Source: a virus. Taken from it: a stretch of DNA of 64,000 bases. The stretch covers positions 15,545 through 79,544 of IMG/VR virus record IMGVR_UViG_3300031372_000005. The stretch is one strand, 5' to 3'. The number at the start of each line of letters is the position of its first letter. Positions within the stretch are counted from its first letter, which is position 1. Below the pieces are notes generated by a model. The model ran no database searches and was not told the DNA's origin. It worked only from the letters and a program-made list of their open reading frames with translations. Both the position numbers and the translations under genes were made by a program. Shown in pieces: positions 1-64,000 of the stretch.

Positions 1-82
1 ACAGTAAAGCTTAAGTTCTTATGCATAGATTACTATGGTGTTTGCTGGTTTAGGATTAAAGATAAATAATTTCTATTAACTC

Positions 83-111
83 TTGACTTTCAATTATTAA
101 TTTGATATTCT
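83..111 (+). promoter_or_regulatory. sigma70-like promoter
   Basis: TTGACT-N17-TATTCT upstream of the ORF at 141. Confidence 0.7.
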
Positions 112-140
112 TACTCCATCAACTACAAGAGGCTCTTTAA

Positions 141-326
141 ATGGAAGAGAATCAAAGCTCTCTGTTTGGGAGCCAATTGCAAGAAATCATAGAAGATCAA
201 GAATTTCCAGATGTTGTTATTCTTGAAGAGGGTGGTAAAAGCTTTGTCTGGGAGCGAGCTTTTGAAAGTATCACAGAAAGAGGCAGAACACAGTTTTGGA
301 CTATTCTTTCAGACGATTATGATTAA
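141..326 (+). CDS. hypothetical acidic protein, 61 aa
   Basis: ORF with GAGG RBS downstream of a promoter; no recognisable motif. Confidence 0.6.
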   Translation: MEENQSSLFGSQLQEIIEDQEFPDVVILEEGGKSFVWERAFESITERGRTQFWTILSDDYD

Positions 327-339
327 ATAGTATAAAAGC

Positions 340-369
340 TTGACATAAATCAAATTATGTGTCTATAAT
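340..369 (+). promoter_or_regulatory. near-consensus sigma70 promoter driving the non-coding RNA locus
   Basis: TTGACA (340-345)-N18-TATAAT (364-369); the ORF track shows no ORF until 1592. Confidence 0.8.
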
Positions 370-375
370 AGTATG

Positions 376-1050
376 ACTAAAACAAGAAAGTTTTAGGTTA
401 ATTGCAACACGGATATTACGTTTATACGCGGCGTAATACGTTGACGAGCAGACCAGTGTGTTCAACCACGATGCAGCATTCAAGGGCCGACTACGTGAGC
501 GGTACAAGTTTTGTAGTTCTGCGAAATAAAAAGACTTCTGATCCCTAGTTTTAGGTTGTCTTCCCTACCTGCAACAAGGTTGAGCCGGTGTGCCAATAAA
601 GGGTTTAATTATCTAGTAGGCTCTTGAAGCACTTAAATACAGAAGCTGGCAGACGTGCTGGTAAGTCCTCGGAATTGCAACACTTCTCATAGAAGGGAAG
701 ATTTAGCATTAATGACTATAATGCTGAGTTGTTGTTGAACTTAGGGTATAGTTTACATGGCATACGGGGCAAAAATTAACCAAAACTTCTACGGGAAAAT
801 TTATTGTCCGCACCAAGAGGTTTCTTTGTTCACAAGTCAGAATGCGAACTACCCGTGAGGGTGTTCTGTCTGAAAGCTGATCGCCCTCCGTCAGTGATTA
901 AGATACGTTAGAGTTCTGATAAGCCGTCTTGAAGTAAACAGTCAAAGCTCTCTCCTACTAAAATCTTTGATATGAACTTCATGGTGCAAGACAGGCCACA
1001 GTAACCCGAAATAGTGGGGAATGTCGTCAGCCCGCACAAGCGGGGCATTA
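376..1050 (+). ncRNA. candidate large structured ncRNA (RNA1)
   Basis: Own promoter and no ORF; 15-bp long-range helix 388-403/774-788; many nested hairpins, including a GNRA-capped one (GAACUACCC-GUGA-GGGUGUUC); ends just before tRNA-His. Confidence 0.65.
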
Positions 1051-1055
1051 ATTCA

Positions 1056-1130
1056 GTGGGGCTAGTTCAACGGTAAGAACGTAGGGATGTGACCCCTAAA
1101 ATGAAAGTTCAATTCTTTCGCCTCACCCCA
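1056..1130 (+). tRNA. tRNA-His: tRNA-His (GUG)
   Basis: Cloverleaf: acceptor GTGGGGC/GCCTCAC, D stem GTTC/GAAC, anticodon stem TAGGG/CCCTA with loop ATGTGAC, T stem GAAAG/CTTTC with TTCAATT, C73 and encoded CCA. Confidence 0.93.
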
Positions 1131-1139
1131 AACATATAG

Positions 1140-1446
1140 ACTCACTAACGACACGTTTTAGTAACGTGTGCTAATTTTAGTGATTAGAGTACATGACACA
1201 ATTCTGATAAGAATTCACCACCACAAACTAAGTAAAACCTTCTCCCCAGAAATTGTGGTGTCTCCCCGCCGATCAGTACACGATGTACATTCTCCTCTCG
1301 GCAATTAAAGCGGCTCATCCTCTCCTATGAGTTTTGCTTTGCATTCTTGGTAGCTGCCCTCTCCCGGTTGCCAAGAATGATTTCTAAATAATCTTGTTGT
1401 TTATAAACGATAATGCAAGTGATCTTGTCAGGATTATTTAGAAATT
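1140..1446 (+). ncRNA. structured non-coding segment with repeated UCUCC motifs
   Basis: Consecutive hairpins (1218-1260, 1268-1302, 1314-1331, 1343-1379, 1380-1446); TCTCC at 1241, 1261, 1291, 1321, 1360; G-U pairs favour the + strand. Confidence 0.6.
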
Positions 1447-1465
1447 TATTTCTCATGAATATTTA

Positions 1466-1555
1466 CTTGGTCTCATGGGTTCGTCTATTGGTTAAGACTC
1501 CAACACCATTTACGGTGTATAATTGGAAAAAGTTGGTTCGATTCCAACATCAAGA
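1466..1555 (+). ncRNA. degenerate tRNA-like element with insertions
   Basis: D arm GTC-TATTGGTTAA-GAC, T arm GTTGG-TTCGATT-CCAAC, anticodon stem TCCAA/TTGGA enclosing 19 nt, acceptor-like CTTGGT/ATCAAG, no CCA. Confidence 0.5.
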
Positions 1556-1591
1556 AGTATTCAGCAGAAATAAATTTAGAGGAAATTAGGC

Positions 1592-2002
1592 ATGACAGGT
1601 CTTCCAAAAGATAAGCAAACTAAAAAACAGAAAGAAACTCAGTTCCAAGGCGAGCGCTCAAACCGGAACACGAAGTCAAACTCCAAGGTTCGAATCCAAA
1701 AGTCAAAGCTTCGTGCCACTGCCGAAAAGCTTCGTGAGATTGAAAGCACAGCCCTTGAGAATATCAAGAATAGTGTTGAAGGTAGAGAAGTTGAATCAAA
1801 GCAACTTGATTCTTCAAAGTGGGTTATCAATTCGCTGATTAGTTTAGATCGCGCTGCCTCACAAGAGGAGGCTTCTCTTACTAAGATCCGTCTTGAAGGT
1901 AAACGTTCAGACGATGATGAAGATGAGCAAGAAGTTGCTGAGATTGTAAAACTTGTACCTCGCCTCAAGCTGACATTCGATGAGCCGGAAAATAAGGAAT
2001 AA
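1592..2002 (+). CDS. hypothetical protein, possible terminase small subunit
   Basis: GAGG RBS; basic N-terminus with KETQFQG, reminiscent of TerS N-termini; acidic C-terminus; assignment tentative. Confidence 0.45.
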   Translation: MTGLPKDKQTKKQKETQFQGERSNRNTKSNSKVRIQKSKLRATAEKLREIESTALENIKNSVEGREVESKQLDSSKWVINSLISLDRAASQEEASLTKIRLEGKRSDDDEDEQEVAEIVKLVPRLKLTFDEPENKE

Positions 2003-2005
2003 TAT

Positions 2006-2167
2006 ATGAACCTGATTCTTCTAATCCTTATCCTCCTTTTGCTATTGCCAGCATTGGGCATCTACACAGTCGCTGTAAGCTTTAGCCTCATTGTAAAAAT
2101 ACTATTGATTATCCTTATCGTAGGCTTGATTGCCAACGTTTGGAGCGGTAATCGTCGCTGGTGGTAA
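2006..2167 (+). CDS. small two-helix membrane protein, 53 aa (not in ORF track)
   Basis: AAGGA RBS; MNLILLILILLLLLPALGIYTVAVSFSLIVKILLIILIVGLIANVWSGNRRWW. Confidence 0.75.
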   Translation: MNLILLILILLLLLPALGIYTVAVSFSLIVKILLIILIVGLIANVWSGNRRWW

Positions 2168-2239
2168 TCCTCAGTCTTGAATAATCAAGAGCATTCTGAA
2201 GAATAGCAATTTTATCTAAATTTGTTAAGGTGTGCTCAT

Positions 2240-3514
2240 ATGATATTCAAAGACAAAACTGATTTTACGTCAGAAGCTTTTACTGTAGAAGATAACAAGA
2301 TATTTGTGACAGTAGCTAACAAAGGCGTGGTGTATCTAGAGGTATTAGAGCAAGATGAAGAGTGGCGTTCATTTCCACAAACCACATTGTTAGGGCCAGT
2401 ATCCAAGTACGTTGCTGTTCCTTCTGAAATGTCTCTTCGTGTTAAAATTCCAACGCTTAATACTGTCTCAGCTTACAAGGCTATTGCTGTAGAGGTTGAA
2501 GAAGAGTTACCAGTAGAGCCTCCTGTCGTAGTTCCTCCGGCAGAGCTTAAGCAATCAGGTCCAAGTTTTGGGATGAATTTTGCTTCAGGTACATTCAGTG
2601 ATCATGACGTCACCAAGCTTCCTGGAATCTACAACACTCACTACACTTATCCTAATAAAGATACTTTCTCTCGCTGGAAAGCTCGTGGCGTAAAACACGT
2701 ACGCTTGCCTATTCGTTGGGAACGTATTCAGCGTACTCTCAATGCACCTTTGGATAGCGTGGAAGCTGCCCGCCTTCTTGCCGTATATGACATTGCAGCT
2801 TCATTGGATATGGTGATTGTCTTAGATCTTCATAACTACATGCAACGCGTTGTGAATGGCGTTAAGTATGACATTGGCACAAGCCAGGTTCCACAGATAG
2901 CTTACAACGATCTGTGGGTTCGTCTGGTAGCTCTTATTGGATCACACAAGGCATCATATGGCTACGGCATTATGAATGAGCCTATGGGCACACAAGGAAG
3001 ATGGGCCACTATTGCCCAAAGTGTTGTCAATGCTATCCGTGCAGTAGATCCTAAGACATACATTTTTGTCAATGGTGATCAGTGGGCCACACCTTTAAAT
3101 TGGGTGGCAGCAAATCCAGGCTTTCCGTTGCAAGGTGAAAATCTTGTTTATGAAGCTCACCTATATTTCGATAAGAATGCTGGTGGTGGCTACACAGATA
3201 TCAACGAGCAGATTGATTCTCAAGTAGGTGTTAATCGTCTTACACCATTTGTAAACTGGCTAAAGAAATATGGTCAGAAAGGTGTAGTGGGTGAAGTGGG
3301 TTGGCCTGCAAATAGTCCTACAGCGTTAGTTGCTGCACGCAACACTTTAACATTCGCTGCATCAAACAATGTGCGTGTATTTGGCTGGATGGCTGGCGAT
3401 TGGCTTGATGCAAGCAATATTCTTTCAATTGAAGTGAACGGTGTTGCTCAGGCACAACTTAATGTCTATCAAGAATTTAATAAGAATATGGTGCAACACG
3501 GCCCAAACGCATAA
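2240..3514 (+). CDS. glycoside hydrolase family 5 (endoglucanase/cellulase-like) with N-terminal extension
   Basis: GH5 motifs RLPIRWERIQ, LDLHNY, IMNEP (acid/base Glu), YEAHLYFD, VVGEVGWP (nucleophile Glu). Confidence 0.88.
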   Translation: MIFKDKTDFTSEAFTVEDNKIFVTVANKGVVYLEVLEQDEEWRSFPQTTLLGPVSKYVAVPSEMSLRVKIPTLNTVSAYKAIAVEVEEELPVEPPVVVPPAELKQSGPSFGMNFASGTFSDHDVTKLPGIYNTHYTYPNKDTFSRWKARGVKHVRLPIRWERIQRTLNAPLDSVEAARLLAVYDIAASLDMVIVLDLHNYMQRVVNGVKYDIGTSQVPQIAYNDLWVRLVALIGSHKASYGYGIMNEPMGTQGRWATIAQSVVNAIRAVDPKTYIFVNGDQWATPLNWVAANPGFPLQGENLVYEAHLYFDKNAGGGYTDINEQIDSQVGVNRLTPFVNWLKKYGQKGVVGEVGWPANSPTALVAARNTLTFAASNNVRVFGWMAGDWLDASNILSIEVNGVAQAQLNVYQEFNKNMVQHGPNA

Positions 3515-3528
3515 AGAGAGAGTCCACT

Positions 3529-3846
3529 ATGCAACACAAAAGGGGAGACAGCATTAGCTGGCTAGCACCAATTCCTGAAATATTTGCTGATGGCTATTTC
3601 GTAGGGTATGAAGTTTCATCACAAATTCGAACTGCTCAGTATGGTCAGCTTATTGCAAACCTTATCTGTGAGTGGGTAGATCCTGCCACGACACGAGAAC
3701 TTTTACTTACCTGTCTGGACACTAAAAGCTTTCCTGTCGGTGAAGCTGAAAATGATATTCAGTTTACTCGTATTTCTGATGGCTTTGTTCAAAGCTCAGA
3801 TACTTTACTCATTTCAATTGTAAGAGATGTGACTAAAGATGAGTGA
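3529..3846 (+). CDS. hypothetical protein, probable fibre anchor/adaptor
   Basis: KRGDS N-terminus, beta-rich; stop overlaps the collagen-like gene start. Confidence 0.5.
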   Translation: MQHKRGDSISWLAPIPEIFADGYFVGYEVSSQIRTAQYGQLIANLICEWVDPATTRELLLTCLDTKSFPVGEAENDIQFTRISDGFVQSSDTLLISIVRDVTKDE

Positions 3847-5587
3847 GACAATACCAATCAGTTTTAAAAACACTAACACTCCATTTCCTGCCCCAACTAT
3901 CACGAATTCCATCAAAGGCGAGAAGGGTGATACAGGTCCGATTGGCCCGCAGGGTATTCAGGGGCTAGTTGGTCCTCAAGGCCCTGCCGGTCAAGATGGC
4001 TTACAAGGACCCCAAGGCATTCAGGGCGAGGATGGAGTTCCTGGTACAAATGGGGCAACAGGTCCTCGTGGCGAACAGGGTCCGCAGGGCATTGCTGGTG
4101 AAGTTGGTCCCAAAGGTGAGGATGGTTTACAAGGTCCAATTGGTTTGACTGGATCACAAGGAGTCCAAGGTCCTAAAGGTGATACTGGTCTAACTGGTCC
4201 CAAAGGCGATACTGGAGCACAGGGCATTGCTGGTCCTCAAGGTATTCAAGGACTAACTGGGCCAGCAGGATCTGACGGCGCTGTAGGACCAAAAGGTGAC
4301 ACAGGTGCGCAAGGTCCAATCGGTCTTACAGGTCCTAAAGGAGATACCGGTAATCAGGGCATTCAAGGGTTGCAAGGTGTGCAGGGACCACAGGGAGTTA
4401 AAGGTGATACGGGCGCTACAGGTCCACAGGGTCCTACCGGAGCAGCGGGCAGTTCAGCGCCCAACGGTGCATTGGTTCTCACAGGACCTTACACTTTTAC
4501 TGATGTTGATCACAAAAAGCTTGTCCTAGTAGATTCTGCTAATGCTACAACATTGACATTTCCTCAGACGCTAACAGATGGTTTTAATGTAACTGTTTGG
4601 CAAATTGGTGTTGGTCAAATAGTATTTGAAATTGCTGGTCGTGTTGTACGAAGCAATGCATCGCGTATTGCTACGACCTATGCTGGAGACACAGTTAACG
4701 TTACAGTTACAAGCTCTTCGGTTGTTGCTACAGAATTTGCAACACCTCTTACTACGCAATACCAAAGCAATAGCGCAGCATTATCCTATACAAGCTCAAC
4801 AGCAGCGTCGTGGGCAACTACATTCCCAGCATTGATACTAGAAGCTGGTGGTGTGTATGAGATTGATTACAGAGTAGTATTTCAAACTGACAACACCGCA
4901 GCCTCTGTAAAGCTAAGCTTTCCAAATAATACCGGTTTGAGTAACGTTCAGCTTGATTACAAAATCCAACAAGCTGCCCCAGGTACAGCAGCTTTTAGAA
5001 TTGGATCTTTGTCAGCCAACACTTCAATGAATGCTGCTGGTACAGTTTCTGTTGCTAGCACGCCCTTGCTAGGACATTTGACCGGTAGGATCACTGTAGG
5101 TGCAAACACATTAACATTGGTTCCACAGCTTAGTGGTATTGGAGCTACGGGGACAGTTTCTGTAGCTGTTGGTGCTGCTACAATTATGGTCCGTAAAGTT
5201 TACGGGGCTCCTATGGTGTCTGTAGCCTATGGCCCTGAAAGGGTGATGGGTCTTGACACATCAGCATGGACTAAGACTTCCGGTGTAACTGTTAGCGGAA
5301 CTAAAATTACGGCTGTAAATGGCGGTAATATGATCTTCCGCGAAGGTGTGTTGACAGCAGGTAAAACCTATAAGGTTGAACTTGACATGACATTTACTTC
5401 AGGTGCAGAGGTCAGACTTATTACCACAAGTCCAGGCTCTGATGAGACAGGCCGTATCCGTTGGGCTGTTGTCAACGGTCACTTGACAGGCACATTCGTT
5501 GCTACGGGCACGTGGCTAGGTCTGGAAGCACGTAACGCTACATTCTCTGGTACAATTGATAATTGGACTGTGAAAGAAGTGCTCTGA
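3839..5587 (+). CDS. collagen-like fibre protein
   Basis: About 60 consecutive Gly-X-Y triplets (GPQGIQG, GPKGDTG) followed by beta-rich domains. Confidence 0.85.
   Translation: MSETIPISFKNTNTPFPAPTITNSIKGEKGDTGPIGPQGIQGLVGPQGPAGQDGLQGPQGIQGEDGVPGTNGATGPRGEQGPQGIAGEVGPKGEDGLQGPIGLTGSQGVQGPKGDTGLTGPKGDTGAQGIAGPQGIQGLTGPAGSDGAVGPKGDTGAQGPIGLTGPKGDTGNQGIQGLQGVQGPQGVKGDTGATGPQGPTGAAGSSAPNGALVLTGPYTFTDVDHKKLVLVDSANATTLTFPQTLTDGFNVTVWQIGVGQIVFEIAGRVVRSNASRIATTYAGDTVNVTVTSSSVVATEFATPLTTQYQSNSAALSYTSSTAASWATTFPALILEAGGVYEIDYRVVFQTDNTAASVKLSFPNNTGLSNVQLDYKIQQAAPGTAAFRIGSLSANTSMNAAGTVSVASTPLLGHLTGRITVGANTLTLVPQLSGIGATGTVSVAVGAATIMVRKVYGAPMVSVAYGPERVMGLDTSAWTKTSGVTVSGTKITAVNGGNMIFREGVLTAGKTYKVELDMTFTSGAEVRLITTSPGSDETGRIRWAVVNGHLTGTFVATGTWLGLEARNATFSGTIDNWTVKEVL
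3925..4452 (+). repeat. Gly-X-Y coding repeat
   Basis: GGN at every third codon. Confidence 0.9.
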
Positions 5588-5792
5588 TATTATGTTAGAG
5601 AAAAGAATCAAGCTAGCGCTTGGTATTGGGACTTTGCCTAGTTCCTTGGAGGGAACAGTAAACCAACTACTGTAAACCCTCCCCTAATTTTAAACAGATA
5701 GAGGCTGTTGATCCTTAAGCCGTATTTGTCTGTTACGGCTATAAATACCTCTGAAAAGACGCCTTATAATAAATATAAAAAGAGGTGTTAGC

Positions 5793-6083
5793 GTGGCTGA
5801 TACAATTCCCGATTTAACTTTGGTTAGTGGTGTTTGGCTGGATGTTTATACGGCTTCCGGCATTGCCCCACAAAGTGATCTTATAATTAAGAATAAAAGC
5901 AGTAATGCTATTTATATTCAAGTAAGAGCAAGTACACCAACATCTGCATCGATTGATGGATGGCAACTAAACGGTATTGGTACTGCTGCTGGTGGTGAGT
6001 GGACCACAATTACAAAAGTACCTGCTGGCTCAAGAGTTTGGGCTAAAGGTAATGGTAAACTGTTTGTTCAACTTTTTGATTGA
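5793..6083 (+). CDS. hypothetical virion-associated protein
   Basis: GAGG RBS, GTG start, beta-rich, lies between fibre genes. Confidence 0.6.
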   Translation: MADTIPDLTLVSGVWLDVYTASGIAPQSDLIIKNKSSNAIYIQVRASTPTSASIDGWQLNGIGTAAGGEWTTITKVPAGSRVWAKGNGKLFVQLFD

Positions 6084-6093
6084 GGGATAACTC

Positions 6094-8175
6094 ATGTCGA
6101 TTATTCCTAGCAAAAATGAAGTAACTGTTATCACGGGCGACAGTGGAATCAACTTAGACAACTTACAAGTCTATGAAGTACCATATAAGGCGCCTGATGG
6201 AACACTTCAAAGCTCTGGCTTGAGAATGCTTACAAGTGGATCATTGCTAGCACCTGTAGGTTTTTCGGTGGAGTCTGGCTCAGTTGATTTTGGAGACGTG
6301 ATTAGGCTATCTGAGTCAGCAGGCTTTCTTGCATTTGAAAACATGGTTGATAAAGGAAAGTATCAACTAGTTGACTATGCAGTTCCTCGCACAGGTGCAT
6401 CATCAAAACCATACTACTTCAAGTTGATAGAGGCTGAGAAAGTCTTCCAAGCAACTTCTGGAAATTCAAATTTAACCACTAATCCCCTTACATTTGAGTA
6501 CAAAACCCAGTTAACAGCAAGAACTAATGCCCTGACATTTAATGCAACAGCTAGGATGTCAAATGTAAGGTTGAGAATCACAGATAAGTCTTCTGGTGTT
6601 GCTGTAAAGTATTTTCCAAGTAAATCTTCTTGGATTACTGGTCAAGGTGGAACTACTTTTGAATCCGGTAATAACACTCTAGATTTTCAAGACACAGCTT
6701 TGATTTTACAAGCCGGCACCACACTAGTTTTTGATATTCAAGCCGACTCAATTTCCTTATCGGGTTCAAACGGTATTCCTGCTTTTAGCGGCACTGTTCA
6801 ACAAGGTATTTTTATTGGTGTAGCAGACACTAATGATCTTGCAAACCTTCAAAATCAAATTGACTCTGTAACAACACCTTTTTCTGGTCAGTATCAAGAT
6901 TTAAAAGGTATCCCATCGAGCTTTACTCCAGCTGCACACACGCATAGTATTTCAGAAATAAGTGGTTTAGGTGGTCAATTATCTGTACTAACAAATAGCA
7001 TTCAAAGTGCAAATAGTGCATTGACTGGGCTTTCAACTGTTGCTAGTTCAGGAAGCTACCAAGACCTTGTAAACAAGCCCGTATTGTTCTCTGGAGCTTA
7101 TGCTGATTTATCAGGCAAACCTGTTCTGTTCTCAGGCAGTTATAGTGATTTAACTAATAAACCAACTATTCCAGTAGCTATTACAAAAACATCTCAGCTT
7201 GAGAATGATAGTGGATATGTTAGCAACATCACCTACCCAGTTGTCTCAGTAAACTCAAAGACTGGTGCAGTGCTTTTGAATGCAGCAGATGTAGGGGCAG
7301 CAGCATCTTCACATACCCACTCTATTGTAGATATTACGGGACTTCAGAATAGTTTAGACAGTAAAGCCTCTACTGCGTCTTTGAGTGGTTATGCAACAGC
7401 AGACAGTGTCAACAGTGCATTGGGAAATTACACCAATACTCAAACACTGACAAACCTTTTAAATGGTAAGCTTAATGTACCAACAGGAACTGCTAGTCAA
7501 TACTTAAGAGGCGACGGCACAACAGCTGCATTCCCAACCATACCTGCTCCTCAAGTACAAAGCGATTGGAATGCAACATCTGGTGCTGCATTTATCCTGA
7601 ATAAGCCATCATTATTTTCAGGCTCATATACAGACCTTACAAATAAGCCAACTTTGTTTAGCGGAAGTTATGCCGACCTAGCTAATAAACCTGCATTGTT
7701 TGATGGAACATACGCAAGTTTGACAAGTAAGCCTACAACTTTCACACCTTCAGCACATACACAAGCTTGGTCAACCATTACATCAACACCTACCACCCTT
7801 GCTGGTTACGGAATTACAGACGCTGTTAGTTCTGCAAGTCTTCCTAACTACAGAAGGGTTGACAACTCCGTAGTAGCAGCCCCAATCAAGGTTAAGTATT
7901 ATACAGCAACAAGTGACGCTAATTCTGTTTGGACAGTGAGTTTGGGTACAGACTTTACAGAAGTCCTGGATGTTCAAGTACAACCTGTAAGTGTTGCCAG
8001 TACAATTGCTGGCGTGAGAAGTGCAAGCCTAAACGCTTATACTTCTACATCAACAAGTGTTTCTGGGGTAACTTATGGCAACAACGTTCTGACTACTGTT
8101 TTGATTGGGGTTGGGGCCAACACTCTGGCTCTCGCTGCGTCAACCGTAGTCCGGGTAAGGGTAGAAGGTAAGTAG
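6094..8175 (+). CDS. fibre/appendage protein with tandem peptide repeats
   Basis: About seven 13-aa repeats LFSGSYxDLxNKP; HTHSI(S/V)(E/D)IxGL repeats; PTTLAGYGITDA fibre motif. Confidence 0.75.
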   Translation: MSIIPSKNEVTVITGDSGINLDNLQVYEVPYKAPDGTLQSSGLRMLTSGSLLAPVGFSVESGSVDFGDVIRLSESAGFLAFENMVDKGKYQLVDYAVPRTGASSKPYYFKLIEAEKVFQATSGNSNLTTNPLTFEYKTQLTARTNALTFNATARMSNVRLRITDKSSGVAVKYFPSKSSWITGQGGTTFESGNNTLDFQDTALILQAGTTLVFDIQADSISLSGSNGIPAFSGTVQQGIFIGVADTNDLANLQNQIDSVTTPFSGQYQDLKGIPSSFTPAAHTHSISEISGLGGQLSVLTNSIQSANSALTGLSTVASSGSYQDLVNKPVLFSGAYADLSGKPVLFSGSYSDLTNKPTIPVAITKTSQLENDSGYVSNITYPVVSVNSKTGAVLLNAADVGAAASSHTHSIVDITGLQNSLDSKASTASLSGYATADSVNSALGNYTNTQTLTNLLNGKLNVPTGTASQYLRGDGTTAAFPTIPAPQVQSDWNATSGAAFILNKPSLFSGSYTDLTNKPTLFSGSYADLANKPALFDGTYASLTSKPTTFTPSAHTQAWSTITSTPTTLAGYGITDAVSSASLPNYRRVDNSVVAAPIKVKYYTATSDANSVWTVSLGTDFTEVLDVQVQPVSVASTIAGVRSASLNAYTSTSTSVSGVTYGNNVLTTVLIGVGANTLALAASTVVRVRVEGK

Positions 8176-8250
8176 TTTGACATATAGCTCTTGAAATATA
8201 GAGCTATACAATCAGACTATTAAAATAGTTGAAAATATTTACTTTAGCTA

Positions 8251-8279
8251 TTGACATTTATAATATTTTAGCGTAATAT
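8251..8279 (+). promoter_or_regulatory. sigma70-like promoter
   Basis: TTGACA-N17-TAATAT. Confidence 0.75.
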
Positions 8280-8304
8280 CTCTTTTATGAACTTAGGAGA
8301 GAAT

Positions 8305-8655
8305 ATGAACACTTACAAAATTCAGCTTAAAGCCAAAGATTCTCATGGGATCGGCTTTATCGAGCAAGTAGTACGGTTTGCCAATATGGGCGCCACAATT
8401 GATACAGCTTTTCCTACCAAGAACACCTTCCCAAACCAGATTATGCTACACCTAGAGACTGAAGAGTTTCTAGAGGATGATATGGCTAAAGGCGTTCAAG
8501 TGCATCCTGTTGAATTGCAATATGGTCGAGAATATCTTGAGACATTGACTATTCAAGAGCTTCGTCCACTTGTGAAGGAAAGGGGCGTGACAGGCAGGGA
8601 CTGCAATCAAATGATTCGTGAATATTTGCTTACGTTTGAGAAAGAAGAAGTTTAA
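8305..8655 (+). CDS. hypothetical protein
   Basis: AGGAGA RBS before ATG 8305; short C-terminal helical motif LTIQELRPLVKERGVTG. Confidence 0.65.
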   Translation: MNTYKIQLKAKDSHGIGFIEQVVRFANMGATIDTAFPTKNTFPNQIMLHLETEEFLEDDMAKGVQVHPVELQYGREYLETLTIQELRPLVKERGVTGRDCNQMIREYLLTFEKEEV

Positions 8656-8665
8656 GTAATACAAT

Positions 8666-8742
8666 GAGAGCGAACGGGATTGCAAGCCCTTCTACTGCTG
8701 ATTCAGTAGATAGTTCTCGCCTATTAAATACCTAATCAGAGG
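8666..8742 (+). promoter_or_regulatory. structured leader upstream of HNH gene
   Basis: Three-way junction GAGAGC/GTTCTC, GGG/CCC, TCTACTG/CAGTAGA; loop CTGATT complementary to AATCAG abutting the GAGG RBS. Confidence 0.5.
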
Positions 8743-8751
8743 TTTAAAGTT

Positions 8752-9861
8752 TTGAATTACAAAAAGATTTATAATTCACTTGTAGAAAAAGCTAAAGTTC
8801 GTGGTCTTGATAAGAGTCAACATGAAGGTTACTTTGAAATTCACCACATTATTCCTAGATGTTTAGGCGGTAGTGATGACAAAGATAATCTTGTTATGTT
8901 TACTGGCCGTGAGCATTTCATAGCCCATATGCTTTTGTGGAAAGCTTACCCCGGAAATGTAAGTTTAATGCGTGCTGCTTTTCTCATGAGTAGTCGTTGG
9001 AAAACAGATCAAATAGAAGATAATTCAAAAGTAGTTAACTCTAAGACTTATGAGAAACTACGCTTTGAGTACGCTATTGCAGTCAGTGAGCAAGTATCGG
9101 GTGAAAATAATCCTTTTTATGGTAAGACTCATACTGAAGAAACTCGCACAAAGTTAAAAGCTTGGCATGTAGCAAATCCTGACTTTGCAAGAAATAATAT
9201 GCTTGGTAAAAAGCACTCTGAAGAAGCAATTGCTAAGATGAGGGAATACCAACGAAATCGCCCAGCTATGACTGAAGAAACTAAAAAGAAGATTGGTGAT
9301 TTCCATCGAGGGAAACCTAAAAATCCTGACGCCATTGAGAAGACTAGACAAGCTAACATCGGCCGTAAGAAGTCAGATGAAGAAAGGAAAAAGATTTCCG
9401 ATGCCCTTACTGGAAAACCTTGGTCAGAAGCACAACGTGCCGGAATAATGGCCTCCTTGAAGTATGGTGAGGATCATCATTCTTTTGGTATTCCTAAATC
9501 AGAAGAACAAAAGAAAAAGATTTCAATAGCCTTAAAAGCTAAGAACCAGAGGCCTTGGGAAAATCCAACCTGTCAAAATTTTACAGACTTGTCTAAATGG
9601 GCACTTGCCGACTATTATTTTGATATTTGGTGTTATTTTGATAAACCTGGCCTAAAGAAGCTTAAAAAGATTTACGATTTCATTAACAATGATGACATTA
9701 CTTTGTCTTTACTTGCTATCATGAGGATTAACTTCAGCAAAGGTTGGGTTCCTATGGAAGATGAGGAATGGATTACTTTTTCTGAGGATTATTTAAATGA
9801 AAGAAACACAATTTGCACCATGCTCCCGCCCTCAAGCAATGTTCTTGAACTCTACGGCTGA
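8752..9861 (+). CDS. free-standing HNH homing endonuclease with NUMOD3-like repeats
   Basis: EIHHIIPRCLGG...NLV...EHFIAH; repeats GKTHTEETR, GKKHSEEAIAKM; overlaps terL start. Confidence 0.88.
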   Translation: MNYKKIYNSLVEKAKVRGLDKSQHEGYFEIHHIIPRCLGGSDDKDNLVMFTGREHFIAHMLLWKAYPGNVSLMRAAFLMSSRWKTDQIEDNSKVVNSKTYEKLRFEYAIAVSEQVSGENNPFYGKTHTEETRTKLKAWHVANPDFARNNMLGKKHSEEAIAKMREYQRNRPAMTEETKKKIGDFHRGKPKNPDAIEKTRQANIGRKKSDEERKKISDALTGKPWSEAQRAGIMASLKYGEDHHSFGIPKSEEQKKKISIALKAKNQRPWENPTCQNFTDLSKWALADYYFDIWCYFDKPGLKKLKKIYDFINNDDITLSLLAIMRINFSKGWVPMEDEEWITFSEDYLNERNTICTMLPPSSNVLELYG

Positions 9862-11239
9862 CATATGCTTCTACGGGGGCCAAGCCGGGGGTGGGAAGAC
9901 CTTTTGCGCACTTTTACACCACCTTAAGCATCATGAAGATAAGAACTATCGTGGATTGATCCTTCGCCGGACAACCCCCATGATGATGAAGCCCGGTGCG
10001 ATTTGGGATGAAGCTAAAAGCCTCTATAAAGATTTTGATCCAAAATGCCAAATAAAAATTAAAGACTTAAAAGTTATTTTAAGTTCAGGTGCTGAGATTG
10101 CATTTTCTCACTTTGAACGTGTAGACGATACCGATAACTTTCAGGGTGCTCAAATCAGTAGTGTATTTTTTGACGAACTTTGTCAATTTGAAGAGAGTCA
10201 ATTTTTATATCTACTATCCCGTCTTCGTACTAAAGCAAACATGAAGCCTAACGCACGGGCGGCAATGAACCCAGATCCAGATTCGTTCGCACGTAAGTGG
10301 GTTGACTGGTATCTTTTTCCGCAAGGTCATCCACAGTTTGGGCGACCTGACCCAGAAAAACAAGGTGTGGTTCGTTGGTTCGTGCGAATTGATAATAATA
10401 TGATTTGGGGGGATTCTGCTGAAGAGCTTATAGAATCTTTTCCTAACTCAACCCCACTTTCTTTTCAATATATTAGCGCGTCAGTATATGATAACCCCCA
10501 CATCGAAAAAAGTTATATTGCATTTCTTGAAGGTTTAGGTCAGATCGAAAAAGAGCGTCTTCTCTACGGAAACTGGGAAGCTCGTGCTGAATCTTCTGGA
10601 TTCTGGAAGCGGCAATGGTGTGAAGAATTAAACATGCCTCCACCCACTCAGGACTTTACTAAAATTGTTCGTTGCTGGGATATCGCTGGAGAATTAAAAA
10701 GTTCTCAAAATCCAGATCCAGATTACTCTGTTGGTGTAAAGATGGGTCGAATGAAAGATGGGACTTATGTAATTCTTGAAGTTGTACGGATGCGTTGTAG
10801 GTTTGGAGACTTGATTAATAAGATTATCGAAATCGCACATCAAGATGGCGTTGATGTCGATGTAATGATCCCGCAAGACCCAAACGCCAGTGCTAAAGCT
10901 GCATGTAAAATGATGGTTCAGCAAGTCATTGATGCTGGATTCTATGCTAAAGCCCGGCCAACAAACAAAAGTAAAGTTGATAGATTTAGGCCATTTGGGG
11001 CAGCTACTGAAAATGGTTATGTCAAGATCGTTAAGAATTGCAGCGATGATTTAGAGAATAAAATCTTTAATGATAACAGCTTCGTTTACACCGAGCTTGA
11101 GAAATTTAATGGTGGTCGATCAGGCCACGATGATATCTGTGACTCAGCAAGTGATTGTTTTTTGACGCTGGCACAAAGTCGCAACATCCCCTCTTTTGCT
11201 GTACCAGTGTTTACAAAATCAAATGAATTTCGTTTGTAA
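9797..11239 (+). CDS. terL: terminase large subunit
   Basis: Walker A GGQAGGGKT, Walker B VFFDE, nuclease residues WDIA and HDDICD; precedes portal. Confidence 0.95.
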   Translation: MKETQFAPCSRPQAMFLNSTADICFYGGQAGGGKTFCALLHHLKHHEDKNYRGLILRRTTPMMMKPGAIWDEAKSLYKDFDPKCQIKIKDLKVILSSGAEIAFSHFERVDDTDNFQGAQISSVFFDELCQFEESQFLYLLSRLRTKANMKPNARAAMNPDPDSFARKWVDWYLFPQGHPQFGRPDPEKQGVVRWFVRIDNNMIWGDSAEELIESFPNSTPLSFQYISASVYDNPHIEKSYIAFLEGLGQIEKERLLYGNWEARAESSGFWKRQWCEELNMPPPTQDFTKIVRCWDIAGELKSSQNPDPDYSVGVKMGRMKDGTYVILEVVRMRCRFGDLINKIIEIAHQDGVDVDVMIPQDPNASAKAACKMMVQQVIDAGFYAKARPTNKSKVDRFRPFGAATENGYVKIVKNCSDDLENKIFNDNSFVYTELEKFNGGRSGHDDICDSASDCFLTLAQSRNIPSFAVPVFTKSNEFRL

Positions 11240-11290
11240 CCAAGCGAGCTTATATAAGGAGGCACATACGGATGCCTATTGGTGATGCCT

Positions 11291-12775
11291 ATGGCACGTA
11301 TTAAGAAAGCTGAAAGCCTAGACCTCTCCACTGGTTCTGAAAGTGTGCCGCGTATTCCTTACAGTGAAACGGGTGGAATTGGTCTAAAACAAATCAACGG
11401 AATGATTCTCGAAGAGTCTCGCAGAGAGCTTCAGTATCCACAAGCTGCCAAGACATTCAAGACAATGAGTCGAGATGCAACTATCGCTTCTGGCCTTGAT
11501 TTGTTTCAGATGATGATGAGCCGCGTTAAGTGGTCAGTTCATGTTCCGCAAGATGCTTCGGAAGATATCAAGAAGAAAGCAGTGTTCCTAAAGCAAGTTC
11601 AAGAGGACATGGAACATTCTTGGTATGCTTTTATGAAAGAGGCCGTCAGCTTCTATACTTATGGTTTTGCCCCACATGAGATTGTTCTGCGTAAGCGTTT
11701 AAAAATTAACGGCTCAAAATATGATGATGGATTAGTTGGTGTTCGCAAGCTTCCCATTCGTTCACAAGACACTATCAGCCGTTGCGAGTTTTCAGAAGAT
11801 GGCCGTACATTTTTAGGATTCTGGCAAAACCCAAAAGGTATTCTAGATTTCTATGGCGGGTTCAATGGTGGTAGAGCATCAAGTATGGATGAAGTATTCT
11901 TGCGTAAAAACAAGATTCTAAACTTTACTTGTGACTCTAACCGTGGAAACCCGCTGGGGACAAGCCCTCTGCTTAAATGTTATTATGCTTGGAAATATCG
12001 TACCAAAATTGAAGAGCATGAGGCAATTAGCCTTTCTCGTGATTTGAACGGTATCCCTCACTTTATGATTCCTTCTGAATATCTATCAGAGGGTGCTAGT
12101 GATGACAAGAAAGCTGCGGCGGAAGCTTACATGCAGATTGGACGTAACATTCAATCAAATGAGCAAGCATCTCTCACCACGCCGTCTGATAGAGACGAAA
12201 AGGGTAATCTTCTTTTTGATTTCAGTCTTGTAAGCTCTGGTGGATCTAATAGGTTTGATACGAACTCTATTATTGGTCGGTATAATAGTATTATCCTGCA
12301 ATCACTATGGGCAGACATCCTTCAAATGGGTCAAAGCTCAGTAGGCTCATTTAGTCTTTCAGATACTAAACGTGGTCTTGTTATCATGGCAGTTGAAGAT
12401 AAGCTTATGGGTATGCAAGAGACTCTTAAGGAGCTTCGTGACCTTTTGTTTAAGATGAATGGTTGGGATCTTCAAGGTGAACTGCCCTATTGGCAGTATG
12501 AGGAAGTTCAAGAAACTGATCTTGATGTTCTTTCTAAGGCTGTACAGCGTTATGCTGCAACAGGCGCAATAGAGCTTGATCGTGAAGTCTTGAATATCAC
12601 CCGTCAGTCTATTGGTGCTAAACCCCATGCTATTGATGAAGAACCCTTGAAAGAATACCTGCCAGAGAAAACTACCACAAGCGGCCAGGGAATGGAAGAG
12701 GGAATGAATAACGGAGTTGGTGGATCTACAGGATCTTCCGGTGATAGCTCAACATCTAACAGTGAGAATACTTAG
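11291..12775 (+). CDS. portal protein
   Basis: Position after terL, ~495 aa, GFAPHEIV and NPLGTSPLLKCY portal-like segments. Confidence 0.88.
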   Translation: MARIKKAESLDLSTGSESVPRIPYSETGGIGLKQINGMILEESRRELQYPQAAKTFKTMSRDATIASGLDLFQMMMSRVKWSVHVPQDASEDIKKKAVFLKQVQEDMEHSWYAFMKEAVSFYTYGFAPHEIVLRKRLKINGSKYDDGLVGVRKLPIRSQDTISRCEFSEDGRTFLGFWQNPKGILDFYGGFNGGRASSMDEVFLRKNKILNFTCDSNRGNPLGTSPLLKCYYAWKYRTKIEEHEAISLSRDLNGIPHFMIPSEYLSEGASDDKKAAAEAYMQIGRNIQSNEQASLTTPSDRDEKGNLLFDFSLVSSGGSNRFDTNSIIGRYNSIILQSLWADILQMGQSSVGSFSLSDTKRGLVIMAVEDKLMGMQETLKELRDLLFKMNGWDLQGELPYWQYEEVQETDLDVLSKAVQRYAATGAIELDREVLNITRQSIGAKPHAIDEEPLKEYLPEKTTTSGQGMEEGMNNGVGGSTGSSGDSSTSNSENT

Positions 12776-12776
12776 A

Positions 12777-13226
12777 ATGGATAAAGCAGAAAAGCTTTAC
12801 GAACTGCTTGAGAAGTTCTTCGGCGGATCAAAAGAACACGAACCTGTTGTAGAGGTCACCAAAGCGGTTGATATTGAGCAGCGAAGGGCACTTTTTGTAG
12901 TTCTTGAACCTGACACTGTTGATTTGCATGGCGACATCTATTCTGCTGAAGAGGTTGAAAAGGCTTGTATTAACTTCAACACTCATTGCAATAAAGCAAA
13001 CTTGTTTCACCAAGTTCAGATTGAAACTGCAAAGATTGAGCAATCATTTATCTCGCCATCAGACTTTCTGTTGGATGATGGACGTATGATTAAAAAGGGT
13101 ACTTGGCTACAGTGGTTTTACTTCCCTGAAGGGAATGATGATTCTGATAAACTGTGGAAGCAAGTTAAATCTGGTGATATTTGCGGAGTTAGTATTGGCT
13201 GCCGCGCTTCTGTGGAAGAACTCTAA
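12777..13226 (+). CDS. prohead protease (XkdF-like)
   Basis: VDLHGD...FH...KGTW...W..VKSGDICGVSIG pattern; follows portal. Confidence 0.75.
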   Translation: MDKAEKLYELLEKFFGGSKEHEPVVEVTKAVDIEQRRALFVVLEPDTVDLHGDIYSAEEVEKACINFNTHCNKANLFHQVQIETAKIEQSFISPSDFLLDDGRMIKKGTWLQWFYFPEGNDDSDKLWKQVKSGDICGVSIGCRASVEEL

Positions 13227-14203
13227 TGACAGAACAAGCTCGTAAGCGGTTATCTAACTTCAATTTTGAAGGAGAAGGTAGCCACGTGGCCTTGGTCGGT
13301 AAACATCAAGGCGGCCCCGCAAACGGTGTAACCACTTTGCTGACTAAAGCTACAAATAAAATCACTGATGAACAAGTAGATAAAGCAACAATGGTTCAAG
13401 TTGAAATGAACATTGTAGACTTTCTGACTACGTTCTTTGATCTGTGGTATGAAGATGCAATCATCCTTGCCAAGATTATGGGATTGGATACTGAATCAGA
13501 GCTTGAAGAGGATACTGTTGATTGGTGGGAAAAGTACATCAATGAGAAAGTAGAAGCGGTAACTCTGATGAAATCCTTGGTTATGGACAAAAGTGAAGCT
13601 GAAGTTAACAAAGCTATCGCCTGCCTTAAACCAGAAGAATTGCTCTTGCTTCTTGAAACTCAAAAGAAGTTCGAACAAGCATTGTCCTCGCAAGAGGGCG
13701 TAACTGCACTGAAAGGTGCAAAGTCTCCCTCAGTGGAAAAGTCCAATAATAAAGGTAAAGAAATGTCTGAGTTCGTAACTAAAGCAGTTCACGAAGAACA
13801 GGTTAGTAAGGCAGTTGAAGAAGCTGTTGCTAAGGCTGTTAAAGAACAAGAAGGTAAATTTGTAGCTAAACAAGCTGAACTTGATGCTGCTCTAGAAGTG
13901 GTAAAAGGCTTGGAAGCTAAAGAGAAAGAATCTGTTGAGAAAGGCCGTAAGGCACTGCTTAAAGATGCTGGTCATTCCGATGAAGAAGTAGACGCTCTCT
14001 ACAAATCTACAGAGGCATTGCCCACCGAAGCTTTTGAAGTTGTTGCTAAAGCACTAGCTAAAGAAAAGAAAGTTGCTGCTGAAAGTGACCTTTTCAAAGA
14101 AAACGGTGTTTCTGGTGAAACTGTCACCATTGTTGAAGAAGACGGTGTTGCTGCTCTTACCAAATCCTACAAAGAAAAATTCCAACAAAAGGAAGCTAAA
14201 TAA
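13226..14203 (+). CDS. head scaffolding protein
   Basis: TAATG coupling to protease; C-terminal Ala/Glu/Lys coiled coil; likely internal start at 13763. Confidence 0.65.
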   Translation: MTEQARKRLSNFNFEGEGSHVALVGKHQGGPANGVTTLLTKATNKITDEQVDKATMVQVEMNIVDFLTTFFDLWYEDAIILAKIMGLDTESELEEDTVDWWEKYINEKVEAVTLMKSLVMDKSEAEVNKAIACLKPEELLLLLETQKKFEQALSSQEGVTALKGAKSPSVEKSNNKGKEMSEFVTKAVHEEQVSKAVEEAVAKAVKEQEGKFVAKQAELDAALEVVKGLEAKEKESVEKGRKALLKDAGHSDEEVDALYKSTEALPTEAFEVVAKALAKEKKVAAESDLFKENGVSGETVTIVEEDGVAALTKSYKEKFQQKEAK

Positions 14204-14604
14204 TGCCTCTAGTAAATTTTAATATTCGCACCCTTGGCGATCTGGTTGTACGTGAATTCTCACCCGCTGATGGCTATTGCCGTGAAGAAGTAACCCTTCC
14301 TGCTGGCACCTACCCTCTGGGTACTCTGGTTGTTGGTACTGGTCTGGGCGCAACTTTCGCCAAGTATGTTGCTGGTGCTGCTATTCCTGCCGGTTCAATG
14401 CTTGCCATTGTTCTGGGTGATCACTACGATGTTCGTGAAACCTTCACCCTCACTGCTAACGCTTTGGGTCTGGTTATGTATCGTGGTCCTGCTCAAGTTA
14501 GTGACTTCCTGCTCAAATCTGTGAACGGTATTTCTACTGCTCAGATGGCTGCCGTAACTACCCAACTCAATGCCCAAGGTATTGATGTTCTGGTAGCTGT
14601 TTAA
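14203..14604 (+). CDS. head decoration protein
   Basis: 133 aa, directly upstream of capsid gene, YPLGTLV motif typical of decoration proteins. Confidence 0.7.
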   Translation: MPLVNFNIRTLGDLVVREFSPADGYCREEVTLPAGTYPLGTLVVGTGLGATFAKYVAGAAIPAGSMLAIVLGDHYDVRETFTLTANALGLVMYRGPAQVSDFLLKSVNGISTAQMAAVTTQLNAQGIDVLVAV

Positions 14605-14627
14605 TATTAATCTAAAGGAAAATAACA

Positions 14628-15731
14628 ATGTCTGAGCAATTCCTAAGCAAAGCCCTTGCTTTTGATCCGGCTAACGCTAACCGCCGTATTGAAATCACAA
14701 ACCCTATTAACATCATTCCTAACCGTTACTTCCTAATGGACCAGCTGGGTCTGTTCGAAGATGTATACCTGACCCAGAAACATGCCCTGGTTCCTGTGTA
14801 TAACGAAGTGTTGAGTGGTGCTCTTCAAGATTACAACTGGGGTGAGAAATCACAAACCCTGACTCCTGATCAAAAGCGCTACATGCGTATTGACGTTCCT
14901 CACTTCCCAGCATCCTATGCCATCACCCCACAAGATGTAGAAGGTATTGCTGCTTGGGCACAGATTTACCAAGGTAATGATCTGGAAACCATCGAGGCAG
15001 TACGAGCCCGTAAACTTGCAAAAGCCCGTAAAGCTCACGCATGGGTTCGTGAAGTGTCTCGTTTTAACCTCATCACCACAGGTAGTGTATATGCCCCTCG
15101 TGGCACTGTAGCTCAGAATTTCTATCAAGAGTTCCAAGTACAGCGTACTCAGATTTCAACTGATCTGACTACCTCCACTACTCCTGATGCGATGATCAAC
15201 AATGTTGTTGCTGGTCTGCAAGACAACCTTCAGTCTGGTGAAATTGTAAATCGTTTCATTGCTCTGTGCTCCCCAAGCTACTTCCAAGCACTGATCAACA
15301 ACGCTTATATCACCGACATTCTGAAAGCTCAGCTGGCTGGTGGCACTTCTAACCTGCTGCTGAATCGTCAAGTTGGTGGTCTGGTTCCAGGTGCTGAAGG
15401 TGTTCTGTACCGTAACTTTGAATACCAAGGCGTTACTTTTTACGAAGTTCGTCCTCAAGCTGGCACCACATTTATTCCAGAAGGTCAGGCATACTTCCTG
15501 CCACTAGGTGTAGATGATCTTTTCACCACCTACTACGCAACTCCTAACAAGTTTAGCACTGTTAATAACGTTGCTCAAGCTTCATATGCGTGGGAATTCC
15601 GTGATCCTAAAGATGAAATCATTGAAGTCGAAACCGAGACTAACCTCTTGAACTTCGTCTCTCGTCCGCAGGAAATCGTTGTTGCTTACCTGCCAAGTGG
15701 TACTGTTCCAGTTCAGCCTTACACTCCGTAA
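14628..15731 (+). CDS. major capsid protein
   Basis: 367 aa, strong RBS and codon bias, gpE-like C-terminus IEVETETNLLNFVSRPQ. Confidence 0.9.
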   Translation: MSEQFLSKALAFDPANANRRIEITNPINIIPNRYFLMDQLGLFEDVYLTQKHALVPVYNEVLSGALQDYNWGEKSQTLTPDQKRYMRIDVPHFPASYAITPQDVEGIAAWAQIYQGNDLETIEAVRARKLAKARKAHAWVREVSRFNLITTGSVYAPRGTVAQNFYQEFQVQRTQISTDLTTSTTPDAMINNVVAGLQDNLQSGEIVNRFIALCSPSYFQALINNAYITDILKAQLAGGTSNLLLNRQVGGLVPGAEGVLYRNFEYQGVTFYEVRPQAGTTFIPEGQAYFLPLGVDDLFTTYYATPNKFSTVNNVAQASYAWEFRDPKDEIIEVETETNLLNFVSRPQEIVVAYLPSGTVPVQPYTP

Positions 15732-15744
15732 GTCTTGATCATAT

Positions 15745-15770
15745 AGAGGGGTGTAAGAGCCCCTCTTATT
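15745..15770 (+). terminator. probable intrinsic terminator after capsid gene
   Basis: AGAGGGG-N8-CCCCTCT-TATT; weak U tract. Confidence 0.55.
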
Positions 15771-15788
15771 CAGAATAAGAGGTAATGT

Positions 15789-15986
15789 ATGAGTTTTGAA
15801 TTTACACAAGATGATCTTCGTGCAGGTCAGCGTCAGATGATTGAAAAGCTTGTTACTCATGTTAACACTATGAGTGGTGAGTCTAAGGATTTTAGCAAGA
15901 TTGAGCCATTGGATACTGATGGTAAGCTCACAGTCAAAGAAGTAGCAGAAGCTTTTAATAGCCTTCTTAAAGCTCTTCAAGAATAA
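15789..15986 (+). CDS. hypothetical protein
   Basis: GAGG RBS, 65 aa. Confidence 0.65.
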   Translation: MSFEFTQDDLRAGQRQMIEKLVTHVNTMSGESKDFSKIEPLDTDGKLTVKEVAEAFNSLLKALQE

Positions 15987-15988
15987 TG

Positions 15989-16010
15989 AAGGCGTTGCTG
16001 CCTTATTTTA
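15989..16010 (+). terminator. intrinsic terminator
   Basis: AAGGC-GTTGCT-GCCTT-ATTTTT. Confidence 0.55.
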
Positions 16011-16026
16011 CATAAGGAGTTAAGCC

Positions 16027-16503
16027 TTGAGTTACACAAATAATCCCGCAACAAATGCAATTGACAGAGTTCGTCTTTTAGTGGGTGATGTATTCTCAGA
16101 CTTTGAGATACTTGATGACAACACTTACCAATATTTTATAGATAAATATGATGGTGACGAAATGCTAGCGGCTATTGCTGCTGCAAAAGTCATTAAGTTC
16201 CAGATTGCTAAAACCCCCACTAGAGAAAAAGCAGGTCACTACGAAGTTTGGAGTGACTTTGCAACTCTATATGCAGCCGCTCTTGATGATCTAATTGATA
16301 AGGGCGAGACATCCCTTTATGTGGGTATGCCATATGCTGGAGGCATTTCAAGGCGTGATATGCTGGTAAACAACAGCAACCCAAATGTTGTTAGGTTGTG
16401 CCTTCCAAGGATTAGTAATTGTCCTTATGACCATTTTCTCTGGAATAATGAATCTTACGATTTCTATGTTGACGGTGGATTCAATAGGGGTCAGTGGTTA
16501 TGA
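16027..16503 (+). CDS. head-tail adaptor
   Basis: IDRVRLLVGD...LDDNTYQYF and YAGGIS pattern; position. Confidence 0.65.
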   Translation: MSYTNNPATNAIDRVRLLVGDVFSDFEILDDNTYQYFIDKYDGDEMLAAIAAAKVIKFQIAKTPTREKAGHYEVWSDFATLYAAALDDLIDKGETSLYVGMPYAGGISRRDMLVNNSNPNVVRLCLPRISNCPYDHFLWNNESYDFYVDGGFNRGQWL

Positions 16504-16868
16504 CCATAGCTCAGTTTTCTCTTGTAAAGAAAGTCCCTGTTGCAATTCTTCGTCATTCTGAAGGAGAGTTTGTGGATGGGGATTGGGTAGAGGGTGCGGA
16601 ACGGCAAGTAATTATCCAAGCTAATATCCACCCTTTCTCAGATTACCAAGTTAGCATTCTTCCTGAATCAGATAGAACACGAAGCTGGGTTTGGCTATTT
16701 ACATCCAGTCTTATCAGACAGAAGAAAGAAGGTGCTCAAGGACATGGAGCAGATAGATTTGAGTGGGATGGTGATTTGTACGAAGTGATGAAGGTACAAA
16801 ATTATCGAATGGGTGTAGTCGATCATCGCGAAGCGAAGTGTGCCCGCATAGAGTTAACCCCAAACTAA
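16500..16868 (+). CDS. head closure/stopper protein
   Basis: GEFVDGDWVEG...ADRFEWDGDLYEV; position in neck module. Confidence 0.6.
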   Translation: MTIAQFSLVKKVPVAILRHSEGEFVDGDWVEGAERQVIIQANIHPFSDYQVSILPESDRTRSWVWLFTSSLIRQKKEGAQGHGADRFEWDGDLYEVMKVQNYRMGVVDHREAKCARIELTPN

Positions 16869-16879
16869 GGAATCTTATC

Positions 16880-17362
16880 ATGTCTTTTAAGCTTCATGTT
16901 GATAAGAGTGTTTGGAATAACTTGAGAAAGGAATTACTCAAAGGGTCTTCTACAGAGCTTCAGGTTGGTATTGTAAACCCTGTAAATTATGGTCCTGATA
17001 ACGATAATCTTTCAGTAGCTCAGGTCTGGCAGTGGCAAGAGGAAGGGGTTCCCTCCCAGAACATCCCAACTCGCCCAGCCATACGTGTAGGCTTTATGGC
17101 CCCTATCAAAAAAGGTTTATACGACAGCTACTTTATTGAAAGTATGCAACGTATTGCCCAAGGAAAAAGCACCTTTAAACAAGAGTACGAAAGTCTTGGT
17201 AGGGTAGCTCAAAGTGATTTGAAAGAGGCTGTGGAGAAGTGGGATACACCACCAAACGCACCTTTTACAGTAGATGAAAAAGGATTCAACAATCCTCTTA
17301 TTAACACAGGACTTCTTTATGAGTCTATTGATTATAAAGTAGCCAAAAGAGGGGATGTTTAA
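16880..17362 (+). CDS. neck/tail completion protein
   Basis: IPTRPAIR...PPNAPFT...KGFNNPLINTGLL motifs. Confidence 0.7.
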   Translation: MSFKLHVDKSVWNNLRKELLKGSSTELQVGIVNPVNYGPDNDNLSVAQVWQWQEEGVPSQNIPTRPAIRVGFMAPIKKGLYDSYFIESMQRIAQGKSTFKQEYESLGRVAQSDLKEAVEKWDTPPNAPFTVDEKGFNNPLINTGLLYESIDYKVAKRGDV

Positions 17363-17902
17363 TTGAGTCTTTATTCTGATGTAAGAACAGCTATCCGCAA
17401 AGTCTGTTTAACAGCTTTGTCCGAGTACACAAAACCTCAAGTGATTTTTAGTCACGGCAATGGTACAGAACCTGCTGAAAGCTACGCCGTAATAAACATC
17501 TTAAGTATTGAACAGCAAGGCCATCACAGCACATCAACACTGACTAAAGAAACAGAACAAACATTGAGCATACAAGTTCCATATGAGGTGTTTGTTCAAG
17601 TAAGTTTTGTTGGAAGTCTTAGTGGTGAGATGAGTCAAAGTTTTTCCCAAAGAATTAACAACAATTTTAAAGTATTTGAAGACCTTTCAAGAAACAAGCT
17701 TGGCGTGATGCGAAAGAGTCAAATACGAAGAGCACCACAAAAACGTGATACGAAGTGGGTTGAATATCATAATATTGATGTCACATTCTCGTATACAGGT
17801 TTGACAAGAGACTCTGTTGATCTGATCGAAGCCGTTGTGGTGGAGAACGTTGCAGCAGATAACACCTTTAGAGTGCCGGAAGGCCCTATTCCAAATTTCT
17901 AA
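17363..17902 (+). CDS. tail terminator/neck protein
   Basis: Position before sheath; 179 aa. Confidence 0.55.
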   Translation: MSLYSDVRTAIRKVCLTALSEYTKPQVIFSHGNGTEPAESYAVINILSIEQQGHHSTSTLTKETEQTLSIQVPYEVFVQVSFVGSLSGEMSQSFSQRINNNFKVFEDLSRNKLGVMRKSQIRRAPQKRDTKWVEYHNIDVTFSYTGLTRDSVDLIEAVVVENVAADNTFRVPEGPIPNF

Positions 17903-17914
17903 CAGAGGTAGTAT

Positions 17915-18703
17915 ATGGAAGAAATACACTATCTCTATAAGATAACAAATAAAGTGAACGGCAAGCTTTATATTGGGATGACAAAAGACTGTACGTTAAG
18001 AAAAAGACAGCACTTAACTAAGACTACCACAAGCAGTTTAGTTTGTAGGGCCGTGAAAAAATATGGAAAGGAAAACTTCTCTTTTGATATTTTATGTGTA
18101 GGCCCTAAAGACTACATTGCTGATCTAGAAATAAAAGCAATCCAAGCTTATGAAAGTAATGCTGTTTCAGGCTATGGTTATAATTTAGCAGAAGGCGGTA
18201 TTGGTGGTACTAGGCCAGTTAGATCTAAAGTTAAATACAGGAAAGATGATAATCCTAAGTTTGTAGCAGGCTTTTGGTTCCCTAATAAAAGGGTTGCGCT
18301 TACTTCTTTAAATTGGACATTAAGTAAATACAGATATAGAGAGAAAAACAAAACCCTCTCAAATTTAGTTTTGAATTCCTATGAAGGTCTTTATAAAAAC
18401 AAACTTCTTGATGAACCTTGTTACTACAGGGGTTTTTGGTTTCCTAGTATATCTAAAGCTTGTTCGCTATATAATATTCATATGGAAAGCTTGAGAAAAG
18501 ATATAAAAATGCGTAGGTTTGAAGAAAGCCTTGCAATTCAAAACTTTTCTGTTGTTCGAAGGTATCTAGTACACGGTAGCGTGTATAAAAGTCTTAAAGA
18601 AGCTTCAGATTCCTTAGGAATTTCTGAGATTGCTTTGAGAGGAAGATACACCCGCAAGAAAGATCCAGTTAACTATACCTACACTTATATAAAAGAGACC
18701 TGA
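17915..18703 (+). CDS. GIY-YIG homing endonuclease
   Basis: YLYKITNKVNGKLYIGMT...RKRQH...YGKENFSF...GYN; repeated GFWFP modules. Confidence 0.85.
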   Translation: MEEIHYLYKITNKVNGKLYIGMTKDCTLRKRQHLTKTTTSSLVCRAVKKYGKENFSFDILCVGPKDYIADLEIKAIQAYESNAVSGYGYNLAEGGIGGTRPVRSKVKYRKDDNPKFVAGFWFPNKRVALTSLNWTLSKYRYREKNKTLSNLVLNSYEGLYKNKLLDEPCYYRGFWFPSISKACSLYNIHMESLRKDIKMRRFEESLAIQNFSVVRRYLVHGSVYKSLKEASDSLGISEIALRGRYTRKKDPVNYTYTYIKET

Positions 18704-18706
18704 AAA

Positions 18707-19993
18707 ATGGCAGAAATCGACTCAATTGTACAAATCACTTTGACGCGGGAATCAACTGCCGTAGCAGTTGCCTCGTTCCAGATCCCCTTGATTCTTGCAG
18801 CATTTACTAACTTCTCTGAACGTACTCGCACCTACACTGATATGGATGCTGTTGCATCTGATTTTGATTCAAGTGATAGTGTTTACGTCATGGCTCAAAA
18901 GCTGTTTGGTCAATCAACTGTTGGTGCTGTTCCTCCAAGCATTGTAGTTGGTCGTCGTCAAGTGGCATCTGCTACCATTACTCCAACTGTTTCAAATAAC
19001 ACCACCTACACCGTCACTGTAAATGGTGTGGCTCATTCCTACACATCTGATGCCTCAGCCACTGCTGAAGAAATCGTAGATGGTTTGATTGCATCTATTG
19101 GCACTGTTGATGGTGTGACTATTACTGATGCTGTAGGCACCTTCACTGTAGGCTCAACCAATCCTCTGGCAGCTTGGAGTGTAAATACTTCAGCTAATCT
19201 GACCAAGGTTGATGCAGCTTCCACAGAGGCTTGGGCTGATGCTTTAGACGCTGTTCGTGAAGACAATGATACTTGGTATGCCCTGACTGCTGAAACCCAC
19301 ACACAAGCTGACGTAGTGGCTCTGAGCGATGCTATCGGTGCCCTGCGTAAGATTTATGGCACTTCTTCACAAGATCCTGCTGTAATCACCACTGGTACTA
19401 CCGATGTAGCTGCTGTGCTGAGTGCTAAGTCTGCCGGTCGTACTTTTGGTGTGTATCTTCCAACTGCTGACACTGAATATCCTGAAGCTGCATGGATTGG
19501 TAGCCAGCTTGCTTACACTCCAGGCTCAAATGACTGGGACTTCAAGCGTGCATCTGGGGTAACTGTAGGTAAGGTCAACGACACCGCTCGTGTGAATCTT
19601 CGTGCTAAAGACATGAACATGTACACTTCTGTTGGTGGTGTGAATGTGTTCCAAGATGGTAACATGTTTGATGGTACGCCGATTGACCAAGTGATTGGGG
19701 AGGACTGGCTTTATGCCCGCCTGCAAGAGCAAATTTATTTCCGCCTAATTAATACTCTTAAAGTTCCAATGACCAATCAAGGTCTTGTTATTATTGAGAA
19801 TGAAATCCGCAGCGTCCTTTCACAAGCACAGGCTAATGGTCTGATTGATCGGGGATGGAGCGTTGTGGTCCCGGATATTTTGGACGTACCCGTCACTCTA
19901 AGGGCAGCCCGAACTGCTGGTGTTTTCCAATTCCGTGTGCGGTTGGCAGGCTCCGTAAGACGCGTAATCATCAACGGGTTTTTGAGTGTGTAG
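18707..19993 (+). CDS. tail sheath protein (DUF3383-like)
   Basis: 428 aa; W-D-F-K...GVT and DWLYARLQEQI motifs; strong codon bias. Confidence 0.85.
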   Translation: MAEIDSIVQITLTRESTAVAVASFQIPLILAAFTNFSERTRTYTDMDAVASDFDSSDSVYVMAQKLFGQSTVGAVPPSIVVGRRQVASATITPTVSNNTTYTVTVNGVAHSYTSDASATAEEIVDGLIASIGTVDGVTITDAVGTFTVGSTNPLAAWSVNTSANLTKVDAASTEAWADALDAVREDNDTWYALTAETHTQADVVALSDAIGALRKIYGTSSQDPAVITTGTTDVAAVLSAKSAGRTFGVYLPTADTEYPEAAWIGSQLAYTPGSNDWDFKRASGVTVGKVNDTARVNLRAKDMNMYTSVGGVNVFQDGNMFDGTPIDQVIGEDWLYARLQEQIYFRLINTLKVPMTNQGLVIIENEIRSVLSQAQANGLIDRGWSVVVPDILDVPVTLRAARTAGVFQFRVRLAGSVRRVIINGFLSV

Positions 19994-20006
19994 GACGGAA
20001 TAATAG

Positions 20007-20062
20007 TTGTATAGCAAACCCCTTTGTGTTAGAATCATTGCCTAACTTAAAAAGGGGTTTGT
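20007..20062 (+). promoter_or_regulatory. promoter nested in RBS-sequestering hairpin
   Basis: TTGTAT-N17-TAGAAT with extended TG; CAAACCCCTTT (20015-25) pairs with AAAGGGGTTTG (20052-62). Confidence 0.65.
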
Positions 20063-20065
20063 AAA

Positions 20066-20944
20066 ATGTTTTATCTTTATAAAATAGTTAATAGCAAGAA
20101 TGACAAAGTTTACGTAGGTGTTACTTCTCGACCTAAACTTAGATTTAAAGAGCATATGTCAAAAAGCTCTTCTTGCACAAAGTTGCGTCGTGCTATATCT
20201 AAATACGGAAAAGAAAACTTTCGAATGGAAATTCTCTGCCTTGGAGAAGAGCAGTATATCCTTGATTTAGAACCAAAGGCTATTCACCTTTATGATTCTG
20301 TGAAGAATGGCTATAATCTAATGGATAAACACCCCAATGAAAACTTTATCGTTCATAGCCAAGAATCTAGAGCTAATATCTCTAAGGCCCTGAATAACTA
20401 CTACGCTAATAATACAAGTAAGAACCTAGGTGCTACAAGAGTATCTAAACATGACACCCCTACTTATATATCTGGATTTTGGTTCCCTGCTGTAAGGTTC
20501 GCTTTACCACTGCTGCGCATGAATGTAAAAACATTTTATAAACGTATAAAAGATAATACATTAGGCGAAGTTTTTATACCCTCGGGAAAAATTAAATATT
20601 TTAACCCTGTTTATGTGTTTGGATTTTGGTTCGATTCCAGTCTAACAGCTTCAGACAAGACAGGTAGGAAGCTTGAAGATATTCAACACAGAGTCAGAGT
20701 TGGGGATGTGGAACAAGAGCTTAAATTTGTCGGCTCAAAACCACGGACTAAACAAAAAGGTATTAACTTTGGTGTAAACCAGCGGGAAAACGGGAATTTC
20801 AGATCTGTGTTTTATCACAATAAAGTTAAAGTTTTTGATAAAACATTCAAAAGTTTACAAGAAGCTCTGAGTGCTTATGATGACTGCTATGAAGAAATTT
20901 ATAACTCTCGTCCAAATAAAACAGTAAAGGGAGTGATCCCATAA
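20066..20944 (+). CDS. GIY-YIG homing endonuclease with C-terminal AP2-like domain
   Basis: YLYKIVNSKNDKVYVGVT...RFKEH...GYN; C-terminal GVNQRENGNF...FKSLQEALSAYD. Confidence 0.85.
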   Translation: MFYLYKIVNSKNDKVYVGVTSRPKLRFKEHMSKSSSCTKLRRAISKYGKENFRMEILCLGEEQYILDLEPKAIHLYDSVKNGYNLMDKHPNENFIVHSQESRANISKALNNYYANNTSKNLGATRVSKHDTPTYISGFWFPAVRFALPLLRMNVKTFYKRIKDNTLGEVFIPSGKIKYFNPVYVFGFWFDSSLTASDKTGRKLEDIQHRVRVGDVEQELKFVGSKPRTKQKGINFGVNQRENGNFRSVFYHNKVKVFDKTFKSLQEALSAYDDCYEEIYNSRPNKTVKGVIP

Positions 20945-20965
20945 TTAAAATAAGGTATACAAATT

Positions 20966-21502
20966 ATGGCAGCTGGCGATAGCCTTCTTGGCAGTTACAG
21001 TCCTGAAAGCATGGTTATTGTCTTGAGTAAGGGTGATTTTGTTCACACTATTCAAGGCTATGCCGATGGGACATTTTTAAACATTTCTCGTCTAACTCCC
21101 GCTTCTGAACTTTATGTTGGGAGTGACCTTTCCGCAGGACGGGTTAAACGTCGCAATAAAGCGTCAACTATTACAATTACGCTACATCAGTTCAGCCCAT
21201 CCAACGCTGTACTCCAAGCCCTTCAACGGGCGGATGAAGAAGATGATCGTGATGAATGGGTTTTTGCCATCACAATTAAAGATTTGTCTGGTACAGGTGT
21301 TTGGTCTAGCCGTGCTGCATTTGTAGCAACCAACCCAGATACTACTTTTTCAAACACCACTGAAACCCGTGATTGGATGATCCAAGCAATTAGCCTTAGT
21401 GCTAATATTGGCAGTAATACCTACTTCGACCCTGCTGAAGTTGCTGCCATGGCTGCTCTTGATGCTGAAGTACCTGCTCGTTGGCAGTTGGGTGCTCAGT
21501 AA
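20966..21502 (+). CDS. tail tube protein (DUF3277-like)
   Basis: YSPES...GYADGTF...TITITLHQFSPSN...IKDLSG pattern; follows sheath. Confidence 0.8.
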   Translation: MAAGDSLLGSYSPESMVIVLSKGDFVHTIQGYADGTFLNISRLTPASELYVGSDLSAGRVKRRNKASTITITLHQFSPSNAVLQALQRADEEDDRDEWVFAITIKDLSGTGVWSSRAAFVATNPDTTFSNTTETRDWMIQAISLSANIGSNTYFDPAEVAAMAALDAEVPARWQLGAQ

Positions 21503-21510
21503 GACTGAAT

Positions 21511-21538
21511 AGGGGAGGATTTTCTTCCCCTTTAATTT
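21511..21538 (+). terminator. intrinsic terminator after tube gene
   Basis: AGGGGAGG-ATTT-TCTTCCCCT-TTAATTT. Confidence 0.6.
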
Positions 21539-21549
21539 GAGGAATATGT

Positions 21550-22047
21550 ATGGAATTAGCAAATTATATTCCTGAATCAGTTAATGTTGTGGTGGCAGGG
21601 TTCCCTTTAAATGGATTTGTAACAGATACATTTATTACAGTCACCAAGGATATCTTGCCATTTACAGCAACCAGAACCCCTGATGGTACTGTAGCAAGGC
21701 TTTATAATAATGACCAAACTTATACAATCACCATTACACTTTATGGTGGTAGTGATTCAAATGATTTTCTTACAAAGCTTTGGCAATTCGATGAGATTAC
21801 TCAAAGAGGGAAGTTTGCCCTATTCATTAAAGACGGCAGTGGCAGCGATTTGTTCTTCTCTTCTACAACATGGATTGAAACTCCATCCTCTTTAATCAAA
21901 AGTAATAATTTTGAGCCTAAGACTTGGGTGCTTCGATCATCACAAGCTGTTATCAACATTGGTGGTAACGGTGATGCTTCATCTATCCTCAGAGACTTGG
22001 TGAATATTGCAACATCCTCTCTACCTATTCTAGAAGGTATTATTTAA
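21550..22047 (+). CDS. tail tube paralog / tube initiator
   Basis: Shares Y-x-P, TITITL, S-x-SN and KD-x-SG motifs with the tube protein. Confidence 0.65.
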   Translation: MELANYIPESVNVVVAGFPLNGFVTDTFITVTKDILPFTATRTPDGTVARLYNNDQTYTITITLYGGSDSNDFLTKLWQFDEITQRGKFALFIKDGSGSDLFFSSTTWIETPSSLIKSNNFEPKTWVLRSSQAVINIGGNGDASSILRDLVNIATSSLPILEGII

Positions 22048-22547
22048 TGTCTAATACCTTTACAGTGAATACCTATAGCCCAAGTGATGTCACCTTGATT
22101 GTTGGTGGCTATCAGATTAGTGGCTGGCAAAGTATAAGCATTAGACGGACAATCAAAACGTATGCAACTGTTCGTGGTATTCGAGGTAAGCATACTCGCG
22201 TAAACTCTCGCGATAGCTCTGCAAGTTTGATTGTACCAATCCTTATGACCAGTCAAAGTAATGAAGTTCTTTCTGCTATACATACTGAAGATTCAATTCA
22301 GGATACGGGAAGACTTACCATTACACTTAAAGACAAGTCTGGTAAAAGCGTATTCTCATCTAATGAGGCATACATTACAGGATTTCCAAGTGTAGTTTTT
22401 TCAGGTCAGTTTGAATACAGAGCTTGGGAGATATTCTGTCAGACTACTGATTCATTCTCAATGGCTGGTAACAGCAGACCTTCTACATCCATCTTTGATG
22501 GTGCCTTGAACGAAGCTACAAGTTTTGTTAAAGGATTGTTTAACTAG
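22047..22547 (+). CDS. tail tube paralog / tube initiator
   Basis: YSPSDV...SQSNEVL...LKDKSG...SS motifs shared with the two preceding ORFs. Confidence 0.65.
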   Translation: MSNTFTVNTYSPSDVTLIVGGYQISGWQSISIRRTIKTYATVRGIRGKHTRVNSRDSSASLIVPILMTSQSNEVLSAIHTEDSIQDTGRLTITLKDKSGKSVFSSNEAYITGFPSVVFSGQFEYRAWEIFCQTTDSFSMAGNSRPSTSIFDGALNEATSFVKGLFN

Positions 22548-22566
22548 TTAATTTCTGAGAAAATAA

Positions 22567-22881
22567 ATGGCAAATTTAATCTCTACCCCGCAAGAAATTG
22601 TCACCGTTGATGGTGAAGAATATTTGATTACAGCAATGCCTGCAACCAAAGGCCTGATGTTCATGGAAAAGAATCAGGCAGCTATTGATTCTGGTAAAAG
22701 TGATCTAGCTCTAATGAAGCAGACCATTTGTCAATGGGCTACCAAAGATAATATGGTGATTGATGAGAAGAAGTTTGATATCCTTTTTGCTCGTAAATAT
22801 GGTCACTTGATGAATGTTTACAATGCAATTCTTAACTATAACTTTGCTGAAGTTTTTCAGGAAGCCGGTTCAGAAGAGTAA
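22567..22881 (+). CDS. tail assembly chaperone (G)
   Basis: Position upstream of tape measure; 104 aa. Confidence 0.7.
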   Translation: MANLISTPQEIVTVDGEEYLITAMPATKGLMFMEKNQAAIDSGKSDLALMKQTICQWATKDNMVIDEKKFDILFARKYGHLMNVYNAILNYNFAEVFQEAGSEE

Positions 22882-23117
22882 GAAGCCAGTCTGAGTCGGT
22901 AGGAAGAACATCTATTGAGAAGAGCATTGACGAGAACTTCTCTCAAAGTTGGCTAATCTACAGAATTGCAATGCATGAAAAAGGCGGTCAGCAGCTGGCT
23001 GCTGATATGGATACAAAATATAGCACGAAGCAATTATATGACATAATTGAAAGGCTTGATGTTTATGATGAGTTTGCAAATCAAGCTAAAGAACGTTCTA
23101 AAAAGAAATCTAAATAA
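22851..23117 (+). CDS. tail assembly chaperone frameshift extension (GT), -1 frame
   Basis: -1 frame open from 22851 (after TGA 22848) to TAA 23117; encodes ...SWLIYRIAMHEKGG...LYDIIERLDVYDE...KKKSK; no own RBS/start seen. Confidence 0.6.
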   Translation, partial: SFSGSRFRRVRSQSESVGRTSIEKSIDENFSQSWLIYRIAMHEKGGQQLAADMDTKYSTKQLYDIIERLDVYDEFANQAKERSKKKSK

Positions 23118-23129
23118 AAGGACACTCCC

Positions 23130-25250
23130 TTGCAAATTGCCAATTATTTTGCCAGTATCGGCTTCGGTGTTGATGCTAAGAGTGTCCGCAAGGTTGACTC
23201 TGTTATTGATCAAATAGAAGCAAAGCTTAGAAAGCTCAGTTCGGCTAATAGACCTATTGTCTTGCAAGTTTCAAACTTTGACGTTGATCAAAAAAAGCTT
23301 AACATCGCACTGGGTAATGCTCTAGATATTGCAAGCACTCGTGCAGTTTTTCAGGTGTCAAGGTTTAACATTGATCAAACACACCTAAACGCTGCTATGA
23401 TCACAGCGATGGGTACAGCAGCCCGTACAGCCTCTCAGGTGACTACATTACGACCTAATGTTAAGGCGGAGGGTCGATCTTTACCGTATTCAGAAAGAGA
23501 GTCTGTAAGACGTTCTGCAAGAAGTGGTGGGATGATAGGTGGAGGTCTTTCAAGACTGTATGCGCCTGCCATTGCATTAGGTTTGGGTGGTTACGGCCTT
23601 GGTGCTTTAAACCAACGTAACCAGCAAGTAGTGAGTGCTCAGCTTCAGTCACAGGCTGTAGTACAACAAGCTGGCGGCACTGCTGAACAAGGTGCAGACT
23701 CTTTTCAATACCTAAGACAGCAATCAAATAGGATTGGTTTTAACTACCTTGATGCATCTGGTGATTACAATAAGCTCTTGTCAGGTCTTACAGGATCGGG
23801 AGTAAGTCTGCAAGAAAGCCAAAAGGTTTTCACAGGATTTGCTGAACTTGCCCGTGTAAACAAGCTTGATAAGACTACACAGAACAGATTGTTTCGAGCT
23901 TTGTCTCAGGTAGCTGGTAAAGGAAAGTTGCAGGCAGAAGAATTAACTGGCCAGATCGCGGAAGCACTACCTGGTGGTACAGCACTTTTTGCCCAAGCAT
24001 ATCAAAGACAAATTGGTGGAAGTAAGACAGGTCAGGAAGCTATACAAGCCTTATTAGCTGACATGAAAAAAGGTAAGGTGACTAGCGAGATTCTTACTTA
24101 TGCAGGTGCTGCTGCTTCAGACAGAGCTAATGCTGGTGGTGCTTTATCTTCAGCGTCCACTGCCTCTCAAGCTGAACAAGCTCGCTATCAGAACTCAGTA
24201 AACGATTTAGCTGTAGTCGCATCCAATGCAGGTGTTGAAGAAGGCTTTGCCCGTATTTTTCGTACATTGAATGCTGGACTTTCAGAATCCAACAGCTTAG
24301 TGGAATACCTTTCAGAAGGATTCAACAACGCTACAAAATGGGCTGACGATTTAGCTCTTTGGCCACAATCATTTATTCGTGCTCTTGAAGGTAAAGACAG
24401 TCTGGTTGGTGATTGGCTTGGTGTTGGTAAAACTGAGCAGTTAAAGAAAGATTGGGCGGATGTTAAAGTTCTTTGGGAACAGATTAGCCAGATAAAGCCT
24501 ACTGACTTGTTTGGTGATTTTCTTCCAACCCTGCAAGCTACAACCCGTGAAATGGCTGCTATTCTAAACACCCTTGCAGAGTTTAGGAAGTGGAAAGACG
24601 GAAAAGGAACCACTGAAGAGTCCACGGACGTTTCAACACCATGGGCTGCGTTCAAAAGCTTTGTTAGTAACACAGGGTTGAATATTGATAAAGCACAAAA
24701 GAGGGGGGAAGCTGTTTACGGAAATCCCAACTCTCCTTACTTTAAAGATCCTGAAGGTTACGACAGAGACATGGCCCAGGGTAATAATCCTTATGATCCT
24801 GTCAACCAGCAGAACCAGCTTCAAGATAGTTGGAAAGCTGCTGAGGATTGGGACAACCCGCAAGCTATTAAAACAAGTGTTATTCCAAAGCTTTCTTTTG
24901 ACAAAGTATTGAACCTTAAAGATCAATATTCTGCACTTACTCCTACGAGTGCTTTAGGTGTTTTTGATAATCCTAATTGGATCAACCCTTACGAGGATCT
25001 TTCAGAGTATGCTCCTAAGACTCCTAAAGAGCAAGAAGAGTGGAATAAAGAAGCTGCAATGGCTGCTGCTCAAAATTCTGAGACAAACAACACGCAGAAC
25101 AATGAGTTTAACATAGAAATTAATGTTGATGCTGCCACATTAGGTAATCTTGATCTTGAAAGCCAAGCGCAAGCAATGGCTGAAGCTTTCAGTAGCCAGC
25201 TTGGTACAATGTTCGAACAAGTGCAAGTTAACTTTCCCACCAAAGAGTAA
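23130..25250 (+). CDS. tape measure protein
   Basis: 706 aa, Ala/Gly-rich helical; ALSQVAGKGKLQAEELTGQIAEALPG tape-measure motif. Confidence 0.88.
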   Translation: MQIANYFASIGFGVDAKSVRKVDSVIDQIEAKLRKLSSANRPIVLQVSNFDVDQKKLNIALGNALDIASTRAVFQVSRFNIDQTHLNAAMITAMGTAARTASQVTTLRPNVKAEGRSLPYSERESVRRSARSGGMIGGGLSRLYAPAIALGLGGYGLGALNQRNQQVVSAQLQSQAVVQQAGGTAEQGADSFQYLRQQSNRIGFNYLDASGDYNKLLSGLTGSGVSLQESQKVFTGFAELARVNKLDKTTQNRLFRALSQVAGKGKLQAEELTGQIAEALPGGTALFAQAYQRQIGGSKTGQEAIQALLADMKKGKVTSEILTYAGAAASDRANAGGALSSASTASQAEQARYQNSVNDLAVVASNAGVEEGFARIFRTLNAGLSESNSLVEYLSEGFNNATKWADDLALWPQSFIRALEGKDSLVGDWLGVGKTEQLKKDWADVKVLWEQISQIKPTDLFGDFLPTLQATTREMAAILNTLAEFRKWKDGKGTTEESTDVSTPWAAFKSFVSNTGLNIDKAQKRGEAVYGNPNSPYFKDPEGYDRDMAQGNNPYDPVNQQNQLQDSWKAAEDWDNPQAIKTSVIPKLSFDKVLNLKDQYSALTPTSALGVFDNPNWINPYEDLSEYAPKTPKEQEEWNKEAAMAAAQNSETNNTQNNEFNIEINVDAATLGNLDLESQAQAMAEAFSSQLGTMFEQVQVNFPTKE

Positions 25251-25262
25251 GGAATCTACAAT

Positions 25263-26048
25263 ATGTCTCTTGCTATTCGCTGGGGTGATGATACAGAGGA
25301 AGGTGGTGGCTTCATCTTTTTTGATGCTGTCACAGCCTACACAAGAAGTGATCGTGGTCAGGTAACAAAACATCCTATTGCTTTAGGGTCAACAGTCACT
25401 GACCACTTTATTAAAAGCAATCCTACCATTACTTTATCAGCAGTGATATCAGGCGCTGATATCTCAACCAACACTTATTTGGTTCAAGATAGTTTAGGAT
25501 ACACCCCTTACAACAGCCAGCAACCACCTACAGCAGTTTCTGTTAATTCAAGTGATTTGAGTGTACTGCAAAAGTTTTTACCAGACAGCATAGGTCAGTT
25601 TCTTCCTGATTCATCACCAGATATTTCCATGGATGTGGCTCGTGATGATCTTATGGAAAATATTAGAGAGTCGCTTGTTAACCTCAACTCTGGTGTAAAA
25701 TATAACGAGAAGACTTCCCAGTTTGATCCAAATATTGAACTGGTACGGTTGTTTGAATATGATAACATTTCTTTGCGAAAAATTATCAACAACCTTGTAG
25801 TTACAAATATATCTTTTAAAGAAACTCCTGATGGCGGTTATGGTTTGTATTTTGATATGACGCTAGAGCAGGTCAGCTTTGCGTTGTTGAAGAAAACGGT
25901 TATTCCTAAAGATGTGGTTAGCAGTCTTAAAAAGAAAGCAGCTACTAAAGCAGACAAGGGTAAAGTTGATAGTACACCACAGGTTGATGGATCATCTGAT
26001 TCTTCACCTAAAGATACTGACCCACTAAGGGAGGCTCGTGCTAACTAA
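25263..26048 (+). CDS. baseplate/distal tail protein
   Basis: VTKHPIALGSTVTDH motif; follows tape measure. Confidence 0.65.
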   Translation: MSLAIRWGDDTEEGGGFIFFDAVTAYTRSDRGQVTKHPIALGSTVTDHFIKSNPTITLSAVISGADISTNTYLVQDSLGYTPYNSQQPPTAVSVNSSDLSVLQKFLPDSIGQFLPDSSPDISMDVARDDLMENIRESLVNLNSGVKYNEKTSQFDPNIELVRLFEYDNISLRKIINNLVVTNISFKETPDGGYGLYFDMTLEQVSFALLKKTVIPKDVVSSLKKKAATKADKGKVDSTPQVDGSSDSSPKDTDPLREARAN

Positions 26049-26380
26049 TGACTGATTATTATGTCTCACTTCCCTTATATGATGATGCTTTCTACTCTTA
26101 CGCTATATCCTTAGAAGGTAACTCTTATATTCTAGAGTTTACATATAATGAACGGTGTCAATTATACTTTCTCTCGCTCTTTACAGCAGATAAAGAACCA
26201 ATCCTCCTAGGTCATGCTTTAACGCCTAATTACCCCATGTTGAAAGATTATGCGCTTATAGATTTAAGTGGATTTTTTTGGATGGAAGAGAAAGCTGATA
26301 TTATTAGTGAACCTTATAAAGTTTATCCTGATAAGATTGATCAGTATTACAACTTATTTTATCTGTGGTCTGAGGATTAA
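26048..26380 (+). CDS. baseplate component
   Basis: ISLEGNSYILEFTYNER pattern; TAATG coupling. Confidence 0.6.
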   Translation: MTDYYVSLPLYDDAFYSYAISLEGNSYILEFTYNERCQLYFLSLFTADKEPILLGHALTPNYPMLKDYALIDLSGFFWMEEKADIISEPYKVYPDKIDQYYNLFYLWSED

Positions 26381-26382
26381 CA

Positions 26383-27270
26383 ATGGATGGATTTCAAAGA
26401 AACAGGGTTTACTCTTTAATCATAGGGGACTCTAAAACAACGGAAGCATTTGAAATCCACGATCTTCAAGTAACATTTGATATTAGTAAGAGTACGGATA
26501 ATAAGAAAAGAACGAACTCTGCTGCTATTGAAATCTACAATCTTGCACCCGAACACCTAAAGCTTCTTGATACAGACTATCCAGCCGCTGTTTTCTCAGC
26601 AGGCTATAAAGACACAGGGGGTGTCAAGAGATTGTTTTCAGGTCAAGTTAATCACATCACAACCCGTAAAAGTGGGACAGACCTTGTTACCCAATTACAG
26701 CTTGGTGATGGTTATGTTGAATTAAATCATCAAGTATTGTCTGAACTTGTTCCTCCTGGTAAGAATGTTAAGGCTGTAACGGATAGACTGATTAAAGCTA
26801 TCGGGGCAGATAGGGGCGTTTACAACGGCACTAATCTTAACAATGAGATTATCTATGGCTACCCCCTGTCAGGCACTCCTAAAGACATGCTTGATGAGGT
26901 GTGTGACAAGTATGATTGCAATTGGCAGCTTGACGATGGAACTCTGTATGTACACGATAATGATCGTGGCAACAGTGAGAAGTTTCAAGAAGCTTATGTA
27001 ATCTCAGCCTACACAGGATTGATCGAGAACGCTTATCGTGAAAGTGGTAATAGAAAACGTTCCAAGAAAGATAAAGCCAAAAAGCCTGGTATTCAATTTA
27101 AGATTCTATTGAACTCGGATATCAAGGCAGGTGACATTATCAAGCTTGAGGATACACTAATCACTGGCTGGTATAAAGTTGAATCTCTAAGACACACAGG
27201 CGGCTGGCGTTCTAGTGGCTGGTATACAGAAATCAAAGCTTCAGTTATTCAAAAGGTAGTTCAATCATGA
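26383..27270 (+). CDS. baseplate hub protein
   Basis: ISKSTDNKK...IEIYNL...LFSGQV...LGDG; position. Confidence 0.7.
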   Translation: MDGFQRNRVYSLIIGDSKTTEAFEIHDLQVTFDISKSTDNKKRTNSAAIEIYNLAPEHLKLLDTDYPAAVFSAGYKDTGGVKRLFSGQVNHITTRKSGTDLVTQLQLGDGYVELNHQVLSELVPPGKNVKAVTDRLIKAIGADRGVYNGTNLNNEIIYGYPLSGTPKDMLDEVCDKYDCNWQLDDGTLYVHDNDRGNSEKFQEAYVISAYTGLIENAYRESGNRKRSKKDKAKKPGIQFKILLNSDIKAGDIIKLEDTLITGWYKVESLRHTGGWRSSGWYTEIKASVIQKVVQS

Positions 27271-28004
27271 GTGTTGATGTAATTCAAGATGCTATGATGT
27301 CTGCTTTTGAATCCCAGATGGGTAATGTCTATACAGCAATGCCTTGTGTTGTAGTAGCTATTAGAGATAGCTTACAAGGTCAGATGGTGGATATACAGCC
27401 AAGCTTGAATCAGAAGTTTAAAGATGGCTCTGTCCAAGAGAGGCCTGTTATCTTAGGTGTTCCAGTGTCGTTCCAAGTATCAAAGACAGCAGGCTTCACG
27501 TTCCCCATAAATGTAGGCGATACAGGGACCGCTATTTTCTCCATGAGAAATATGGATACTTGGAAGTCTGGTAATGGTAGACCAACAAGCCCTGCCAATG
27601 CTGCAAAAATGGATAAGTCCGATGCTATATTTTTTCCAGGTATTCAGCCTCCAAGTGTTGCAGTAAATAATCCTGGCAAGCATATTCTTGCTCACAATAC
27701 ACAAGATACCGTAGTTTTTGCCAACCTTGGTGGCGCTGAGAGTGAGGTCAGACTAAAAGCTGATGGTAGTGTAGAGGTAAACACTTCTAATAAGCCTGTC
27801 ATAATCAATTGCTCAGATGCTACGGTTAATGCGTCAACATCAATTAATTTGAATTCCCCCACTATGACAGTGGATGTTGCTAACACACTCTGGATAGGCA
27901 ATATCAACCACACTGGTAACTATACAGGTGTTGGTGTGCAGACCTTCAACGGCGTTGTCTTCAGCACCCACCGCCACGGTACTTCCCCCCCTCCATCAAA
28001 TTAA
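27267..28004 (+). CDS. baseplate central spike (Gp138-like N-terminus)
   Basis: VDIQPSL...GVPV...FP...GD pattern; C-terminal THRH metal-binding motif. Confidence 0.8.
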   Translation: MSVDVIQDAMMSAFESQMGNVYTAMPCVVVAIRDSLQGQMVDIQPSLNQKFKDGSVQERPVILGVPVSFQVSKTAGFTFPINVGDTGTAIFSMRNMDTWKSGNGRPTSPANAAKMDKSDAIFFPGIQPPSVAVNNPGKHILAHNTQDTVVFANLGGAESEVRLKADGSVEVNTSNKPVIINCSDATVNASTSINLNSPTMTVDVANTLWIGNINHTGNYTGVGVQTFNGVVFSTHRHGTSPPPSN

Positions 28005-28012
28005 GGTTTTAT

Positions 28013-28384
28013 ATGGATTTCAAATTGGACTCAAAAGGGGATCTGATCTGGCGTAATGGTCCCCTTCTTAAATCTGATACCACTCAACCTTATACAGAGA
28101 ATGTAGCGCAAAGACTTTACATTAAGCTTCGTACATTCCAAGGTGAGTGGTTTATTGATACAACCTATGGTGTACCTTATTGGCAACGCATTCTTGGGAT
28201 CAAGCAGCGTGGTAAAGCGGCTATCGACCTTATTATGCAAACGGCTATTCTTGAAGAGGTTGGTGTTAAAGAGATTGTAAGCTTTAATTCAACTTTCAAT
28301 AACAGACAATATTCTTTGGAATTTCAAGTACGTGTTGTAGATGGAAGTATTACCAATCCAATCGTAGTTGACCCAATCTCTTAA
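28013..28384 (+). CDS. baseplate wedge subunit
   Basis: QRLYIKLRTFQGEWFIDTTYGVPYW motif. Confidence 0.7.
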   Translation: MDFKLDSKGDLIWRNGPLLKSDTTQPYTENVAQRLYIKLRTFQGEWFIDTTYGVPYWQRILGIKQRGKAAIDLIMQTAILEEVGVKEIVSFNSTFNNRQYSLEFQVRVVDGSITNPIVVDPIS

Positions 28385-28395
28385 AAGGAAATAAA

Positions 28396-29835
28396 ATGGC
28401 GGGTATTTCTGACCAAGGCTTTACAACAAAAAGAATGACGGAAATCCTGTCTGACCTTAGAGCAGAAGCTACAGCGCTCCTACAAGATCAAGTAAGTCCA
28501 GGAGATGTTGTAGATGTATCTGATAGTTCCGCTTTAGGTCGTCTTATTGCAATTGTAAGCCCTAGCATCACTGATCTTTGGGAAGCAGCTCAACAAAACT
28601 ATGCAGCGTTTGATCCTAATACTGCAACAGGTGTTGCTTTAGATAATCTGGTGGCCCTAGGCGGCATTATCAGGCAAGCACAGACCTTTGCTGTGGCTCA
28701 AGTTATCTTGACAGGGGATACGGGTACTACGGTTGTTCTAGGAGCCACAGTAGGCAGTTCTGTAAGCAGTTCTCAATGGACTTTAATTGCACCGGTAACA
28801 CTGAATTCTGTAGGTGTAAGCGGAGGTTCTTTTACTCCTTTGGTTGTTTCTAACAACACCGCCTATACTATCAGCTATCAAACCAATACTACAACCAATA
28901 CTATTACATATACATCAGGAACTAACGCTACTGCTACAAATATTGTTGCTGGGCTTTCTTCTGTGATTAGCTTAAGTCACCCGTCTTTTACATCAAACAT
29001 CAATGGAAATATTCTGACCATCTCAAGGGTTGACCCTTTTAGTACAGTTAATATTACTACATCATCAAATCTTGGTCAAACCAAATCGCAAAAAGTTGGA
29101 GAAGTTAGGTCTGTTAATGCAGGGCCTGTTAGCTCCGAAGTTAATACCATCACAAATATTTTAACTCCTCAACTTGGTTTTGATTCTGTGACCAACCCGC
29201 TGCCTGCATCAGGCGGTGTCGATATGGAGACTGATGAGGAGCTTCGTACAAGATTTCGTGAAACAAAATTTGAACGGGCTGCCTCAACAGTAGATAGTAT
29301 CTATTCAGCCCTGATTGATTTATCTACTGTTGAACAAGTTGTTGTTTATGAAAATGATACCAATGCAACAGATGACAAAGGAATTCCTGCCCACAGTTTT
29401 ATGCCGATTGTGCTAGGTGGTGTTTCTGAAGAAATTGCTCAAGCAATATGGGAAAACAAACCTGTAGGTATCAGAAGTTTTGGTGATACATCTGTTCTAA
29501 TTTATGATACACAAGGCTTTGCACACAATGTTGCATTCAAACGTCCAGAACCTGTTCCTATTTATATCACATTGAATTTGACCAAAGAAGATACTTATCC
29601 TGGTTCAGGTGATGATGATATCAGAAATGCTATTATTCAGTTCTTTGAGGACAATCAAGGTATTGGTGATGATGTGGTCTACAGCCGTCTCTATACGCCA
29701 ATCAATACAGTACCTGAACATTTTGTTAATAGTCTAAGAATAGGAACGTCCCCTAATCCAACAGGAATGACGAATATCCTCATTGATTTTGACCAGATTG
29801 CTACTATTTCAAGCGCAAATATTCTAATCAATTAA
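28396..29835 (+). CDS. baseplate J-like protein
   Basis: ATGVALDNL, GVDMETDEELRTRF and PAHSF motifs. Confidence 0.85.
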   Translation: MAGISDQGFTTKRMTEILSDLRAEATALLQDQVSPGDVVDVSDSSALGRLIAIVSPSITDLWEAAQQNYAAFDPNTATGVALDNLVALGGIIRQAQTFAVAQVILTGDTGTTVVLGATVGSSVSSSQWTLIAPVTLNSVGVSGGSFTPLVVSNNTAYTISYQTNTTTNTITYTSGTNATATNIVAGLSSVISLSHPSFTSNINGNILTISRVDPFSTVNITTSSNLGQTKSQKVGEVRSVNAGPVSSEVNTITNILTPQLGFDSVTNPLPASGGVDMETDEELRTRFRETKFERAASTVDSIYSALIDLSTVEQVVVYENDTNATDDKGIPAHSFMPIVLGGVSEEIAQAIWENKPVGIRSFGDTSVLIYDTQGFAHNVAFKRPEPVPIYITLNLTKEDTYPGSGDDDIRNAIIQFFEDNQGIGDDVVYSRLYTPINTVPEHFVNSLRIGTSPNPTGMTNILIDFDQIATISSANILIN

Positions 29836-29846
29836 GGAGTGAGAAT

Positions 29847-30632
29847 ATGGCTATCACACCTTTTTTTGAGGAGCAGTATTTAGAGGTTGCTCGGACCAGA
29901 GTAACAGAGCAATTTAAAGATAAGGTTATCTTTGATAAATATTTGCAACTTCTTTTAACTGCTCAAATTGAGATTCAGAAAACCTTCAAAGACCTTATGC
30001 AGCTTCGTTCGTTAGATACGGCTACAGGCGAACAGTTAAATATCATCGGTAGAATTGTTGGGCAAGATAGGGTTCTATTAAATTCTGATCTTTATAATTT
30101 CTTTGGATTTGAGGGTGCTCTAAAAGCAGGCTCAATGGGAACGCTATCTAATCCCGCTGTAGGCAGCATATTCTATTCTTTGGGTGAGCCATTAGGTGGA
30201 AACATTGAGCTTGATGATGAAACCTATAGACTTTTTATACGAGCAAAGATTCTTAAAAACACTACCGCATCTACTTCGGAAGAGTTTATCAGAAGTGTAA
30301 ATCTTATATTTGGTGATAGTAATGTTATCGCGATTGAGGATACTACCTCTGCAAATATAATGGTTTTGTTTAATAGACCTCTATCTGATTTTGAAAAAGG
30401 ACTTCTGCTTTATGTAGATTCTAGTGCTGGTTATCCATCAGGTCTTATTCCTAAGACTATCGGTGTAAATATAAGGTATGGAGAATACACACGAACGGAT
30501 ACACCGATAAGCTGGTCATTTACTTACAGTAATGACGGTTCATGGGCATACAATACCCCCTACAATTATAACCCAGTGCCTACATACGCTGATAAATTTG
30601 ATGAATCAAACATCGAAATTACTTTATACTAA
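29847..30632 (+). CDS. baseplate wedge protein (DUF2612-like)
   Basis: LDTATGEQLNIIGRIVG...FFGF...DDETYRLFIRAKILKN. Confidence 0.75.
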   Translation: MAITPFFEEQYLEVARTRVTEQFKDKVIFDKYLQLLLTAQIEIQKTFKDLMQLRSLDTATGEQLNIIGRIVGQDRVLLNSDLYNFFGFEGALKAGSMGTLSNPAVGSIFYSLGEPLGGNIELDDETYRLFIRAKILKNTTASTSEEFIRSVNLIFGDSNVIAIEDTTSANIMVLFNRPLSDFEKGLLLYVDSSAGYPSGLIPKTIGVNIRYGEYTRTDTPISWSFTYSNDGSWAYNTPYNYNPVPTYADKFDESNIEITLY

Positions 30633-30641
30633 AGGAAGTTT

Positions 30642-32597
30642 ATGGCTAACTTAACTGAGAGTCCTATTTATGAATCAGGGATTTTCCAACTAGAGAAACT
30701 TACCCCACCTCTTGGTGGTGCTCCAGTTATTGACAATGGCGTACCCAGCGCTGGTCATGCGAACGTTCAAGGGCTTCAACTTGCTAATCGTACAGCTTGG
30801 CTAAAAGATCAAGTTACCAGCCTTCAATCTCAAGCAACATTTGATCCAGCAGCAGGAAAAGTCCCAAAAGCTAGGGATACAGGTTATGTTGATTATACAT
30901 GGCTATCTCCTATAAATAATCAACGTCCAGAAGTTATTCTTTACAAAGCAACTTTGGTTCCGGATGCTGTTTATTTTAGGCAATTTGGCGCTATTGGTGA
31001 CGGTGCTAGTCATCCACTGTCAGAAAGATTTTCTACACTAACCGCAGCCCAAGCTGTGTACCCACACGCAACATCCTTATCTGATGAAACTGATTGGGCT
31101 GCCATACAACTTGCATGTAACAGCAATAGCAAAGTTTTATGGGGAGGAAGTGGGGTCTTCATTTCCAACAAAAAGATTTTAGTCAAGAATAAAGACAAAT
31201 CCATTTTTGGAGACGGTGAATCAGTATGTGAAATTCGGTTCACTGCGCAAGTAGACTTTGGTGTACGTTTTGAACAAAATGGTCCTTATGCCTCAAACTT
31301 TGCAGGTATCTTTGTTTCTACAAATCTTCTAAATACCGGTACAGGCCTTAGTGCAAGCTATGTTGGGTATACCGGAATCTATGACAGAAATAAAAGGTTC
31401 TTAAACTTCTCTAAAAACAGGGTATCCGGCACCGACTATTTTCAATTTGGTTGGGTGATTGGCGTACTTACAGATGAAGTTACTTTACCTATATTCTCAG
31501 AAAACTTTGTTGTAGGTAGACGTAATACAGCAGCAACCTCAAAAACACCTGCGATGTGGTGGCCTTGGACCCAATATGGTTACTATTACACTTCCAGTAC
31601 AAACTTAGAACCAACTGACGCAATCTATGAGTCATGTGATTGCCGCTATGCAGCCACAGCCTACTATAACAAAGGTACTCTTGAGGGTGTAAGGTACATA
31701 AAGTGTTTGGCAGTGGCTTGTGAGTGGGGTATCGATGATGACCGCCGCGCTGTATCTGGCGATAGTACAATCAACCCATGGCTGGGTGTCACGGAATGTC
31801 ACCTGAACTGTGCTGCTGGTGGTATCAGGTCTAGGTACGCATACCAAGGTTTTATTAGTGATAACTTGATTTATCAGTTTGATCAGGTCGATGAAGCATT
31901 TCTTGGTATTACGCTTGAAACAGGCAATAACTGGAAAGTTCATAGTAATCATATTACAATGGTTGCCACTAGCGCCTTTTCTACTGCCGGTATTAGGCTG
32001 CAACAAAACAATAAATCTTTCGTACATGACAATGATATGGAGTTTGGGGATTTTGGTGTAGTTATTTCTGGTACTAATGGCATTGTTGGTACGAGAGTTT
32101 ACGATAACCGTGCAACAGGGCGTGATGGTAAAGAGATACTTCAGGTAACCTATATAAATGGTGCTGATAAGTATTTGAACCCGTCTGCCATCCTTGGTGG
32201 GATAGTCTCTGAGAATGCCAATAGTGCTACTGTAGCTATTGCATCGGGGGGCGTAAATACCATTTCAACGTTCAGTTTGGATGATTACCCCGCAGGCTCT
32301 ATTTTTAAAATTTACTCTATCTGTCAAGTTACTAAAGGTGGAACTGCTGGCACTACAAAACTTTATGTTGAAAAAACAGCCGGAACTGCAAATGTTCTTT
32401 ATATGTTTAACTCTACAGGTCTTGGTGTGCAAAATGATTCCCATGTTGCTGGTACTAACTGGCAAGCTAATTTGGCAGGAATAATTAAAAAGACTAGTGC
32501 AGGAACATTATCCTTGAAGTTGGCCGTTTCAAGTGGGGGATCGAATGCCTCTGTGGCGGCAGGTGATGGTCAGTATGTACTTGAAAGGATATTATAA
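30642..32597 (+). CDS. tailspike with beta-helix (putative depolymerase)
   Basis: N-terminal attachment (QGLQLANRTAWLKDQ); QFGAIGDG...DWAAIQ pectin-lyase-like start; beta-rich repeats. Confidence 0.75.
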   Translation: MANLTESPIYESGIFQLEKLTPPLGGAPVIDNGVPSAGHANVQGLQLANRTAWLKDQVTSLQSQATFDPAAGKVPKARDTGYVDYTWLSPINNQRPEVILYKATLVPDAVYFRQFGAIGDGASHPLSERFSTLTAAQAVYPHATSLSDETDWAAIQLACNSNSKVLWGGSGVFISNKKILVKNKDKSIFGDGESVCEIRFTAQVDFGVRFEQNGPYASNFAGIFVSTNLLNTGTGLSASYVGYTGIYDRNKRFLNFSKNRVSGTDYFQFGWVIGVLTDEVTLPIFSENFVVGRRNTAATSKTPAMWWPWTQYGYYYTSSTNLEPTDAIYESCDCRYAATAYYNKGTLEGVRYIKCLAVACEWGIDDDRRAVSGDSTINPWLGVTECHLNCAAGGIRSRYAYQGFISDNLIYQFDQVDEAFLGITLETGNNWKVHSNHITMVATSAFSTAGIRLQQNNKSFVHDNDMEFGDFGVVISGTNGIVGTRVYDNRATGRDGKEILQVTYINGADKYLNPSAILGGIVSENANSATVAIASGGVNTISTFSLDDYPAGSIFKIYSICQVTKGGTAGTTKLYVEKTAGTANVLYMFNSTGLGVQNDSHVAGTNWQANLAGIIKKTSAGTLSLKLAVSSGGSNASVAAGDGQYVLERIL

Positions 32598-33628
32598 TGC
32601 CTAATATTTCCAAACCTAGTGATATTAATAATGTTTGGGCAGCTACGGGTGATATTGTAGCACCCTCTAGCGACTATGTTCAAAACGGGTGGGAAGCTAT
32701 TATTCCTCCCCGTGAGTATTTCAACTGGCTTGATAATCGCCAAGATCGATTCAATGCCCATGTAAACCAGCATGGTATTCCTGTGTGGGATGCTACCACA
32801 GAGTATCAAGCAAACCTGAGCTATACCAAGGGCAGTGATGGTCTTATTTACAAAGCTCTTAAAGTTAATTCTAACGTAGATCCAGTAAGCGATACAACAG
32901 GCGCCTGGATGTTATATGCGTCTAGAGGAGCTTTGCTACGTACTACCATTTATACCAGAAGTGGAAGCACACAGCTTGTTTCTGTAGATGGTAGTACGCC
33001 AGGAATTACAGGTGCTGGTACATTCACCCCACTACCTTATAGCCGAATCATGAGAGTAAAGGTGCAAGGTGCTGGTGGTGGTGGGGGCGGCAGTGCCACC
33101 ACTGATTCAGACACCTTGTCTGCGTCTGGTGGTGGTGGTGCAGGAGCCTATGGTGAAGGGTATTTTAACCCTGTACAAAGGACTGTCATTGTAGGTGGTG
33201 GTGGTGCTGGTGGTGCTGCTAACTCGTCGGCTTTTGCCGGAACAGGTGGGACAAGCTCTGTAACAGGCCTAATTTCAGCGCCCGGCGGTATTGGGGGCCA
33301 GTCACAACCATCTTCTGCAACAAGGGCTGGTGTATATGGCGGCACAAACAATAGCTCTCAGCCATCTGGAGCAAACCTTCTATCACAACGTGGAGGTGGT
33401 GGTGTGTATGGCCTTCAAATGGCTGGCCTTTCTCCAACACAAGTTGGTGGTAAAGGAGGTGCATCATACTTTGGCGAGGGTGCTCAAGGTCCGGATGTTA
33501 CTGGTCCAGGCCGTTTAGGTGCTAACTACGGTAGCGGTGGTAGTGGTGCAGCTTCTACGATAAACAGTGCTGGACAAATTGGTGGCGCTGGTGCAGCTGG
33601 TATTATAATCATTGAAGAATACGCATAA
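32597..33628 (+). CDS. tail fibre protein with Gly-rich C-terminal domain
   Basis: WAATGD...GW...PPREYFNWL N-terminus; GAGGGGGG...GAAGIIIIEEY C-terminus. Confidence 0.75.
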   Translation: MPNISKPSDINNVWAATGDIVAPSSDYVQNGWEAIIPPREYFNWLDNRQDRFNAHVNQHGIPVWDATTEYQANLSYTKGSDGLIYKALKVNSNVDPVSDTTGAWMLYASRGALLRTTIYTRSGSTQLVSVDGSTPGITGAGTFTPLPYSRIMRVKVQGAGGGGGGSATTDSDTLSASGGGGAGAYGEGYFNPVQRTVIVGGGGAGGAANSSAFAGTGGTSSVTGLISAPGGIGGQSQPSSATRAGVYGGTNNSSQPSGANLLSQRGGGGVYGLQMAGLSPTQVGGKGGASYFGEGAQGPDVTGPGRLGANYGSGGSGAASTINSAGQIGGAGAAGIIIIEEYA

Positions 33629-33672
33629 AACCAATAGGCACAAGGACGTGCTTTATCCACAGGAAATGAATT

Positions 33673-33789
33673 ATGAAAATATCCGAAAAAGGACTGTCCC
33701 TTATCAAGTCATTTGAGGGACTAGAACTTAAGGCTTATAAAGATTCTGTTGGTGTGATTACTATTGGTTTGACATCCCTCTTAATGTAG
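33673..33789 (+). pseudogene. truncated GH24 (T4/P21-type) lysozyme
   Basis: AGGA RBS; MKISEKGLSLIKSFEGLELKAYKDSVGVITIG with E15/D24/T30 spaced like T4 lysozyme E11/D20/T26; unrelated sequence and stop after codon 32. Confidence 0.85.
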
Positions 33790-33797
33790 TATAAAAT
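33769..33797 (+). promoter_or_regulatory. sigma70 promoter at the lysozyme breakpoint
   Basis: TTGACA-N17-TAAAAT beginning at the first base after lysozyme codon 32; ACCTCA/TGAGGT hairpin covers the downstream RBS. Confidence 0.8.
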
Positions 33798-33830
33798 AGT
33801 ACCTCATTAATTAAGCTGAGGTAATTATAA

Positions 33831-34391
33831 ATGTGCAAAGAATTTTTAGCAATACAGGATCCAACACGGAAAGCGAGTCTTATTCGTAGACTTGGAGAAA
33901 AAACTTTATTTAATCCGGTTAATGGTTGTTTAGAGTGGGTTGCTAAGGCTGTCAATAACGGGGGCTATGGCAACATCTCCGCTGGAAGATCTTTCGTGGG
34001 TATGCGTGCTCACCGCCTTGCTTGGGTTCTTTTGACAGAGAAGCCTATCCCGGAAGGTATTTATGTAATGCACTCTTGTGATAATCCTAAGTGTTGTAAT
34101 ATTGAGCATCTTTCTTTAGGCACCCCTAAAGACAATATGGACGATAAAATGTCTAAAGGTCGTGGTACACCTCCACCGAATTATACAGGTAACGACCACC
34201 CTCTAAGAAAGAATCCTGAACTTGCTAGTCGAGGTAGCTCCAACGGAAACTCAAAACTGACTGATGAGATAGTTAAAGAAATATTACTATCTGAAGATGG
34301 TTTGAGTGTACTAGCTAGTAAATATTTAGTTAATAAGGCCACTATTTCCAGCATTAGAAATAGAAAGACGTGGAAGCACGTGGAGGTTTAA
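33831..34391 (+). CDS. HNH homing endonuclease
   Basis: GCLEW...GYG...RAHRLAW...VMHSCDNPKCCNIEHLSLGTPKDNMDD; C-terminal SKLT...HTH. Confidence 0.9.
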   Translation: MCKEFLAIQDPTRKASLIRRLGEKTLFNPVNGCLEWVAKAVNNGGYGNISAGRSFVGMRAHRLAWVLLTEKPIPEGIYVMHSCDNPKCCNIEHLSLGTPKDNMDDKMSKGRGTPPPNYTGNDHPLRKNPELASRGSSNGNSKLTDEIVKEILLSEDGLSVLASKYLVNKATISSIRNRKTWKHVEV

Positions 34392-34970
34392 ATGTTAGAT
34401 TATTCAAAAGCTGCAAAGCTCTTGGGTGTGGAGGAGGCAGCCATTAAGGCTGTCGCTTCTGTTGAGAGTGCTGGTGATGGCCTGATAAAAGACGCTGGTG
34501 GTAATAGTGTACCAAAGATTCTTTTTGAACGCCACATCATGTTCAAACGTCTCCGTGATTTTACCCCATTCAAATCGGCAGATTTAATGGCTAAACATCC
34601 TGATATTGTGAATTCATCTCCCGGTGGGTACAAGGGTGGTATTGCTGAGTGGGGCAGACTGAATCAAGCTATTGCTATTGATAAGAAAACGGCTTTAGAA
34701 AGTGCATCTTATGGTGCGTTTCAAATTATGGGTTTTCATTGGCAGCTTCTCGGTTTTAAATCTATTCAAGAGATGGTAGACACTTCCTATACTGAGCAAG
34801 GTCAATTAGACCTATTTGTTTTATTTATCAAGGCAAACCCTAACCTTAAGAATGCATTGTTTCGTAAGGATTGGGCAAGCTTTGCTAAAGGGTATAATGG
34901 TTCAAACTACCATATTAATAAATATGACCTCAAGATGAAAGAAGCTTATGAACGATTCAGTAAAGGTTGA
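34392..34970 (+). CDS. endolysin, N-acetylmuramidase (DUF3380-like)
   Basis: AIKAVASVES...PKILFERHI...SASYGAFQIMGFHW...WASFAKGYNG. Confidence 0.88.
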   Translation: MLDYSKAAKLLGVEEAAIKAVASVESAGDGLIKDAGGNSVPKILFERHIMFKRLRDFTPFKSADLMAKHPDIVNSSPGGYKGGIAEWGRLNQAIAIDKKTALESASYGAFQIMGFHWQLLGFKSIQEMVDTSYTEQGQLDLFVLFIKANPNLKNALFRKDWASFAKGYNGSNYHINKYDLKMKEAYERFSKG

Positions 34971-35283
34971 AGAGCCCATTACACCCCTCACAAAAGAAAC
35001 ATCTGTTGAGGCCAATATAACCTCAACGCTCTCTCCTACACCTACTAAACTAAGTATTGTACCCAATTGGTCTAAAGTGATCCGAACCTACTCCTTTTGG
35101 ATTATGGTTGCATCTGCTTTGTTAAGTCTGGTTGAAGTTATTTTACCGTTCTTCTCACTCCTTGAACCCACCATGTCTGTTGCAGCGTATGGTGTAAGTA
35201 TGTTCCTACTCAACGTCTCTGCTGCTGTGTTCCGACTAATCAAACAACATAAGTTGTGGGTTCCAGAAGAGCCAAGAGAATGA
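34948..35283 (+). CDS. putative holin
   Basis: Two hydrophobic helices; VPNWSKVIRTYSFW and RLIKQ motifs; directly after endolysin. Confidence 0.6.
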   Translation: MNDSVKVEEPITPLTKETSVEANITSTLSPTPTKLSIVPNWSKVIRTYSFWIMVASALLSLVEVILPFFSLLEPTMSVAAYGVSMFLLNVSAAVFRLIKQHKLWVPEEPRE

Positions 35284-35720
35284 TATCTTTCCTTTCAAAC
35301 ATCTCTTGGACCTACTACTTGATTGCAGGGTTAGTACTAGCTCTTTTAGCTTCAGGTTATCTCTTGAGCAACAAGATTGAAGAAGTAGGCTCACTACAGG
35401 CTCAGAATAGCACTTTAACCGAGCAATTAGCCACATCAGAGGCTGATAAGGCACGTTTGAATGCTACCGTAGCTCTTAACGCTCAGACATCCTTAGAAGA
35501 CGCTACAGAGCGTGAAAAGCTTCGTTCTGAGGTTAGTGTCTTAAGCAAGCAAATCACGTCCCTAAAGCGTCTCACTAAGAGCACCCCTTCAGATGTTAAA
35601 TTCAACAATCAAAGCTCTGATGATATTTTTATCTCTGATGATCTTAAGCGCTTGCTCGACGCAGCCTACTGTAATTCAAAAGCCAGTTTATGTCCAGATA
35701 CCAAGCAATCTTCTAAGTGA
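35280..35720 (+). CDS. i-spanin (Rz-like) 1
   Basis: N-terminal TM helix, coiled coil, C-terminal YC..C. Confidence 0.7.
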   Translation: MISFLSNISWTYYLIAGLVLALLASGYLLSNKIEEVGSLQAQNSTLTEQLATSEADKARLNATVALNAQTSLEDATEREKLRSEVSVLSKQITSLKRLTKSTPSDVKFNNQSSDDIFISDDLKRLLDAAYCNSKASLCPDTKQSSK

Positions 35721-35877
35721 ACCTTGCCAAGCAATTGAGGCTGGTGAAACACTGTCAAGCTTGGCTCAAGGGTATGTCAGTAACACTGGATGTATTAGTG
35801 AGTATTCTATTAGGCTTAAGAAATTACGTGAGTGGGATATTGGTCAATCTGAGATTTATGGGTCTAGTCCTAAATAA
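35620..35877 (+). CDS. o-spanin (Rz1-like lipoprotein) 1
   Basis: Lipobox LSAC; Pro-rich; two further Cys; overlaps the i-spanin 3' end in another frame. Confidence 0.75.
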   Translation: MIFLSLMILSACSTQPTVIQKPVYVQIPSNLLSEPCQAIEAGETLSSLAQGYVSNTGCISEYSIRLKKLREWDIGQSEIYGSSPK

Positions 35878-35890
35878 AAGAGAGTTCTTT

Positions 35891-36394
35891 ATGGAAGATA
35901 CAGATAACACACCTTATAAATCAAGGTGGACAAAGTTTGAGGACTGGGCAGTAGAGGGAAATTTGCACATTTGGTATTTGATAATTTCGGCGATGGCCTT
36001 GTGTGTACTTCTTCTGATTATTGAAAAAGAAGCTAATAAGAGTTCAGACTTAGGCAAAAGGATTATTGAACTTCAGGCGCAGGTTCAAAGTAAAGAAGGC
36101 AAGATTCTCAGTCTTCAGGCTGATATGGAAGCACAAAGACAGGCTTATCTTATGCCAAAAGAACTCCCCAAAAAGGCTGACGAGTCTGCTGATAAAGCTG
36201 CTATTAAGGTAAACGAGAAAATCACCAAAGTACAGGATGCTTTGATTGATAAAGTTCAACAGCCTAAAATTATTACCAAAACAGAAACAACCACTGTCAC
36301 CATTCCTGTAAATAAAGAGTTGAACAATATTATGTTTGAGTCTTATTGTTCAACAGTTCCTGATAGTGACCAGTGTAGGAAGATTAAGAAATGA
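35891..36394 (+). CDS. i-spanin-like protein 2
   Basis: TM helix, coiled coil, C-terminal YC...C like the first i-spanin. Confidence 0.55.
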   Translation: MEDTDNTPYKSRWTKFEDWAVEGNLHIWYLIISAMALCVLLLIIEKEANKSSDLGKRIIELQAQVQSKEGKILSLQADMEAQRQAYLMPKELPKKADESADKAAIKVNEKITKVQDALIDKVQQPKIITKTETTTVTIPVNKELNNIMFESYCSTVPDSDQCRKIKK

Positions 36395-36660
36395 AATTTA
36401 CTCTTCTTATTATGATATGCTTATTCATGACAGCTTGTACCAGTAACGTTAAAAGTATTATTATCCTACCTAGCGATAGTATGCTACAAGAGTGTCAGGT
36501 TTCGCCTCCCCCTACTTTGACAGGGAATTCTGAAAAAGACAAGTTGTTGCTGGCCAGTGCTTGGTCTTTGCAAACTGGTAATCTTGGTAAGTGCAATCAA
36601 AAACTAAGAACCCTTAAGACTTGGAAGACTAACACAGCTAAACGTATGGAGGCGCTTTGA
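36391..36660 (+). CDS. o-spanin-like lipoprotein 2
   Basis: Lipobox MTAC; LPSDSMLQECQ..P..C..L..L..W pattern paralleling o-spanin 1. Confidence 0.65.
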   Translation: MKFTLLIMICLFMTACTSNVKSIIILPSDSMLQECQVSPPPTLTGNSEKDKLLLASAWSLQTGNLGKCNQKLRTLKTWKTNTAKRMEAL

Positions 36661-36938
36661 TGCCTAATTCTGAACTAAACGCCTCAAAAGATAAAAGTTT
36701 TGAAACTATTAAAAGCGCTTTGATTGGGCTATTGTTTGTTCTTCTAGGCTGGCAGTACTCTTCTTTTCAAAAACTTGAAGACCGTGTATTTACAATCTCT
36801 ACAACCACTATGACGCAAGATGCGGGTCGGTTGATGGAAGAGCGTTTAAATCGTAGTATGGAGACTAAGTTTTCTGAGATGTACTCTCGTCTGGATCTAA
36901 TTCTTCGCCTTGTTCAACAAAACGATAAAAACAAATAG
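36657..36938 (+). CDS. single-TM membrane protein (possible holin/antiholin)
   Basis: One TM helix plus coiled coil in lysis cassette. Confidence 0.45.
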   Translation: MMPNSELNASKDKSFETIKSALIGLLFVLLGWQYSSFQKLEDRVFTISTTTMTQDAGRLMEERLNRSMETKFSEMYSRLDLILRLVQQNDKNK

Positions 36939-36963
36939 CCCAAAAGCAGTAGAGGCTACCTAA

Positions 36964-37512
36964 ATGTGGTTAAAGGTATTAAATGTACTAGCTCAAATAA
37001 TTATAATAATCCTAGCCTTGGTAGTTGTCTTTACCATGTCAAAAAAGCAAATGATAGACTCCACATTTAGTAGCTTTCAAAAGCGTATTGATGAACAACT
37101 CGCTGAAGACAGAAAGCACTATGATGAGAGGATAGGAATGGTGCAGGATAACCTAAACCGCTATCAACTTAATAGGGAACAGAGGGCTAAGTTTCTCACT
37201 ACACGTATAGATGAATTGTATGATTTATACAAGAAAGATCCTTCTCCCATCTTAAAATCAAATAATCCACCCTTAGAAACATCTTCTCAAGCTCAGCCTG
37301 AAATACCCGTATTTCTTGATAAGAATTTCACATACGTTGAGAATCGACTTAACAAGATTGATGAAAGATTAGATATCAACTACAATAAACTAGAAGGTAG
37401 ATTAAATATACTCGAACAAAGAGTAAACCTTTTAAACTCAAATAAAGCCAGCGGTGTAAAAGTTATCCAAAACAACATGAATAACCAGACAATTACTGGA
37501 ACAGTACAATAA
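36964..37512 (+). CDS. membrane-anchored coiled-coil protein
   Basis: N-terminal hydrophobic helix and two coiled-coil stretches. Confidence 0.55.
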   Translation: MWLKVLNVLAQIIIIILALVVVFTMSKKQMIDSTFSSFQKRIDEQLAEDRKHYDERIGMVQDNLNRYQLNREQRAKFLTTRIDELYDLYKKDPSPILKSNNPPLETSSQAQPEIPVFLDKNFTYVENRLNKIDERLDINYNKLEGRLNILEQRVNLLNSNKASGVKVIQNNMNNQTITGTVQ

Positions 37513-37566
37513 AAATAATAAGGTCGAAAGACCAATTTAGGGACGCCATTCCCTACCTCAGACTTT

Positions 37567-37601
37567 AAGCTCCCCTCCTTCCGGTCGGGAGCTTTTTCTT
37601 T
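37567..37601 (+). terminator. intrinsic terminator ending the late operon
   Basis: AAGCTCCC-N12-GGGAGCTT-TTTCTTT at the strand switch. Confidence 0.8.
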
Positions 37602-37610
37602 GTCTGTTGA

Positions 37611-38213
37611 TTAATCAGTTATTTCTATCTTCCATCCCATCATAGCTTCATACACCCTAGGATCTAATTGGGCTTTCCAGAGAACAGCCTTACTCCTAAT
37701 AAAAATTTCTTTTGCATTTTTATAGGCAGCAAAGGCTAATTCAACCGTTGGATAAGAGCCAATATGTTGACTCAAACTACGATCACCTTGTCTGAGAGAT
37801 GCAACATAGTTTTTATTAACCGGGTGTTGATATACGCCAAGTGGGTACTTCCCCCGGTTAATTCTGTTGTTAATAAAAAGAATATTTACTTCTTGAGGAA
37901 CAAAACAACAAGTTTCTGGTGAATACAGTTTGTTACCTTTACTTAGAATATCTTTATCAAGACACCAACCAACTTGCTTATATTCTACAGAGTGCCACCA
38001 CTCAGCAAAACATTGGTAGTCAAACCATTCATCACAAACGATTGCTTTTTCTCTAAGATACGCCGCATTCTTCACATTCTCTTTCCTTTCAAAATTATTG
38101 CATCTTTCATGCATTGAATTCCAAGTATTACTTTCAGGATAACCTCGTTTTGTCTCGCTATTAAACCTGGGCCAACCACCCTTTTTACGAGCTTTTGAGT
38201 TGTAAGGCTTCAT
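37611..38213 (-). CDS. HNH-like homing endonuclease
   Basis: WNSMHERC...CDEWFDYQCFAEW...LDKDIL...YSPETCCFVPQEVN; AP2-like C-terminus. Confidence 0.75.
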   Translation of the reverse strand: MKPYNSKARKKGGWPRFNSETKRGYPESNTWNSMHERCNNFERKENVKNAAYLREKAIVCDEWFDYQCFAEWWHSVEYKQVGWCLDKDILSKGNKLYSPETCCFVPQEVNILFINNRINRGKYPLGVYQHPVNKNYVASLRQGDRSLSQHIGSYPTVELAFAAYKNAKEIFIRSKAVLWKAQLDPRVYEAMMGWKIEITD

Positions 38214-38214
38214 A

Positions 38215-38388
38215 TCACTTCTCCACGCACCCTGCACCAACACTGCTTCCAAGCAAACTAGGCACCACTACAAAGAAGTATTTACCATCAAGCTCTTTAC
38301 ATTGAGAACTGACTTCTTTTAAGTTTACTTTGGAAGAACAGCCATATAGCATAAGTGCAGCAAGAATCATTGCGTACTTTATATTCAT
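38215..38388 (-). CDS. small lipoprotein
   Basis: Signal peptide with lipobox LYGC. Confidence 0.6.
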   Translation of the reverse strand: MNIKYAMILAALMLYGCSSKVNLKEVSSQCKELDGKYFFVVVPSLLGSSVGAGCVEK

Positions 38389-39047
38389 TAATCCCACCAA
38401 CTCCTAACCTTTCGTTCAAACATCTTTGCGGCTAACTGTAGCTGCTGTTTTTGAACACTTGCCTCAATTTTATAGAACGTCTTACGATGTTTATAGTTGG
38501 GCAGGGTGTTAGGTTTTTGAACATGTTTCCAACCACCAAACAAACCCTTCTTACCAGTTTCTACAAAGTCAAGTCTGTCTTGTGCCCATGAATCCTCACG
38601 AATCCTGTTAAGAAGTTCTGCCCAGATAATAAGCTCTTTTGCAGTGTCTTGAGCTTTCATCAAGTGACCATGATTTTTGTGGCAATCAGACATATCCCGT
38701 GCAGCTGTCTCCATCAAGTAGAGCAAACCACTATGATCCCAAGAGCGGTATTTCCAAAGAGCATGTTTGAACTTCCAAAAAGTTCTGAAAAACTTCCACA
38801 AAGGAGCTACACGGATAGTGTAAATCAAGTCTGGAATAAATAGCCAGATGTTTTGTAATTTGTTGAAACCTTCATCCGTTAGCCAGTGAATTATTGGTGA
38901 AGTTTTATTGCAAAACTCTTCATGCTCATTCCAACCTTCAATAGTGCTGTACTTGGGACTTGTCAGCCTAAACTTGCCTCTAATGTAGAGTGAAAGTTTA
39001 CTAGAAGACCAGTAAGACCCTCGTGAGCGGTGTGTAATTAGGCGCAT
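38388..39047 (-). CDS. hypothetical protein (Trp-rich)
   Basis: 219-aa ORF, GGAG RBS, TAATG coupling to next ORF. Confidence 0.7.
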   Translation of the reverse strand: MRLITHRSRGSYWSSSKLSLYIRGKFRLTSPKYSTIEGWNEHEEFCNKTSPIIHWLTDEGFNKLQNIWLFIPDLIYTIRVAPLWKFFRTFWKFKHALWKYRSWDHSGLLYLMETAARDMSDCHKNHGHLMKAQDTAKELIIWAELLNRIREDSWAQDRLDFVETGKKGLFGGWKHVQKPNTLPNYKHRKTFYKIEASVQKQQLQLAAKMFERKVRSWWD

Positions 39048-39049
39048 AA

Positions 39050-39184
39050 TTACTCTCCAAAATTCTTTTCAATATAAGAAGAAATCATCTGCCCATAATC
39101 ACCAATTGCAAAGTAAACAGCTACGCTCGCCCAACCAACATATCCAAAAACTGCCAGAAATACGAAAGCTGTGTTCAAAACCAT
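39050..39184 (-). CDS. small membrane protein (not in ORF track)
   Basis: MVLNTAFVFLAVFGYVGWASVAVYFAIGDYGQMISSYIEKNFGE fills the intergenic gap. Confidence 0.5.
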   Translation of the reverse strand: MVLNTAFVFLAVFGYVGWASVAVYFAIGDYGQMISSYIEKNFGE

Positions 39185-39203
39185 CCAAAACCAAAATGCC
39201 TTA

Positions 39204-39590
39204 TTACTCACCTTTCATCTCCTTGATTCGTTTAATAGATTTCTTGAACACATTTTCACCCGCTTTAAGACCAACAAGACCAGCACTCTCAAACTGAGCT
39301 TTAAGTTGGTTCGCAGCATAAGAACAGGCTACCACATTACCACGAACATAACCCTTTGTGCAATCAATTCGATCAATAGTCAAATCGTTAGCTTTCTGGG
39401 CACCCGCATCTGGCTTACTGAGAACAATACCTGTGTAGTAGCATTTGTTAGCTGACAGCAAATTCTTCATAGCTTGAAATGAGAGATTGAATTCAATACC
39501 ACGATCTTTCGCGTTGTTGGCTTTAGCATTAAGCTTTCGTGCCACATAGCAATCCCACTGTGAAGCTGACATTCCTTCAGGCCGAGCCAT
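39204..39590 (-). CDS. His-Me finger-like putative nuclease
   Basis: RGIEFNLS...CYYTG...TIDRID...GYVRGNVVAC...N. Confidence 0.6.
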   Translation of the reverse strand: MARPEGMSASQWDCYVARKLNAKANNAKDRGIEFNLSFQAMKNLLSANKCYYTGIVLSKPDAGAQKANDLTIDRIDCTKGYVRGNVVACSYAANQLKAQFESAGLVGLKAGENVFKKSIKRIKEMKGE

Positions 39591-39595
39591 AGTAA

Positions 39596-39805
39596 TTACT
39601 CCGTGTGTTTAGCTGCACTTTCAAATGTAGGTTTATACTGAATCTGAGCCTTCTTGTCAACAACATCTTTCTTAACATTAGTTCTCAAATCATATTGCCC
39701 ATTTAAGTCAGCCACTTTATCAGCCTTATACGAAATCCATGCATGACCTAAGACAAGCACTACAATTAGCAAGAACAGTACAGCTAGCATATCAATGAAT
39801 TTCAT
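39596..39805 (-). CDS. hypothetical membrane protein
   Basis: N-terminal TM helix. Confidence 0.6.
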   Translation of the reverse strand: MKFIDMLAVLFLLIVVLVLGHAWISYKADKVADLNGQYDLRTNVKKDVVDKKAQIQYKPTFESAAKHTE

Positions 39806-40014
39806 AGCGATGCCATCAATTCTTTTTGCTTATCTTCAGGAAACTGGTTGAATTCCTCCACAAGCTTGTCAATGTGTTCCAGCAAAGAATTTGGCTGCAC
39901 CTCTTGCAAGGTTCTCTTGAGCACATATTTGTCGTCCACAATACCATTTCTCAAGAACTCCAAACGTTCAGTTGGGTCCATACGGCCATAGTCTACGCGA
40001 AGTGTTGTTTTCAT
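39802..40014 (-). CDS. hypothetical protein
   Basis: GGAG RBS; overlaps neighbour. Confidence 0.6.
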   Translation of the reverse strand: MKTTLRVDYGRMDPTERLEFLRNGIVDDKYVLKRTLQEVQPNSLLEHIDKLVEEFNQFPEDKQKELMASL

Positions 40015-40050
40015 TTTTGTATCTCCAATTTGTTTGTGTGTAAACCAATC

Positions 40051-40308
40051 TTAGGCTACAGACAGATTGCTGTCAAGAGATTTGTTGAATTTTTCTTTGA
40101 AAGCATCAGCAACACTCTTAGCCTCGTCTTGAAGCTCTTTGTAGTCGTCTTGCCCAATAATTCCCTGCATCACTGCAAAGGATGCTTGGCCTAGGGCATA
40201 TCCGTAGCGAAAGTCCATGTGGGTGAGGTTAAAGGATTGCTCAATAAGGCGAATGCTCATGCGAATGTGAGCGAGAGTCTCAGAGGTTGTCAAGGTTATT
40301 TCTCCCAA
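40051..40308 (-). CDS. hypothetical protein
   Basis: ORF in - strand operon. Confidence 0.55.
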   Translation of the reverse strand: MGEITLTTSETLAHIRMSIRLIEQSFNLTHMDFRYGYALGQASFAVMQGIIGQDDYKELQDEAKSVADAFKEKFNKSLDSNLSVA

Positions 40309-40363
40309 GTGTGAATGAGGATAAAGATGAATAGTACGAAAGCTGGGATTAGGAGTAGGAGGA

Positions 40364-40516
40364 TCATAGAATGAAGCTCATCAGATCTTCTGGTTGAACG
40401 TCGAACCATACACCACCAACTTTCTTCTGAAGGACAAGCAAGCTTCTTCCTCGTACTGGTTCTCGATAAACTTTAAATTGATACTCGCCCGTTGATAGTA
40501 ATTCTTTGATGTTCAT
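40364..40516 (-). CDS. hypothetical protein
   Basis: AGGAG RBS before ATG 40516. Confidence 0.6.
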   Translation of the reverse strand: MNIKELLSTGEYQFKVYREPVRGRSLLVLQKKVGGVWFDVQPEDLMSFIL

Positions 40517-40532
40517 TGTGTTTCTCCTAGGT

Positions 40533-40600
40533 AAAGAAAAGGACACCGAAGCATGCCTGCCTCATGTGTCCTAGGATAACACAGCCCAAAAGGATGTCAA
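40533..40600 (-). terminator. terminator of nrd operon overlapped by downstream promoter
   Basis: GGACAC...GTGTCC-TTTTCTTT; TTGACA-N16-TATCCT with extended TG places the start in the 5' arm. Confidence 0.65.
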
Positions 40601-40608
40601 ATTTTATT

Positions 40609-41580
40609 TTAAGCTTGTTGGTACATATCATAAGCTGTTGAAAAGCTGCCTGCCAAATTAGCTTTGGCATACTCAACAATACTTCGTTCAAAGAATGAAC
40701 CAAACGTCTTACCCATCATCGCATCAATCCAAGGTAGTGGATTTTCTTTTACGTTCCAATTCTTCTTGAAACCCAACTGCTGAAGACGGTAATCAGCTAC
40801 ATACCGCACATACTTTTTAACGTCCTCTTTCAAGAGATTACTAACTCCACCCATTTTAAAGATGCGGTCAACAAACGCATCTTCGAGTTTCACCAACTCT
40901 CGTGCAGAAGAGTAAATATCCTTTTTAAACTCATCCGTAACGATGCGGGGGTGCTCGTCCAGGAAGATACGGAATAGTGCTGTATTACCTTCCACATGGA
41001 TTGACTCATCTACCATGCTCCACCGAACAATATCACACATTCCAGGCAACTTGCCCAACCGATCAAAGTTCAGCAGGATAGCAAAGGATGCAAAAAGACT
41101 CACACCTTCCATCAATGTCTGTTTAGCTAAATATTTTGCAAAGTCTGTGTGACTCTTACCAATATTCTCAATCATGTACTCATGCTTTTCTTTCATCTCT
41201 GCATAATCAAGAAACTCATGGTAAAAGCTTTGTCCAAAACCCATTGTATCTGAGAACAAAGCATACGCTCGCGTATGTGTCCCCTCCCTTGCAGCGAAGC
41301 TCCCCAACATTGCACGAGCTTCATTATTCTTGATGTAAGGAATAATCTTATCGTAGTAGCCTTGACCAACGTTCACATCTGATTGAGTGAACAGACGGAA
41401 GATGTTAGATGTAAGATTCTTCTCTTCAGGTAAAATCTTACCATTCTTCCACTGTTCAACATCAGTGTTAAGCTTTGCTTCGTGCTCATACCAATGCACT
41501 TTTTCATGCTTGATATTAATCTCTACCAAGCTGTGGTATTTAGGCGAATAAATCTCGCTGTATTCTGTGAGGCTCATCAT
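40609..41580 (-). CDS. nrdB: ribonucleotide reductase class Ia beta subunit
   Basis: FAAREGTHTRAY, EGVSLFASF, DESIH di-iron ligands; FFER...Y C-terminus. Confidence 0.95.
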   Translation of the reverse strand: MMSLTEYSEIYSPKYHSLVEINIKHEKVHWYEHEAKLNTDVEQWKNGKILPEEKNLTSNIFRLFTQSDVNVGQGYYDKIIPYIKNNEARAMLGSFAAREGTHTRAYALFSDTMGFGQSFYHEFLDYAEMKEKHEYMIENIGKSHTDFAKYLAKQTLMEGVSLFASFAILLNFDRLGKLPGMCDIVRWSMVDESIHVEGNTALFRIFLDEHPRIVTDEFKKDIYSSARELVKLEDAFVDRIFKMGGVSNLLKEDVKKYVRYVADYRLQQLGFKKNWNVKENPLPWIDAMMGKTFGSFFERSIVEYAKANLAGSFSTAYDMYQQA

Positions 41581-41597
41581 CTCTCCTTAATTAAGTT

Positions 41598-43460
41598 TCA
41601 GCCACTGCACGCTGCACATTCCTCACCAACCTCTGGTGTCCAGTCCGTGATAGCCTTGCGTTCAATCTCTTTAGCAACGTCAGCATTGATACCGCGTTCC
41701 ATGCGAGCATAGTACATACTTTTAGAGTACGGTGCAAGCAAGAATTTCAGGTGTACAGAGTTAAAGTAGCCGCGATCACAACCAGCAGGATAGAAAGTGT
41801 TCAAGCTCTGGCTTTGGCAGACATATTGGGCACGAGCATCTGATTGCTCGATAATCCAATGTTGGTCAATCTCGGCACCTGTCTTAAACACAAGCTTGTC
41901 TTTATCAGACATATACTCAAGACTTTGCACACTGCCGTTGTCCTTAGCAATAAACTTCCACTGGTCTTCTACCCAACCTCCAACCTTATCTGCTGCAATA
42001 CCAAGCTTCTGAGCATACTCTGCCAACTTCTTACCCAAATGCGGATTCTTTACAGTGAATGTCCCAGCGCGGGTTGAGTGACTGTAGGCATTACCACTTA
42101 CAGGTTCAATACTTGGACTTTCACCTAAGATAACAGCGTTGTTACTATTAGGGGCAATAGCCATTAATGCAGAGTTACGAAGGCCGGAGCCAATCATGTC
42201 TGAAGGCTCACCACGCTCCACTGCAAGCTTACGGCTCTCAGATAAGGCTTTGTCTTTAATCAACTTATAAATCTTATGCGTCTCTTGAATAGCACTACCA
42301 AATCCACCACCTTCCATTGGAATGCCTTTGGACTGGAGATAGTAGTGCCAAGAGAGTGTCCCGATCCCAATTGCTCGTTCCATCTTAGCTGAATAAACAG
42401 CTTTCTTTAGCTCTCCTGGTGCATTGTCAATAAAGTATTGAAGCACGTTGTCAAGGAAACGCGTCAAGTCTTCTACCAAAGTAGTGTCTTTCCATGCATC
42501 ATATTTAGCAAGGTTTAGGCTACTAAGGCAGCATACAAAGGTTCGCTCTTCATTTGTAGGCAGTGACACTTCAATACAGATGTTGCTTCCCTGGATCTTA
42601 AGCCCTTTATCCTTTTGTGTTTGTGGCAAAGTACGATTTGCAGCATCGATCTTGAACAGATACGGTTCACCTTGCAATGCACGAGCCTCAAGAATTTCTT
42701 CCCAAATCATCCGCGCTTTAACAACATCTTTTACTTCTTTTGTGTGAGGACACACCAACTCAAAATCATCATCTGCCAAAACAGCTTGTGTGAACTTATC
42801 TGTAATATTTACAGCGTGGTGGAACTGAACACGGTTATCTGCCTTACGAGCACTGTCACCACCTGATGGGATACGGAACTTAATATGCTCAATAATATCA
42901 GGGTGGCTCACGTCCATATAGTATGCACAAGCACCACGACGTGTTTTACCTTGCTTGTAGTATCCAATAATGGCGTCCATAGTCTTCATGTAAGGAATTG
43001 GACCGGGTGCTTTATCAGTAGTTGCACGAATACTATTATGAAGCCCTACGCCACCACCAGCTACAGACAGCGCAGCAAGCTCTACGTTAGCTTCCATTTG
43101 TCCCTTAATGCTATCTGGCACTTCAAGAGCAAAGCAGCTAATAGGCATTGCAGGAGAAACTTCACCTTCCCACATCCATTTATGATTCCATTGGGTGTTG
43201 TCCCCAAAAACATCTCCAATGTAGCTCCACTTACCAACAGGTGCATTACTCAGGACTGGGCTTGCGAACATGAACCAGCCTTTGTGGGCCGCTTCGTAGA
43301 TACGCTGTGCTAATTCATAGTCACCATAGCAAAAAGCTTCTGAGGCTCGTGCGATTGCATCATTGAATGTCTCTCCTTGTTTGAGGTAAAAACCATCAAG
43401 CAAAGCATTTGAGAAATCATTGATATATGATGGCTGATCTTCAAACTTTTTAATACCCAC
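41598..43460 (-). CDS. nrdA: ribonucleotide reductase class I alpha subunit
   Basis: FASPVLSN, SCF, GGGVG, SNICIE (NxCxE), AIAPN, QSQSLN, C-terminal CAAC. Confidence 0.95.
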   Translation of the reverse strand: MGIKKFEDQPSYINDFSNALLDGFYLKQGETFNDAIARASEAFCYGDYELAQRIYEAAHKGWFMFASPVLSNAPVGKWSYIGDVFGDNTQWNHKWMWEGEVSPAMPISCFALEVPDSIKGQMEANVELAALSVAGGGVGLHNSIRATTDKAPGPIPYMKTMDAIIGYYKQGKTRRGACAYYMDVSHPDIIEHIKFRIPSGGDSARKADNRVQFHHAVNITDKFTQAVLADDDFELVCPHTKEVKDVVKARMIWEEILEARALQGEPYLFKIDAANRTLPQTQKDKGLKIQGSNICIEVSLPTNEERTFVCCLSSLNLAKYDAWKDTTLVEDLTRFLDNVLQYFIDNAPGELKKAVYSAKMERAIGIGTLSWHYYLQSKGIPMEGGGFGSAIQETHKIYKLIKDKALSESRKLAVERGEPSDMIGSGLRNSALMAIAPNSNNAVILGESPSIEPVSGNAYSHSTRAGTFTVKNPHLGKKLAEYAQKLGIAADKVGGWVEDQWKFIAKDNGSVQSLEYMSDKDKLVFKTGAEIDQHWIIEQSDARAQYVCQSQSLNTFYPAGCDRGYFNSVHLKFLLAPYSKSMYYARMERGINADVAKEIERKAITDWTPEVGEECAACSG

Positions 43461-43470
43461 TTAATTCCCC

Positions 43471-43833
43471 TTATTTATTTGCGTGCTTCTGAAGTTCAGA
43501 GCAAATATGCTCGCTATTACTATAATTACGACCCATTGTCTTAAGCTGAATTCGAAGGTCTAAGTCACAGGATTCTACCACCGCTTCCCATGATGCAGCC
43601 CCACTTGTCAGCCAACTACGATCTTGACGTTCCTCGCCTACATAACGCTCACAACTAACGATGTTACCACGAAGATTACGATGCTTAGAATATTCCAATG
43701 TATACGGTTCAGCAACATCTAGTCCGTTCTCAAAAAGAATCTTTTCAATTGCGACTTTATCGTTGTTGCCAAAAGCAGTTTTAAAATTATCAATTAGTAG
43801 AAGATCACTAATACTTAATGTGTGCCCAATCAT
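43471..43833 (-). CDS. hypothetical protein
   Basis: 120-aa ORF in operon. Confidence 0.65.
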   Translation of the reverse strand: MIGHTLSISDLLLIDNFKTAFGNNDKVAIEKILFENGLDVAEPYTLEYSKHRNLRGNIVSCERYVGEERQDRSWLTSGAASWEAVVESCDLDLRIQLKTMGRNYSNSEHICSELQKHANK

Positions 43834-43834
43834 A

Positions 43835-44029
43835 TCAATTCACCCACGTCATAGTATCTTCAATAAAAGCTTCTTGTACGCCTACATCAAGGTCATACAA
43901 AGAGAGAAACTCATCAGCAGCATCTAGCACATACTTACGAGCCTGATCACCATTCATATCTGTTCGGGCTTTGTAAAGTAGGACAAGTTCATTCAAGTAT
44001 TCGCCGCGTGTCATGTTGACTGTGTTCAT
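43835..44029 (-). CDS. hypothetical protein
   Basis: GGAG RBS, 64 aa. Confidence 0.6.
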   Translation of the reverse strand: MNTVNMTRGEYLNELVLLYKARTDMNGDQARKYVLDAADEFLSLYDLDVGVQEAFIEDTMTWVN

Positions 44030-44030
44030 T

Positions 44031-44693
44031 TTATTTCTCCATTACTTCTTTTAGAAACGGAAAGTATTTTACCACTTCTGCTTTGCATTTGACAGCTAAG
44101 TCTTGATGTTCAAGCTGGCTTCCGTTGGCCTCGCGTAAGCTCACATAGTGCAGCCAACTACGAACCGTACCATTCATATACATCTTACTCATTGTAAGAC
44201 CTTCTGGCAAGATAACACGAGCTACTTCCTTAGCAATACCCATCTGAAGTGCAGCAACATATAAGTCCTCAATTAGGTTGAGTGTATCTTGTTGTGCAGC
44301 ATCCCACCAAGATTTAACATCTTCATCGTCAATTTTAATGCTGTTCTGACGATTCTTCAAATCCTGCATTCGGCATTCACGCTTTACAAAGTCTGTACTC
44401 TCCGCATAGCGCTGACTGAACTCTTGAAAACTAAAACTACGATGCCGCAATACTTGTCGTGCAATGTCTCGTGGACACTCAATTTCCATTGTAATGTTAC
44501 ATGTTTCAAACACTGAATAGTGTTGATGTTCTACACAATACTTAAGAAGCTTTGCTGCTGTATCAAAATTACTCTGGTTCTGGGGAGATGAAACTCGGGC
44601 TGAATATGAGATAATACCTTCACTATCTGGGATATCTTCTACTACAGGTTGAGTTACACCGATCACACGGCACTTGATAAAGTCAAAGCTCAT
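44031..44693 (-). CDS. thyX: flavin-dependent thymidylate synthase
   Basis: RHRSFSFQEFSQRY (RHRx7S) signature; AKEVARVILP. Confidence 0.95.
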   Translation of the reverse strand: MSFDFIKCRVIGVTQPVVEDIPDSEGIISYSARVSSPQNQSNFDTAAKLLKYCVEHQHYSVFETCNITMEIECPRDIARQVLRHRSFSFQEFSQRYAESTDFVKRECRMQDLKNRQNSIKIDDEDVKSWWDAAQQDTLNLIEDLYVAALQMGIAKEVARVILPEGLTMSKMYMNGTVRSWLHYVSLREANGSQLEHQDLAVKCKAEVVKYFPFLKEVMEK

Positions 44694-45175
44694 TTAGGTA
44701 CAAACTCCTTTAGCTCTACAGACTTGAAATTGACAGGCTTCAACGTCTTACCCTTACTATTCTTTACACTGTAAAAAGGAACACCATTCACTACAGAAGT
44801 CTCAATAAACACTTCATCTTCAAACTTCTTCTCAAGCATCTCCTTAGTCTCTACAGCAAGGTAGTAGCTATCGTAGTGCTTAGTGGCGTTGTTGTCGCAG
44901 ACAGCTTGTAGGGCACCTTGTACATCAAACCCTGCCTTCTCCAGCATAGCAGCTTTCCAGGCCCATACAAAGAATTCATCACAAACAGCATCAAGACTTT
45001 CAACTGAATCATTGATCTTTGCGGCTTCCAAGCCTTCATTACTTTCTTCTACCATTAAGTTTGATTGGTTCTCCATTGCTCGCCACCAATCTAGTGTGTC
45101 AAACTCTTGGAACTTATTTCCAACCTTTTGATTGAATTCTTTTACGTTGTTGTAAAACTCTACCAAGCTTTTCAA
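44690..45175 (-). CDS. MazG-like NTP pyrophosphohydrolase
   Basis: EESNE...ESLDAVCD (EExxE...ExxD); NNATK; GKTLKP. Confidence 0.7.
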   Translation of the reverse strand: MKSLVEFYNNVKEFNQKVGNKFQEFDTLDWWRAMENQSNLMVEESNEGLEAAKINDSVESLDAVCDEFFVWAWKAAMLEKAGFDVQGALQAVCDNNATKHYDSYYLAVETKEMLEKKFEDEVFIETSVVNGVPFYSVKNSKGKTLKPVNFKSVELKEFVPK

Positions 45176-45201
45176 AGTCTCTCCTAATTTTCTATTTTAA
45201 T

Positions 45202-45567
45202 TTATGCTGCAACTAAGGCATTGTACACAGGACTGTCTAAACACTCAACATATGTGATTGGAATTCCTTTGCTTTTTGCATATTGAATCTCAAACTGCAC
45301 GCCAATAGACTCTTTCCAACCTTCCATCATCAGCACATACATTTGATCACAACTATCAATGTACAAGCAATCTAAATCTTTCCAGAAATCGAATGTACAA
45401 GGCATGTTTGCCGCTAGAGACATTGGATGAGAATGTACAATGGGCGAAAACACAGGCAAACCTTTTAGCGTAAATTCAATCGACTTCATCAATGCGTATT
45501 CATAGCGTTCTTGCCTGAGTTGTGCATCTGCATTGATTGAGTAGGGGGAAGCTATGTAAATTGTCAT
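45202..45567 (-). CDS. DUF1937-family (nucleoside deoxyribosyltransferase-like fold)
   Basis: IYIASPYS...FSPIVHSH...W...D...GWKESIGVQFEIQYAKSKGIPI. Confidence 0.7.
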   Translation of the reverse strand: MTIYIASPYSINADAQLRQERYEYALMKSIEFTLKGLPVFSPIVHSHPMSLAANMPCTFDFWKDLDCLYIDSCDQMYVLMMEGWKESIGVQFEIQYAKSKGIPITYVECLDSPVYNALVAA

Positions 45568-46202
45568 AAGGCTTGCCCTTTAGGTTTGTTTTTACCTCTA
45601 TTCTTCAATTTAGGCGTTTTTAAAGCTTGTTCATAGGACATACCTAGTTTATATACTCTATGGCTTATCATTTGAATACTTTTTCCAAAAACTTCACACC
45701 ACTCGCTTAGGGTTTTAGTTTCACCATCAAGCTCTAAAACAATGTTAGTTCTCCTATTATTGGATTGTGTTTTCCTATCTGCCCAACGACAATTTTCTTT
45801 ATAGTAATCATCATTCACATCAATCCGGTCCAAAGACATTTCGTTTGAGGGGCGATAACCCATATCCTCTAAAAAGTTTTCAAAACCAAATTCTAGATTA
45901 TTCCAACGCTCTTTTACCTTAATTCCACGTCCACCGTAGTTTTTATATGCATGGTGCCAATCAAAATTACAACGTTTTCTCATAGACGACCAAGTTGTTT
46001 TACTAAGCCTATGTTTTGAAGACCCAATAGCTAGTAGTAATAAACAACCACAGGATTGGGTCTTTCCAAAATCACCAACTTTTATTGTCTTACACTGACC
46101 GCACTCACATGTACAATGAAGAAACCAGATATTATTAATATTCTCCTCAGAAACACATGTAAGTAAGTTTCTTGTCTCCCCTACTCTAGTTTTTCTTGCC
46201 AT
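45564..46202 (-). CDS. HNH homing endonuclease
   Basis: WFLHCTCECG...SCGC...WSSMRKRC...YGGRGIKV...SLDRIDVNDDYYKENCRWA...N. Confidence 0.88.
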   Translation of the reverse strand: MARKTRVGETRNLLTCVSEENINNIWFLHCTCECGQCKTIKVGDFGKTQSCGCLLLLAIGSSKHRLSKTTWSSMRKRCNFDWHHAYKNYGGRGIKVKERWNNLEFGFENFLEDMGYRPSNEMSLDRIDVNDDYYKENCRWADRKTQSNNRRTNIVLELDGETKTLSEWCEVFGKSIQMISHRVYKLGMSYEQALKTPKLKNRGKNKPKGQAL

Positions 46203-46435
46203 TGTTTAATCACCTCATCAATATAATACTGACCTTTTTCCAAATCTTCAAGACCATTTTTTAGCATAAACCGCAAAAAATATTGCATAGCTTCTTTGTA
46301 GCATGAGCTTTGAAAATGGCTGAAAGCCACATCACTTTTTTCGATACGATCTAGCAAAAGTTTCATCAGATCTTTTACTTCAAAACCATCAACAAGCATG
46401 TAATGTTTTGGTGAATTTACTACGTCATTTTCCAT
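46181..46435 (-). CDS. DUF3310-family protein
   Basis: DVVNSPKHY...KNGLEDLEKGQYYI. Confidence 0.8.
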   Translation of the reverse strand: MENDVVNSPKHYMLVDGFEVKDLMKLLLDRIEKSDVAFSHFQSSCYKEAMQYFLRFMLKNGLEDLEKGQYYIDEVIKQWQEKLE

Positions 46436-46495
46436 TTATACGTCCTCTATTAATTGAGTTCAGGCTAAAAATAATAGCATCCTTGCTTAATGCTG

Positions 46496-47419
46496 TCAAC
46501 TTGCAATGTTAGACAATAAACTGTCACGCTTTTCTTTAGGCAGCAAGTTTACACGAGAACGGCGTTGAACACCAGTAATTTTATTACGGTAGCGTTGATA
46601 CTTGCCGACATTGGAATAGTGGAAACCATCTTTCTCCCACACGTCCATGTCAAGAATCTCATCTACATACACATCAAAGTTGGGTAGGGTGTTGTCCCAA
46701 CTACTGAGCAGATCGTACAACTCTTCAAGGCTGAGTACATCATTCACATTATATAACTTCATCTCGGCCCAAGCTTCTGGGTTATTCTTCATACACTCGG
46801 CCCAGAGGTGGTGTCCTGCAAACTTACCGTGCTCAAGCTTCTTATGCGTAGTGCAGAGTTTATCTGTTAAGTAGGCCAAGCGGTTTGAGGTGAAACCAAA
46901 CTGAGCCTTGGCAATATTAAGTGTATCAATTTGACGGTAGGTGCTGGGTTTAGGGTAACCATTCAATACTAGACGGGCTGCAATTTTCTTGGTATCAAAC
47001 CTTTTGCTGTTTTGACCAACAACCACATCAGCTTCATTCAGCAACTTCCAGAGATTACCAAGAAGCTTACTGTCGTCTTCAAAATCGTCCGAGCCTTGAA
47101 GGTCTTCATAGATTACTTCATCAGACCCTTTCCATTTGCAGCAGTATGACAATATTGACCAGTCCTCTTGAATCTGATTGAGTCCAACATTCTGATCAAA
47201 CAGCCGCCAAACATGAGCAAGGATAGGCTTTGTCTCAATGTCGATAAAGAGAATCTTAGGGCCTTTAACATCAGGAGCGTGCAAATTTAAGTCTTGTTTT
47301 TTAACTTTACTAAATAGATCATTAATAGTAGATTTCCCCTTACCAAGCATCTTACCAATTGCTCGTGAGGAAAGCCCTTGTTCCTTCAATAGATATGCAT
47401 CATTATGCCAATCACTCAT
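46496..47419 (-). CDS. DnaQ/RNase H-like 3'-5' exonuclease with N-terminal HTH
   Basis: FIDIET, GQNSKRFD, YNVNDV (DEDDy pattern). Confidence 0.75.
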   Translation of the reverse strand: MSDWHNDAYLLKEQGLSSRAIGKMLGKGKSTINDLFSKVKKQDLNLHAPDVKGPKILFIDIETKPILAHVWRLFDQNVGLNQIQEDWSILSYCCKWKGSDEVIYEDLQGSDDFEDDSKLLGNLWKLLNEADVVVGQNSKRFDTKKIAARLVLNGYPKPSTYRQIDTLNIAKAQFGFTSNRLAYLTDKLCTTHKKLEHGKFAGHHLWAECMKNNPEAWAEMKLYNVNDVLSLEELYDLLSSWDNTLPNFDVYVDEILDMDVWEKDGFHYSNVGKYQRYRNKITGVQRRSRVNLLPKEKRDSLLSNIAS

Positions 47420-47643
47420 ACACTCTTCCCCAATTGTTTGCGCAAATCAATGATCATCTCATACATCGTATCAGACATGCTCAGCACTTCATCCATAATC
47501 ACTTGTTTCTTGTGTGCGTCGTACAGACTAAACTCCTGAGATATCTTTTCATTCTTACCTTTCCACCATTCTAAATCCATTGTAGACATGTTGGCAGATG
47601 TATTTGAGACAGCAGCTTTAGGAAACATAACTACATTAGTCAT
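47416..47643 (-). CDS. hypothetical protein
   Basis: ATG 47643 after GGGGA; overlaps next gene. Confidence 0.55.
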   Translation of the reverse strand: MTNVVMFPKAAVSNTSANMSTMDLEWWKGKNEKISQEFSLYDAHKKQVIMDEVLSMSDTMYEMIIDLRKQLGKSV

Positions 47644-47745
47644 CACAGCAATCCCCACTGTTTTAGTGCAACATAAAAGAACGTGTAGTATTGAGCAATA
47701 TGACCAAGCTCATAAGCGAGCTGAGTTGCTGTGTAAATGTAGATT

Positions 47746-48003
47746 TTATTTAGTGTCATCTTCAAATGCTGAAGCCTCATTATACTCTCCAATACGTTTC
47801 AGGTAGTCTTTATAAGATTCATTTGGCCATTGTAGAGGCTTATCGTCAAGGTAATCAATATCCCCACTTAATTTTACCATGGTAGGTTTGAAAAGAATAT
47901 TTTGATTGAGCTTAATATGTCCCACTTCCTCACGCAAAAGTTTTAGTTCCCTGTCCACTTCAATGAATTTTTGATAAAGTTGTGTAATATCAAAATCACT
48001 CAT
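47746..48003 (-). CDS. hypothetical protein
   Basis: Overlaps upstream gene stop. Confidence 0.6.
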   Translation of the reverse strand: MSDFDITQLYQKFIEVDRELKLLREEVGHIKLNQNILFKPTMVKLSGDIDYLDDKPLQWPNESYKDYLKRIGEYNEASAFEDDTK

Positions 48004-48532
48004 TCTTTAATACCTCGATTATTTGCAATCTGCGTTTAGCTTGGCTTGACTGTGGTACGATACCACGATCTTTTAACCACTGCAAGTCCTTTTTATCCTT
48101 CTGCAAAGCAATCGCTTTCTTTTCTCTGACAGATTCTTCAAAAGATAGACCCATCTTGTCAGCATGGCTTAAGGCTGAGTTGCACCCTTTACAGATTAGC
48201 CTAAGATCATCCTCAGTAACATACAGTAGACGCTCTACGAATCCTTGTATATCACTTGTCTTGCGAAGGCTACCGGCAGGGTTGATGTGGTCTACTTGGC
48301 CCTCAGAGAGTACGTATGTGCCTCCACATAGCTCACAGTCAAACCCAAACACTGTTGCTTTCTTCCCCTTGGGATTTGGGTTAGGGATTTGGTAGCGTTT
48401 CTTTTTAATCAGATTATGCTTCACTGGTGAATTGGACCAGGCCTTTCGTAAACATCCACGCAAGTATGTAAACCATGCAACAGAGTTCTTCCAGATTTCC
48501 GGGTGGGATAACCATGGTGATTTATCACTCAT
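47996..48532 (-). CDS. HNH endonuclease
   Basis: CELCGG...QVDHINPAG...LRLICKGCN...H. Confidence 0.75.
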   Translation of the reverse strand: MSDKSPWLSHPEIWKNSVAWFTYLRGCLRKAWSNSPVKHNLIKKKRYQIPNPNPKGKKATVFGFDCELCGGTYVLSEGQVDHINPAGSLRKTSDIQGFVERLLYVTEDDLRLICKGCNSALSHADKMGLSFEESVREKKAIALQKDKKDLQWLKDRGIVPQSSQAKRRLQIIEVLKNE

Positions 48533-48710
48533 CTTCAGTCCTAACCATGGCGTAAAGAGAGCGAACACAATCAGGACAAATTATAATGTTCATACCTCTG
48601 TTTGCAGATGAATACCAGAACACAGCTTTGTCTTCTTGTTTTGTTAGTTGACTATCACAAATTCTACACCAACAGTTTCGTTCAGCTAGTCGATAGATTG
48701 GCTCACTCAT
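48525..48710 (-). CDS. small Zn-finger protein
   Basis: CRIC...CPDC. Confidence 0.6.
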   Translation of the reverse strand: MSEPIYRLAERNCWCRICDSQLTKQEDKAVFWYSSANRGMNIIICPDCVRSLYAMVRTEDE

Positions 48711-49701
48711 ACTTCACCCCATATTCATCCATCATATCATAAGCATTAATCTGCTCACCGGCAATCTTCACCATATTCGCCATCATGAAACACTCATTCA
48801 GCACATAATCCCATGTGAGGGAGATTTCATCTCCACGCCAGCCTAAAACAGTCTTTTGCTCAGGATAAAGATATTGGAAAATACCCTTAAGCTTTTGCCA
48901 AGCCTCAGTGTCTGTCTTGCAATCTACAAGCGCTTTGTAGGCTGATTTATCACCCCACTTAGTGTTAGAAAAACAATTAGCTTTGTAATTGTCTGTATCA
49001 TCTTGACTAGCAACTTGGAAAAGGAGAAAGATTCTACCCTCACCTCTCACTTTACTCTTGGTATCTAAAAATAGATGTCCAAACTTATCACAATTAACAA
49101 TACCGCGTTCTTGCTGGTTCCGGTCCCACACGTTGATTGGACATCCCCAGAAATCTTTATCTTCAATCATTGCAAAGTTTGAAGGTTTCTTGTAGCACTC
49201 CATCACAACAGCATCATCACACTCAATCTCTGTGACAACTTCTGCCTTAAACTTCTTTTCAAGATAATCTGTCACTTCAGCAAGAGCGAGCGGTTTTAGC
49301 AAATGTTCTCTGTCTTTGTACTTAAGGAGCGTAGAAAGTTCAACACGAAAGCTTTCTCCTTTCCCTAGGAATGCTTTATATTTCTTAGCACCACTTGCAG
49401 CTAAATCTTTTTCAACCATAAGCTTTGCAGTGTGAAGAATATTTTCAATTGGTTCTGGACGCTGAATATCATTGTAGCTGAACTCATCCCATAAAAAAGG
49501 ACTTGTACGCCCTTCGTTAATTACAGCAAGAGCACCACCTTCTTTCTTACGCCAATCTCCATAAAATTCAGTACGTGTTTTATACTCCTTTTCTCTACCG
49601 GAGGCTTTATGTGTAACTAGGACCGAACGTTTCTCACCGGCTGCTGCTGCATGATATTTATAGAGGTCTAGGTCAAGAACTCCTGTTGTTGGTGTTTTCA
49701 T
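48703..49701 (-). CDS. 5'-3' exonuclease (T7 gp6/FEN-like)
   Basis: LDLD, FRVEL...YK, ECDD, EDKD, DDTDNY motifs. Confidence 0.8.
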   Translation of the reverse strand: MKTPTTGVLDLDLYKYHAAAAGEKRSVLVTHKASGREKEYKTRTEFYGDWRKKEGGALAVINEGRTSPFLWDEFSYNDIQRPEPIENILHTAKLMVEKDLAASGAKKYKAFLGKGESFRVELSTLLKYKDREHLLKPLALAEVTDYLEKKFKAEVVTEIECDDAVVMECYKKPSNFAMIEDKDFWGCPINVWDRNQQERGIVNCDKFGHLFLDTKSKVRGEGRIFLLFQVASQDDTDNYKANCFSNTKWGDKSAYKALVDCKTDTEAWQKLKGIFQYLYPEQKTVLGWRGDEISLTWDYVLNECFMMANMVKIAGEQINAYDMMDEYGVKYE

Positions 49702-49711
49702 TATCACCTCT

Positions 49712-49734
49712 TAAAAGAAAGCCCCTTTCGGGGC
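49712..49734 (-). terminator. intrinsic terminator
   Basis: GCCCC-GAAA-GGGGC-TTTCTTTT on - strand. Confidence 0.8.
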
Positions 49735-49741
49735 AATCAAA

Positions 49742-49993
49742 TCACTTAGAATACATATCCTGCAATTCTTGCAGTTTATTTAATTCTTCAGCTTTACCTT
49801 TAAGATCGTCCTGTTTGACTTTCGCCTTAGCTGCTTTCATCAGATCACTAACTTCTTCTTTAGGGAAGCCATCAAAATTGTATTCTTTTTCGTAAGTGAA
49901 CTCAGACTTCAATTCTTTCAAGTCTTCTTGCAGAACCAAAATTTCTTGCTCAAGTTGATAAGCGCGGTCGAATAGTGCTTGTTTCTCTTTCAT
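49742..49993 (-). CDS. small helical DNA-binding protein (T4 DsbA/GapR-like)
   Basis: LEQEILVLQEDLKELKSE...GF pattern and 83-aa size; resemblance by eye only. Confidence 0.45.
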   Translation of the reverse strand: MKEKQALFDRAYQLEQEILVLQEDLKELKSEFTYEKEYNFDGFPKEEVSDLMKAAKAKVKQDDLKGKAEELNKLQELQDMYSK

Positions 49994-50502
49994 GTTAAGT
50001 TCTCCACTTCATTTTGTTTGTCGGGATCACGTCCCAGTTCATTTAAGCGTTTATGTTCTTTACCATGACAACTTGTACAGAGCCAGATAACGTCAAGCCA
50101 GTGTTCAGGTAAGTAAGACCAGTGATGACCTTGGATTTTCTTTTCAGAAGTTCCGCAGTGTTCGCAAGCATCTAATTTAGTTATTTTACCGTCCCTAACA
50201 GCGTTCTTACATGTCCATTGTGCTTTACGTTTATCTTGATTTCTATCTGCCCAAGCTTTCTTTGTATCTTGAATTTTTTGCCTGAATTCAGGATCTTCTG
50301 AATAACCTTTATTTATACGTTCTATATTTTTCTGATTTCGTTCTGCCTGATTAGGCCGATTACGATCATACTCCATATAGTACTCTTTATTTTCTTCCCT
50401 GTTCTGACTTACAGCAAGTTTCACACATTCCTTGCATTTAGACTTGTTGCTTGTATAGAAAAGAGAAGGGTCTTTTTCAAGACCACAACTCTTACACTTC
50501 AT
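49990..50502 (-). CDS. HNH-type endonuclease with Zn ribbons
   Basis: CKSC...CKEC; CEHC...GHH...WLCTSCHGKEH. Confidence 0.75.
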   Translation of the reverse strand: MKCKSCGLEKDPSLFYTSNKSKCKECVKLAVSQNREENKEYYMEYDRNRPNQAERNQKNIERINKGYSEDPEFRQKIQDTKKAWADRNQDKRKAQWTCKNAVRDGKITKLDACEHCGTSEKKIQGHHWSYLPEHWLDVIWLCTSCHGKEHKRLNELGRDPDKQNEVENLT

Positions 50503-50510
50503 ATACTACC

Positions 50511-51221
50511 TCAGAAAGGAATATTTTCATCAAAGCTGTCAAAGTCTTGTGCTGGTTGTGGAGAAGCTTTAGCTTTTGTTTTAGCTACTGGAGTTGGAAC
50601 TTCTTCTTTCTCCTCAACAGGCTTAGCTTCGACCTTTTTCACTTTGTAGCTACCCAACACATCATCAACTACTTCGTCAGAAGAGCCCTTACCCTCATAA
50701 GGGACGTGTTCAACCACTTGAACAGTATCCAAAGTAACAGTCAGTTGCCCTTCCGGGTTACGGTAGCCAAACAGCTTCAGAGTACAGACAGAGCCATTAC
50801 CAATGTCTTGTGTGAACGCTTGACCTTCTTTGTCAATTACATTCACAGTCATGGCATTGCCCTTTTTCGAGAACTCAGGCTTAGCCAGACCAAAACCATA
50901 CATACCCTCTACAACATCGTAGTTGGTCTTACCTTCCTCAACTTGCGAAGACAAAGGGTATTTCACCCGACGTGGCGGCTTGGTTGTCTTGTCCTTACCT
51001 ACAAGAGCAAAGCCTTTATTCAACATGACCTCATCCAGCAATTTATCCTTAGTCGCCTCGTCAACAAACGCTGTCAGGCTGAACTCCTTATCTGTGCTTT
51101 GGTACTTTGTCTTTGGAGTATGTACAGCAGCGTAGAACACAGGGGCATTCAGTACATAAACGTTGAAGGTTTCCAGAGTGCCGGACTTAGGAAGCTGCTT
51201 TACAATTACAGAAGTAGTCAT
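50511..51221 (-). CDS. single-stranded DNA-binding protein (T7 gp2.5-like)
   Basis: IGNGSVC motif; acidic tail ending DFDSFDENIPF. Confidence 0.75.
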   Translation of the reverse strand: MTTSVIVKQLPKSGTLETFNVYVLNAPVFYAAVHTPKTKYQSTDKEFSLTAFVDEATKDKLLDEVMLNKGFALVGKDKTTKPPRRVKYPLSSQVEEGKTNYDVVEGMYGFGLAKPEFSKKGNAMTVNVIDKEGQAFTQDIGNGSVCTLKLFGYRNPEGQLTVTLDTVQVVEHVPYEGKGSSDEVVDDVLGSYKVKKVEAKPVEEKEEVPTPVAKTKAKASPQPAQDFDSFDENIPF

Positions 51222-51355
51222 TTAATTTTCTCTATTAAGTTGTGTATAAAGTTCAGTCACAATATTTGTTGAGACTATTTGTTGCAGGCATTATTGCCTA
51301 TTCGTTTTTAGCGAATTCTTCAAGGACAAAGATAATACACTATCCATATCCAATG

Positions 51356-51598
51356 TCAATGCTTTGTTTCTTTCTTCTTAACAGCAGCGTCCATAATACT
51401 TGCAATATTATCCTTCAAAGGATCTTCATCGAAATCTTCTGGAACACTGACGTTAAAAATATTACTGATATTGTTCACAAGAGCTTGTTGTTTATCGCTT
51501 TCCCACTTCTGAAAATCCTCAAACGATGAAAACTCGTAAGTGGTTGTGTACGACATTTCACCAAGAAGCTCTGTTGATGTAACTTTGACTGAAGGCAT
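51356..51598 (-). CDS. hypothetical protein
   Basis: TAATG coupling to upstream ORF. Confidence 0.6.
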   Translation of the reverse strand: MPSVKVTSTELLGEMSYTTTYEFSSFEDFQKWESDKQQALVNNISNIFNVSVPEDFDEDPLKDNIASIMDAAVKKKETKH

Positions 51599-51777
51599 TA
51601 TCGCACCTGCTGTGTATAGACATGCTGATAACGTGATTGAAGAATAATAGCATCTTCACCAACTTCTTTCCATCCACGCTTCTCAGTGCGTGCTGATTCT
51701 CGGTCAGAGAAGATGTTATAGACTTTGCCAGTTTCACGGTTCATTACGGTGTAAGTGAGTTTTACATTCTTGCTCAT
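51598..51777 (-). CDS. hypothetical protein, 59 aa (not in ORF track)
   Basis: GGAG RBS; MSKNVKLTYTVMNRETGKVYNIFSDRESARTEKRGW... Confidence 0.7.
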   Translation of the reverse strand: MSKNVKLTYTVMNRETGKVYNIFSDRESARTEKRGWKEVGEDAIILQSRYQHVYTQQVR

Positions 51778-51792
51778 TATTGTTTCTCCAGG

Positions 51793-51993
51793 TTATTTAA
51801 AGTTTTTGATACGATCTTTTAGGGCAAAGCTATACTGCTGCATACAATGACGCTGATAGATTAGACGACCACATTCATCAGGATCATTTACAATTTCATC
51901 AAATTTATCTGATGAAATAAAAGTATGAAGTTTATCTAGCTTTTCTTCAAGCTCAAATAGTTCGTCTACAACTCGTTGTTGATGCGGCTGCAT
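51793..51993 (-). CDS. small helical phage protein
   Basis: HQQRVVDE..EL.EKL.KL..FI...Q...M..Y...L..RI pattern; GAGGAG RBS. Confidence 0.7.
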   Translation of the reverse strand: MQPHQQRVVDELFELEEKLDKLHTFISSDKFDEIVNDPDECGRLIYQRHCMQQYSFALKDRIKNFK

Positions 51994-52049
51994 TTCATTC
52001 TCTCCTCAGTTTATTTCAGTGTGTAGTATTGCATGATTGGGGTGGGGCG

Positions 52050-52985
52050 TCAAGTGGTTTCTCGGATTTCTTTAGTAGCTTGTGCCCATGATGCTCCACG
52101 TTTAATCGCTGAAACTTGACTTTGAATCAGGTCAAATTTAGCAGCAATTTCTTTCTGTGTCAACACGCCTTCGTGAGCTAAAATGTAAATTTCTACAGCT
52201 TGTTCTTCTGTGATTACGGCATTCTTGAAATTCGAGCCGGTGGCTTTAAAGCTAATACCGTTGGCAATACCATCTAATCTCTCTTTCACAAGAATTAAAG
52301 TTTCATCCTCAGCAGGGTCTGTTTTATTGGGTCGATCACCATAAATAATTTCAGAGGCATCATCATAAGCTTTGGCTGCAATTTCCTCAGTCAAATAACT
52401 TCCAAGATAAACATTTCTACCGTCGCGTTTAATTCTAGCGCCAATACTATCACACTTATTGTCTACACGTACACCTAGATATTTATTATTTGACCCTTTA
52501 GACTTACGTTGATTATGATTTTGAAGATTTGCTGGTGCCCATCGGCAATTCTCTTTTGAGTAACCAATCTCGTTATCAATACGATCAAGAGTTAAATGAG
52601 CCTCATATGTTTCTTTCATATCTTCCCAGAAAGATTCAAAGAAAGTCCATGATTCTTCATAACCAATACCCCGACCACCATATTCAGGATACCATTTATG
52701 CTTGACGTTATCGCACCGGGTTTTCATATCTGCCCAAGTCTGGTACTGACGTGTATTGTGCATACCATGAGTACTGATCCGCTCAAGATTATAACACCCA
52801 CACGACTTAGTATTGCCATTTTTCATCGCCGCAAGAACATAAATACCTATTTTCCCACATTCACAAGTGGCTTCTACTTGTCTCTTTCGTCCACTGGCGA
52901 ATACCTTATGGGGTGCTTCTCCAGTAATTGTTAAACGATTAAATTTCTGTCCAATAATACTATTCTGAATCTGAGACTCTTTCAC
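52050..52985 (-). CDS. HNH homing endonuclease with AP2 domain
   Basis: CECG...SCGC...WADMKTRC...YGGRGI...LDRIDN..GYSKENCRWA; YLGV...YLGSY..EEIAAKAYD. Confidence 0.88.
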   Translation of the reverse strand: MKESQIQNSIIGQKFNRLTITGEAPHKVFASGRKRQVEATCECGKIGIYVLAAMKNGNTKSCGCYNLERISTHGMHNTRQYQTWADMKTRCDNVKHKWYPEYGGRGIGYEESWTFFESFWEDMKETYEAHLTLDRIDNEIGYSKENCRWAPANLQNHNQRKSKGSNNKYLGVRVDNKCDSIGARIKRDGRNVYLGSYLTEEIAAKAYDDASEIIYGDRPNKTDPAEDETLILVKERLDGIANGISFKATGSNFKNAVITEEQAVEIYILAHEGVLTQKEIAAKFDLIQSQVSAIKRGASWAQATKEIRETT

Positions 52986-55140
52986 AATTCTTACCTTGTT
53001 TGTCAGTTACATCCTCCGAAACAGCTTCAATAAGTTTAGCTGCCTGATTAATGTAATATTTATAGTCAACTCCCCAAGAGAAGTCATTAATGTTGTTGCA
53101 CGTTTTTACATTCCAGTCTGCATCAATACCTAATCTGCGAATGTCTCCACCCTCAACCAGTGGTGGCATAAGCTTAATTAATTTACCACCTTCTTTGGCT
53201 GGATAATACCGGCAGATATTCTGCTGTGGTACATCCTCACCATCCTCCACAATTACCAAACTACTACTTCTCGGGACTTTCGTTCTTAGCATAAAGTCAA
53301 ACTTATTCTCATGCAGACGAATAAATTCTTCATGATCAACACCATCAACCAGCTGAGCTTTCACAGCCATTGGAATAACCATAGCTGAATGATTTTTATG
53401 CCATCCAAGCTTATCAAAGTCCATGTATTCATAGGCTCCTTTAAGCTTGATCTTACCCGACTCTGTAATGCTGATGTAATTATTCACATCACGGATAAAC
53501 ATTTTACTGTAAGAATCGCCTTCCATTTGAAGCTTGGTCAAATCCTCCCACCACTTTACCCATTTATCAGCCTCATCAAACTTATCAACATCAACAATGT
53601 ACTCAAAGCCGTCCGTGTTGCACATAATAATGCGAGCATTGCATTTGTCAATCAACTTTTCCATGAGCATACACAAAGATAGCTGCCCACCAATTGTGAT
53701 TGCCATTGTATAGGCTGGATCAAGCAAGGGGCTGAACTCATTGTTGCTATCACCATATACGCCGTTCAACGCAAGCTTTAGAGCGGCGTTTGCTGCTGAG
53801 CCTTTAGGTGTTGCCTTACGCTGCTCATACAGATCAGAATACACCTTACAGAACGTTTTACCCAAATGCTTAGGGTATATCTCATTAGCAATTGCCATGT
53901 TCGGGTAATAACTGGCAACGTCGAGCGTTCGTATTTTTCGAGTATCAGTGCTTCGAATGGTTCCCTGTGTTGCTCCATGAATACCACCCACACCATAGTC
54001 ATAACGAAAACCATTAATCAAGACATTCAGCGTCTCAGCTACATTCCAACACCAATAATAACTCTTGGCTCCTTTCGGACTTTTAAGTTCTTTTTCTTCA
54101 AGCCATCCCAAAGGTTGTTCTTTACGGCGTTCCGCAATTACAGCTTCAGAAGGTACATATCGCTTATTCTTTTTATCAATAGGATCAGAGAGTTTCTTTT
54201 TCTTTACAACCATTTCAGCATAATTAGCTACATCTCCAAGTTGATGTTCCATCAAATCACTGAATACTCCTTTAGTCTCGGTGATGACTTGAGTCTGAAA
54301 CCACTTATGTACAGCTTGAAACTCAGGGCGATCAAACTTGATATAAGGGAACAGACAATCATTAATGATGATTTTATCACGCTTAGTCTGGCGTACTTCA
54401 CGACCATACTCAGTTTTTAGGTAACAGCTTCCCGGCGCTTCTTTTTCAAGAGTACGGATAAATAGCTCTTTGCCAATTTTTGTGTCGTTAAAATTGGTGC
54501 AATCAAAACCAAACTGTTCAGTCAAATCAGCACGAAGCTTTAGGTTTTCATAAGAATACCAATAGAACTTAAGTGTCTCCATGACATCATGTTTGTTGTA
54601 TTTGATCAAATTATCTTTTTCAGCATCAGACAAAGTAGCACCTACTGGATAAGGTAGGTCTTCAATGTTGCTTGAACGCATATTATATTCAAGCATCTTC
54701 AAAGATGTTGAGCGAGCCTTGTTATCAAAGTGGTGAATCTTGAACAAATCCACTTGTGGGATAATCACATCCTTTTCTTTGATAGCAGACCCAAACTTAT
54801 TATCCTTGTTTGAGTTGATAGTTTTCTGCGCTACATCAAACAACTCTTTGGCTGTGATCTTAAGCTTCTTATCTATACCATGAACCTTACGAGCCTTCTG
54901 CAAGATATGGTGAATGACAGGATAGTCAAAGTTTAGATTGTTAAATCCTACAAGTTTATGGCCCGAGGATTTAACTTTTCGAAGAAACTCTAACAATTCC
55001 TCAACTTCGTTCTTTCTGTCACTGATCTCAAAAGCTCGCATCCCCTTACCATTTGAGTAGACGACAGCGAATGTGAATGTATTTGGAAAAGTCTCAATAT
55101 CAAAGCACCACATTCCTTCAAACCACTTCTTCTCTTGCAT
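52960..55140 (-). CDS. DNA polymerase, family B
   Basis: Exo motifs FDIET and GFNNLNFDY; pol motifs DVASYYP, KLALNGVYG, CNTDG. Confidence 0.9.
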   Translation of the reverse strand: MQEKKWFEGMWCFDIETFPNTFTFAVVYSNGKGMRAFEISDRKNEVEELLEFLRKVKSSGHKLVGFNNLNFDYPVIHHILQKARKVHGIDKKLKITAKELFDVAQKTINSNKDNKFGSAIKEKDVIIPQVDLFKIHHFDNKARSTSLKMLEYNMRSSNIEDLPYPVGATLSDAEKDNLIKYNKHDVMETLKFYWYSYENLKLRADLTEQFGFDCTNFNDTKIGKELFIRTLEKEAPGSCYLKTEYGREVRQTKRDKIIINDCLFPYIKFDRPEFQAVHKWFQTQVITETKGVFSDLMEHQLGDVANYAEMVVKKKKLSDPIDKKNKRYVPSEAVIAERRKEQPLGWLEEKELKSPKGAKSYYWCWNVAETLNVLINGFRYDYGVGGIHGATQGTIRSTDTRKIRTLDVASYYPNMAIANEIYPKHLGKTFCKVYSDLYEQRKATPKGSAANAALKLALNGVYGDSNNEFSPLLDPAYTMAITIGGQLSLCMLMEKLIDKCNARIIMCNTDGFEYIVDVDKFDEADKWVKWWEDLTKLQMEGDSYSKMFIRDVNNYISITESGKIKLKGAYEYMDFDKLGWHKNHSAMVIPMAVKAQLVDGVDHEEFIRLHENKFDFMLRTKVPRSSSLVIVEDGEDVPQQNICRYYPAKEGGKLIKLMPPLVEGGDIRRLGIDADWNVKTCNNINDFSWGVDYKYYINQAAKLIEAVSEDVTDKQGKNCERVSDSE

Positions 55141-55735
55141 TCACAATCTCCTTACAGATTTCGTAAAGGATATCATCACTGACTTCTCCTTTCATAAGAT
55201 TGTATTGCCAAATAACAAGTCTAACATTTGACTTCAAATAACCTATAGAAGAATCTATTCGGTCAATTGATGGTGCAAAAGGGTTGCATTTATATTCTTC
55301 TACACTATTAAAATCAAATGCGATTCCAGTAACTGAGCATGTGTCTTGTGATTGGAGCATATCAAAGATGTACTCATCGGTCAAGTCAGTTTCACTATCA
55401 AATTTAGAAGACCTTCTTTTTGCAGTCTTCATCATTGATTTAGCTCTACCCCATTTTGATTTGTAATAATCCCTTAATCGTAAGGTGTTTATCTCTCGAT
55501 TATCTTCAGCATATTTCCTTTGTCGCTTAAGTCTAGAAGATCTTTTCTTTTCATCCATACTATCTAGACGATTCTGTTCGAGTACACAGTCTCGGCATCG
55601 TTTACCCATAGGACTTCCGTTGTCCCTAAGATAATACTCACTATAATCTTTTTCTATTTCACATATAGAGCAGATTCGTTTACCGTCCTCAGAATGCCAT
55701 TTTCTTTGTCCCCCTTTACCACTCAAAGTAATCAC
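55118..55735 (-). CDS. putative homing endonuclease (His-Me finger-like)
   Basis: CSIC...CRDC; CSVTG...PSIDRIDSSIGYLKSNVRLV..QYN..K. Confidence 0.75.
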   Translation of the reverse strand: MITLSGKGGQRKWHSEDGKRICSICEIEKDYSEYYLRDNGSPMGKRCRDCVLEQNRLDSMDEKKRSSRLKRQRKYAEDNREINTLRLRDYYKSKWGRAKSMMKTAKRRSSKFDSETDLTDEYIFDMLQSQDTCSVTGIAFDFNSVEEYKCNPFAPSIDRIDSSIGYLKSNVRLVIWQYNLMKGEVSDDILYEICKEIVNAREEVV

Positions 55736-55751
55736 TCCTTATTTTAATATT

Positions 55752-57506
55752 TTAAAAGTCAACCATGTGTGCGGGTACTTCTAGATTCTCAACTAAAGGC
55801 AACTCAAGACTAAGTGTTTCTTCTGCATAAGGATCAGATGTTGCAAACAAATGCGTTGTATTGTGATCATATCGCAACCATCCAGCTTCACCCGTATTAC
55901 CTGTGCGGCGACATTTTACCAATTGAAGCTTAGTAGCTGATTTTTTAATCGGGCATTCATTCATTTTATCCCGACTCAAAAGAATTGTATTAAATGCAAT
56001 TTGATTCAGACTTGAAGAACCCATGAGTGAATATTCAGTAACAGCGTGTGGATTCTCATCAGATGGCTTACGCATATGGCTTACTGCAATAACGCAAGTA
56101 TCTGTTTCTTTTGCAAATTTCAAAAGCGTATCCATAAATTCAATGATCGCACCATTGTCACTACTGTTAACACCGGCCTGAACAGGATCAATAATGATTA
56201 CATCACAATTCTCAGCCTTGGCAAGATAACTCAACTTATCAAAAATCTCAGCGGTTGAAATGCTACCTTGATGATCAACATACACGAACTGATCTTTCTT
56301 TGCAAGATTTTCAAAGAAGCGACTCTTGAGCGCATTAATATCTACGTTATCTCGATTGACTGTGCGCAGATTCATGCCGGAGTCAAGTGAGAGGAGATCA
56401 CGAACCACCTCACGTTTAGTGCCTTCGAGATACATTGCCCCCACTTTAAAACGTGTGTTTTCAATCAGGTGAAAAACGACGTTGTTGATAATCGAACTCT
56501 TACCGATTGAGGTCAAGGCCCCAACTAGAGTAATTTCACCCTTTTCCATTCCACCATTCATCATTTCGTTAAGATGTGACCATGATGCGGGAAAAGGAAT
56601 TTTTACGTTGTTGTCTTCAGACTCAAAGTCTTCCCACATTTGACTAAGGTGTAAAACATCCACTCGACTAAACGGAACAGCTTTCCAAAACAATTGCTTA
56701 AGTTCAGATGCTCGGTTAGCCTTAAGCATGTCTGATGCATCTTTAATTCCTTGTGGAAACTTTGCAATGAATGCCTTGCCCGGAGTTAATAGACGTGCAG
56801 CTTCTTCTACGTACTTTTGTGCTGATTCATCTCCGTCAAAGGCCAACACTACTTTAGAAAAACTATTGATATATTCAAAATTCGCTTTAAATTGTTTGAT
56901 AATACTGCCATCACCACAAGTTACACTCACAACTGGTGTCCAATATTCCACACCATCTTTTTTTGAATACAAGGTTTGTGCAAACGCGAGGGCGTCTTCT
57001 TCTCCGGTTACCACAACAAGATATTTTTGACCAGCCTCAAATACTGATTGACCAAATAGCTCATTTGTTGCTTTGGTGCTTCCAATCCCTACAAAATCCT
57101 TTGGTGCCAAACGTTTTTTGAATCCTACAATTTTACCATCAGATGTAGATGGGTAGTATCGGGCTTTTACATCAAATTCATTTTCAATTTCTGTATGAAC
57201 ACCGTATTTAGCAGATACTGGTTGACCAATACCACGTTCTTTCCATCCCCGAAAAGGGATAGTTTGAATCTCTGAAAAATCTACGACTTCTGACACCTTG
57301 TTTCTCCCCTCTTTAATTTTAATTCCAACTTCCTCAAGTTCTGCATGACTAAAGTAATTAGTACACACGAAACAATAGGCATCGTTTACTTTTTCACCAT
57401 CAATCTCCTTCTGATACACTGCCATCCCGTCTGAAGATGTGCAATCATCTCCAATGCAGGCAGCGTGATACAAAAGCTCTCCATCAGGCATCTTAGATCT
57501 ACTCAA
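55752..57506 (-). CDS. primase-helicase (T7 gp4-like)
   Basis: N-terminal Zn finger, TOPRIM (TGEEDA, AFDGDE), Walker A GALTSIGKS, IIIDP, KCRRTG. Confidence 0.92.
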   Translation of the reverse strand: MSRSKMPDGELLYHAACIGDDCTSSDGMAVYQKEIDGEKVNDAYCFVCTNYFSHAELEEVGIKIKEGRNKVSEVVDFSEIQTIPFRGWKERGIGQPVSAKYGVHTEIENEFDVKARYYPSTSDGKIVGFKKRLAPKDFVGIGSTKATNELFGQSVFEAGQKYLVVVTGEEDALAFAQTLYSKKDGVEYWTPVVSVTCGDGSIIKQFKANFEYINSFSKVVLAFDGDESAQKYVEEAARLLTPGKAFIAKFPQGIKDASDMLKANRASELKQLFWKAVPFSRVDVLHLSQMWEDFESEDNNVKIPFPASWSHLNEMMNGGMEKGEITLVGALTSIGKSSIINNVVFHLIENTRFKVGAMYLEGTKREVVRDLLSLDSGMNLRTVNRDNVDINALKSRFFENLAKKDQFVYVDHQGSISTAEIFDKLSYLAKAENCDVIIIDPVQAGVNSSDNGAIIEFMDTLLKFAKETDTCVIAVSHMRKPSDENPHAVTEYSLMGSSSLNQIAFNTILLSRDKMNECPIKKSATKLQLVKCRRTGNTGEAGWLRYDHNTTHLFATSDPYAEETLSLELPLVENLEVPAHMVDF

Positions 57507-57523
57507 AACAATCCCCTCCCAAT

Positions 57524-57706
57524 CTACTTACTAACCACTTCCTCAATCGTCTGAGCAAAGAATCCACACTCACTCTTCACAGGTATAGCCACAGCCTCCA
57601 CAATCCACGCCTGATTCTTCGCTTTTGGTTCTGCGAGGAATCTTACACAAGATTGTTTTCTATTGCAACCTGTTCCCTTACAAAGACAGATGTCAGGAAT
57701 TGTCAT
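57524..57706 (-). CDS. small Cys-rich protein
   Basis: DICLC.GTGC.RK.SC.RF. Confidence 0.6.
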   Translation of the reverse strand: MTIPDICLCKGTGCNRKQSCVRFLAEPKAKNQAWIVEAVAIPVKSECGFFAQTIEEVVSK

Positions 57707-57881
57707 AAGGAAATCTTGTAGGCGAGACTATCTTAGCAGAATCAATCTCAAGCATATCAATAATAATTTCAACCAATGTCACAAGTTTATCTACATCATA
57801 ACCACCACCTCTTTCTGTGGCTTTCTTTGACTTTTCTAAAGACTTCTCTAATAGATTCTTTACTTGTTGATTATTCATCAC
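57693..57881 (-). CDS. hypothetical protein
   Basis: GGAG RBS; coupled overlaps. Confidence 0.55.
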   Translation of the reverse strand: MMNNQQVKNLLEKSLEKSKKATERGGGYDVDKLVTLVEIIIDMLEIDSAKIVSPTRFPYDNS

Positions 57882-58054
57882 TTTTCTCCCATTTTAGGCT
57901 TAGCATACAATTCACACGTAACATTTCGTGGCAAATTCTTCTCACATTCACTGATAGCTTTCTTGGCAGCATCAAGTGTTGGTTTTGGAGTCAACCCAAG
58001 AATCCCAACCAGTAGGAACCACCCAACTACCACACCCGCTAAAAAGTTTGCCAT
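57878..58054 (-). CDS. membrane-anchored protein, 58 aa (not in ORF track)
   Basis: MANFLAGVVVGWFLLVGILG...ECEKNLPRNVTC; ATGA coupling. Confidence 0.7.
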   Translation of the reverse strand: MANFLAGVVVGWFLLVGILGLTPKPTLDAAKKAISECEKNLPRNVTCELYAKPKMGEK

Positions 58055-58305
58055 CACCGCATCCCCTCAATCAGTGAAATAGCCTCAGAAATAGAGCTAC
58101 GACTCCCCTCATCAATGCCCTCTTGGTATGCCTCAGCTTTCTCCTCTTCGTGCGTATTAAGCATCTCTACGCTCGGATAAGAGGCTATTTTGTCCACTAA
58201 ATCTGACAGGCAATAGCTGCCTGCATAAAGTAGCCCAGAATTTGCGTAGTCTATAAGTTCTTCGGCTGAATAATGTACAAAACGGTTTTGTACATCAATA
58301 ATCAT
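58054..58305 (-). CDS. hypothetical protein
   Basis: Coupled overlaps on both sides. Confidence 0.65.
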   Translation of the reverse strand: MIIDVQNRFVHYSAEELIDYANSGLLYAGSYCLSDLVDKIASYPSVEMLNTHEEEKAEAYQEGIDEGSRSSISEAISLIEGMR

Positions 58306-58460
58306 TTTAGTTTCTTTTCAATAGTAGAAATTGTATCTTTGATATCCCAATAGATATCAGCATGTTCATCCTCATTTGGACTTTTATCAAAATAGTCGAA
58401 GTAATCTAAACTGTCCTCTAGCAAAGATTTAATGGTTTCTAGGGCTTCTGATTTGGTCAT
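58302..58460 (-). CDS. hypothetical protein, 52 aa (not in ORF track)
   Basis: GAGGAG RBS; MTKSEALETIKSLLEDSLDY... Confidence 0.65.
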   Translation of the reverse strand: MTKSEALETIKSLLEDSLDYFDYFDKSPNEDEHADIYWDIKDTISTIEKKLK

Positions 58461-58639
58461 TACTTATTCTCCTCTTTTCGAATTACGCGATAACTAACGC
58501 CATTCCTATACTCAGGATTTTCAACAGTGACCCAACCAATACTTGTCTTACACTGGACCACATACTTCTTATTTTTAGCAATTGACAGAAAGTCCTCTGA
58601 CATTCTCTCGTCTTCAGCACAAAGCTCTGTTAGGTGCAT
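58460..58639 (-). CDS. hypothetical protein, 59 aa (not in ORF track)
   Basis: AGGAG RBS; MHLTELCAEDERMSEDF... Confidence 0.65.
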   Translation of the reverse strand: MHLTELCAEDERMSEDFLSIAKNKKYVVQCKTSIGWVTVENPEYRNGVSYRVIRKEENK

Positions 58640-58679
58640 CTTTTCTCTCCTAAATTAATTTCTATTAAACCTTCTCAAG

Positions 58680-58987
58680 ATCGTACCACATCAGAAGGTG
58701 GTGTCAAGGGTTTCCTTACCAAAAATTTCGTTCAAATCGTCTTCAACTGCTTTAATGTAGCCTTGTTTCCATTTCTCAGACTGGTTAGCATCATAGCCAA
58801 ATTCCTCCATGTATGCTTTGTAGCCAAGCTCGTAGTCATTCATCTCATCCCCTCTTCCGTTATACACATTTGCTTTCGATGTGCCAAGATTAGCATTGCT
58901 GAGAGGGGTAGTCAAGGGGAATTTTCAAAGAATTTTTGAGAAAGGTGTGAGGAAGAGGTTGACAGAGAGGTATGTGGGATGTAAAGT
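58680..58987. promoter_or_regulatory. divergent promoter cluster at strand switch
   Basis: - strand TTGACA-N16-TACGAT (58707-58680) and TTGACT-N17-TAATCT (about 58916-58888); + strand TTGACA-N17-TAAAGT (58959-58987). Confidence 0.75.
58691..58843 (-). CDS. hypothetical protein
   Basis: GAGGGG RBS; MNDYELGYKAYMEEFG...WKQGY. Confidence 0.6.
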   Translation of the reverse strand: MNDYELGYKAYMEEFGYDANQSEKWKQGYIKAVEDDLNEIFGKETLDTTF

Positions 58988-59013
58988 GGGGGAAATTAAT
59001 GAGGAGAAACACC

Positions 59014-59148
59014 ATGAGAGTCTACATTCTGTGTTCGGTTGCTGGTCACTATAAAGGTGTGTTTAAGACACGTAAGGAAGCTGAAGAGCATGCTGTCAAT
59101 GAGGAGATGCTTGGGTATGAAGTCTTTTTGGATGTGCTGAATAAATGA
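59014..59148 (+). CDS. early hypothetical protein, 44 aa (not in ORF track)
   Basis: GAGGAG RBS; MRVYILCSVAGHYKGVFKTRKEAEE. Confidence 0.7.
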   Translation: MRVYILCSVAGHYKGVFKTRKEAEEHAVNEEMLGYEVFLDVLNK

Positions 59149-59348
59149 AAATCTTTAAACACATTCCACACAAATGCTGTTACAGAGTCTCAGGAAACAA
59201 CGGATTGACACACAGTCCTTGTGAGAAGACTTGCATTTTGTGTGGGGAATCTATTCACTTGCCTTGGGGTGGTTTCTTAAAGGATAATGCTAAGTGGTTG
59301 GATGGGAAATTTCCTTGGAGAACAAAATTAAAAAGAAATTTAAGATAA
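59145..59348 (+). CDS. early Cys-rich hypothetical protein
   Basis: ATGA coupling; HKCC...CILCG. Confidence 0.55.
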   Translation: MKIFKHIPHKCCYRVSGNNGLTHSPCEKTCILCGESIHLPWGGFLKDNAKWLDGKFPWRTKLKRNLR

Positions 59349-59521
59349 TCGACGCATCAACTGGTCATAAATTCAAGCTGACAATTGGACAGATGATTAT
59401 TATGAATTCTGATGGTGTGTTTATGTTGGTTGGTGGCATGAATGACTATTATCTGAGCATTAAGAAGCTTTCTGATGTCTGTCCGAGATATGATGTCGTC
59501 TGGTTGGGAGAAGATAAATGA
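59294..59521 (+). CDS. early hypothetical protein
   Basis: ORF fills operon gap; start uncertain. Confidence 0.5.
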   Translation: MVGWEISLENKIKKKFKIIDASTGHKFKLTIGQMIIMNSDGVFMLVGGMNDYYLSIKKLSDVCPRYDVVWLGEDK

Positions 59522-59802
59522 ACAACCTTAAAGCTTGGTACGTTACACACTTGCATTCAGGGAAGAAGTGGTCTTCTGTTGTTCTAAGTAAATCACGCTA
59601 TCTTGCCAGTACATATGTTCAAGGTGAGGTGCTGAATGTAGAGGAATCTTGGGGTAAGTCTGTTAGAGAAGGTGGAATTCTGTCTAGTAGTGGTTGGGCT
59701 ATTGGATTCTTTGACAATGAGAATAAAAAAGATTATGAAGTGAGTGAAGAGTGGAGGCAGTATTTGATTCGTAGGCATTTTGATGATGGGATTGAGGATT
59801 GA
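59518..59802 (+). CDS. early hypothetical protein
   Basis: ATGA coupling. Confidence 0.65.
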   Translation: MNNLKAWYVTHLHSGKKWSSVVLSKSRYLASTYVQGEVLNVEESWGKSVREGGILSSSGWAIGFFDNENKKDYEVSEEWRQYLIRRHFDDGIED

Positions 59803-59805
59803 TTA

Positions 59806-60018
59806 ATGAAAAGATCACGATGGTGGAAAGGCTTCTTACGGGCTGAAACAGAAGTCAAATCTGGTGTATCTAGAATATCTATTGAAATTGATCACGTAAC
59901 ATTCCACTATCTTGAGGGTGGTTCTTCTGGTTACGCTGGTGAGGACGGTCAATACCTCCGTGGCATGAAAGATTACGTAAAGCAATATGAAACTGTAATC
60001 AAGGAGGTTTTGGTATGA
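59806..60018 (+). CDS. early hypothetical protein
   Basis: GAGG RBS. Confidence 0.65.
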   Translation: MKRSRWWKGFLRAETEVKSGVSRISIEIDHVTFHYLEGGSSGYAGEDGQYLRGMKDYVKQYETVIKEVLV

Positions 60019-60407
60019 TCGAAGCAATCGTAGAAGTATGGTGTTCACCTCTTCGCCAAGAAGATTATTCCATAAAAATAATCCCTCTGTGTGCTGGAGA
60101 TTTGCTTAATGTAGAGGATGACATTATAGATTATATCCAATGGGACTTCTATCTAAACACCTTTGGTGTTGACTACCTTGAAGTTAAAGGTTTATGGAAA
60201 GTGGTGTTCAAGATTTCTGTAGCATACACCGCAGTCTGGACATATGATGGGCCTGATGACGATGTAGATATTGGACAAGAAGTGTTGTTCAAAGGTCAGT
60301 GCCAAGAATGGACAGAAATGAAATACATTTGGCTTGAGTTGAATGGGAAGATTGAAGATTATTTCAGAAAGCCTTGGAAGAAACATTTGGGGTTGTATAA
60401 GGATTGA
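60015..60407 (+). CDS. early hypothetical protein
   Basis: GGAGG RBS, ATGA coupling. Confidence 0.7.
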   Translation: MIEAIVEVWCSPLRQEDYSIKIIPLCAGDLLNVEDDIIDYIQWDFYLNTFGVDYLEVKGLWKVVFKISVAYTAVWTYDGPDDDVDIGQEVLFKGQCQEWTEMKYIWLELNGKIEDYFRKPWKKHLGLYKD

Positions 60408-60462
60408 TTCAATTTAGGTATCAATAAACCCCAATAGATAAAAACTTAACATCAATAAAAGC

Positions 60463-60497
60463 TTGCAATATCGACCATTATTTTGCTATAGTGGTCG
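60463..60497 (+). promoter_or_regulatory. promoter with inverted repeat over the -10 box
   Basis: TTGCAA-N18-TATAGT with TG; CGACCATTAT/ATAGTGGTCG palindrome. Confidence 0.65.
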
Positions 60498-60960
60498 TTC
60501 AGTTCTTCTAACGGCAACGAAATTAGAATTGATCGTACAGAGTTTGTCGGGACTACAACGCTTGGCTCTGTATTAAAACGTGTAAAAGGAATGGTACTAG
60601 ACACAGCCGTAGCTCGTAATCTGGAATCGGCGTACTGGCTCCCGCACAAGGGGAGAATGACAGATAAGAAAGACAGCTTGCCCTGATTCTTTCTCCAGCA
60701 CAATATTCTACCTATGGTGTATTGTGAGTTGCCTACACGCAACTATCTAACCTCGTCTGAATTAGGAAGGGACAGCAATGTCTTTTCATAGGGCAGTGAA
60801 GGAAGGGTCGGATGTGAGCCTATATGTTCTCTAAGCAGTGTTAGCCGAAGGGTTAACAGAAGATGATGTTTATCTTTTAACTGTATGGGAATATATAGGG
60901 TAGCTCTATCCAGATTTCTTCCTGAACTGATTAGGAAGTATAAAACTTATAAGTATAAAT
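60497..60960 (+). ncRNA. candidate large structured ncRNA (RNA2)
   Basis: No credible ORF; consecutive helices with G-U pairs on + strand; GCAA tetraloops; multibranch closed by CTATATGTTCTC/GGGAATATATAG; possible 5'-3' pairing 60499-505/60924-930. Confidence 0.55.
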
Positions 60961-61044
60961 AGTTAAGTAACACAACAACACACCAGTGACCGTAGCAACA
61001 ATCTTAGATCTGGAGTAAAACCATAAATAATCCAGAGAAAAGAA

Positions 61045-61436
61045 ATGAAATTATCGAAGCAAGAGATGGAAGAGTTATTTAAGCTCAATGGATATTACGT
61101 ATATATCTGTTACGTCAACGAAGAGCCTGTGTATGTAGGGAAGGGTAAAGGAAAAAGACTCCTACACTGTACATCAGGAAGAAGTCATAATAAAAATTAA
61201 ATACTGCATTGTCAGATTATGGACCTAAAGCCTTTTCAGTGCACATAGTCTACAGAGGACTTGATGAACGAAAGTCTTTAGAAGAAGAAAGAAAACTTAT
61301 AAAATACTTCCTTGTGCAAGGTTACGAACTGTATAACTGTGACCCCGGAACACTGTGGTTTGACCCCCAAGTAAACTACTCTAATATAATAGATTATGAA
61401 AACATTCCTGAGTGGGTCACAGAAAAGATTGAGTAA
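61045..61436 (+). pseudogene. frameshifted small GIY-YIG nuclease
   Basis: YYVYIC...VYVGKGKGKR to TAA 61200; -1 frame continues KLNTALSDYG...EEERKLI...LYN; break lies in an A5 run. Confidence 0.65.
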
Positions 61437-61446
61437 TTTTTTACAC

Positions 61447-61482
61447 AAGCGCCTTGACGGGCGCTTTTCTTTGGGCTAGACT
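61447..61482 (+). terminator. terminator overlapped by promoter
   Basis: AAGCGCC-TTGACG-GGCGCTT-TTCTTT; TTGACG-N17-TAGACT. Confidence 0.7.
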
Positions 61483-61589
61483 TTGATTCAGCTACACAAA
61501 GCGCTTCAATTCCACATTACCCGTTCCAGTTGGTGCAGCTTGGAAAGAAGCAGATGGCACTATCATGCAACGTAAAATGAGTGTATGAA

Positions 61590-61673
61590 ATGAACATTGA
61601 CTTCTACGCAGGATTCATCTGAGGCTTTATTTGCCTATACTTGACACAACGTTATCTTTGGATTAAGAAATAA
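61590..61673 (+). pseudogene. small membrane ORF with in-frame TGA
   Basis: MNIDFYAGFI*GFICLYLTQRYLWIKK; final TAA overlaps next ATG. Confidence 0.4.
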
Positions 61674-61765
61674 TGTTCTTTCTACTATGTTTTCTATTGT
61701 ATCCAACTATGATTCTGTGCATAATGATGACAACCAACGATAAACACGATCCACGAAGGAATTAA
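61673..61765 (+). CDS. small hydrophobic peptide, 30 aa
   Basis: TAATG coupling; MFFLLCFLLYPTMILCIMM... Confidence 0.4.
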   Translation: MFFLLCFLLYPTMILCIMMTTNDKHDPRRN

Positions 61766-61766
61766 A

Positions 61767-61967
61767 ATGAATAAATCATACGGCTTCACGCTAGATGCTG
61801 ACAACTTCATCCAAGTTGATGACACACGCTTCTTTGATATTAAGGCTGATAAAGAATCTTTAGGTCGTTTCATCAAAGACCTTGAATTATTTAAAAAACT
61901 AGAAGAAGCTGGTCTAGGATATTGGGTGCAAGATGAATTTATTATTGAAAAAGATGAGGAGTTTTAA
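61767..61967 (+). CDS. early hypothetical protein
   Basis: AAGGA RBS. Confidence 0.65.
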   Translation: MNKSYGFTLDADNFIQVDDTRFFDIKADKESLGRFIKDLELFKKLEEAGLGYWVQDEFIIEKDEEF

Positions 61968-62150
61968 ATGATCACTAAAGAACGTAAAGAAGAAATCATA
62001 GCTGAGATTGCCTATTCAGTTAACCGTTGTATTGATAAACAATCAACTCTTTCTGTCTGCTTGGAAGACCTTCTGAGTAAAGATGAGCAAGATTGGTTTC
62101 AAGAAAATTGTTTTTGTAGTTACATCATAGAATGTGGAGATATAAAATGA
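61968..62150 (+). CDS. early hypothetical protein
   Basis: GAGGAG RBS. Confidence 0.65.
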   Translation: MITKERKEEIIAEIAYSVNRCIDKQSTLSVCLEDLLSKDEQDWFQENCFCSYIIECGDIK

Positions 62151-62365
62151 GCCGTCAATTTTATGAAACAAGTGTATATGTCATTCGGCACGTATCTACA
62201 GGTAAGTTGATTAAGTTCGGAAGTAAATGTGGATGGGCAGGTACGGGGGCAGCTAAAAATGCATTCAATCTGCATATGCACACCTATTTTGGACGTACCT
62301 ACCTTGACAGCAGTAAAGGATTATATGATGCCCAAGATGAATTTGTGATTGAGGAGGTTGGATAA
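62147..62365 (+). CDS. early hypothetical protein
   Basis: GGAG RBS before ATG 62147. Confidence 0.65.
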   Translation: MSRQFYETSVYVIRHVSTGKLIKFGSKCGWAGTGAAKNAFNLHMHTYFGRTYLDSSKGLYDAQDEFVIEEVG

Positions 62366-62556
62366 TGAAAGTTGTAGAGTTTATAAAATGGCTTGAGCAA
62401 CAGAATCAAAATCTTGAAGTGTGTGTTATTCAAGTGGGTGAGGGGTATGATGCAGAGGGTGAATACTATAAAGAGCCTTTTTCTGTATGCTTTGATGATC
62501 CAAAAGCTCAATCTAGGCAAACAAACCTATCGCTAATTTTAGGGCTAGACAGATGA
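62365..62556 (+). CDS. early hypothetical protein
   Basis: GAGG RBS; MKVVEFIKWLEQQNQNLEV. Confidence 0.65.
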   Translation: MKVVEFIKWLEQQNQNLEVCVIQVGEGYDAEGEYYKEPFSVCFDDPKAQSRQTNLSLILGLDR

Positions 62557-62699
62557 ATAATATCGACGAGAAAGCACTGAAAGCAGCTACAGAAATCATG
62601 CAGCTTCTCACACCACCTATGCCTGAAAGTCAATTGAAGGCTAAGATTCAGTGTGTTATTGTAAAGTTATTGGAGAGTAGTGCTAATGCTAAAAATTAA
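62553..62699 (+). CDS. early hypothetical protein, 48 aa (not in ORF track)
   Basis: ATGA coupling; MNNIDEKALKAATEIMQLL... Confidence 0.6.
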   Translation: MNNIDEKALKAATEIMQLLTPPMPESQLKAKIQCVIVKLLESSANAKN

Positions 62700-62889
62700 A
62701 GATTTGAAAATTCGTCAACGTTTTTATGCAATGGATAGTCAAGGAGAACCTTATGGTTTCACAACGTACGGTTCACCTGCCGAAATCAATGGTGTTTGGA
62801 CTGTTGACTGCACAGACGATGGTGATTACTGCTTTACATTTACAGAAGAAGACGAAGCTATTTTATTTCTGACAGATAGTTTGGAGTAA
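62686..62889 (+). CDS. early hypothetical protein
   Basis: GGAG RBS. Confidence 0.6.
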   Translation: MLKIKDLKIRQRFYAMDSQGEPYGFTTYGSPAEINGVWTVDCTDDGDYCFTFTEEDEAILFLTDSLE

Positions 62890-62895
62890 CAAGAA

Positions 62896-63165
62896 ATGAC
62901 TATTGCATTTGAAAATTACAGCGATTTTGATGAATGGTGTGGCAAAAATGGTTACGACCCAGAACAAGAGATAGATATGGAGGAAGAAAGCTGTAAGCGA
63001 GATGTCTTGCGTACCTTCTACCTTGAGAACTCTGTCGATGGAAGCTATGCCTCTGTGTCTGTGGTAGTCAGTGATGACTGGGGATGGACAGATATCAGTG
63101 TTGACGAAGGCTTTGAGAGGAAGACGATTATCACCACAAAAAATGTCTACACCCTTAAAAAATAG
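62896..63165 (+). CDS. early acidic hypothetical protein
   Basis: GGAG RBS. Confidence 0.65.
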   Translation: MTIAFENYSDFDEWCGKNGYDPEQEIDMEEESCKRDVLRTFYLENSVDGSYASVSVVVSDDWGWTDISVDEGFERKTIITTKNVYTLKK

Positions 63166-63176
63166 AAAATTCCTAT

Positions 63177-63229
63177 AGCCACCTAGCGAAGGTATTGAAA
63201 AATACTATTTCCTAGGTGGCTTTTTCTTT
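63177..63229 (+). terminator. intrinsic terminator
   Basis: AGCCACCTAG...CTAGGTGGCT-TTTTCTTT. Confidence 0.7.
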
Positions 63230-63274
63230 GCCATAATAATCTCACTGAAGTAAAACAACCTAGAGGATTCCACC

Positions 63275-63415
63275 ATGTACCAAGTCATCAACAAGCAAAC
63301 CCAAGCAATCGTTGGCACCTACAAGACTCGTAACACTGCACGAAATGCAGCTGATCGTAAAGACATGAAGTATGGTGCATACGTTCACGCTGTTCGCTTT
63401 GTGGAGGTGGTGTGA
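63275..63415 (+). CDS. early hypothetical protein, 46 aa (not in ORF track)
   Basis: GAGGA RBS; MYQVINKQTQAIVGTYKTRNTARNAADRKD. Confidence 0.7.
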   Translation: MYQVINKQTQAIVGTYKTRNTARNAADRKDMKYGAYVHAVRFVEVV

Positions 63416-63648
63416 TGGCTCATAATCCTTTTGGTAGAATCTTGTGCCCAATGTGTGAATATTTCGTAGATGGGAGTGATTGTGCTAAGTGTGGTTGGGA
63501 GCAAGAGGAATATCTTGAAGACCCTGTAGACAAGTTAATAGGCTTGGTTCAGGTAGGTATTGATGACTTGTATGCAACGGGTGCAGTTTGCTTATCTGGG
63601 GAGCTTAAAGCTCGACTTGAGAAATTAATTGAGGATAATAAGCTATGA
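63415..63648 (+). CDS. small Zn-finger protein
   Basis: CPMC...CAKC; GGAGG RBS. Confidence 0.65.
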   Translation: MAHNPFGRILCPMCEYFVDGSDCAKCGWEQEEYLEDPVDKLIGLVQVGIDDLYATGAVCLSGELKARLEKLIEDNKL

Positions 63649-63839
63649 AAGACGGACAAGGGTTGTCACCTAAATACTAGATGGGCCACCACAAGCAGAA
63701 TGACGATGTGATGCTGTTCAGCGCCCATAAAAGCAAACAAGGCTGCTGTGAGTTGTTGGAAGAGGCTTATGGTGAGGATTGGTTTTTGGATGATAATTTC
63801 GAAGTAATTCTTGTAGAAATAAAACAGGTGAAATTGTGA
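63645..63839 (+). pseudogene. small ORF with in-frame TAG
   Basis: GAGG RBS; MKDGQGLSPKY*MGHHKQ...EIKQVKL; TAG at 63678. Confidence 0.45.
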
Positions 63840-64000
63840 ATCACACCTTCGCAAGCCACATCAAAAATACCTTGACATCAGCAGGCTATTCTGTCACAAA
63901 GAACACACAAGAGAAGTCGTGGGAATTAACAGATTCTGGTAAAGTAATCATGTACAATACATCCTTAGGTGTTCTTATGTACAAGGCGTCAAGGGAATTT
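63836..64000 (+). CDS. hypothetical protein, truncated by window end
   Basis: GTG start overlapping upstream TGA; open to the end of the window. Confidence 0.5.
   Translation, partial: MNHTFASHIKNTLTSAGYSVTKNTQEKSWELTDSGKVIMYNTSLGVLMYKASREF

Follow-up and report, generated by a model that had tools for sequence, protein, structure and literature searches.

A promoter-driven non-coding region of structured RNA modules in a phage tRNA locus

What does a phage encode between a consensus promoter and a tRNA gene when the stretch between them, some 680 nucleotides long, holds no apparent gene? The question is raised by an 83,253-bp virus record of IMG/VR, of which bases 15545–79544 were analysed; this whole stretch of 64,000 nucleotides is called the window below. 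The initial annotation had proposed that the region specifies one ornate RNA of about 680 nt, either a distant relative of GOLLD and ROOL or a new class. We arrive at a different reading, to which we assign a probability of roughly 60%: the region is a non-coding operon in which a promoter, independent structured RNA cassettes and a tRNA-His gene follow one another (Table 1).

The DNA runs that contain the window sequence are phyllosphere metagenomes. Downstream of the region lie genes for a GH5 cellulase, a collagen-repeat fibre, a T4-type large terminase, a Mu-type portal and an E-type capsid protein, the last at most 39% identical to its counterparts in cultured Limnohabitans, Curvibacter and Pseudomonas phages (76–98 kb). 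At the DNA level, positions 1–1700 of the window have no match among cultured phages.

Table 1. Features from the promoter to the terminator-like hairpin behind tRNA-His (window coordinates)
Feature	Position	Strand	Evidence or remark
Sigma-70 promoter, TTGACA-18-TATAAT	340–369	+	12/12 consensus match; predicted start near 376
Leader, 33 nt, lineage-specific, hairpin 377–396	376–408	+	hairpin z −2.69
Module A, structured RNA of ~118 nt	409–526	+	10 further copies with unrelated flanks; compensatory changes
Module B, ~88 nt, 5' hairpin domain and ~50-nt 3' core (563–604)	527–614	+	homologs; covariation
Linker with recurrent 17-nt motif (616–632), ends ACAGAA	615–644	+	motif recurs beside other modules
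Segment E, lineage-specific insert of ~190 nt between B and C	645–829	+	absent where B/C or linker/C adjoin
Module C, ~165 nt	830–994	+	homologs L003, L025, L047/L138, L145; compensatory changes
Spacer before tRNA, G+C hairpin 1031–1044	995–1055	+	flanks past 994 differ in L003, L025, L047, X20
tRNA-His (GTG), encoded CCA	1056–1130	+	60.2 bits; 100% identical in L145
Weak terminator-like hairpin and interrupted T run	1151–1169	+	lies in 1131–1213, the least conserved stretch (73.5% vs L145)

Promoter, coding capacity and the tRNA-His gene

The promoter, noted earlier as a near-perfect sigma70 site, matches the consensus in full and is the sole 12/12 site in the 64-kb window. It is 100% identical in L145, a metagenome contig that keeps the layout of the window at 92.5% identity over 58–3854. 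In two other contigs a promoter likewise stands upstream of module A: an 11/12 site about 100 nt away in L036, and in L030 a 12/12 site heading a stretch in which tRNA-Met, module A and tRNA-Gly follow one another on the same strand. The leader behind the window's promoter is missing from the RNA-library contigs X19 and X20, where a different leader takes its place. Also of note, a motif of about 30 nt (..GGTGAGAAC/AACAGGG..) is common to L029/L036, L028, L032, X19, X20 and L162, phages that lack the window's leader, and sits directly upstream of module A or, in L162, of the core of module B.

The absence of an open reading frame, on which the initial annotation had built, is borne out: the longest frame reaches at most 50 aa in 376–1055 and at most 58 aa in 327–1591. 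A hidden protein gene is ruled out, as none of the short frames matches PHROGs and homologous copies differ by frame-breaking insertions or deletions of 1, 2 and 20 nt; the region is therefore non-coding.

The tRNA-His gene downstream was likewise correctly placed. Like its counterpart in L145, it has C73 (position 1127) and an A at −1 (1055–1056), with no genome-encoded G−1, which bacterial tRNA-His normally carries. Because the terminator behind it is weak, the promoter may also feed downstream genes.

At gathering score, Rfam 15 recognizes nothing in the region except the tRNA. When both strands of 1–1700 were scanned with cmscan, permissive filters and a cutoff of E ≤ 10 gave only noise and no GOLLD, ROOL, OLE, HEARO or group I match; neither the window nor 23 related loci had a GOLLD match at gathering score. 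With no Rfam match beyond the tRNA even at E ≤ 10, the region is not GOLLD, ROOL, OLE or a group I intron, and the proposed distant kinship with GOLLD or ROOL falls away. The group I model (RF00028) readily finds introns in relatives: in several of them, genes downstream of the locus carry group I introns (66–93 bits; L013 6543–6825, L030 4492–4723, L027 9284–9550, L034 4862–5107 and 6331–6542), of which the window has none.

Modules A, B and C and their occurrence in other phages

Relatives were gathered via a neighbouring 136-aa ORF and the GH5 gene, and all of them hold a variable, ORF-poor stretch at the same position, with tRNAs that differ from one relative to the next (Asn, Arg, Met, Thr, Pro, Leu or none). 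When these are compared with the window, the likeness breaks into discrete blocks. Block 407–526 is matched by L013 as the sole one of these relatives; blocks 527–614 and 829–989 are both matched in L003, where they are spaced by 10 nt as against 215 nt in the window; and block 1214–1444 is matched by many. Four complete relatives (G003–G006) have no counterpart of 370–1060. In our best reading, A, B and C are separate RNA genes, and which of them stand together in this variable, tRNA-rich locus differs from phage to phage; the locus looks like a general reservoir of non-coding cassettes.

Two further observations concern this reservoir. ORF-free stretches of 0.7–1.9 kb at the same genomic position in L008 (2061–4000), L012 (3119–3991), L011 (2725–3441) and L013 (632–1606) consist of other shared blocks and different tRNAs. 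The block at 1214–1444, module D, is a further conserved non-coding element upstream of ORF 1592–2002; common to L003, L009, L010, L012, L014 and L015 and partly present in RNA-library contig X23, it holds a 17-bp A+T-rich hairpin (1380–1396 with 1429–1445).

Module A provides the clearest case of a structured RNA. Its further copies, nine from an exact-motif scan of IMG/VR and one found in L145 with a covariance model, resemble the window from one module edge to the other and have unrelated flanks. Its fold comprises a hairpin P1, a closing helix around a 4-bp hairpin with a conserved UUCAAC loop, and a long stem with a bulged hairpin. Across eight distinct sequences, aligned with indels of 1, 2 and 20 nt that exclude coding, standard pairs fill 98.6% of the cells of the five-helix structure, and compensatory changes are seen in 15 of its 37 pairs. 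None of 500 column shuffles equalled the observed pairing, the covariation score or the number of pairs with both sides changed; when the partners were displaced by 1–3 columns, pairing fell to 26–44%. Several invariant G·U pairs would be C·A on the other strand, so the module is read from the + strand, like the tRNA. Among the hairpins drawn in the initial annotation, TATTACG/CGTAATA and GCAGA/TCTGC covary, whereas GACTAC/GTAGTT has to be replaced, as covariation favours pairing of 472–480 with 507–515; in this helix the window's single C·U mismatch is a C–G pair in L145, X19 and X20.

The folding energy of module A is thermodynamically unremarkable (z +1.18), a typical trait where tertiary contacts or partners hold an RNA together. 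Its conserved unpaired junction and loop nucleotides, such as the UUCAAC loop, hint at contacts of this tertiary kind or at a partner, be it protein or RNA. The covariance model of the module, R1, scores 121–136 bits with exactly one copy per genome. Five complete genomes (G007, G013–G016) have module A and lack B and C; cultured phages have no match to it, and its motif is found in none of the bacterial species genomes. With 15 covarying pairs and no entry in Rfam, module A is a solid, very well supported new RNA family.

Module B has homologs in L003, L009/L136 and L137; it occurs apart from A and C in genome G018, with a tRNA-Gly 122 nt downstream, and adjacent to C, with neither A nor E, in genome G001. 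Module C is found apart from A and B in genome G017, with a tRNA-Met 85 nt downstream; the phages in which B or C stands alone measure ~90 kb. For module C, a 14-mer scan gave mostly chance matches and two true homologs. C comprises a 5' multi-hairpin domain closed by UCAGAA/UUCUGA, which includes a GUGA-loop hairpin, followed by a long 3' hairpin. The predicted structures of B and C keep 94–96% pairing, with compensatory changes in five pairs of B (5/500 shuffles) and nine of C (0/500 shuffles); this covariation is supportive, not conclusive, since each set holds four diverged sequences and the structures were derived from the same alignments. Of the second-domain helices described initially, the outer 3' helix is upheld by covariation: it shares the compensatory changes of C with two inner helices. 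The GUGA-loop hairpin and TCAAAG/CTTTGA are kept, but vary too little to be informative.

The core of module B, a CCCU/AGGG helix around two hairpins, is more widely spread. As a three-helix structure aligned over 11 sequences it is 96.8% paired, with four pairs changed on both sides, and it occurs in L162 and L169 and in further IMG/VR contigs. It is also the sole part of the region with a match among cultured phages: 62 records contain it, and those among the matches listed are T4-like coliphages (JS98, VR7, VR25 group), in which it falls in an unannotated 160-nt gap between ip7 and vs.8. As blastn gives weak E values here (0.1–0.5) that are unconvincing by themselves, the case for the T4-like core rests on its preserved helices and intergenic position. 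In Escherichia phage VR25 (L155 1447–1607, ip7–vs.8), the core forms the tip of an unannotated conserved element of about 130 nt; this T4-like element is absent from Rfam and from E. coli genomes. Judged by their alignments, the B core and module C are probably two new RNA families, and they too are absent from Rfam.

The modules are under constraint. Identity with L145 is 94–97% for A, B and C, 92% for the GH5 gene and 95% for ORF 1592–2002; matching their neighbouring genes in this respect, the modules are constrained to a degree comparable to proteins.

Segment E, long-range pairing and RNA-library contigs

Do the modules nevertheless build one large RNA? Such a composite, a single ornate, tRNA-linked RNA of about 590 nt of the GOLLD/ROOL kind made of A, B, E and C (409–994), is unlikely in our judgement, although several observations speak for it. 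The order A-B-E-C is kept in the L145, X19 and X20 contigs, and since the flanks of X20 switch precisely at 409 and 994, the block behaves as a unit among close relatives. GOLLD, too, combines a variable 5' part with a conserved 3' part, and tRNAs may lie in its linker (10.1101/2024.12.08.627333). Long-range complementarity and 11-nt repeats exceed chance.

The RNA libraries bear on the same point. Four metatranscriptome runs contain parts of the region as Logan contigs: a 724-nt contig from soil (X20) covers 409–994 at ~94% identity between unlike flanks of 110 and 27 nt; a phyllosphere contig (X19) covers 409–768; a second phyllosphere run (X21) holds a 139-nt insert, 856–994, with adapters at both ends, so that an RNA fragment end coincides with 994; and X23 covers 1218–1288. 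The contigs bridge all junctions: RNA libraries thus contain molecules that span them, and the block is bounded at 409 and 994. The transcript predicted in the initial annotation may have a counterpart in this contiguous coverage of 409–994, which reflects either RNA that runs across the junctions or DNA carried over into the libraries. As 27% of the words of the structural genes from portal to capsid occur in X20 as well, its contig is no sign of special RNA abundance; DNA carry-over or general phage expression could account for its coverage. X19 and X21 are not among the runs listed for the portal-to-capsid genes.

At larger evolutionary distance, however, A, B and C never co-occur as a set, and B and C occur without A or E. 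Every helix that covariation supports lies within a single module, which argues against one ornate RNA, as does the occurrence of A, B and C apart, with unrelated flanks, in other phages. No helix between modules is conserved. The 15-bp closing helix proposed between 388–403 and 774–788 is broken in L145, where changes at 774–776 and 787 cost four pairs and 388–403 does not compensate; its 5' arm is missing altogether from X19 and X20, where similarity begins at 409. The arms of GAGCC/GGCTC and AGCAC/GTGCT, likewise drawn inside a single domain, belong to pieces found separately in other phages. Nor does the whole 680-nt stretch fold better than dinucleotide shuffles (z −1.41 on the + strand, −1.31 on the − strand), an outcome that the initial annotation had named as grounds for refuting its proposal. 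Thermodynamic support for the region is not significant, and on this count the proposal fails for the region as a whole. Among the modules and their surroundings, z values of about −2.7 are confined to the leader hairpin and the 5' half of C, and module B folds no better than shuffles. The structured modules stand despite these weak z values, because the comparative evidence supports them. Together with the lack of any Rfam match, these results lead us back to the reading of separate RNA cassettes behind one promoter.

Segment E also speaks against a single RNA. A third of the proposed unit, it is found only in the close relatives L145, X19 and X20, with nothing beyond chance 17-mers as homologs in IMG/VR, and it evolves fastest, being the least conserved of A, B, C and E (90.7% vs L145). 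Neutral and disruptive changes are mixed in its hairpin at 703–727. E is missing in L003, where B and C adjoin, and in L025, where the linker and C adjoin, and a short direct repeat surrounds it in the window (ACAGAA at 639–644, TCAGAA at 837–842). The motif of the preceding linker recurs before C in L025, after A in G019 and, in variant form, after B in L009.

Repeats of another kind link the leader to the array. Positions 389–410 of the leader are two adjacent exact 11-mers that recur at 547–557 in module B and at 673–683 in segment E (two repeats observed against 0.05 expected; 0/1000 shuffles). The 11-nt repeat pointed out in the initial annotation is thus real and non-random, but the duplicated module that it was taken to mark is not: R1 finds a single copy of module A in the window and in the whole genome, and no second, diverged copy at the 673 repeat. 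We infer that the 11-mers may be a trace of the promoter and leader being joined to the array.

Features of this sort could also be explained at the level of DNA: the modules would then lack an RNA function and be scars left by recombination, cassettes that home or insert, or tRNA genes in decay. We consider this very improbable for the modules. Their patchy presence and sharp boundaries, the CAGAA direct repeat around E, the recurrent linker motifs and the non-random 11-mers of the leader would all fit it, and a degenerate tRNA-like element at 1473–1556 shows that tRNAs decay in this locus. Against it stand the compensatory changes and strand-specific G·U pairs, which reveal that RNA structure is under selection in A and, with weaker support, in B and C, and a conservation equal to that of coding genes. 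As for decayed tRNAs, relaxed ARAGORN searches of 409–994 gave nothing credible and the Rfam tRNA model recognized only tRNA-His, so that A, B and C show no cloverleaf by either method. For segment E, a selfish or DNA-level origin may apply. What emerges for A, B and C is a promoter-driven, non-coding region of structured RNAs in a phage tRNA locus, absent from Rfam, and in this form the initial proposal survives.

Linkage to tRNA genes and relation to known RNAs

The modules tend to accompany tRNAs, with no fixed partner. In L026 and L029, tRNA-Asn and tRNA-Thr come after module A on its strand, and the B core of L162 lies just after an array of four tRNAs; for four module A copies (L028, L032, L033, L034) the fetched locus contains no tRNA, and none lies near the T4-like B-core copies. 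The elements might then act in cis, serving the maturation, stability or timing of tRNA-His or of read-through genes from 1592 on, as processing platforms or RNase barriers and not as trans-acting RNAs. The position of modules upstream of same-strand tRNAs in several phages and the weak terminator are in line with such a role, which we regard as distinctly unlikely given that what follows a given module varies (tRNA-His, -Asn, -Gly, -Met or no tRNA at all), that in L030 and L162 the module lies downstream of tRNAs, that the T4-like B cores stand apart from tRNAs, and that the elaborate conserved junctions of A exceed what a nuclease barrier needs.

In the operon reading that we prefer, transcription from the promoter would start near 376 and run through the leader and the A, B, E and C cassettes to tRNA-His at the end. 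Host RNase P, cutting at 1055/1056, would free the upstream RNA, and an endonuclease might then cut in the poorly conserved linkers to leave stable RNAs of 90–165 nt that would act in trans.

Precedents for such RNAs exist. In E. coli, the 3' external transcribed spacer of glyW-cysT-leuZ is one of the bacterial tRNA-precursor spacers that release functional RNAs. Like the modules in our reading, these are non-tRNA pieces of a tRNA transcript, functional in the case of the spacer RNAs after RNase processing. They are, however, short and little-structured sponges from host operons, whereas the RNAs described here are phage-carried and have elaborate conserved folds. Among phages, the closest parallel is T4, whose rnaC (species 1, 139 nt) and rnaD (species 2, 119 nt) are annotated as 'small, stable RNA' on the same strand as tRNA-Arg, head-to-tail and directly adjoining it in the T4 tRNA cluster, and are cut from tRNA precursors. 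The modules match them in size (A 118 nt, B 88 nt, C 165 nt) and, like T4-type RNAs, are non-coding pieces of the ~100–150-nt range adjacent to a tRNA on the same strand; they differ in lying upstream of the tRNA behind their own consensus promoter, whereas rnaC and rnaD lie downstream of tRNA-Arg. No homology links module A to rnaC or rnaD: within the T4 tRNA region the R1 score does not exceed 6.4 bits, and that on the strand opposite to both genes. Positions 527–1055, with B and C, yield other phages and no T4 among the blastn matches listed. By these comparisons the modules are analogues of rnaC and rnaD, not homologs. Both T4 RNAs were confirmed by Northern blot in a 2022 study, and their function is still unknown (PMC9697503).

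GOLLD is phage-borne and large, lies near tRNA islands, varies in its 5' part and sometimes has tRNAs embedded in it; ROOL, of ~600 nt, occurs in phages and prophages, often near tRNA islands (10.1101/2024.12.08.627333). The region shares with GOLLD (RF01998) its phage location next to a tRNA gene and differs in having no model match, no universally conserved 3' domain and parts that occur independently. From ROOL (RF03087) it differs in that no Rfam match, conserved global fold, long-range helices or pseudoknots were detected.

The enigmatic RNAs of phage tRNA islands include rnaC and rnaD of T4, known for 50 years, and the more recent GOLLD and ROOL, and we know of none among the four with an assigned function. 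What would be new here, in our best reading, is that RNA cassettes are shuffled within phage tRNA loci: tRNA islands could hold several small structured RNAs in a row, each conserved independently and recombining much as gene cassettes do. More tentatively, A, the B core and C may be three undescribed classes of structured phage RNA that unrelated phages exchange as cassettes and that mature, out of tRNA-operon transcripts, to stable RNAs acting in trans, for instance as decoys or sponges of a host or defence factor that handles tRNA. It is possible, with similar reserve, that as part of this exchange the B core is common to Felix-O1-like phyllosphere phages and T4-like coliphages. The presence of the core in the cultured JS98/VR7/VR25 coliphages makes the role of such non-tRNA RNAs testable in E. 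coli.

A last observation concerns the tRNA-like element at 1473–1556, flanked by a 23-nt inverted repeat (1442–1464 / 1555–1577). It has a good T arm with a TTCGATT loop and a D arm, an imperfect acceptor stem and a 12-nt insertion in the anticodon loop. Only with relaxed settings does ARAGORN report the element, calling it Ile-TAT with an 'intron'. Conservation in L145 is 97%, and the element is either a pseudo-tRNA or an unusual tRNA-like RNA.

Follow-up and report, generated by a model that had tools for sequence, protein, structure and literature searches.

Positions 1212-1446 on the + strand of the 64,000-nt viral DNA analysed here (the window; positions 15,545 to 79,544 of IMG/VR record IMGVR_UViG_3300031372_000005) are, as judged by comparative sequence analysis, a member of an uncatalogued family of structured non-coding RNAs of about 235 nt. 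The family was recovered from more than 40 related uncultured FelixO1-like phage contigs, whose habitats include leaves, soil, compost, silage, fresh water and wastewater; going by its presence in all seven tested genomes of at least 95% completeness, it is universal in one clade of these phages. The only conserved single-stranded sequence of the family is an anti-Shine-Dalgarno (anti-SD)-like motif, which is displayed several times by the same molecule.

Architecture of the RNA and its locus

TCTCC occurs five times on the + strand (1241, 1261, 1291, 1321 and 1360) within the 125 nt spanning 1241-1364, with a further + strand copy at 951, exactly where the preliminary description of this DNA had placed them. 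With both strands considered, this is the densest TCTCC cluster of the window: five copies were reached in none of 300 block shuffles, the maximum being four, in two of them, and a Poisson estimate corrected for window number is ~7e-5. The total across the window is ordinary (99 found, 99.9 expected), and thus the signal lies in the clustering. The + strand of 1131-1460 is predicted to fold with -92.1 kcal/mol (z = -7.1), compared to z = -3.3 for the minus strand. This fold contains every stem named in the preliminary description, namely those of P1 and P2 given below, GGCUCAU/AUGAGUU of P3 and CAUUCUUGGUAGCUG/CGGUUGCCAAGAAUG of P4; all five TCTCC copies, most of which had been described as unpaired, are predicted to be single-stranded, being located respectively in the P1 loop, the P1-P2 linker, the P2 internal loop, the P3 loop and the P4 loop. 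Hairpins are likewise present upstream, with a CCCUCC loop at 872-897 (correctly noted earlier at about 884) and a CUCUCUCC loop at 936-968. The previously proposed extent of 1140-1446 holds for 1212-1446 but not for 1140-1211, as the latter has no counterpart in related loci: its spacer hairpins gave no blastn matches there. The parts of the locus are:

340..369, + strand: sigma-70 promoter, TTGACA-N18-TATAAT, matching the consensus at 12/12 positions (promoter scan)
1056..1130, + strand: tRNA-His (GUG), its CCA encoded, preceding the RNA (ARAGORN; Rfam tRNA, 60 bits)
1142..1215, + strand: two phage-specific spacer hairpins (1142-1183, 1200-1215), outside the family (fold)
1212..1218, + strand: single-stranded 5' leader AAUUCAC (alignment)
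1219..1260, + strand: P1, an 8-bp stem CACCACAA/UUGUGGUG with a 26-nt loop (fold)
1261..1267, + strand: single-stranded, CU-rich P1-P2 linker UCUCCCC (fold)
1268..1302, + strand: P2, with the stem GCCGA/UCGGC (fold; RNAalifold)
1306..1341, + strand: P3, a 13-bp stem with three G-U pairs and the loop CCUCUCCU at 1319-1326 (fold)
1342..1379, + strand: P4, a 15-bp stem with three G-U pairs and the loop CCCUCUCC at 1357-1364 (fold)
1380..1446, + strand: P5, a long AU-rich stem with a three-way junction and two 5-bp mini-hairpins (fold; alignment)
1455..1562, + strand: tRNA-like element beginning 9 nt past P5 (sequence comparison)
1592..2002, + strand: conserved 136-aa gene; product with a basic N-terminus, helical core and acidic tail (ORF list)

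No ORFs of substance were found at 330-1590, and the promoter at 340..369 probably drives the entire 1.2-kb non-coding cluster, including the RNA. The leader has the family consensus GUUUCACC, within which UUCACC is invariant among the 27 aligned members; the CC that follows the leader is part of this UUCACC and opens P1, and in many relatives the leader directly adjoins the 3' CCA of a tRNA. P1 contains an inner mini-hairpin and, in this phage, an additional UCUCC in its loop (1241). The P1-P2 linker takes the form UUUCCUC, UUUCUCC or UAUUCAC in relatives. P2 of the window has an inserted mini-hairpin that leaves AUUCUCCUC unpaired on the 3' side (the UCUCC at 1291); relatives instead have a simple hairpin whose 10-19-nt loop consists entirely of pyrimidines. 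P5 is devoid of the CU motif.

Across 34 RNAs with a total of 98 CU loops, exactly three such loops are present in 28, and CUCC occurs in 97, UCUCC in 88, CUCCU in 85 and CCUCC in 17 of the loops, the usual form being UCUCCU or CCUCUCCU, with CUCUCC also occurring. Their composition is 53% C, 44% U, 3% A and 0.2% G, and the P2-P4 loops are ~97% pyrimidine, whereas purines make up 47% of the remaining loops in these regions. Thus, the motifs, whose conservation in related phages had been suggested as a check, are indeed conserved. This motif is complementary to GGAG/AGGAGA and almost identical to the anti-SD tail of 16S rRNA. The loops vary in length from 4 to 20 nt with a variable register of the motif, and the linear linker bears it too, which fits recognition of a single-stranded sequence. 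As a separate observation, upstream modules of the same transcript include conserved hairpins with CCUCC loops.

Downstream, neither ARAGORN nor Rfam calls a tRNA at 1455..1562; the 3' terminus of the RNA may be defined by RNase P-type processing at this element. The equivalent position in relatives is occupied by a tRNA-Gln (L038), a similar tRNA-like element (L034) or the start of an ORF. The 136-aa gene, which served as the anchor for locating the relatives, has a weak ribosome-binding site (RBS), AGG only, in all of them. Its product belongs to no known family, with only sub-threshold Pfam matches, and its fold model is helical with low confidence (pLDDT 65) and has no recognisable RNA-binding fold. 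A role for P5 as an intrinsic terminator or attenuator was considered and discarded, given its AU-rich nature and the lack of a consistent U-run in the bases following it among members; a terminator scan likewise marked none at 1380-1460. The resemblance of a P5 mini-hairpin of one member to the rrn boxA, and that between type I-F CRISPR repeats and the 5' and 3' ends, are both judged coincidental, as they involve covarying stem bases and are not conserved in the family.

Conservation, strand and phyletic spread

Single-sequence folding independently predicted the five-helix architecture, P1-P5, in each of 34 relatives. A covariance model built from three sequences recovered full-length + strand matches at 35 loci with scores of 20-268 bits, and all 36 significant model matches share the strand of the tRNAs and genes on either side. 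Pairing amounts to 86-98% in model helices 1-3, where compensatory changes are present, and to 94-98% in helices 6-7, while helix 8 has compensatory changes in 14/14 pairs with 95% of its cells paired. In the model-derived alignment, 92.7% of the pair cells are standard pairs, versus 64.4% in shuffled controls and ~42% with slid partners, and 62/68 pairs show changes on both sides, figures that are to be read with the bias of this alignment towards the model's own structure in mind; its covariation score is 0.58 versus 0.16. A structure-free alignment (MAFFT with RNAalifold) gives P2 and P5, with 24/27 pairs compensated. The persistence of the RNA beside 136-aa proteins that are only ~40% identical further indicates that it is under selection. 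Thus, the conserved fold, the compensatory changes and the conserved loops support the original proposal of a + strand RNA with several unpaired UCUCC sites; its membership in a family and probable excision from a tRNA operon had been overlooked.

The same data bear on two readings that dispense with a + strand RNA. The preliminary description had argued from G-U pairs for the + strand, while keeping as a less favoured option a minus-strand RNA with AGGAGAGG loops that sequesters CsrA/RsmA in the manner of RsmY/RsmZ/CsrB. GGA in hairpin loops is the signature of CsrA-binding, and the minus strand would display three to five such loops. However, G-U pairs, which are found in P3, P4 and P5, become mismatches on the minus strand, and in the + reading of the family G-U/U-G combinations number 163 versus 34 for A-C/C-A; moreover, the significant matches of the model are uniformly on the + strand, the minus-strand fold is the weaker one, the Rfam CsrB/RsmY/RsmZ models match neither strand and the sole strong promoter is directed rightward. 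We accordingly reject the minus-strand sponge, which has next to nothing in its favour as a probability. Scarcely better are the chances of an element acting at the DNA level (a packaging site, replication origin or iterons), or of a tRNA trailer without function or the remnant of a decayed tRNA. The short repeats, the non-coding nature of the region, the proximity of packaging genes and its position amid tRNA genes, among which pseudo-tRNAs are found, are what might be expected of these, but the compensatory stem changes, with G-U pairs among them, argue for selection acting on a folded single strand and not on duplex DNA. Further, the spacing of the motifs is unphased and varies among relatives, the RNA has no tRNA-like cloverleaf, and it is retained despite the divergence of the neighbouring 136-aa protein.

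Searches with Rfam cmscan of positions 1-2400 of the window (E up to 10) and of six further members (E up to 5) returned only tRNAs and chance matches. Among cultured phages, neither a DNA match to the region or to the first 12 kb nor a homologue of the 136-aa gene was found. A model search whose prefilter missed the known positives G005 and G006 gave no match in Limnohabitans phage DC31, Curvibacter phage P26059A, PAK_P3, phiK7A1 and vB_PseuGesM_254, and the RNA may be absent from these phages. Direct cmsearch of bases 1-45000 of Felix O1, including its tRNA cluster, yielded only a 13-bit chance-level match. No RNA-free relative was found for a presence/absence comparison, as G005 also carries the RNA. 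Neither the 136-aa family nor the terminase gave a match when each was used to scan 185,579 species genomes for the host, and atlas queries with the reductase and with the GH5 enzyme yielded no host-specific signal; the phage has spanin-type lysis genes and relatives among phages of Gram-negative bacteria.

tRNA linkage and relationship to known RNAs

The start of the RNA lies 0-10 nt past the 3' end of a tRNA-Thr, Gly, Arg or Leu in at least 10 loci, and in this phage and some relatives its 3' end is adjacent to a tRNA or tRNA-like element; most probably, therefore, it is cut from the tRNA precursor by tRNA-processing enzymes. In the window it begins 81 nt after tRNA-His. Contigs assembled from RNA libraries cover only 1214-1290 at a depth of ~2 and may be DNA carry-over; one RNA-library contig spans the tRNA-RNA junction, again with a possible DNA origin. 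On the other side, the 136-aa gene follows the RNA at a distance of 30-60 nt in ~60% of the loci, with no clear terminator, and at up to several kb where other genes intervene.

The closest known RNAs in kind are the cuckoo or alpha-r14 sRNAs, though the phage RNA is not a member of this group. The alpha-r14 set (Rfam ar14) includes RSs0680a-d, i.e. CcsR1-4, of Rhodobacter/Cereibacter and SmelC397, i.e. NfeR1, of Sinorhizobium (PMC4615179, PMC10746234). Cuckoo RNAs are about 70-200 nt long and comprise 2-4 simple hairpins without multiloops, the stems of which vary while the loops all carry the same anti-SD motif (PMC4615179); the three redundant motifs of NfeR1 silence mRNAs via occlusion of the RBS (PMC10746234). 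Shared by these and the phage RNA are the adjacent hairpins (P2-P4 in the latter) with covarying stems and a conserved, purine-free anti-SD-like loop motif, and the copy number varies in both, with 2-4 modules in the cuckoo RNAs and 3-5 sites in the phage RNA. However, the motif is CUCUCC/CCUCUCCU in the phage RNA and CCUCCUCCC in the cuckoo RNAs, with CCUCCUCCC occurring in none of the listed phage loops. Unlike the cuckoo RNAs, the phage RNA additionally has the motif-free domains P1 and the P5 three-way junction, and the alpha-r14 Rfam model matches none of the seven members tested, with no match at the gathering score in the whole window. The genomic settings are also distinct: whereas cuckoo RNAs are stand-alone chromosomal genes with their own promoter and terminator, the phage RNA is fused to tRNA operons of lytic-type FelixO1-like phages with ~40% G+C.

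Redundant C/U-rich sites in hairpin loops and a linker are also seen in LhrC1-5 of Listeria and RNAIII/RsaE of Staphylococcus, with LhrC having three such sites in loops and linker (PMC4132741). The UCCC-motif sRNAs of Firmicutes target G-rich SD regions, and one RNA can in principle bind several mRNAs. In contrast to LhrC, RNAIII and RsaE, to which it has no sequence or structural homology, the phage RNA has a different motif, other hosts and about twice the size. As an RNA encoded within a tRNA operon or directly after it, on the same strand, and presumably freed by tRNA-processing nucleases, it resembles rnaC/rnaD of T4 (the species 1 and 2 RNAs) and the 3'ETS-leuZ of E. coli. The T4 RNAs have neither an assigned function nor repeated CU loops; 3'ETS-leuZ is a tRNA-spacer RNA that sponges sRNAs, i.e. 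a tRNA trailer acting in trans by base pairing, but is short and unstructured compared with the phage RNA. We know of no sequence relationship between the latter and either of these. Finally, CsrB/RsmY/RsmZ share the multi-hairpin design, the repetition of one short motif in loops and the resulting multivalency; yet, with CUCC in its loops in place of their GGA, the phage RNA is not expected to bind CsrA.

Candidate mechanisms

Function can be approached by analogy with these RNAs, which would allow for pairing with RBSs, a protein decoy or kissing loops. The most likely mechanism, which we put forward tentatively, would be multivalent pairing with GGAG-type RBSs. The RNA would be co-transcribed with the tRNAs and other small RNAs from the strong promoter and freed from the precursor by tRNA-processing enzymes. 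The five helices would then act as a scaffold on which the P2, P3 and P4 loops and the P1-P2 linker (along with the P1 loop in this phage) present purine-free sites with a CUCC core. Each loop could pair with the GGAG core of RBSs in host mRNAs, phage mRNAs or both, thereby competing with the 30S subunit such that translation is lowered or re-timed, with the three to five redundant sites providing multivalency.

The predicted energetics set bounds on such competition. The duplex of the CCUCUCCU loop with AGGAGA has -7.3 kcal/mol versus -6.9 for the 16S tail, and that with AAGGAGAGG -13.4 versus -8.4 kcal/mol; at the canonical UAAGGAGGU site, the 16S tail is the stronger partner (-12.8 versus -7.4 for the loop), so that the RNA could compete only if highly abundant or at sites of the GGAGA(G) type. 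No conserved mRNA target was found, and sense-strand GGAGAGG is absent from the phage. The use of GGAGA-type SDs by many genes, noted previously, is borne out by AGGAGA followed by ATG 16-33 times per genome or window versus 4-8 times for AGGAGG. However, this 4:1 bias is equal in Felix O1, which lacks the RNA, and is thus no evidence of co-adaptation; similarly, GGAGAG-type RBSs (~8 in the window) are not commoner than in Felix O1. Accordingly, we discarded the idea that the SD type is co-adapted to the loops, as well as that of the loops sequestering the RBS of the 136-aa gene, which is AGG only, with no conserved complementarity. GGAG-type SDs also precede 23 of the 83 crude gene calls of this phage itself, which poses a problem of discriminating host from phage mRNAs and counts against the pairing reading.

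The pyrimidine loops might instead titrate a protein, a reading to which we assign a lesser but appreciable probability. Candidate pyrimidine-binding host factors are ribosomal protein S1, cold-shock or KH proteins, and Rho, which recognises YC dinucleotides at its primary sites; further candidates are factors recognising the 16S 3' tail, such as Era or RMF-type hibernation factors, and a sequence-specific defence ribonuclease for which the RNA would be bait. CsrB/RsmZ and CrcZ are multivalent protein sponges, and the three to five sites per phage RNA are comparable. Purines are excluded from entire loops of up to 20 nt, though a pairing seed needs only 4-6 nt, a specific mRNA target was not found, and the synthesis of the RNA alongside tRNAs from a consensus promoter hints at an abundance high enough for titration. 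Nevertheless, no adjacent gene for a candidate protein tracks the RNA, the 136-aa neighbour being without a recognisable RNA-binding fold; loops that differ so widely in size and in the register of the motif would be atypical as sites for a structure-specific protein; and the best-studied RNAs of the same design (cuckoo/NfeR1, LhrC and RNAIII) act through base pairing. It is unlikely that the RNA instead works in cis, as a leader or processing element that stabilises the downstream late mRNA (the 136-aa gene, GH5 enzyme and tail fibres, with the terminase farther downstream), aids ribosome loading or guards against termination, or, as a variant, guides processing of the tRNA precursor. It does lie just before the 136-aa gene in most loci, with neither a consistent U-tract terminator nor a promoter between them, that gene has a weak RBS throughout, and the RNA borders the untranslated RNA cluster and the structural genes, comparable to Felix O1, where tRNAs precede the terminase. 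On the other hand, at least 8 contigs have the two separated by 0.15 to >3 kb of other genes, tRNAs or tRNA-like modules, and the conserved position is after the last tRNA rather than beside the 136-aa gene. Moreover, conserved complementarity of the loops to the RBS of that gene was not found, and a simple stabilising hairpin needs no three to five redundant copies of a motif.

A more speculative scenario, which we regard as improbable, is that this RNA and its neighbours with CCUCC loops mimic the 16S 3' tail at tRNA-like levels, this RNA in three to five copies per molecule, either reprogramming initiation globally in the course of infection or baiting a host factor or anti-phage nuclease that recognises the anti-SD. 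This would amount to a counter-defence or takeover principle that, to our knowledge, has not been described for phages. Should the RNA serve as bait for a protein, a host factor of importance for this phage clade would be implicated. If, as we favour, it pairs with RBSs, it would be the phage-borne equivalent, derived from a tRNA operon, of riboregulators such as cuckoo/NfeR1 and LhrC, and a new viral means of tuning or seizing translation. We know of very few phage-encoded regulatory RNAs with a known function, and for decades the small RNAs in phage tRNA clusters, such as species 1 and 2 of T4, have lacked an explanation. The strong conservation and well-supported fold of the present family yield a clear, testable hypothesis in this regard. 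The multi-hairpin design with repeated anti-SD loops occurs in a family without detectable similarity to the alphaproteobacterial one, and this family also provides a clean marker for an uncultured phage clade.

A conserved five-helix RNA

The region of interest lies within a 1.26-kb stretch (330-1590) in which an ORF scan found no credible open reading frame. The elements of this stretch and its immediate flank are:

340-369: promoter of perfect consensus (TTGACA-N18-TATAAT), at the start of the ORF-free stretch
872-897: hairpin in an upstream module of the same transcript, with loop UCGCCCUCCG and stem CUGA/UCAG
936-968: hairpin in an upstream module of the same transcript, with loop CUCUCUCCUACUAAAAU
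1056-1130: tRNA-His
1212-1446, + strand: structured RNA
1455-1562: tRNA-like element directly 3' of the RNA, with T-arm GUUGGUUCGAUUCCAAC and a D-arm-like hairpin
1592-2002: gene for a 136-aa protein with a basic N-terminus, a helical core and an acidic tail

The preliminary description singled out 1140-1446 for its five copies of UCUCC, a motif resembling the anti-Shine-Dalgarno (anti-SD) tail of 16S rRNA, and this cluster is borne out: TCTCC occurs on the + strand at 1241, 1261, 1291, 1321 and 1360. The total across the window is ordinary (99 found, 99.9 expected); five copies per 125 nt constitute the biggest cluster on either strand, a density reached in none of 300 shuffles. The fold of 1131-1460 has a z-score of -7.1 on the + strand versus -3.3 on the minus strand, and the predicted + strand fold recovers the stems named earlier, with all five motifs unpaired. 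As for the span itself, 1212-1446 is a member of a conserved family, whereas the two hairpins of 1140-1211 have no counterpart among the related loci.

Using the 136-aa gene as an anchor, we collected 9 and then 39 viral plus 14 metagenome loci, in which YCTCC clusters recur 100-400 nt upstream of the gene even where its product is only ~40% identical. Single-sequence folding of 34 loci, each separately, gave a common plan:

Leader: single-stranded, with invariant GUUUCACC
P1: large A-rich loop containing a mini-hairpin
P1-P2 linker: CU-rich
P2: 5-8 bp, loop of 10-19 nt
P3: 11-14 bp
P4: 11-21 bp, loop usually of 8 nt
P5: long and AU-rich, its stem enclosing a three-way junction

P2 and P5 emerge already when 27 members are aligned with plain MAFFT and folded by RNAalifold; 24 of 27 pairs then show compensatory changes. 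With three sequences as seed, a covariance model gave full-length hits at 35 loci, every one on the + strand. In the alignment fitted to this model, standard pairs fill 92.7% of cells (64.4% when shuffled, ~42% when partners are slid). Both sides change in 62 of the 68 pairs, and covariation scores 0.58, compared with 0.16 in shuffles. Since the independent folds and the plain alignment agree with it, the structural signal does not stem from the fitting. The flagged RNA represents a solid new RNA family, and no Rfam family matches it. In the window's predicted fold a CAUGA/UCAUG pairing (1192-1196 with 1453-1457) encloses the entire RNA, and UAUUUCUCAUGUGU recurs immediately 3' of P5 in relatives with a downstream tRNA-like module (flanks examined in loci L016, L018, L024, L034, L039 and L057).

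Pyrimidine loops and their possible partners

The conserved part of the RNA is its loops. The 34 RNAs contain 98 CU loops, exactly three in 28 of them, located in P2-P4 and varying in length and motif register; CUCC is present in 97, UCUCC in 88 and CUCCU in 85. They are 97% pyrimidine with 0.2% G, as against 47% purine in other loops of the same regions. The P1-P2 linker often also bears a CU motif, and the window phage has two additional sites (P1 loop and linker), giving its five copies. Upstream, the two hairpins are likewise conserved and have CCUCC loops: the one at 872-897 has homologues in four related loci (L014, L015, L022, L034), whose stems covary and whose loops share the core GGCCUCC, and the one at 936-968 has an identical copy in L025; the anti-SD theme therefore spans the whole RNA cluster.

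AGGAGA is perfectly complementary to UCUCCU, which also pairs with AGGAGG via one wobble and differs by one base from the CCUCCU of the 16S tail.

Duplex energies (kcal/mol) of the loop CCUCUCCU and the 16S tail
Site AGGAGA: loop -7.3, 16S tail -6.9
Site AAGGAGAGG: loop -13.4, 16S tail -8.4
Site UAAGGAGGU: loop -7.4, 16S tail -12.8

By these energies the loops are on a par with the ribosome at AGGAGA, stronger than it at GGAGAG-type sites and weaker at the canonical site. An attractive reading, which we tentatively favour by analogy with the cuckoo and LhrC RNAs described below, is that the CU loops would pair multivalently with GGAG-type ribosome-binding sites. Of this proposal, as already put forward in the preliminary description, the conserved + strand RNA with unpaired motif loops stands, while no target mRNA was pinned down, which is why our preference is held below an even chance. 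GGAG-type sites are used by the phage's own genes, and its AGGAGA bias and GGAGAG sites are equalled in Felix O1, a control with a similar overall GGAGAG rate in which bases 1-45000 do not carry the RNA. Within the window, the leftward DNA-metabolism block (minus-strand genes, 37600-58700) is richer in sense-strand GGAGAG, with 10 copies per 21 kb, than the rightward structural block, which has 2 copies over 36 kb; approximately 8 of the window's 13 sense-strand copies are ribosome-binding sites (39053, 41581, 45179, 47785, 52000, 58645, 8296 and 62672).

A protein decoy, which would account for the exclusion of purines from entire loops, is an unlikely alternative to such pairing. Less probable still is action in cis on the late mRNA downstream, which would fit the frequent adjacency of the RNA to the 136-aa gene; in some genomes the RNA lies kilobases away from that gene, and hence is not simply its leader. 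The minus-strand CsrA sponge, earlier offered as a less favoured reading, is very unlikely, as all full-length model matches are on the + strand, the minus-strand z-score is weak and G-U/U-G cells outnumber A-C/C-A cells 163 to 34, identifying the + strand as the folded one. Explanations of the region as a DNA site or a junk trailer are likewise very unlikely.

Genomic placement and processing

The source record is an 83-kb IMG/VR virus, and the window encodes a terminase, portal, capsid, tape measure, ribonucleotide reductase and collagen-like tail fibre. The closest protein relatives are FelixO1/PAK_P3/KIL-like myoviruses (terminase ~42% identity), and the capsid protein is 39% identical to that of Limnohabitans phage DC31. 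The DNA was detected in phyllosphere samples, its likely source, and related pieces come from runs of soil, compost, silage, fermentation, freshwater and wastewater. Searches of 50,697 phage records and of 185,579 species genomes gave no match to the 136-aa protein, which is restricted to this uncultured clade; the ribosome-binding site of its gene is always a weak AGG, though located after an RNA rich in anti-SD-like loops.

The RNA is found in all near-complete clade genomes tested (G000, G005-G010); the whole-record model search missed G005 and G006, which direct cmsearch scored at 45 and 61 bits, so negatives by the former route need caution. The constant feature is position relative to tRNAs: at least 10 loci have a tRNA (Thr, Gly, Arg or Leu) whose 3' end lies 0-10 nt before the first base of the model. 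On the 3' side stands a tRNA-Gln (L038), a tRNA-like element, or the 136-aa gene after ~30 nt with no consistent U-tract. The tRNA-like element at 1455-1562, not called a tRNA by ARAGORN or Rfam, is 80% identical in L034 (2267-2387), and L024 and L022 have T-arm-like hairpins in its place. By providing an RNase P site, the element may define where the RNA ends on its 3' side. On the simplest reading, the strong promoter would yield one precursor that tRNA-processing enzymes cut up, thereby releasing the RNA. This proposed release from a tRNA precursor has parallels in the small stable RNAs of the T4 tRNA cluster and in the 3'ETS-leuZ spacer RNA of E. coli. RNA-library contigs cover 1214-1290 and the tRNA-RNA junction of one relative at a low depth that falls short of proving transcription. 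Bacterial tRNA-His typically has an extra G-1; in the phage tRNA-His (1055-1130) position -1 is A, and this G is not genome-encoded as the partner of C73.

Relation to known RNAs

The alphaproteobacterial cuckoo/alpha-r14 RNAs combine several hairpins and freely varying stems with a single purine-free anti-SD-like loop motif (PMC4615179), and one of them, NfeR1, carries three redundant motifs that silence mRNAs by blocking access to ribosome-binding sites (PMC10746234). The phage RNA shares this multi-hairpin design, but is phage-borne and tRNA-linked; we rejected membership, as it lacks the defining loop motif, does not match the Rfam covariance model and, unlike that family, contains a multiloop. 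Its CU-rich sites lie in loops and linker, as do the three redundant ones of Listeria LhrC (PMC4132741).

Felix O1 (L088) has the same layout, with a tRNA cluster ahead of the terminase; the RNA family is absent from bases 1-45000, the tRNA-bearing half and the part searched. The 222 nt that separate its last tRNA (Cys) from the gene preceding the terminase (30181-30402), not a family member but in the same genomic position, have a strong multi-hairpin fold (-69.7 kcal/mol) and carry UCUCC twice near the 3' end.

Follow-up and report, generated by a model that had tools for sequence, protein, structure and literature searches.

In the window, i.e., the whole stretch of 64,000 nt of viral DNA analyzed here, the gene of a resident GH24 lysozyme breaks off after codon 32, among its catalytic-site codons. 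It is followed at an exact joint by a mosaic, foreign lysis module that opens with a predicted HNH homing-endonuclease gene and a non-homologous N-acetylmuramidase gene. The same break recurs across phage contigs. Our preferred explanation, to which we assign a probability of roughly 0.7, is intronless homing into the catalytic codons of the lysozyme gene, with a spare lysin carried along.

The lysozyme stump and its intact counterpart

The stump (33673–33768, plus strand) comprises codons 1–32 of the resident lysozyme gene, the last of which, GGT, ends at 33768. It forms most of a 38-aa ORF (33673–33789) that has a good ribosome-binding site and ATG and contains the motif E15-x8-D24-x5-T30. 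Residues 12–34 match Pfam PF00959 with 22.7 bits against a cut-off of 22.3, covering only positions 1–23 of the approximately 125 profile positions of a complete GH24 domain; intact GH24 proteins of kin phages have 142 aa. The tail of the ORF, LTSLLM and a stop (33769–33789, plus strand), lies outside the homology and is read from cassette DNA. This tail varies among the kin contigs, being LTLPIN in L263, LLF in L174, and an immediate TGA in L094, L178, L182, and L265.

A relative with an intact gene at this locus, which the original prediction had named as the comparison to make, is provided by contig L346. Both contigs have a common gene order, and the two tail-fibre genes left of the junction share 98–99% protein identity. 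The first 32 residues of the intact L346 lysozyme (P0081) are identical to those of the stump (32/32), and all four differences among the 95 nt compared (91/95 identical) are synonymous. With 91 of 95 nt shared with the start of the intact gene of so close a relative (95% identical), the stump is no chance resemblance. In blastn, L346 and the window are 95.2% identical over 6,092 nt, and this homology stops exactly at 33767, at the junction of stump and promoter; no nucleotide homology to L346 is found from 33768 to 35064. L346 lacks the HNH gene, so that the presence/absence polymorphism typical of homing endonucleases is seen at a site flanked by nearly identical DNA. The left joint, which is also the putative homing site, was placed at 33767–33768 from the end of the L346 match, from the contigs of run X3, and from 13 contigs with the same break (see below). 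At this joint, the intact allele reads ...ACTATCGG followed directly by ATATGG..., and the L346-type allele around the presumed cut site is ...ACTATCGGATATGG....

The remainder of the lysozyme gene is absent from the whole 83,253-bp record (estimated to be 95% complete). The search of this genome with PF00959 returned model positions 1–26 only, and P0081 matched over residues 1–35 only. The original prediction had described a 38-codon ORF holding GH24 codons 1–32 with the whole catalytic triad and no 3′ half, and both observations hold.

The spacer that separates the tail-fibre gene from the first lysis gene contains a conserved hairpin, GCACAAGGACGTGC (33638–33651, plus strand), which belongs to the resident backbone. 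Kin phages have it ahead of their first lysis gene whether or not they carry the HNH gene, and it falls within the 95%-identical tract common to the window and L346. The lysin gene that follows this hairpin varies within the phage group and can be of the GH24, SAR-GH24, or muramidase type.

The stump of the window is 96% identical to the resident allele of L346, compared with 95% for the backbone, but stump, HNH, and muramidase genes are each only about 86–87% identical to those of L263, the nearest HNH-bearing contig. Between the window and L263, the stump shows 12 synonymous differences and one non-synonymous difference (pN/pS 0.03), with pN/pS values of 0.13 for the HNH gene and 0.06 for the muramidase gene; over all comparisons, the stump values range from 0.03 to 0.36. 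The comparison with L346 indicates that the stump appears to be under strong purifying selection because it was recently derived from a working gene. The stumps are not decaying, which fits repeated capture from working genes.

The imported lysis module and its HNH gene

The foreign stretch is 4.45 kb long and contains the HNH, muramidase, holin, and spanin genes, among others. Its left end carries a sigma-70-like promoter, TTGACA-N17-TAAAAT (33769–33797, plus strand), identified by motif match and beginning at the base right after codon 32. Within 6.5 kb, it ranks first among sigma-70-like matches (11/12), and the exact pattern TTGACA-N17-TAWAAT occurs only here in the 64-kb window, although 6 of 100 shuffles also yield one. 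Kin cassettes have a −35/−10 pair with 17-nt spacing at the equivalent place. Just downstream, the hairpin TACCTCA/TGAGGTA (33800–33823, plus strand) is predicted by single-sequence folding to pair the Shine–Dalgarno sequence of the HNH gene (GAGG, 33818–33821). Most of 15 kin 5′UTRs have an equivalent pairing stem in single-sequence folds, with different stem letters. RNAalifold gave no consensus pairs on the raw alignment of 13 5′UTRs because the stem strands are out of register there.

The HNH gene (33831–34391, plus strand) encodes a predicted homing endonuclease of 186 aa and is the only HNH_3 gene of the genome. The protein matches PF13392 (HNH_3; 38.8 bits against a cut-off of 24.8, E = 7e-10) as well as PHROG 6254 and 59, both annotated as HNH endonuclease. 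Nine residues that are invariant in 20 homologues (H61, C83, D84, N85, C88, C89, N90, H93, and N102) are all present. Its architecture consists of an N-terminal His-Me finger nuclease domain and a C-terminal helix-turn-helix. When the AF2 model (pLDDT 84.8) was used in an exhaustive structural search, residues 6–113 resembled I-PpoI (Z = 8.0) and I-HmuI (Z = 7.2, 92 residues, rmsd 3.1, 20% sequence identity), Z values of 7–8 being moderate and within the range that the search tool calls common; residues 138–185 matched a Tc3/Hin-like helix-turn-helix. Against PDB, phmmer found no sequence match and Foldseek no structural match at E up to 0.001. I-HmuI of Bacillus phage SPO1 (PDB 1U3E) shares the order of an N-terminal His-Me/HNH domain and a C-terminal helix-turn-helix. 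I-HmuI is intron-encoded and nicks one strand of the DNA polymerase gene, whereas the HNH gene of the window is free-standing and its activity is predicted from fold and sequence. Among isolated phages, the best matches are at most about 42% identical for HNH and about 63% for the lysozyme, so that no cultured relative emerged; a blastn comparison of the 2.1-kb region with 50,697 phage records gave no match.

The gene also differs from those of group I intron-encoded endonucleases: there is no intron, no 3′ exon, and no non-coding DNA after the ORF. The gap between stump and HNH start is 62 nt, and that between HNH stop and muramidase start is 0 nt. A search of 33000–36000 against Rfam at E up to 10 revealed no group I intron, returning only noise matches to snoRNA and miRNA families. 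With no GH24 3′ half in the genome and no Rfam intron, splicing is excluded. On these points (promoter, HNH gene, abutting muramidase, and lack of a group I intron core nearby), the original prediction was accurate.

The muramidase (34392–34970, plus strand) is the putative working endolysin. It matches positions 2–174 of the 175 of PF11860 (E = 2e-56), i.e., over its full length, is annotated as endolysin by PHROG 1224 and 2860, lies inside the lysis cassette, and has a ribosome-binding site, GGAGG, within the last HNH codons. It is 83% identical to the HNH-linked copy of L176 and 72% identical to the HNH-free copy of L002. The next gene (34948–35283, plus strand) encodes a DUF7940 holin-like protein (PF25612; PHROG 1356, holin) with 79% aa identity to the holins of L002 and L003 and 65% to that of L346. 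The rest of the module (35256–37512, plus strand) comprises a spanin-like pair (35256–35720 and 35593–35877, by PHROG spanin matches) and four further ORFs; the proteins of this part are 87%, 93%, 35%, 52%, 55%, and 50% identical to their L346 counterparts.

At the nucleotide level, homology to L346 returns at 35065, inside the holin-like gene, with 81% identity and continues as patches of 81% and 65%. From 38217 on, the identity is 92–93%, which sets the right joint at 38216–38217. This edge is occupied by a second homing-endonuclease-like gene (37611–38213, minus strand; 200 aa from the ATG at 38213) that faces inward and is missing in L346, where a 130-nt spacer is found. The product matches PHROG 953, HNH endonuclease (E = 3e-51); Pfam gave no match for it, and AP2 matches its relative in L084 weakly. 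Endonuclease-like genes adjoin the exchanged tract on both sides. The original prediction had proposed a cassette of HNH and muramidase; in this genome, the displaced tract is larger than those two genes and covers the lysis module in its entirety (4.45 kb), up to the second endonuclease-like gene on the far side.

In the muramidase tree, HNH-linked genes and HNH-free genes of kin phages are interspersed, which means that strict co-inheritance of HNH and lysin does not hold. Recombination has also affected the HNH genes themselves: the N-terminal half tracks the upstream stump and the C-terminal half tracks the downstream lysin. The C-terminal half, which is likely the DNA-binding part, shows 31–39% identity between muramidase-linked and GH24-linked copies. 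Because it tracks the downstream lysin and is diverged, target specificity may differ within the HNH clade. The idea of HNH and muramidase as one fixed cassette, also part of the original prediction, was rejected on the mixed tree and the recombinant HNH halves, and it conflicts with the five lysin types found beside HNH and with the HNH-free muramidases in kin phages.

Recurrence of the break and coexisting alleles

An HNH gene of this kind directly adjoins an intact endolysin gene in 16 distinct contigs and lies upstream of it in 15 of them; in L193, HNH has the opposite orientation and separates the stump from the intact gene. The GH24 stump ends at the T-x-G/C codon in 13 of the 16, and the −35 hexamer starts there; two others have shorter, SAR-type stumps, and one has no stump. 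The adjacent endolysins are of five kinds (PF11860, GH19, GH24, SAR-GH24, and PHROG-90 endolysin). At least four GH24 subtypes are represented among the stumps, which speaks for independent events; every subtype has its match in intact lysins of kin phages, and the subtypes follow the local backbone rather than HNH. An arrangement in which the old 5′ end and HNH are followed by the working lysin ("new head" form) is seen in L185, L179, L180, and L193. For the GH24-type loci, in situ tandem duplication was considered and rejected for L179 and L180, in which the stump type differs from that of the downstream GH24.

The reading frame of the stump is open in most instances. Defects include a frameshift in L179, F to S in the F-E-G motif of L176, and G to D at the last codon in L174 and L264; L177 and L095 retain a signal-anchor piece only, and L181 has no stump. 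A stump or an HNH gene of this kind was found in 0 of 80 HNH-free muramidase loci and in 0 of 80 intact-GH24 loci. Among 169 loci of HNH_3 relatives, GH24 pieces were confined to the close clade and L193. Scanning metagenomes with the HNH profile yielded a single additional close instance (L185); the other matches were distant HNH_3 genes without GH24 pieces, except L193.

Filled and empty alleles coexist in a single metagenome. Run X3, from a study other than that of the source sample, contains contigs that bridge the junction into the cassette, and further contigs continue after 33767 as the intact allele, reading ...TIG up to the junction and YGSTGTHVS beyond it; the loose ends begin after 33767. 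In the same run, a single low-depth contig joins 34460 back to 33727, possibly an assembly artefact.

Proposed mechanism, alternatives, and related systems

In the homing scheme favored here, the free-standing HNH gene begins at the break and would be expressed from its own promoter, with a hairpin masking its ribosome-binding site. During co-infection, HNH would cut or nick an intact GH24 gene at or near the catalytic-site codons (...ACT-ATY-GG/A-TAT-GG..., with the slash marking the joint), and the break would be repaired with the endonuclease-bearing genome as template. On the left side, homology would be limited to GH24 codons 1–32 and the preceding spacer, so that the recipient's own stump would survive up to the cut. 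On the right side, the donor would have no GH24 sequence, and repair would therefore extend to the next homology, copying in the HNH gene plus whatever lysin and lysis genes follow. Lysis would still work because an intact lysin comes along, here the non-homologous PF11860 muramidase. In the window, the imported tract would be the 4.45 kb that end at the second endonuclease-like gene. We infer cleavage at the joint by HNH, the cut site being read from the joint position. That transfer went from HEG+ into HEG− is an assumption based on how endonucleases behave; a crossover at the same point by which the L346 lineage regained a GH24 module would fit the data equally well. For the prediction of homing by lysin displacement, then, the recurrent junction, L346, and the adjoining endolysins speak in favor; the fixed pairing of HNH and muramidase is given up, and cutting by HNH enters as a deduction.

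Ordinary modular exchange, in which an illegitimate or short-homology crossover happened to fall inside GH24 and HNH is a mere passenger, would account for the variable lysin slot behind one hairpin, for the patchwork of 81%, 65%, and unalignable parts within the module, and for muramidase phages without HNH. It is nevertheless unlikely, as it leaves unexplained why 13 contigs, spanning at least four GH24 subtypes, break at the same codon and in every case have the promoter of the HNH clade at the break, as well as the absence of stumps from 160 HNH-free loci, and the endonuclease-like genes at both tract edges. A single ancient insertion, after which stump and HNH were inherited vertically or as passengers while the real target lay elsewhere, e.g., in the neighboring lysin or spacer, also seems improbable. 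The C-terminal half of HNH does co-vary with the downstream lysin, HNH-linked and HNH-free muramidases interleave as expected if HNH homes beside muramidase genes, and synonymous divergence is similar for stump, HNH, and lysin in several pairs. Against this stand the greater identity of the stump to the allele of an HNH-free relative than to that of L263 (96% versus about 86–87%), the agreement of stump subtypes with the local backbone, and the pN/pS values, for which neutral decay predicts figures near 1.

The 32-residue peptide might instead be translated and retained for a use of its own, either as a micro-protein or in translational coupling, given its good ribosome-binding site and ATG, a pN/pS as low as or lower than that of neighboring working genes, and a frame that is mostly open. 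The L346 comparison accounts for the low pN/pS without function, however, and the lesions in L179, L176, L174, and L264, the reduction to a signal-anchor piece in L177 and L095, the complete loss in L181, and the unconserved tail after codon 32 make a useful peptide quite unlikely. A split GH24 rejoined by an intron, trans-splicing, ribosomal bypass, or DNA rearrangement is extremely improbable. Group I introns with HNH ORFs are said to occur in the lysin genes of some phages, and several kin contigs have a stop right after the Gly codon at the break, loosely like the take-off site of T4 gene 60. In this genome, however, GH24 sequence beyond residue 35 occurs nowhere in the 83 kb, Rfam shows no intron, HNH is preceded by 62 nt and followed by 0 nt of spacing, and a complete lysin of another family comes next; only a GH24 3′ half in the missing 5% of the record could save the rejoining idea for this genome, for which it is otherwise refuted.

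The usual ways in which a homing endonuclease invades a coding gene are within an intron or intein or by splitting the gene into working halves, and the mosaicism of phage lysis cassettes, with shuffling of endolysins, has long been observed. T4 seg and mob genes are usually intergenic or split a gene into working halves, e.g., mobE in nrdA and mobA in gene 39/60. Unlike in these systems, the target gene in the window would be killed and its function rescued by a second gene, often of an unrelated family. In other respects, the two are alike: flanking DNA is co-converted through the action of free-standing phage endonucleases, whose ribosome-binding sites are often masked by hairpins (PMC2988022). 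The T4-type genes, known for intronless homing and marker exclusion, likewise stand alone with their own promoter and a hairpin at the ribosome-binding site, and they spread by break repair with flanking co-conversion, as proposed here (PMC2988022). In ICP1 vibriophages, nuclease genes lie at boundaries of exchange where identity breaks down (Barth et al. 2023, PMC10448857), just as the diverged 4.45-kb tract is flanked by two endonuclease-like genes. In contrast to ICP1, the boundary here falls within a gene, at its catalytic codons, and a stump that can be dated is left behind; a text search of PMC10448857 found lysins, remnants, and pseudogenes unmentioned. Fungal mitochondrial endonuclease genes are flanked by partial duplications of host genes, e.g., C-terminal parts of atp6 and cob (PMC6279837), and similarly place an endonuclease beside a dead piece of a host gene while a complete copy is retained. 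The fungal cases duplicate the 3′ end, whereas the remnant here is a 5′ one in a phage setting, and the working copy may be a non-homologous enzyme.

Such nucleases appear to swap lysis genes between phages, destroying the target gene and at one stroke supplying a replacement, which may even be an unrelated enzyme. If confirmed, this would provide a concrete, site-specific mechanism for the shuffling of endolysins and lysis cassettes, natural filled/empty site pairs for studying co-conversion in uncultured phages, and a nuclease whose recognition site is among the most strongly conserved parts of an enzyme that is very common in phages. A broader proposal is offered tentatively, at somewhat less than even odds: this HNH clade would invade a coding gene without an intron or intein, targeting the GH24 catalytic codons and carrying a spare lysin of any family; recombination within HNH would re-pair stumps and lysins; and, together with the second endonuclease, the lysis module would behave as a mobile unit, and these nucleases would be a main driver of lysis-cassette mosaicism. 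For annotation, short "lysozyme" ORFs upstream of HNH genes should be regarded as scars rather than genes.

The codon following the junction differs between allele classes, a contrast that rests on about three independent lineages. V-G follows the junction codon in five of six HNH-linked GH24 copies, i.e., the spare lysins, whereas HNH-free alleles have Y-G in 92 of 120 and in 72 of 77 cases, with V in one case in total. V-G in the spare lysins is what immune alleles would look like; the spare GH24 of L185 keeps Y-G.

The stump, the promoter beyond it and the empty site

The ORF at 33673–33789 (+) comprises the first 32 codons of a GH24 lysozyme, E15, D24 and T30 included, followed by six unrelated codons and a stop; Pfam matches it to PF00959 positions 1–23. 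The first base directly after codon 32 opens a promoter, TTGACA-N17-TAAAAT (33769–33797, +), which is the top sigma-70-like match in the vicinity and the sole exact one in the 64 kb. It precedes an HNH_3 gene encoding 186 residues (33831–34391, +) and, with zero gap, a complete PF11860 muramidase gene (34392–34970, +), downstream of which lie a holin-like gene (DUF7940) and genes resembling spanins. The GGAGG serving the muramidase start codon sits within the last HNH codons (..KHVEV, 34375–34391). All muramidase-linked HNH proteins end in KHVEV, and GH19-linked ones in GVTDNL. The original prediction had described the stump with its triad, the promoter, the HNH gene and the abutting muramidase, and all are present as it said. 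Its failure to find a GH24 3' half or a group I intron is borne out as well: profile and intact-relative searches of the whole viral record (83,253 bp, with an estimated completeness of 95%) yielded no GH24 sequence beyond the first 26–35 residues, and Rfam finds no intron at the locus, which has no space for one either.

Used as the seed of a profile search, the stump led to P0081, an intact 142-aa GH24 protein from the relative contig L346, which supplies the intact allele called for in the original prediction. Its residues 1–32 are identical to the stump and continue as ...TIG-YGSTGSHVS. L346 and the window share gene order (651-aa fibre, 343-aa glycine-rich fibre, lysin, holin, and so on). 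At the nucleotide level, identity is 95.2% over window positions 27676–33767 (6,092 nt), where homology ends; there is none over 33768–35064, 81% identity over 35065–35859, 65% over 37162–37487 and 92–93% from 38217 onward, with no alignment reported for 35860–37161 and 37488–38216. The stump matches the L346 gene at 91 of 95 nt, and all four differences are synonymous. On this comparison and the identity of the stump, the window appears to be an L346-like backbone with an inserted 4.45-kb foreign lysis module, its left joint being the stump/promoter boundary. Gene-by-gene protein identities between window 35065–37512 and L346:6553–8980 are 65%, 87%, 93%, 35%, 52%, 55% and 50%, a variation suggesting that the exchanged module is a patchwork from several older exchanges.

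Recurrence beside different lysins

HNH homologues at 35–89% identity were traced to their contigs. The HNH gene directly adjoins an intact endolysin gene in 16 distinct contigs, upstream of it in 15. The neighbor is a PF11860 muramidase in the window, L263, L174, L264, L176 and L177, a GH19 enzyme in L094, L178 and L265, a PHROG-90 endolysin in L182, and a GH24 or SAR-GH24 lysin in L095, L179, L180, L181, L185 and L193. In 13 contigs, the GH24 5' stump breaks off at one and the same T-x-(G/C) codon, and the −35 hexamer begins at, or overlaps, the last base of that codon; L177 and L095 have the signal-anchor piece only, and L181 is without a stump. The stumps represent at least four GH24 subtypes, each similar to lysins that kin phages carry intact. 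Stump and downstream GH24 gene differ in subtype in L179 and L180, which rules out a simple tandem duplication there. Neither a stump nor such an HNH gene occurs in two control sets of 80 loci each, one of HNH-free muramidases and one of intact GH24, and among 169 loci with HNH_3 relatives GH24 pieces are confined to this HNH clade and L193. In this GC-rich contig (L193:1–1141), the HNH gene is more distant (35% identical) and is encoded opposite to the stump (...IWTIG) and the intact GH24 gene (...IWTEGVGH) that flank it, the same scar but for the inverted nuclease gene.

Over residues 6–113, the AF2 model of the HNH protein (pLDDT 84.8) resembles two homing endonucleases, I-PpoI (Z 8.0) and I-HmuI (Z 7.2), with moderate Z-scores, and its residues 138–185 match Tc3/Hin-type helix-turn-helix domains. 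The predicted layout, a nuclease domain followed by a helix-turn-helix, is that of I-HmuI. Searches of the PDB with the HNH sequence found nothing. In cultured phages, the closest HNH_3 relatives are endonucleases of the T7-like gene 7.7 type, at ~40% identity, and many of these are annotated beside an internal virion protein bearing a lytic transglycosylase domain.

The original prediction took the HNH and muramidase genes together as a selfish cassette; they are not a fixed pair. HNH-linked muramidases form no clade separate from HNH-free ones, with which they mix in the tree, and the HNH genes are mosaic: generally, the N-half tracks the stump type and the C-half the lysin type. The L177 HNH is 80% identical to that of L095 in its N-half and 72% identical to that of the window in its C-half. 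In alignment A1, the chimeric L177 (P0009) and P0010 proteins combine an L095/L181-like N-half with a C-half like those of muramidase-linked HNHs, switching near the invariant CDNPKCCN motif. This mosaicism suggests that crossovers within the conserved nuclease motif re-pair stumps with lysins.

Proposed intronless homing and the age of the stumps

The best reading of the locus, to which we assign a probability of about 70%, is intronless homing into the GH24 lysozyme gene. The enzyme would make its break in the catalytic-site codons of intact GH24 alleles; with the endonuclease-bearing genome as repair template, the recipient's codons 1–32 would be retained, and the endonuclease and the donor lysin copied in as far as the next homology. 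Cleavage, cut position and direction of transfer are proposed from sequence. Target specificity may vary within the HNH clade, since the C-halves have diverged. The proposal agrees with the co-conversion and marker exclusion established for the T4 seg and mob genes (PMC2988022) and with the nuclease genes that mark exchange boundaries in ICP1 phages (PMC10448857). Structurally, the locus comes closest to fungal mitochondrial endonuclease genes that adjoin partial copies of host genes (PMC6279837). The open-access literature searched yielded no paper on an endonuclease that sits in the active site of a GH24 gene and brings a spare lysin.

A possible immunity mark follows the junction codon. There, V-G (GTT or GTA replacing TAT) occurs in five of the six GH24 copies beside an HNH gene (L181, L180, L179, L095 and L193), L185 being the exception. 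In the HNH-free alleles compared (L266–L345 and P0047–P0166), this position has Y in 92 of 120 and 72 of 77, mostly W in the remainder and V a single time. The V-G alleles, from about three independent lineages, may be cleavage-resistant target sites.

The window's arrangement recurs in L263, at 86% identity overall. The stumps of the two differ by 12 synonymous changes and one non-synonymous change (pN/pS 0.03), compared with pN/pS of 0.13 for the HNH gene and 0.06 for the muramidase gene; other stump pairs give 0.15–0.36, close to flanking working genes. A pseudogene decaying since a single old event would be expected to approach 1. Given the L346 comparison, the simple answer is that each stump probably belonged to a working lysozyme gene until recently, so a functional peptide need not be supposed. 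Occasional damage to stumps points the same way: that of L179 is frameshifted, L176 has an F-to-S substitution, and L174 and L264 both have G-to-D. Such young stumps fit repeated homing into different alleles.

Both alleles are present in sequencing run X3, a freshwater metagenome (the source sample, from the phyllosphere, belongs to another study), as contigs that attest presence, not linkage. Contigs 95–99% identical to the cassette span the junction, two others track the stump to 33767 and continue into intact GH24 (...TIG|YGSTGTHVS), and depth over the stump is ~2× that of its neighbors. One low-depth contig joins 34460 in the muramidase 5' region back to 33727 in the stump (going back 734 nt) and reflects an artefact of assembly or a rearranged variant.

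Hairpins and other nuclease genes of the lysis region

A hairpin, GCACAAGGAYGTGC (33638–33651), lies ~20 nt upstream of the first lysis gene, whatever lysin comes next. It is conserved in the window, L004, L006–L008, L094, L177, L178 and L263, and in HNH-free kin the muramidase comes straight after it; it may be a tail-fibre operon terminator or a regulatory site. In single-sequence folds, a second hairpin, in the HNH 5'UTR (33800–33823), base-pairs the Shine-Dalgarno sequence of the HNH gene, and most kin have an equivalent stem at the same place with different stem letters. A consensus fold of the kin 5'UTRs failed on the raw alignment, so this masking is only partly checked. T4 endonuclease genes are regulated by such a hairpin (PMC2988022).

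The right joint of the module adjoins a further endonuclease-like gene (37611–38213, −) at that gene's start codon, 38213; the gene is absent from the 95%-identical L346, and the two nuclease genes point inward from opposite ends. The gene matches PHROG 953 'HNH endonuclease' (E 3e-51) and has no Pfam match. Its start is likely ATG 38213, with a GGAGAA ribosome-binding site, rather than the ORF caller's TTG 38252. Between an intact GH24 gene and the holin gene, L084 carries a relative (L084:5615–6151, −) with 34% identity and a weak AP2 match, and a third copy is located at L003:307–816. In this phage group, nuclease genes of several kinds are drawn to the lysis region. The profile match of a second GH24 copy, at L092:6236–6625, begins only at position 38; this copy may be a lysin gene with a 5' truncation or a frameshift, and its L090 counterpart is complete.
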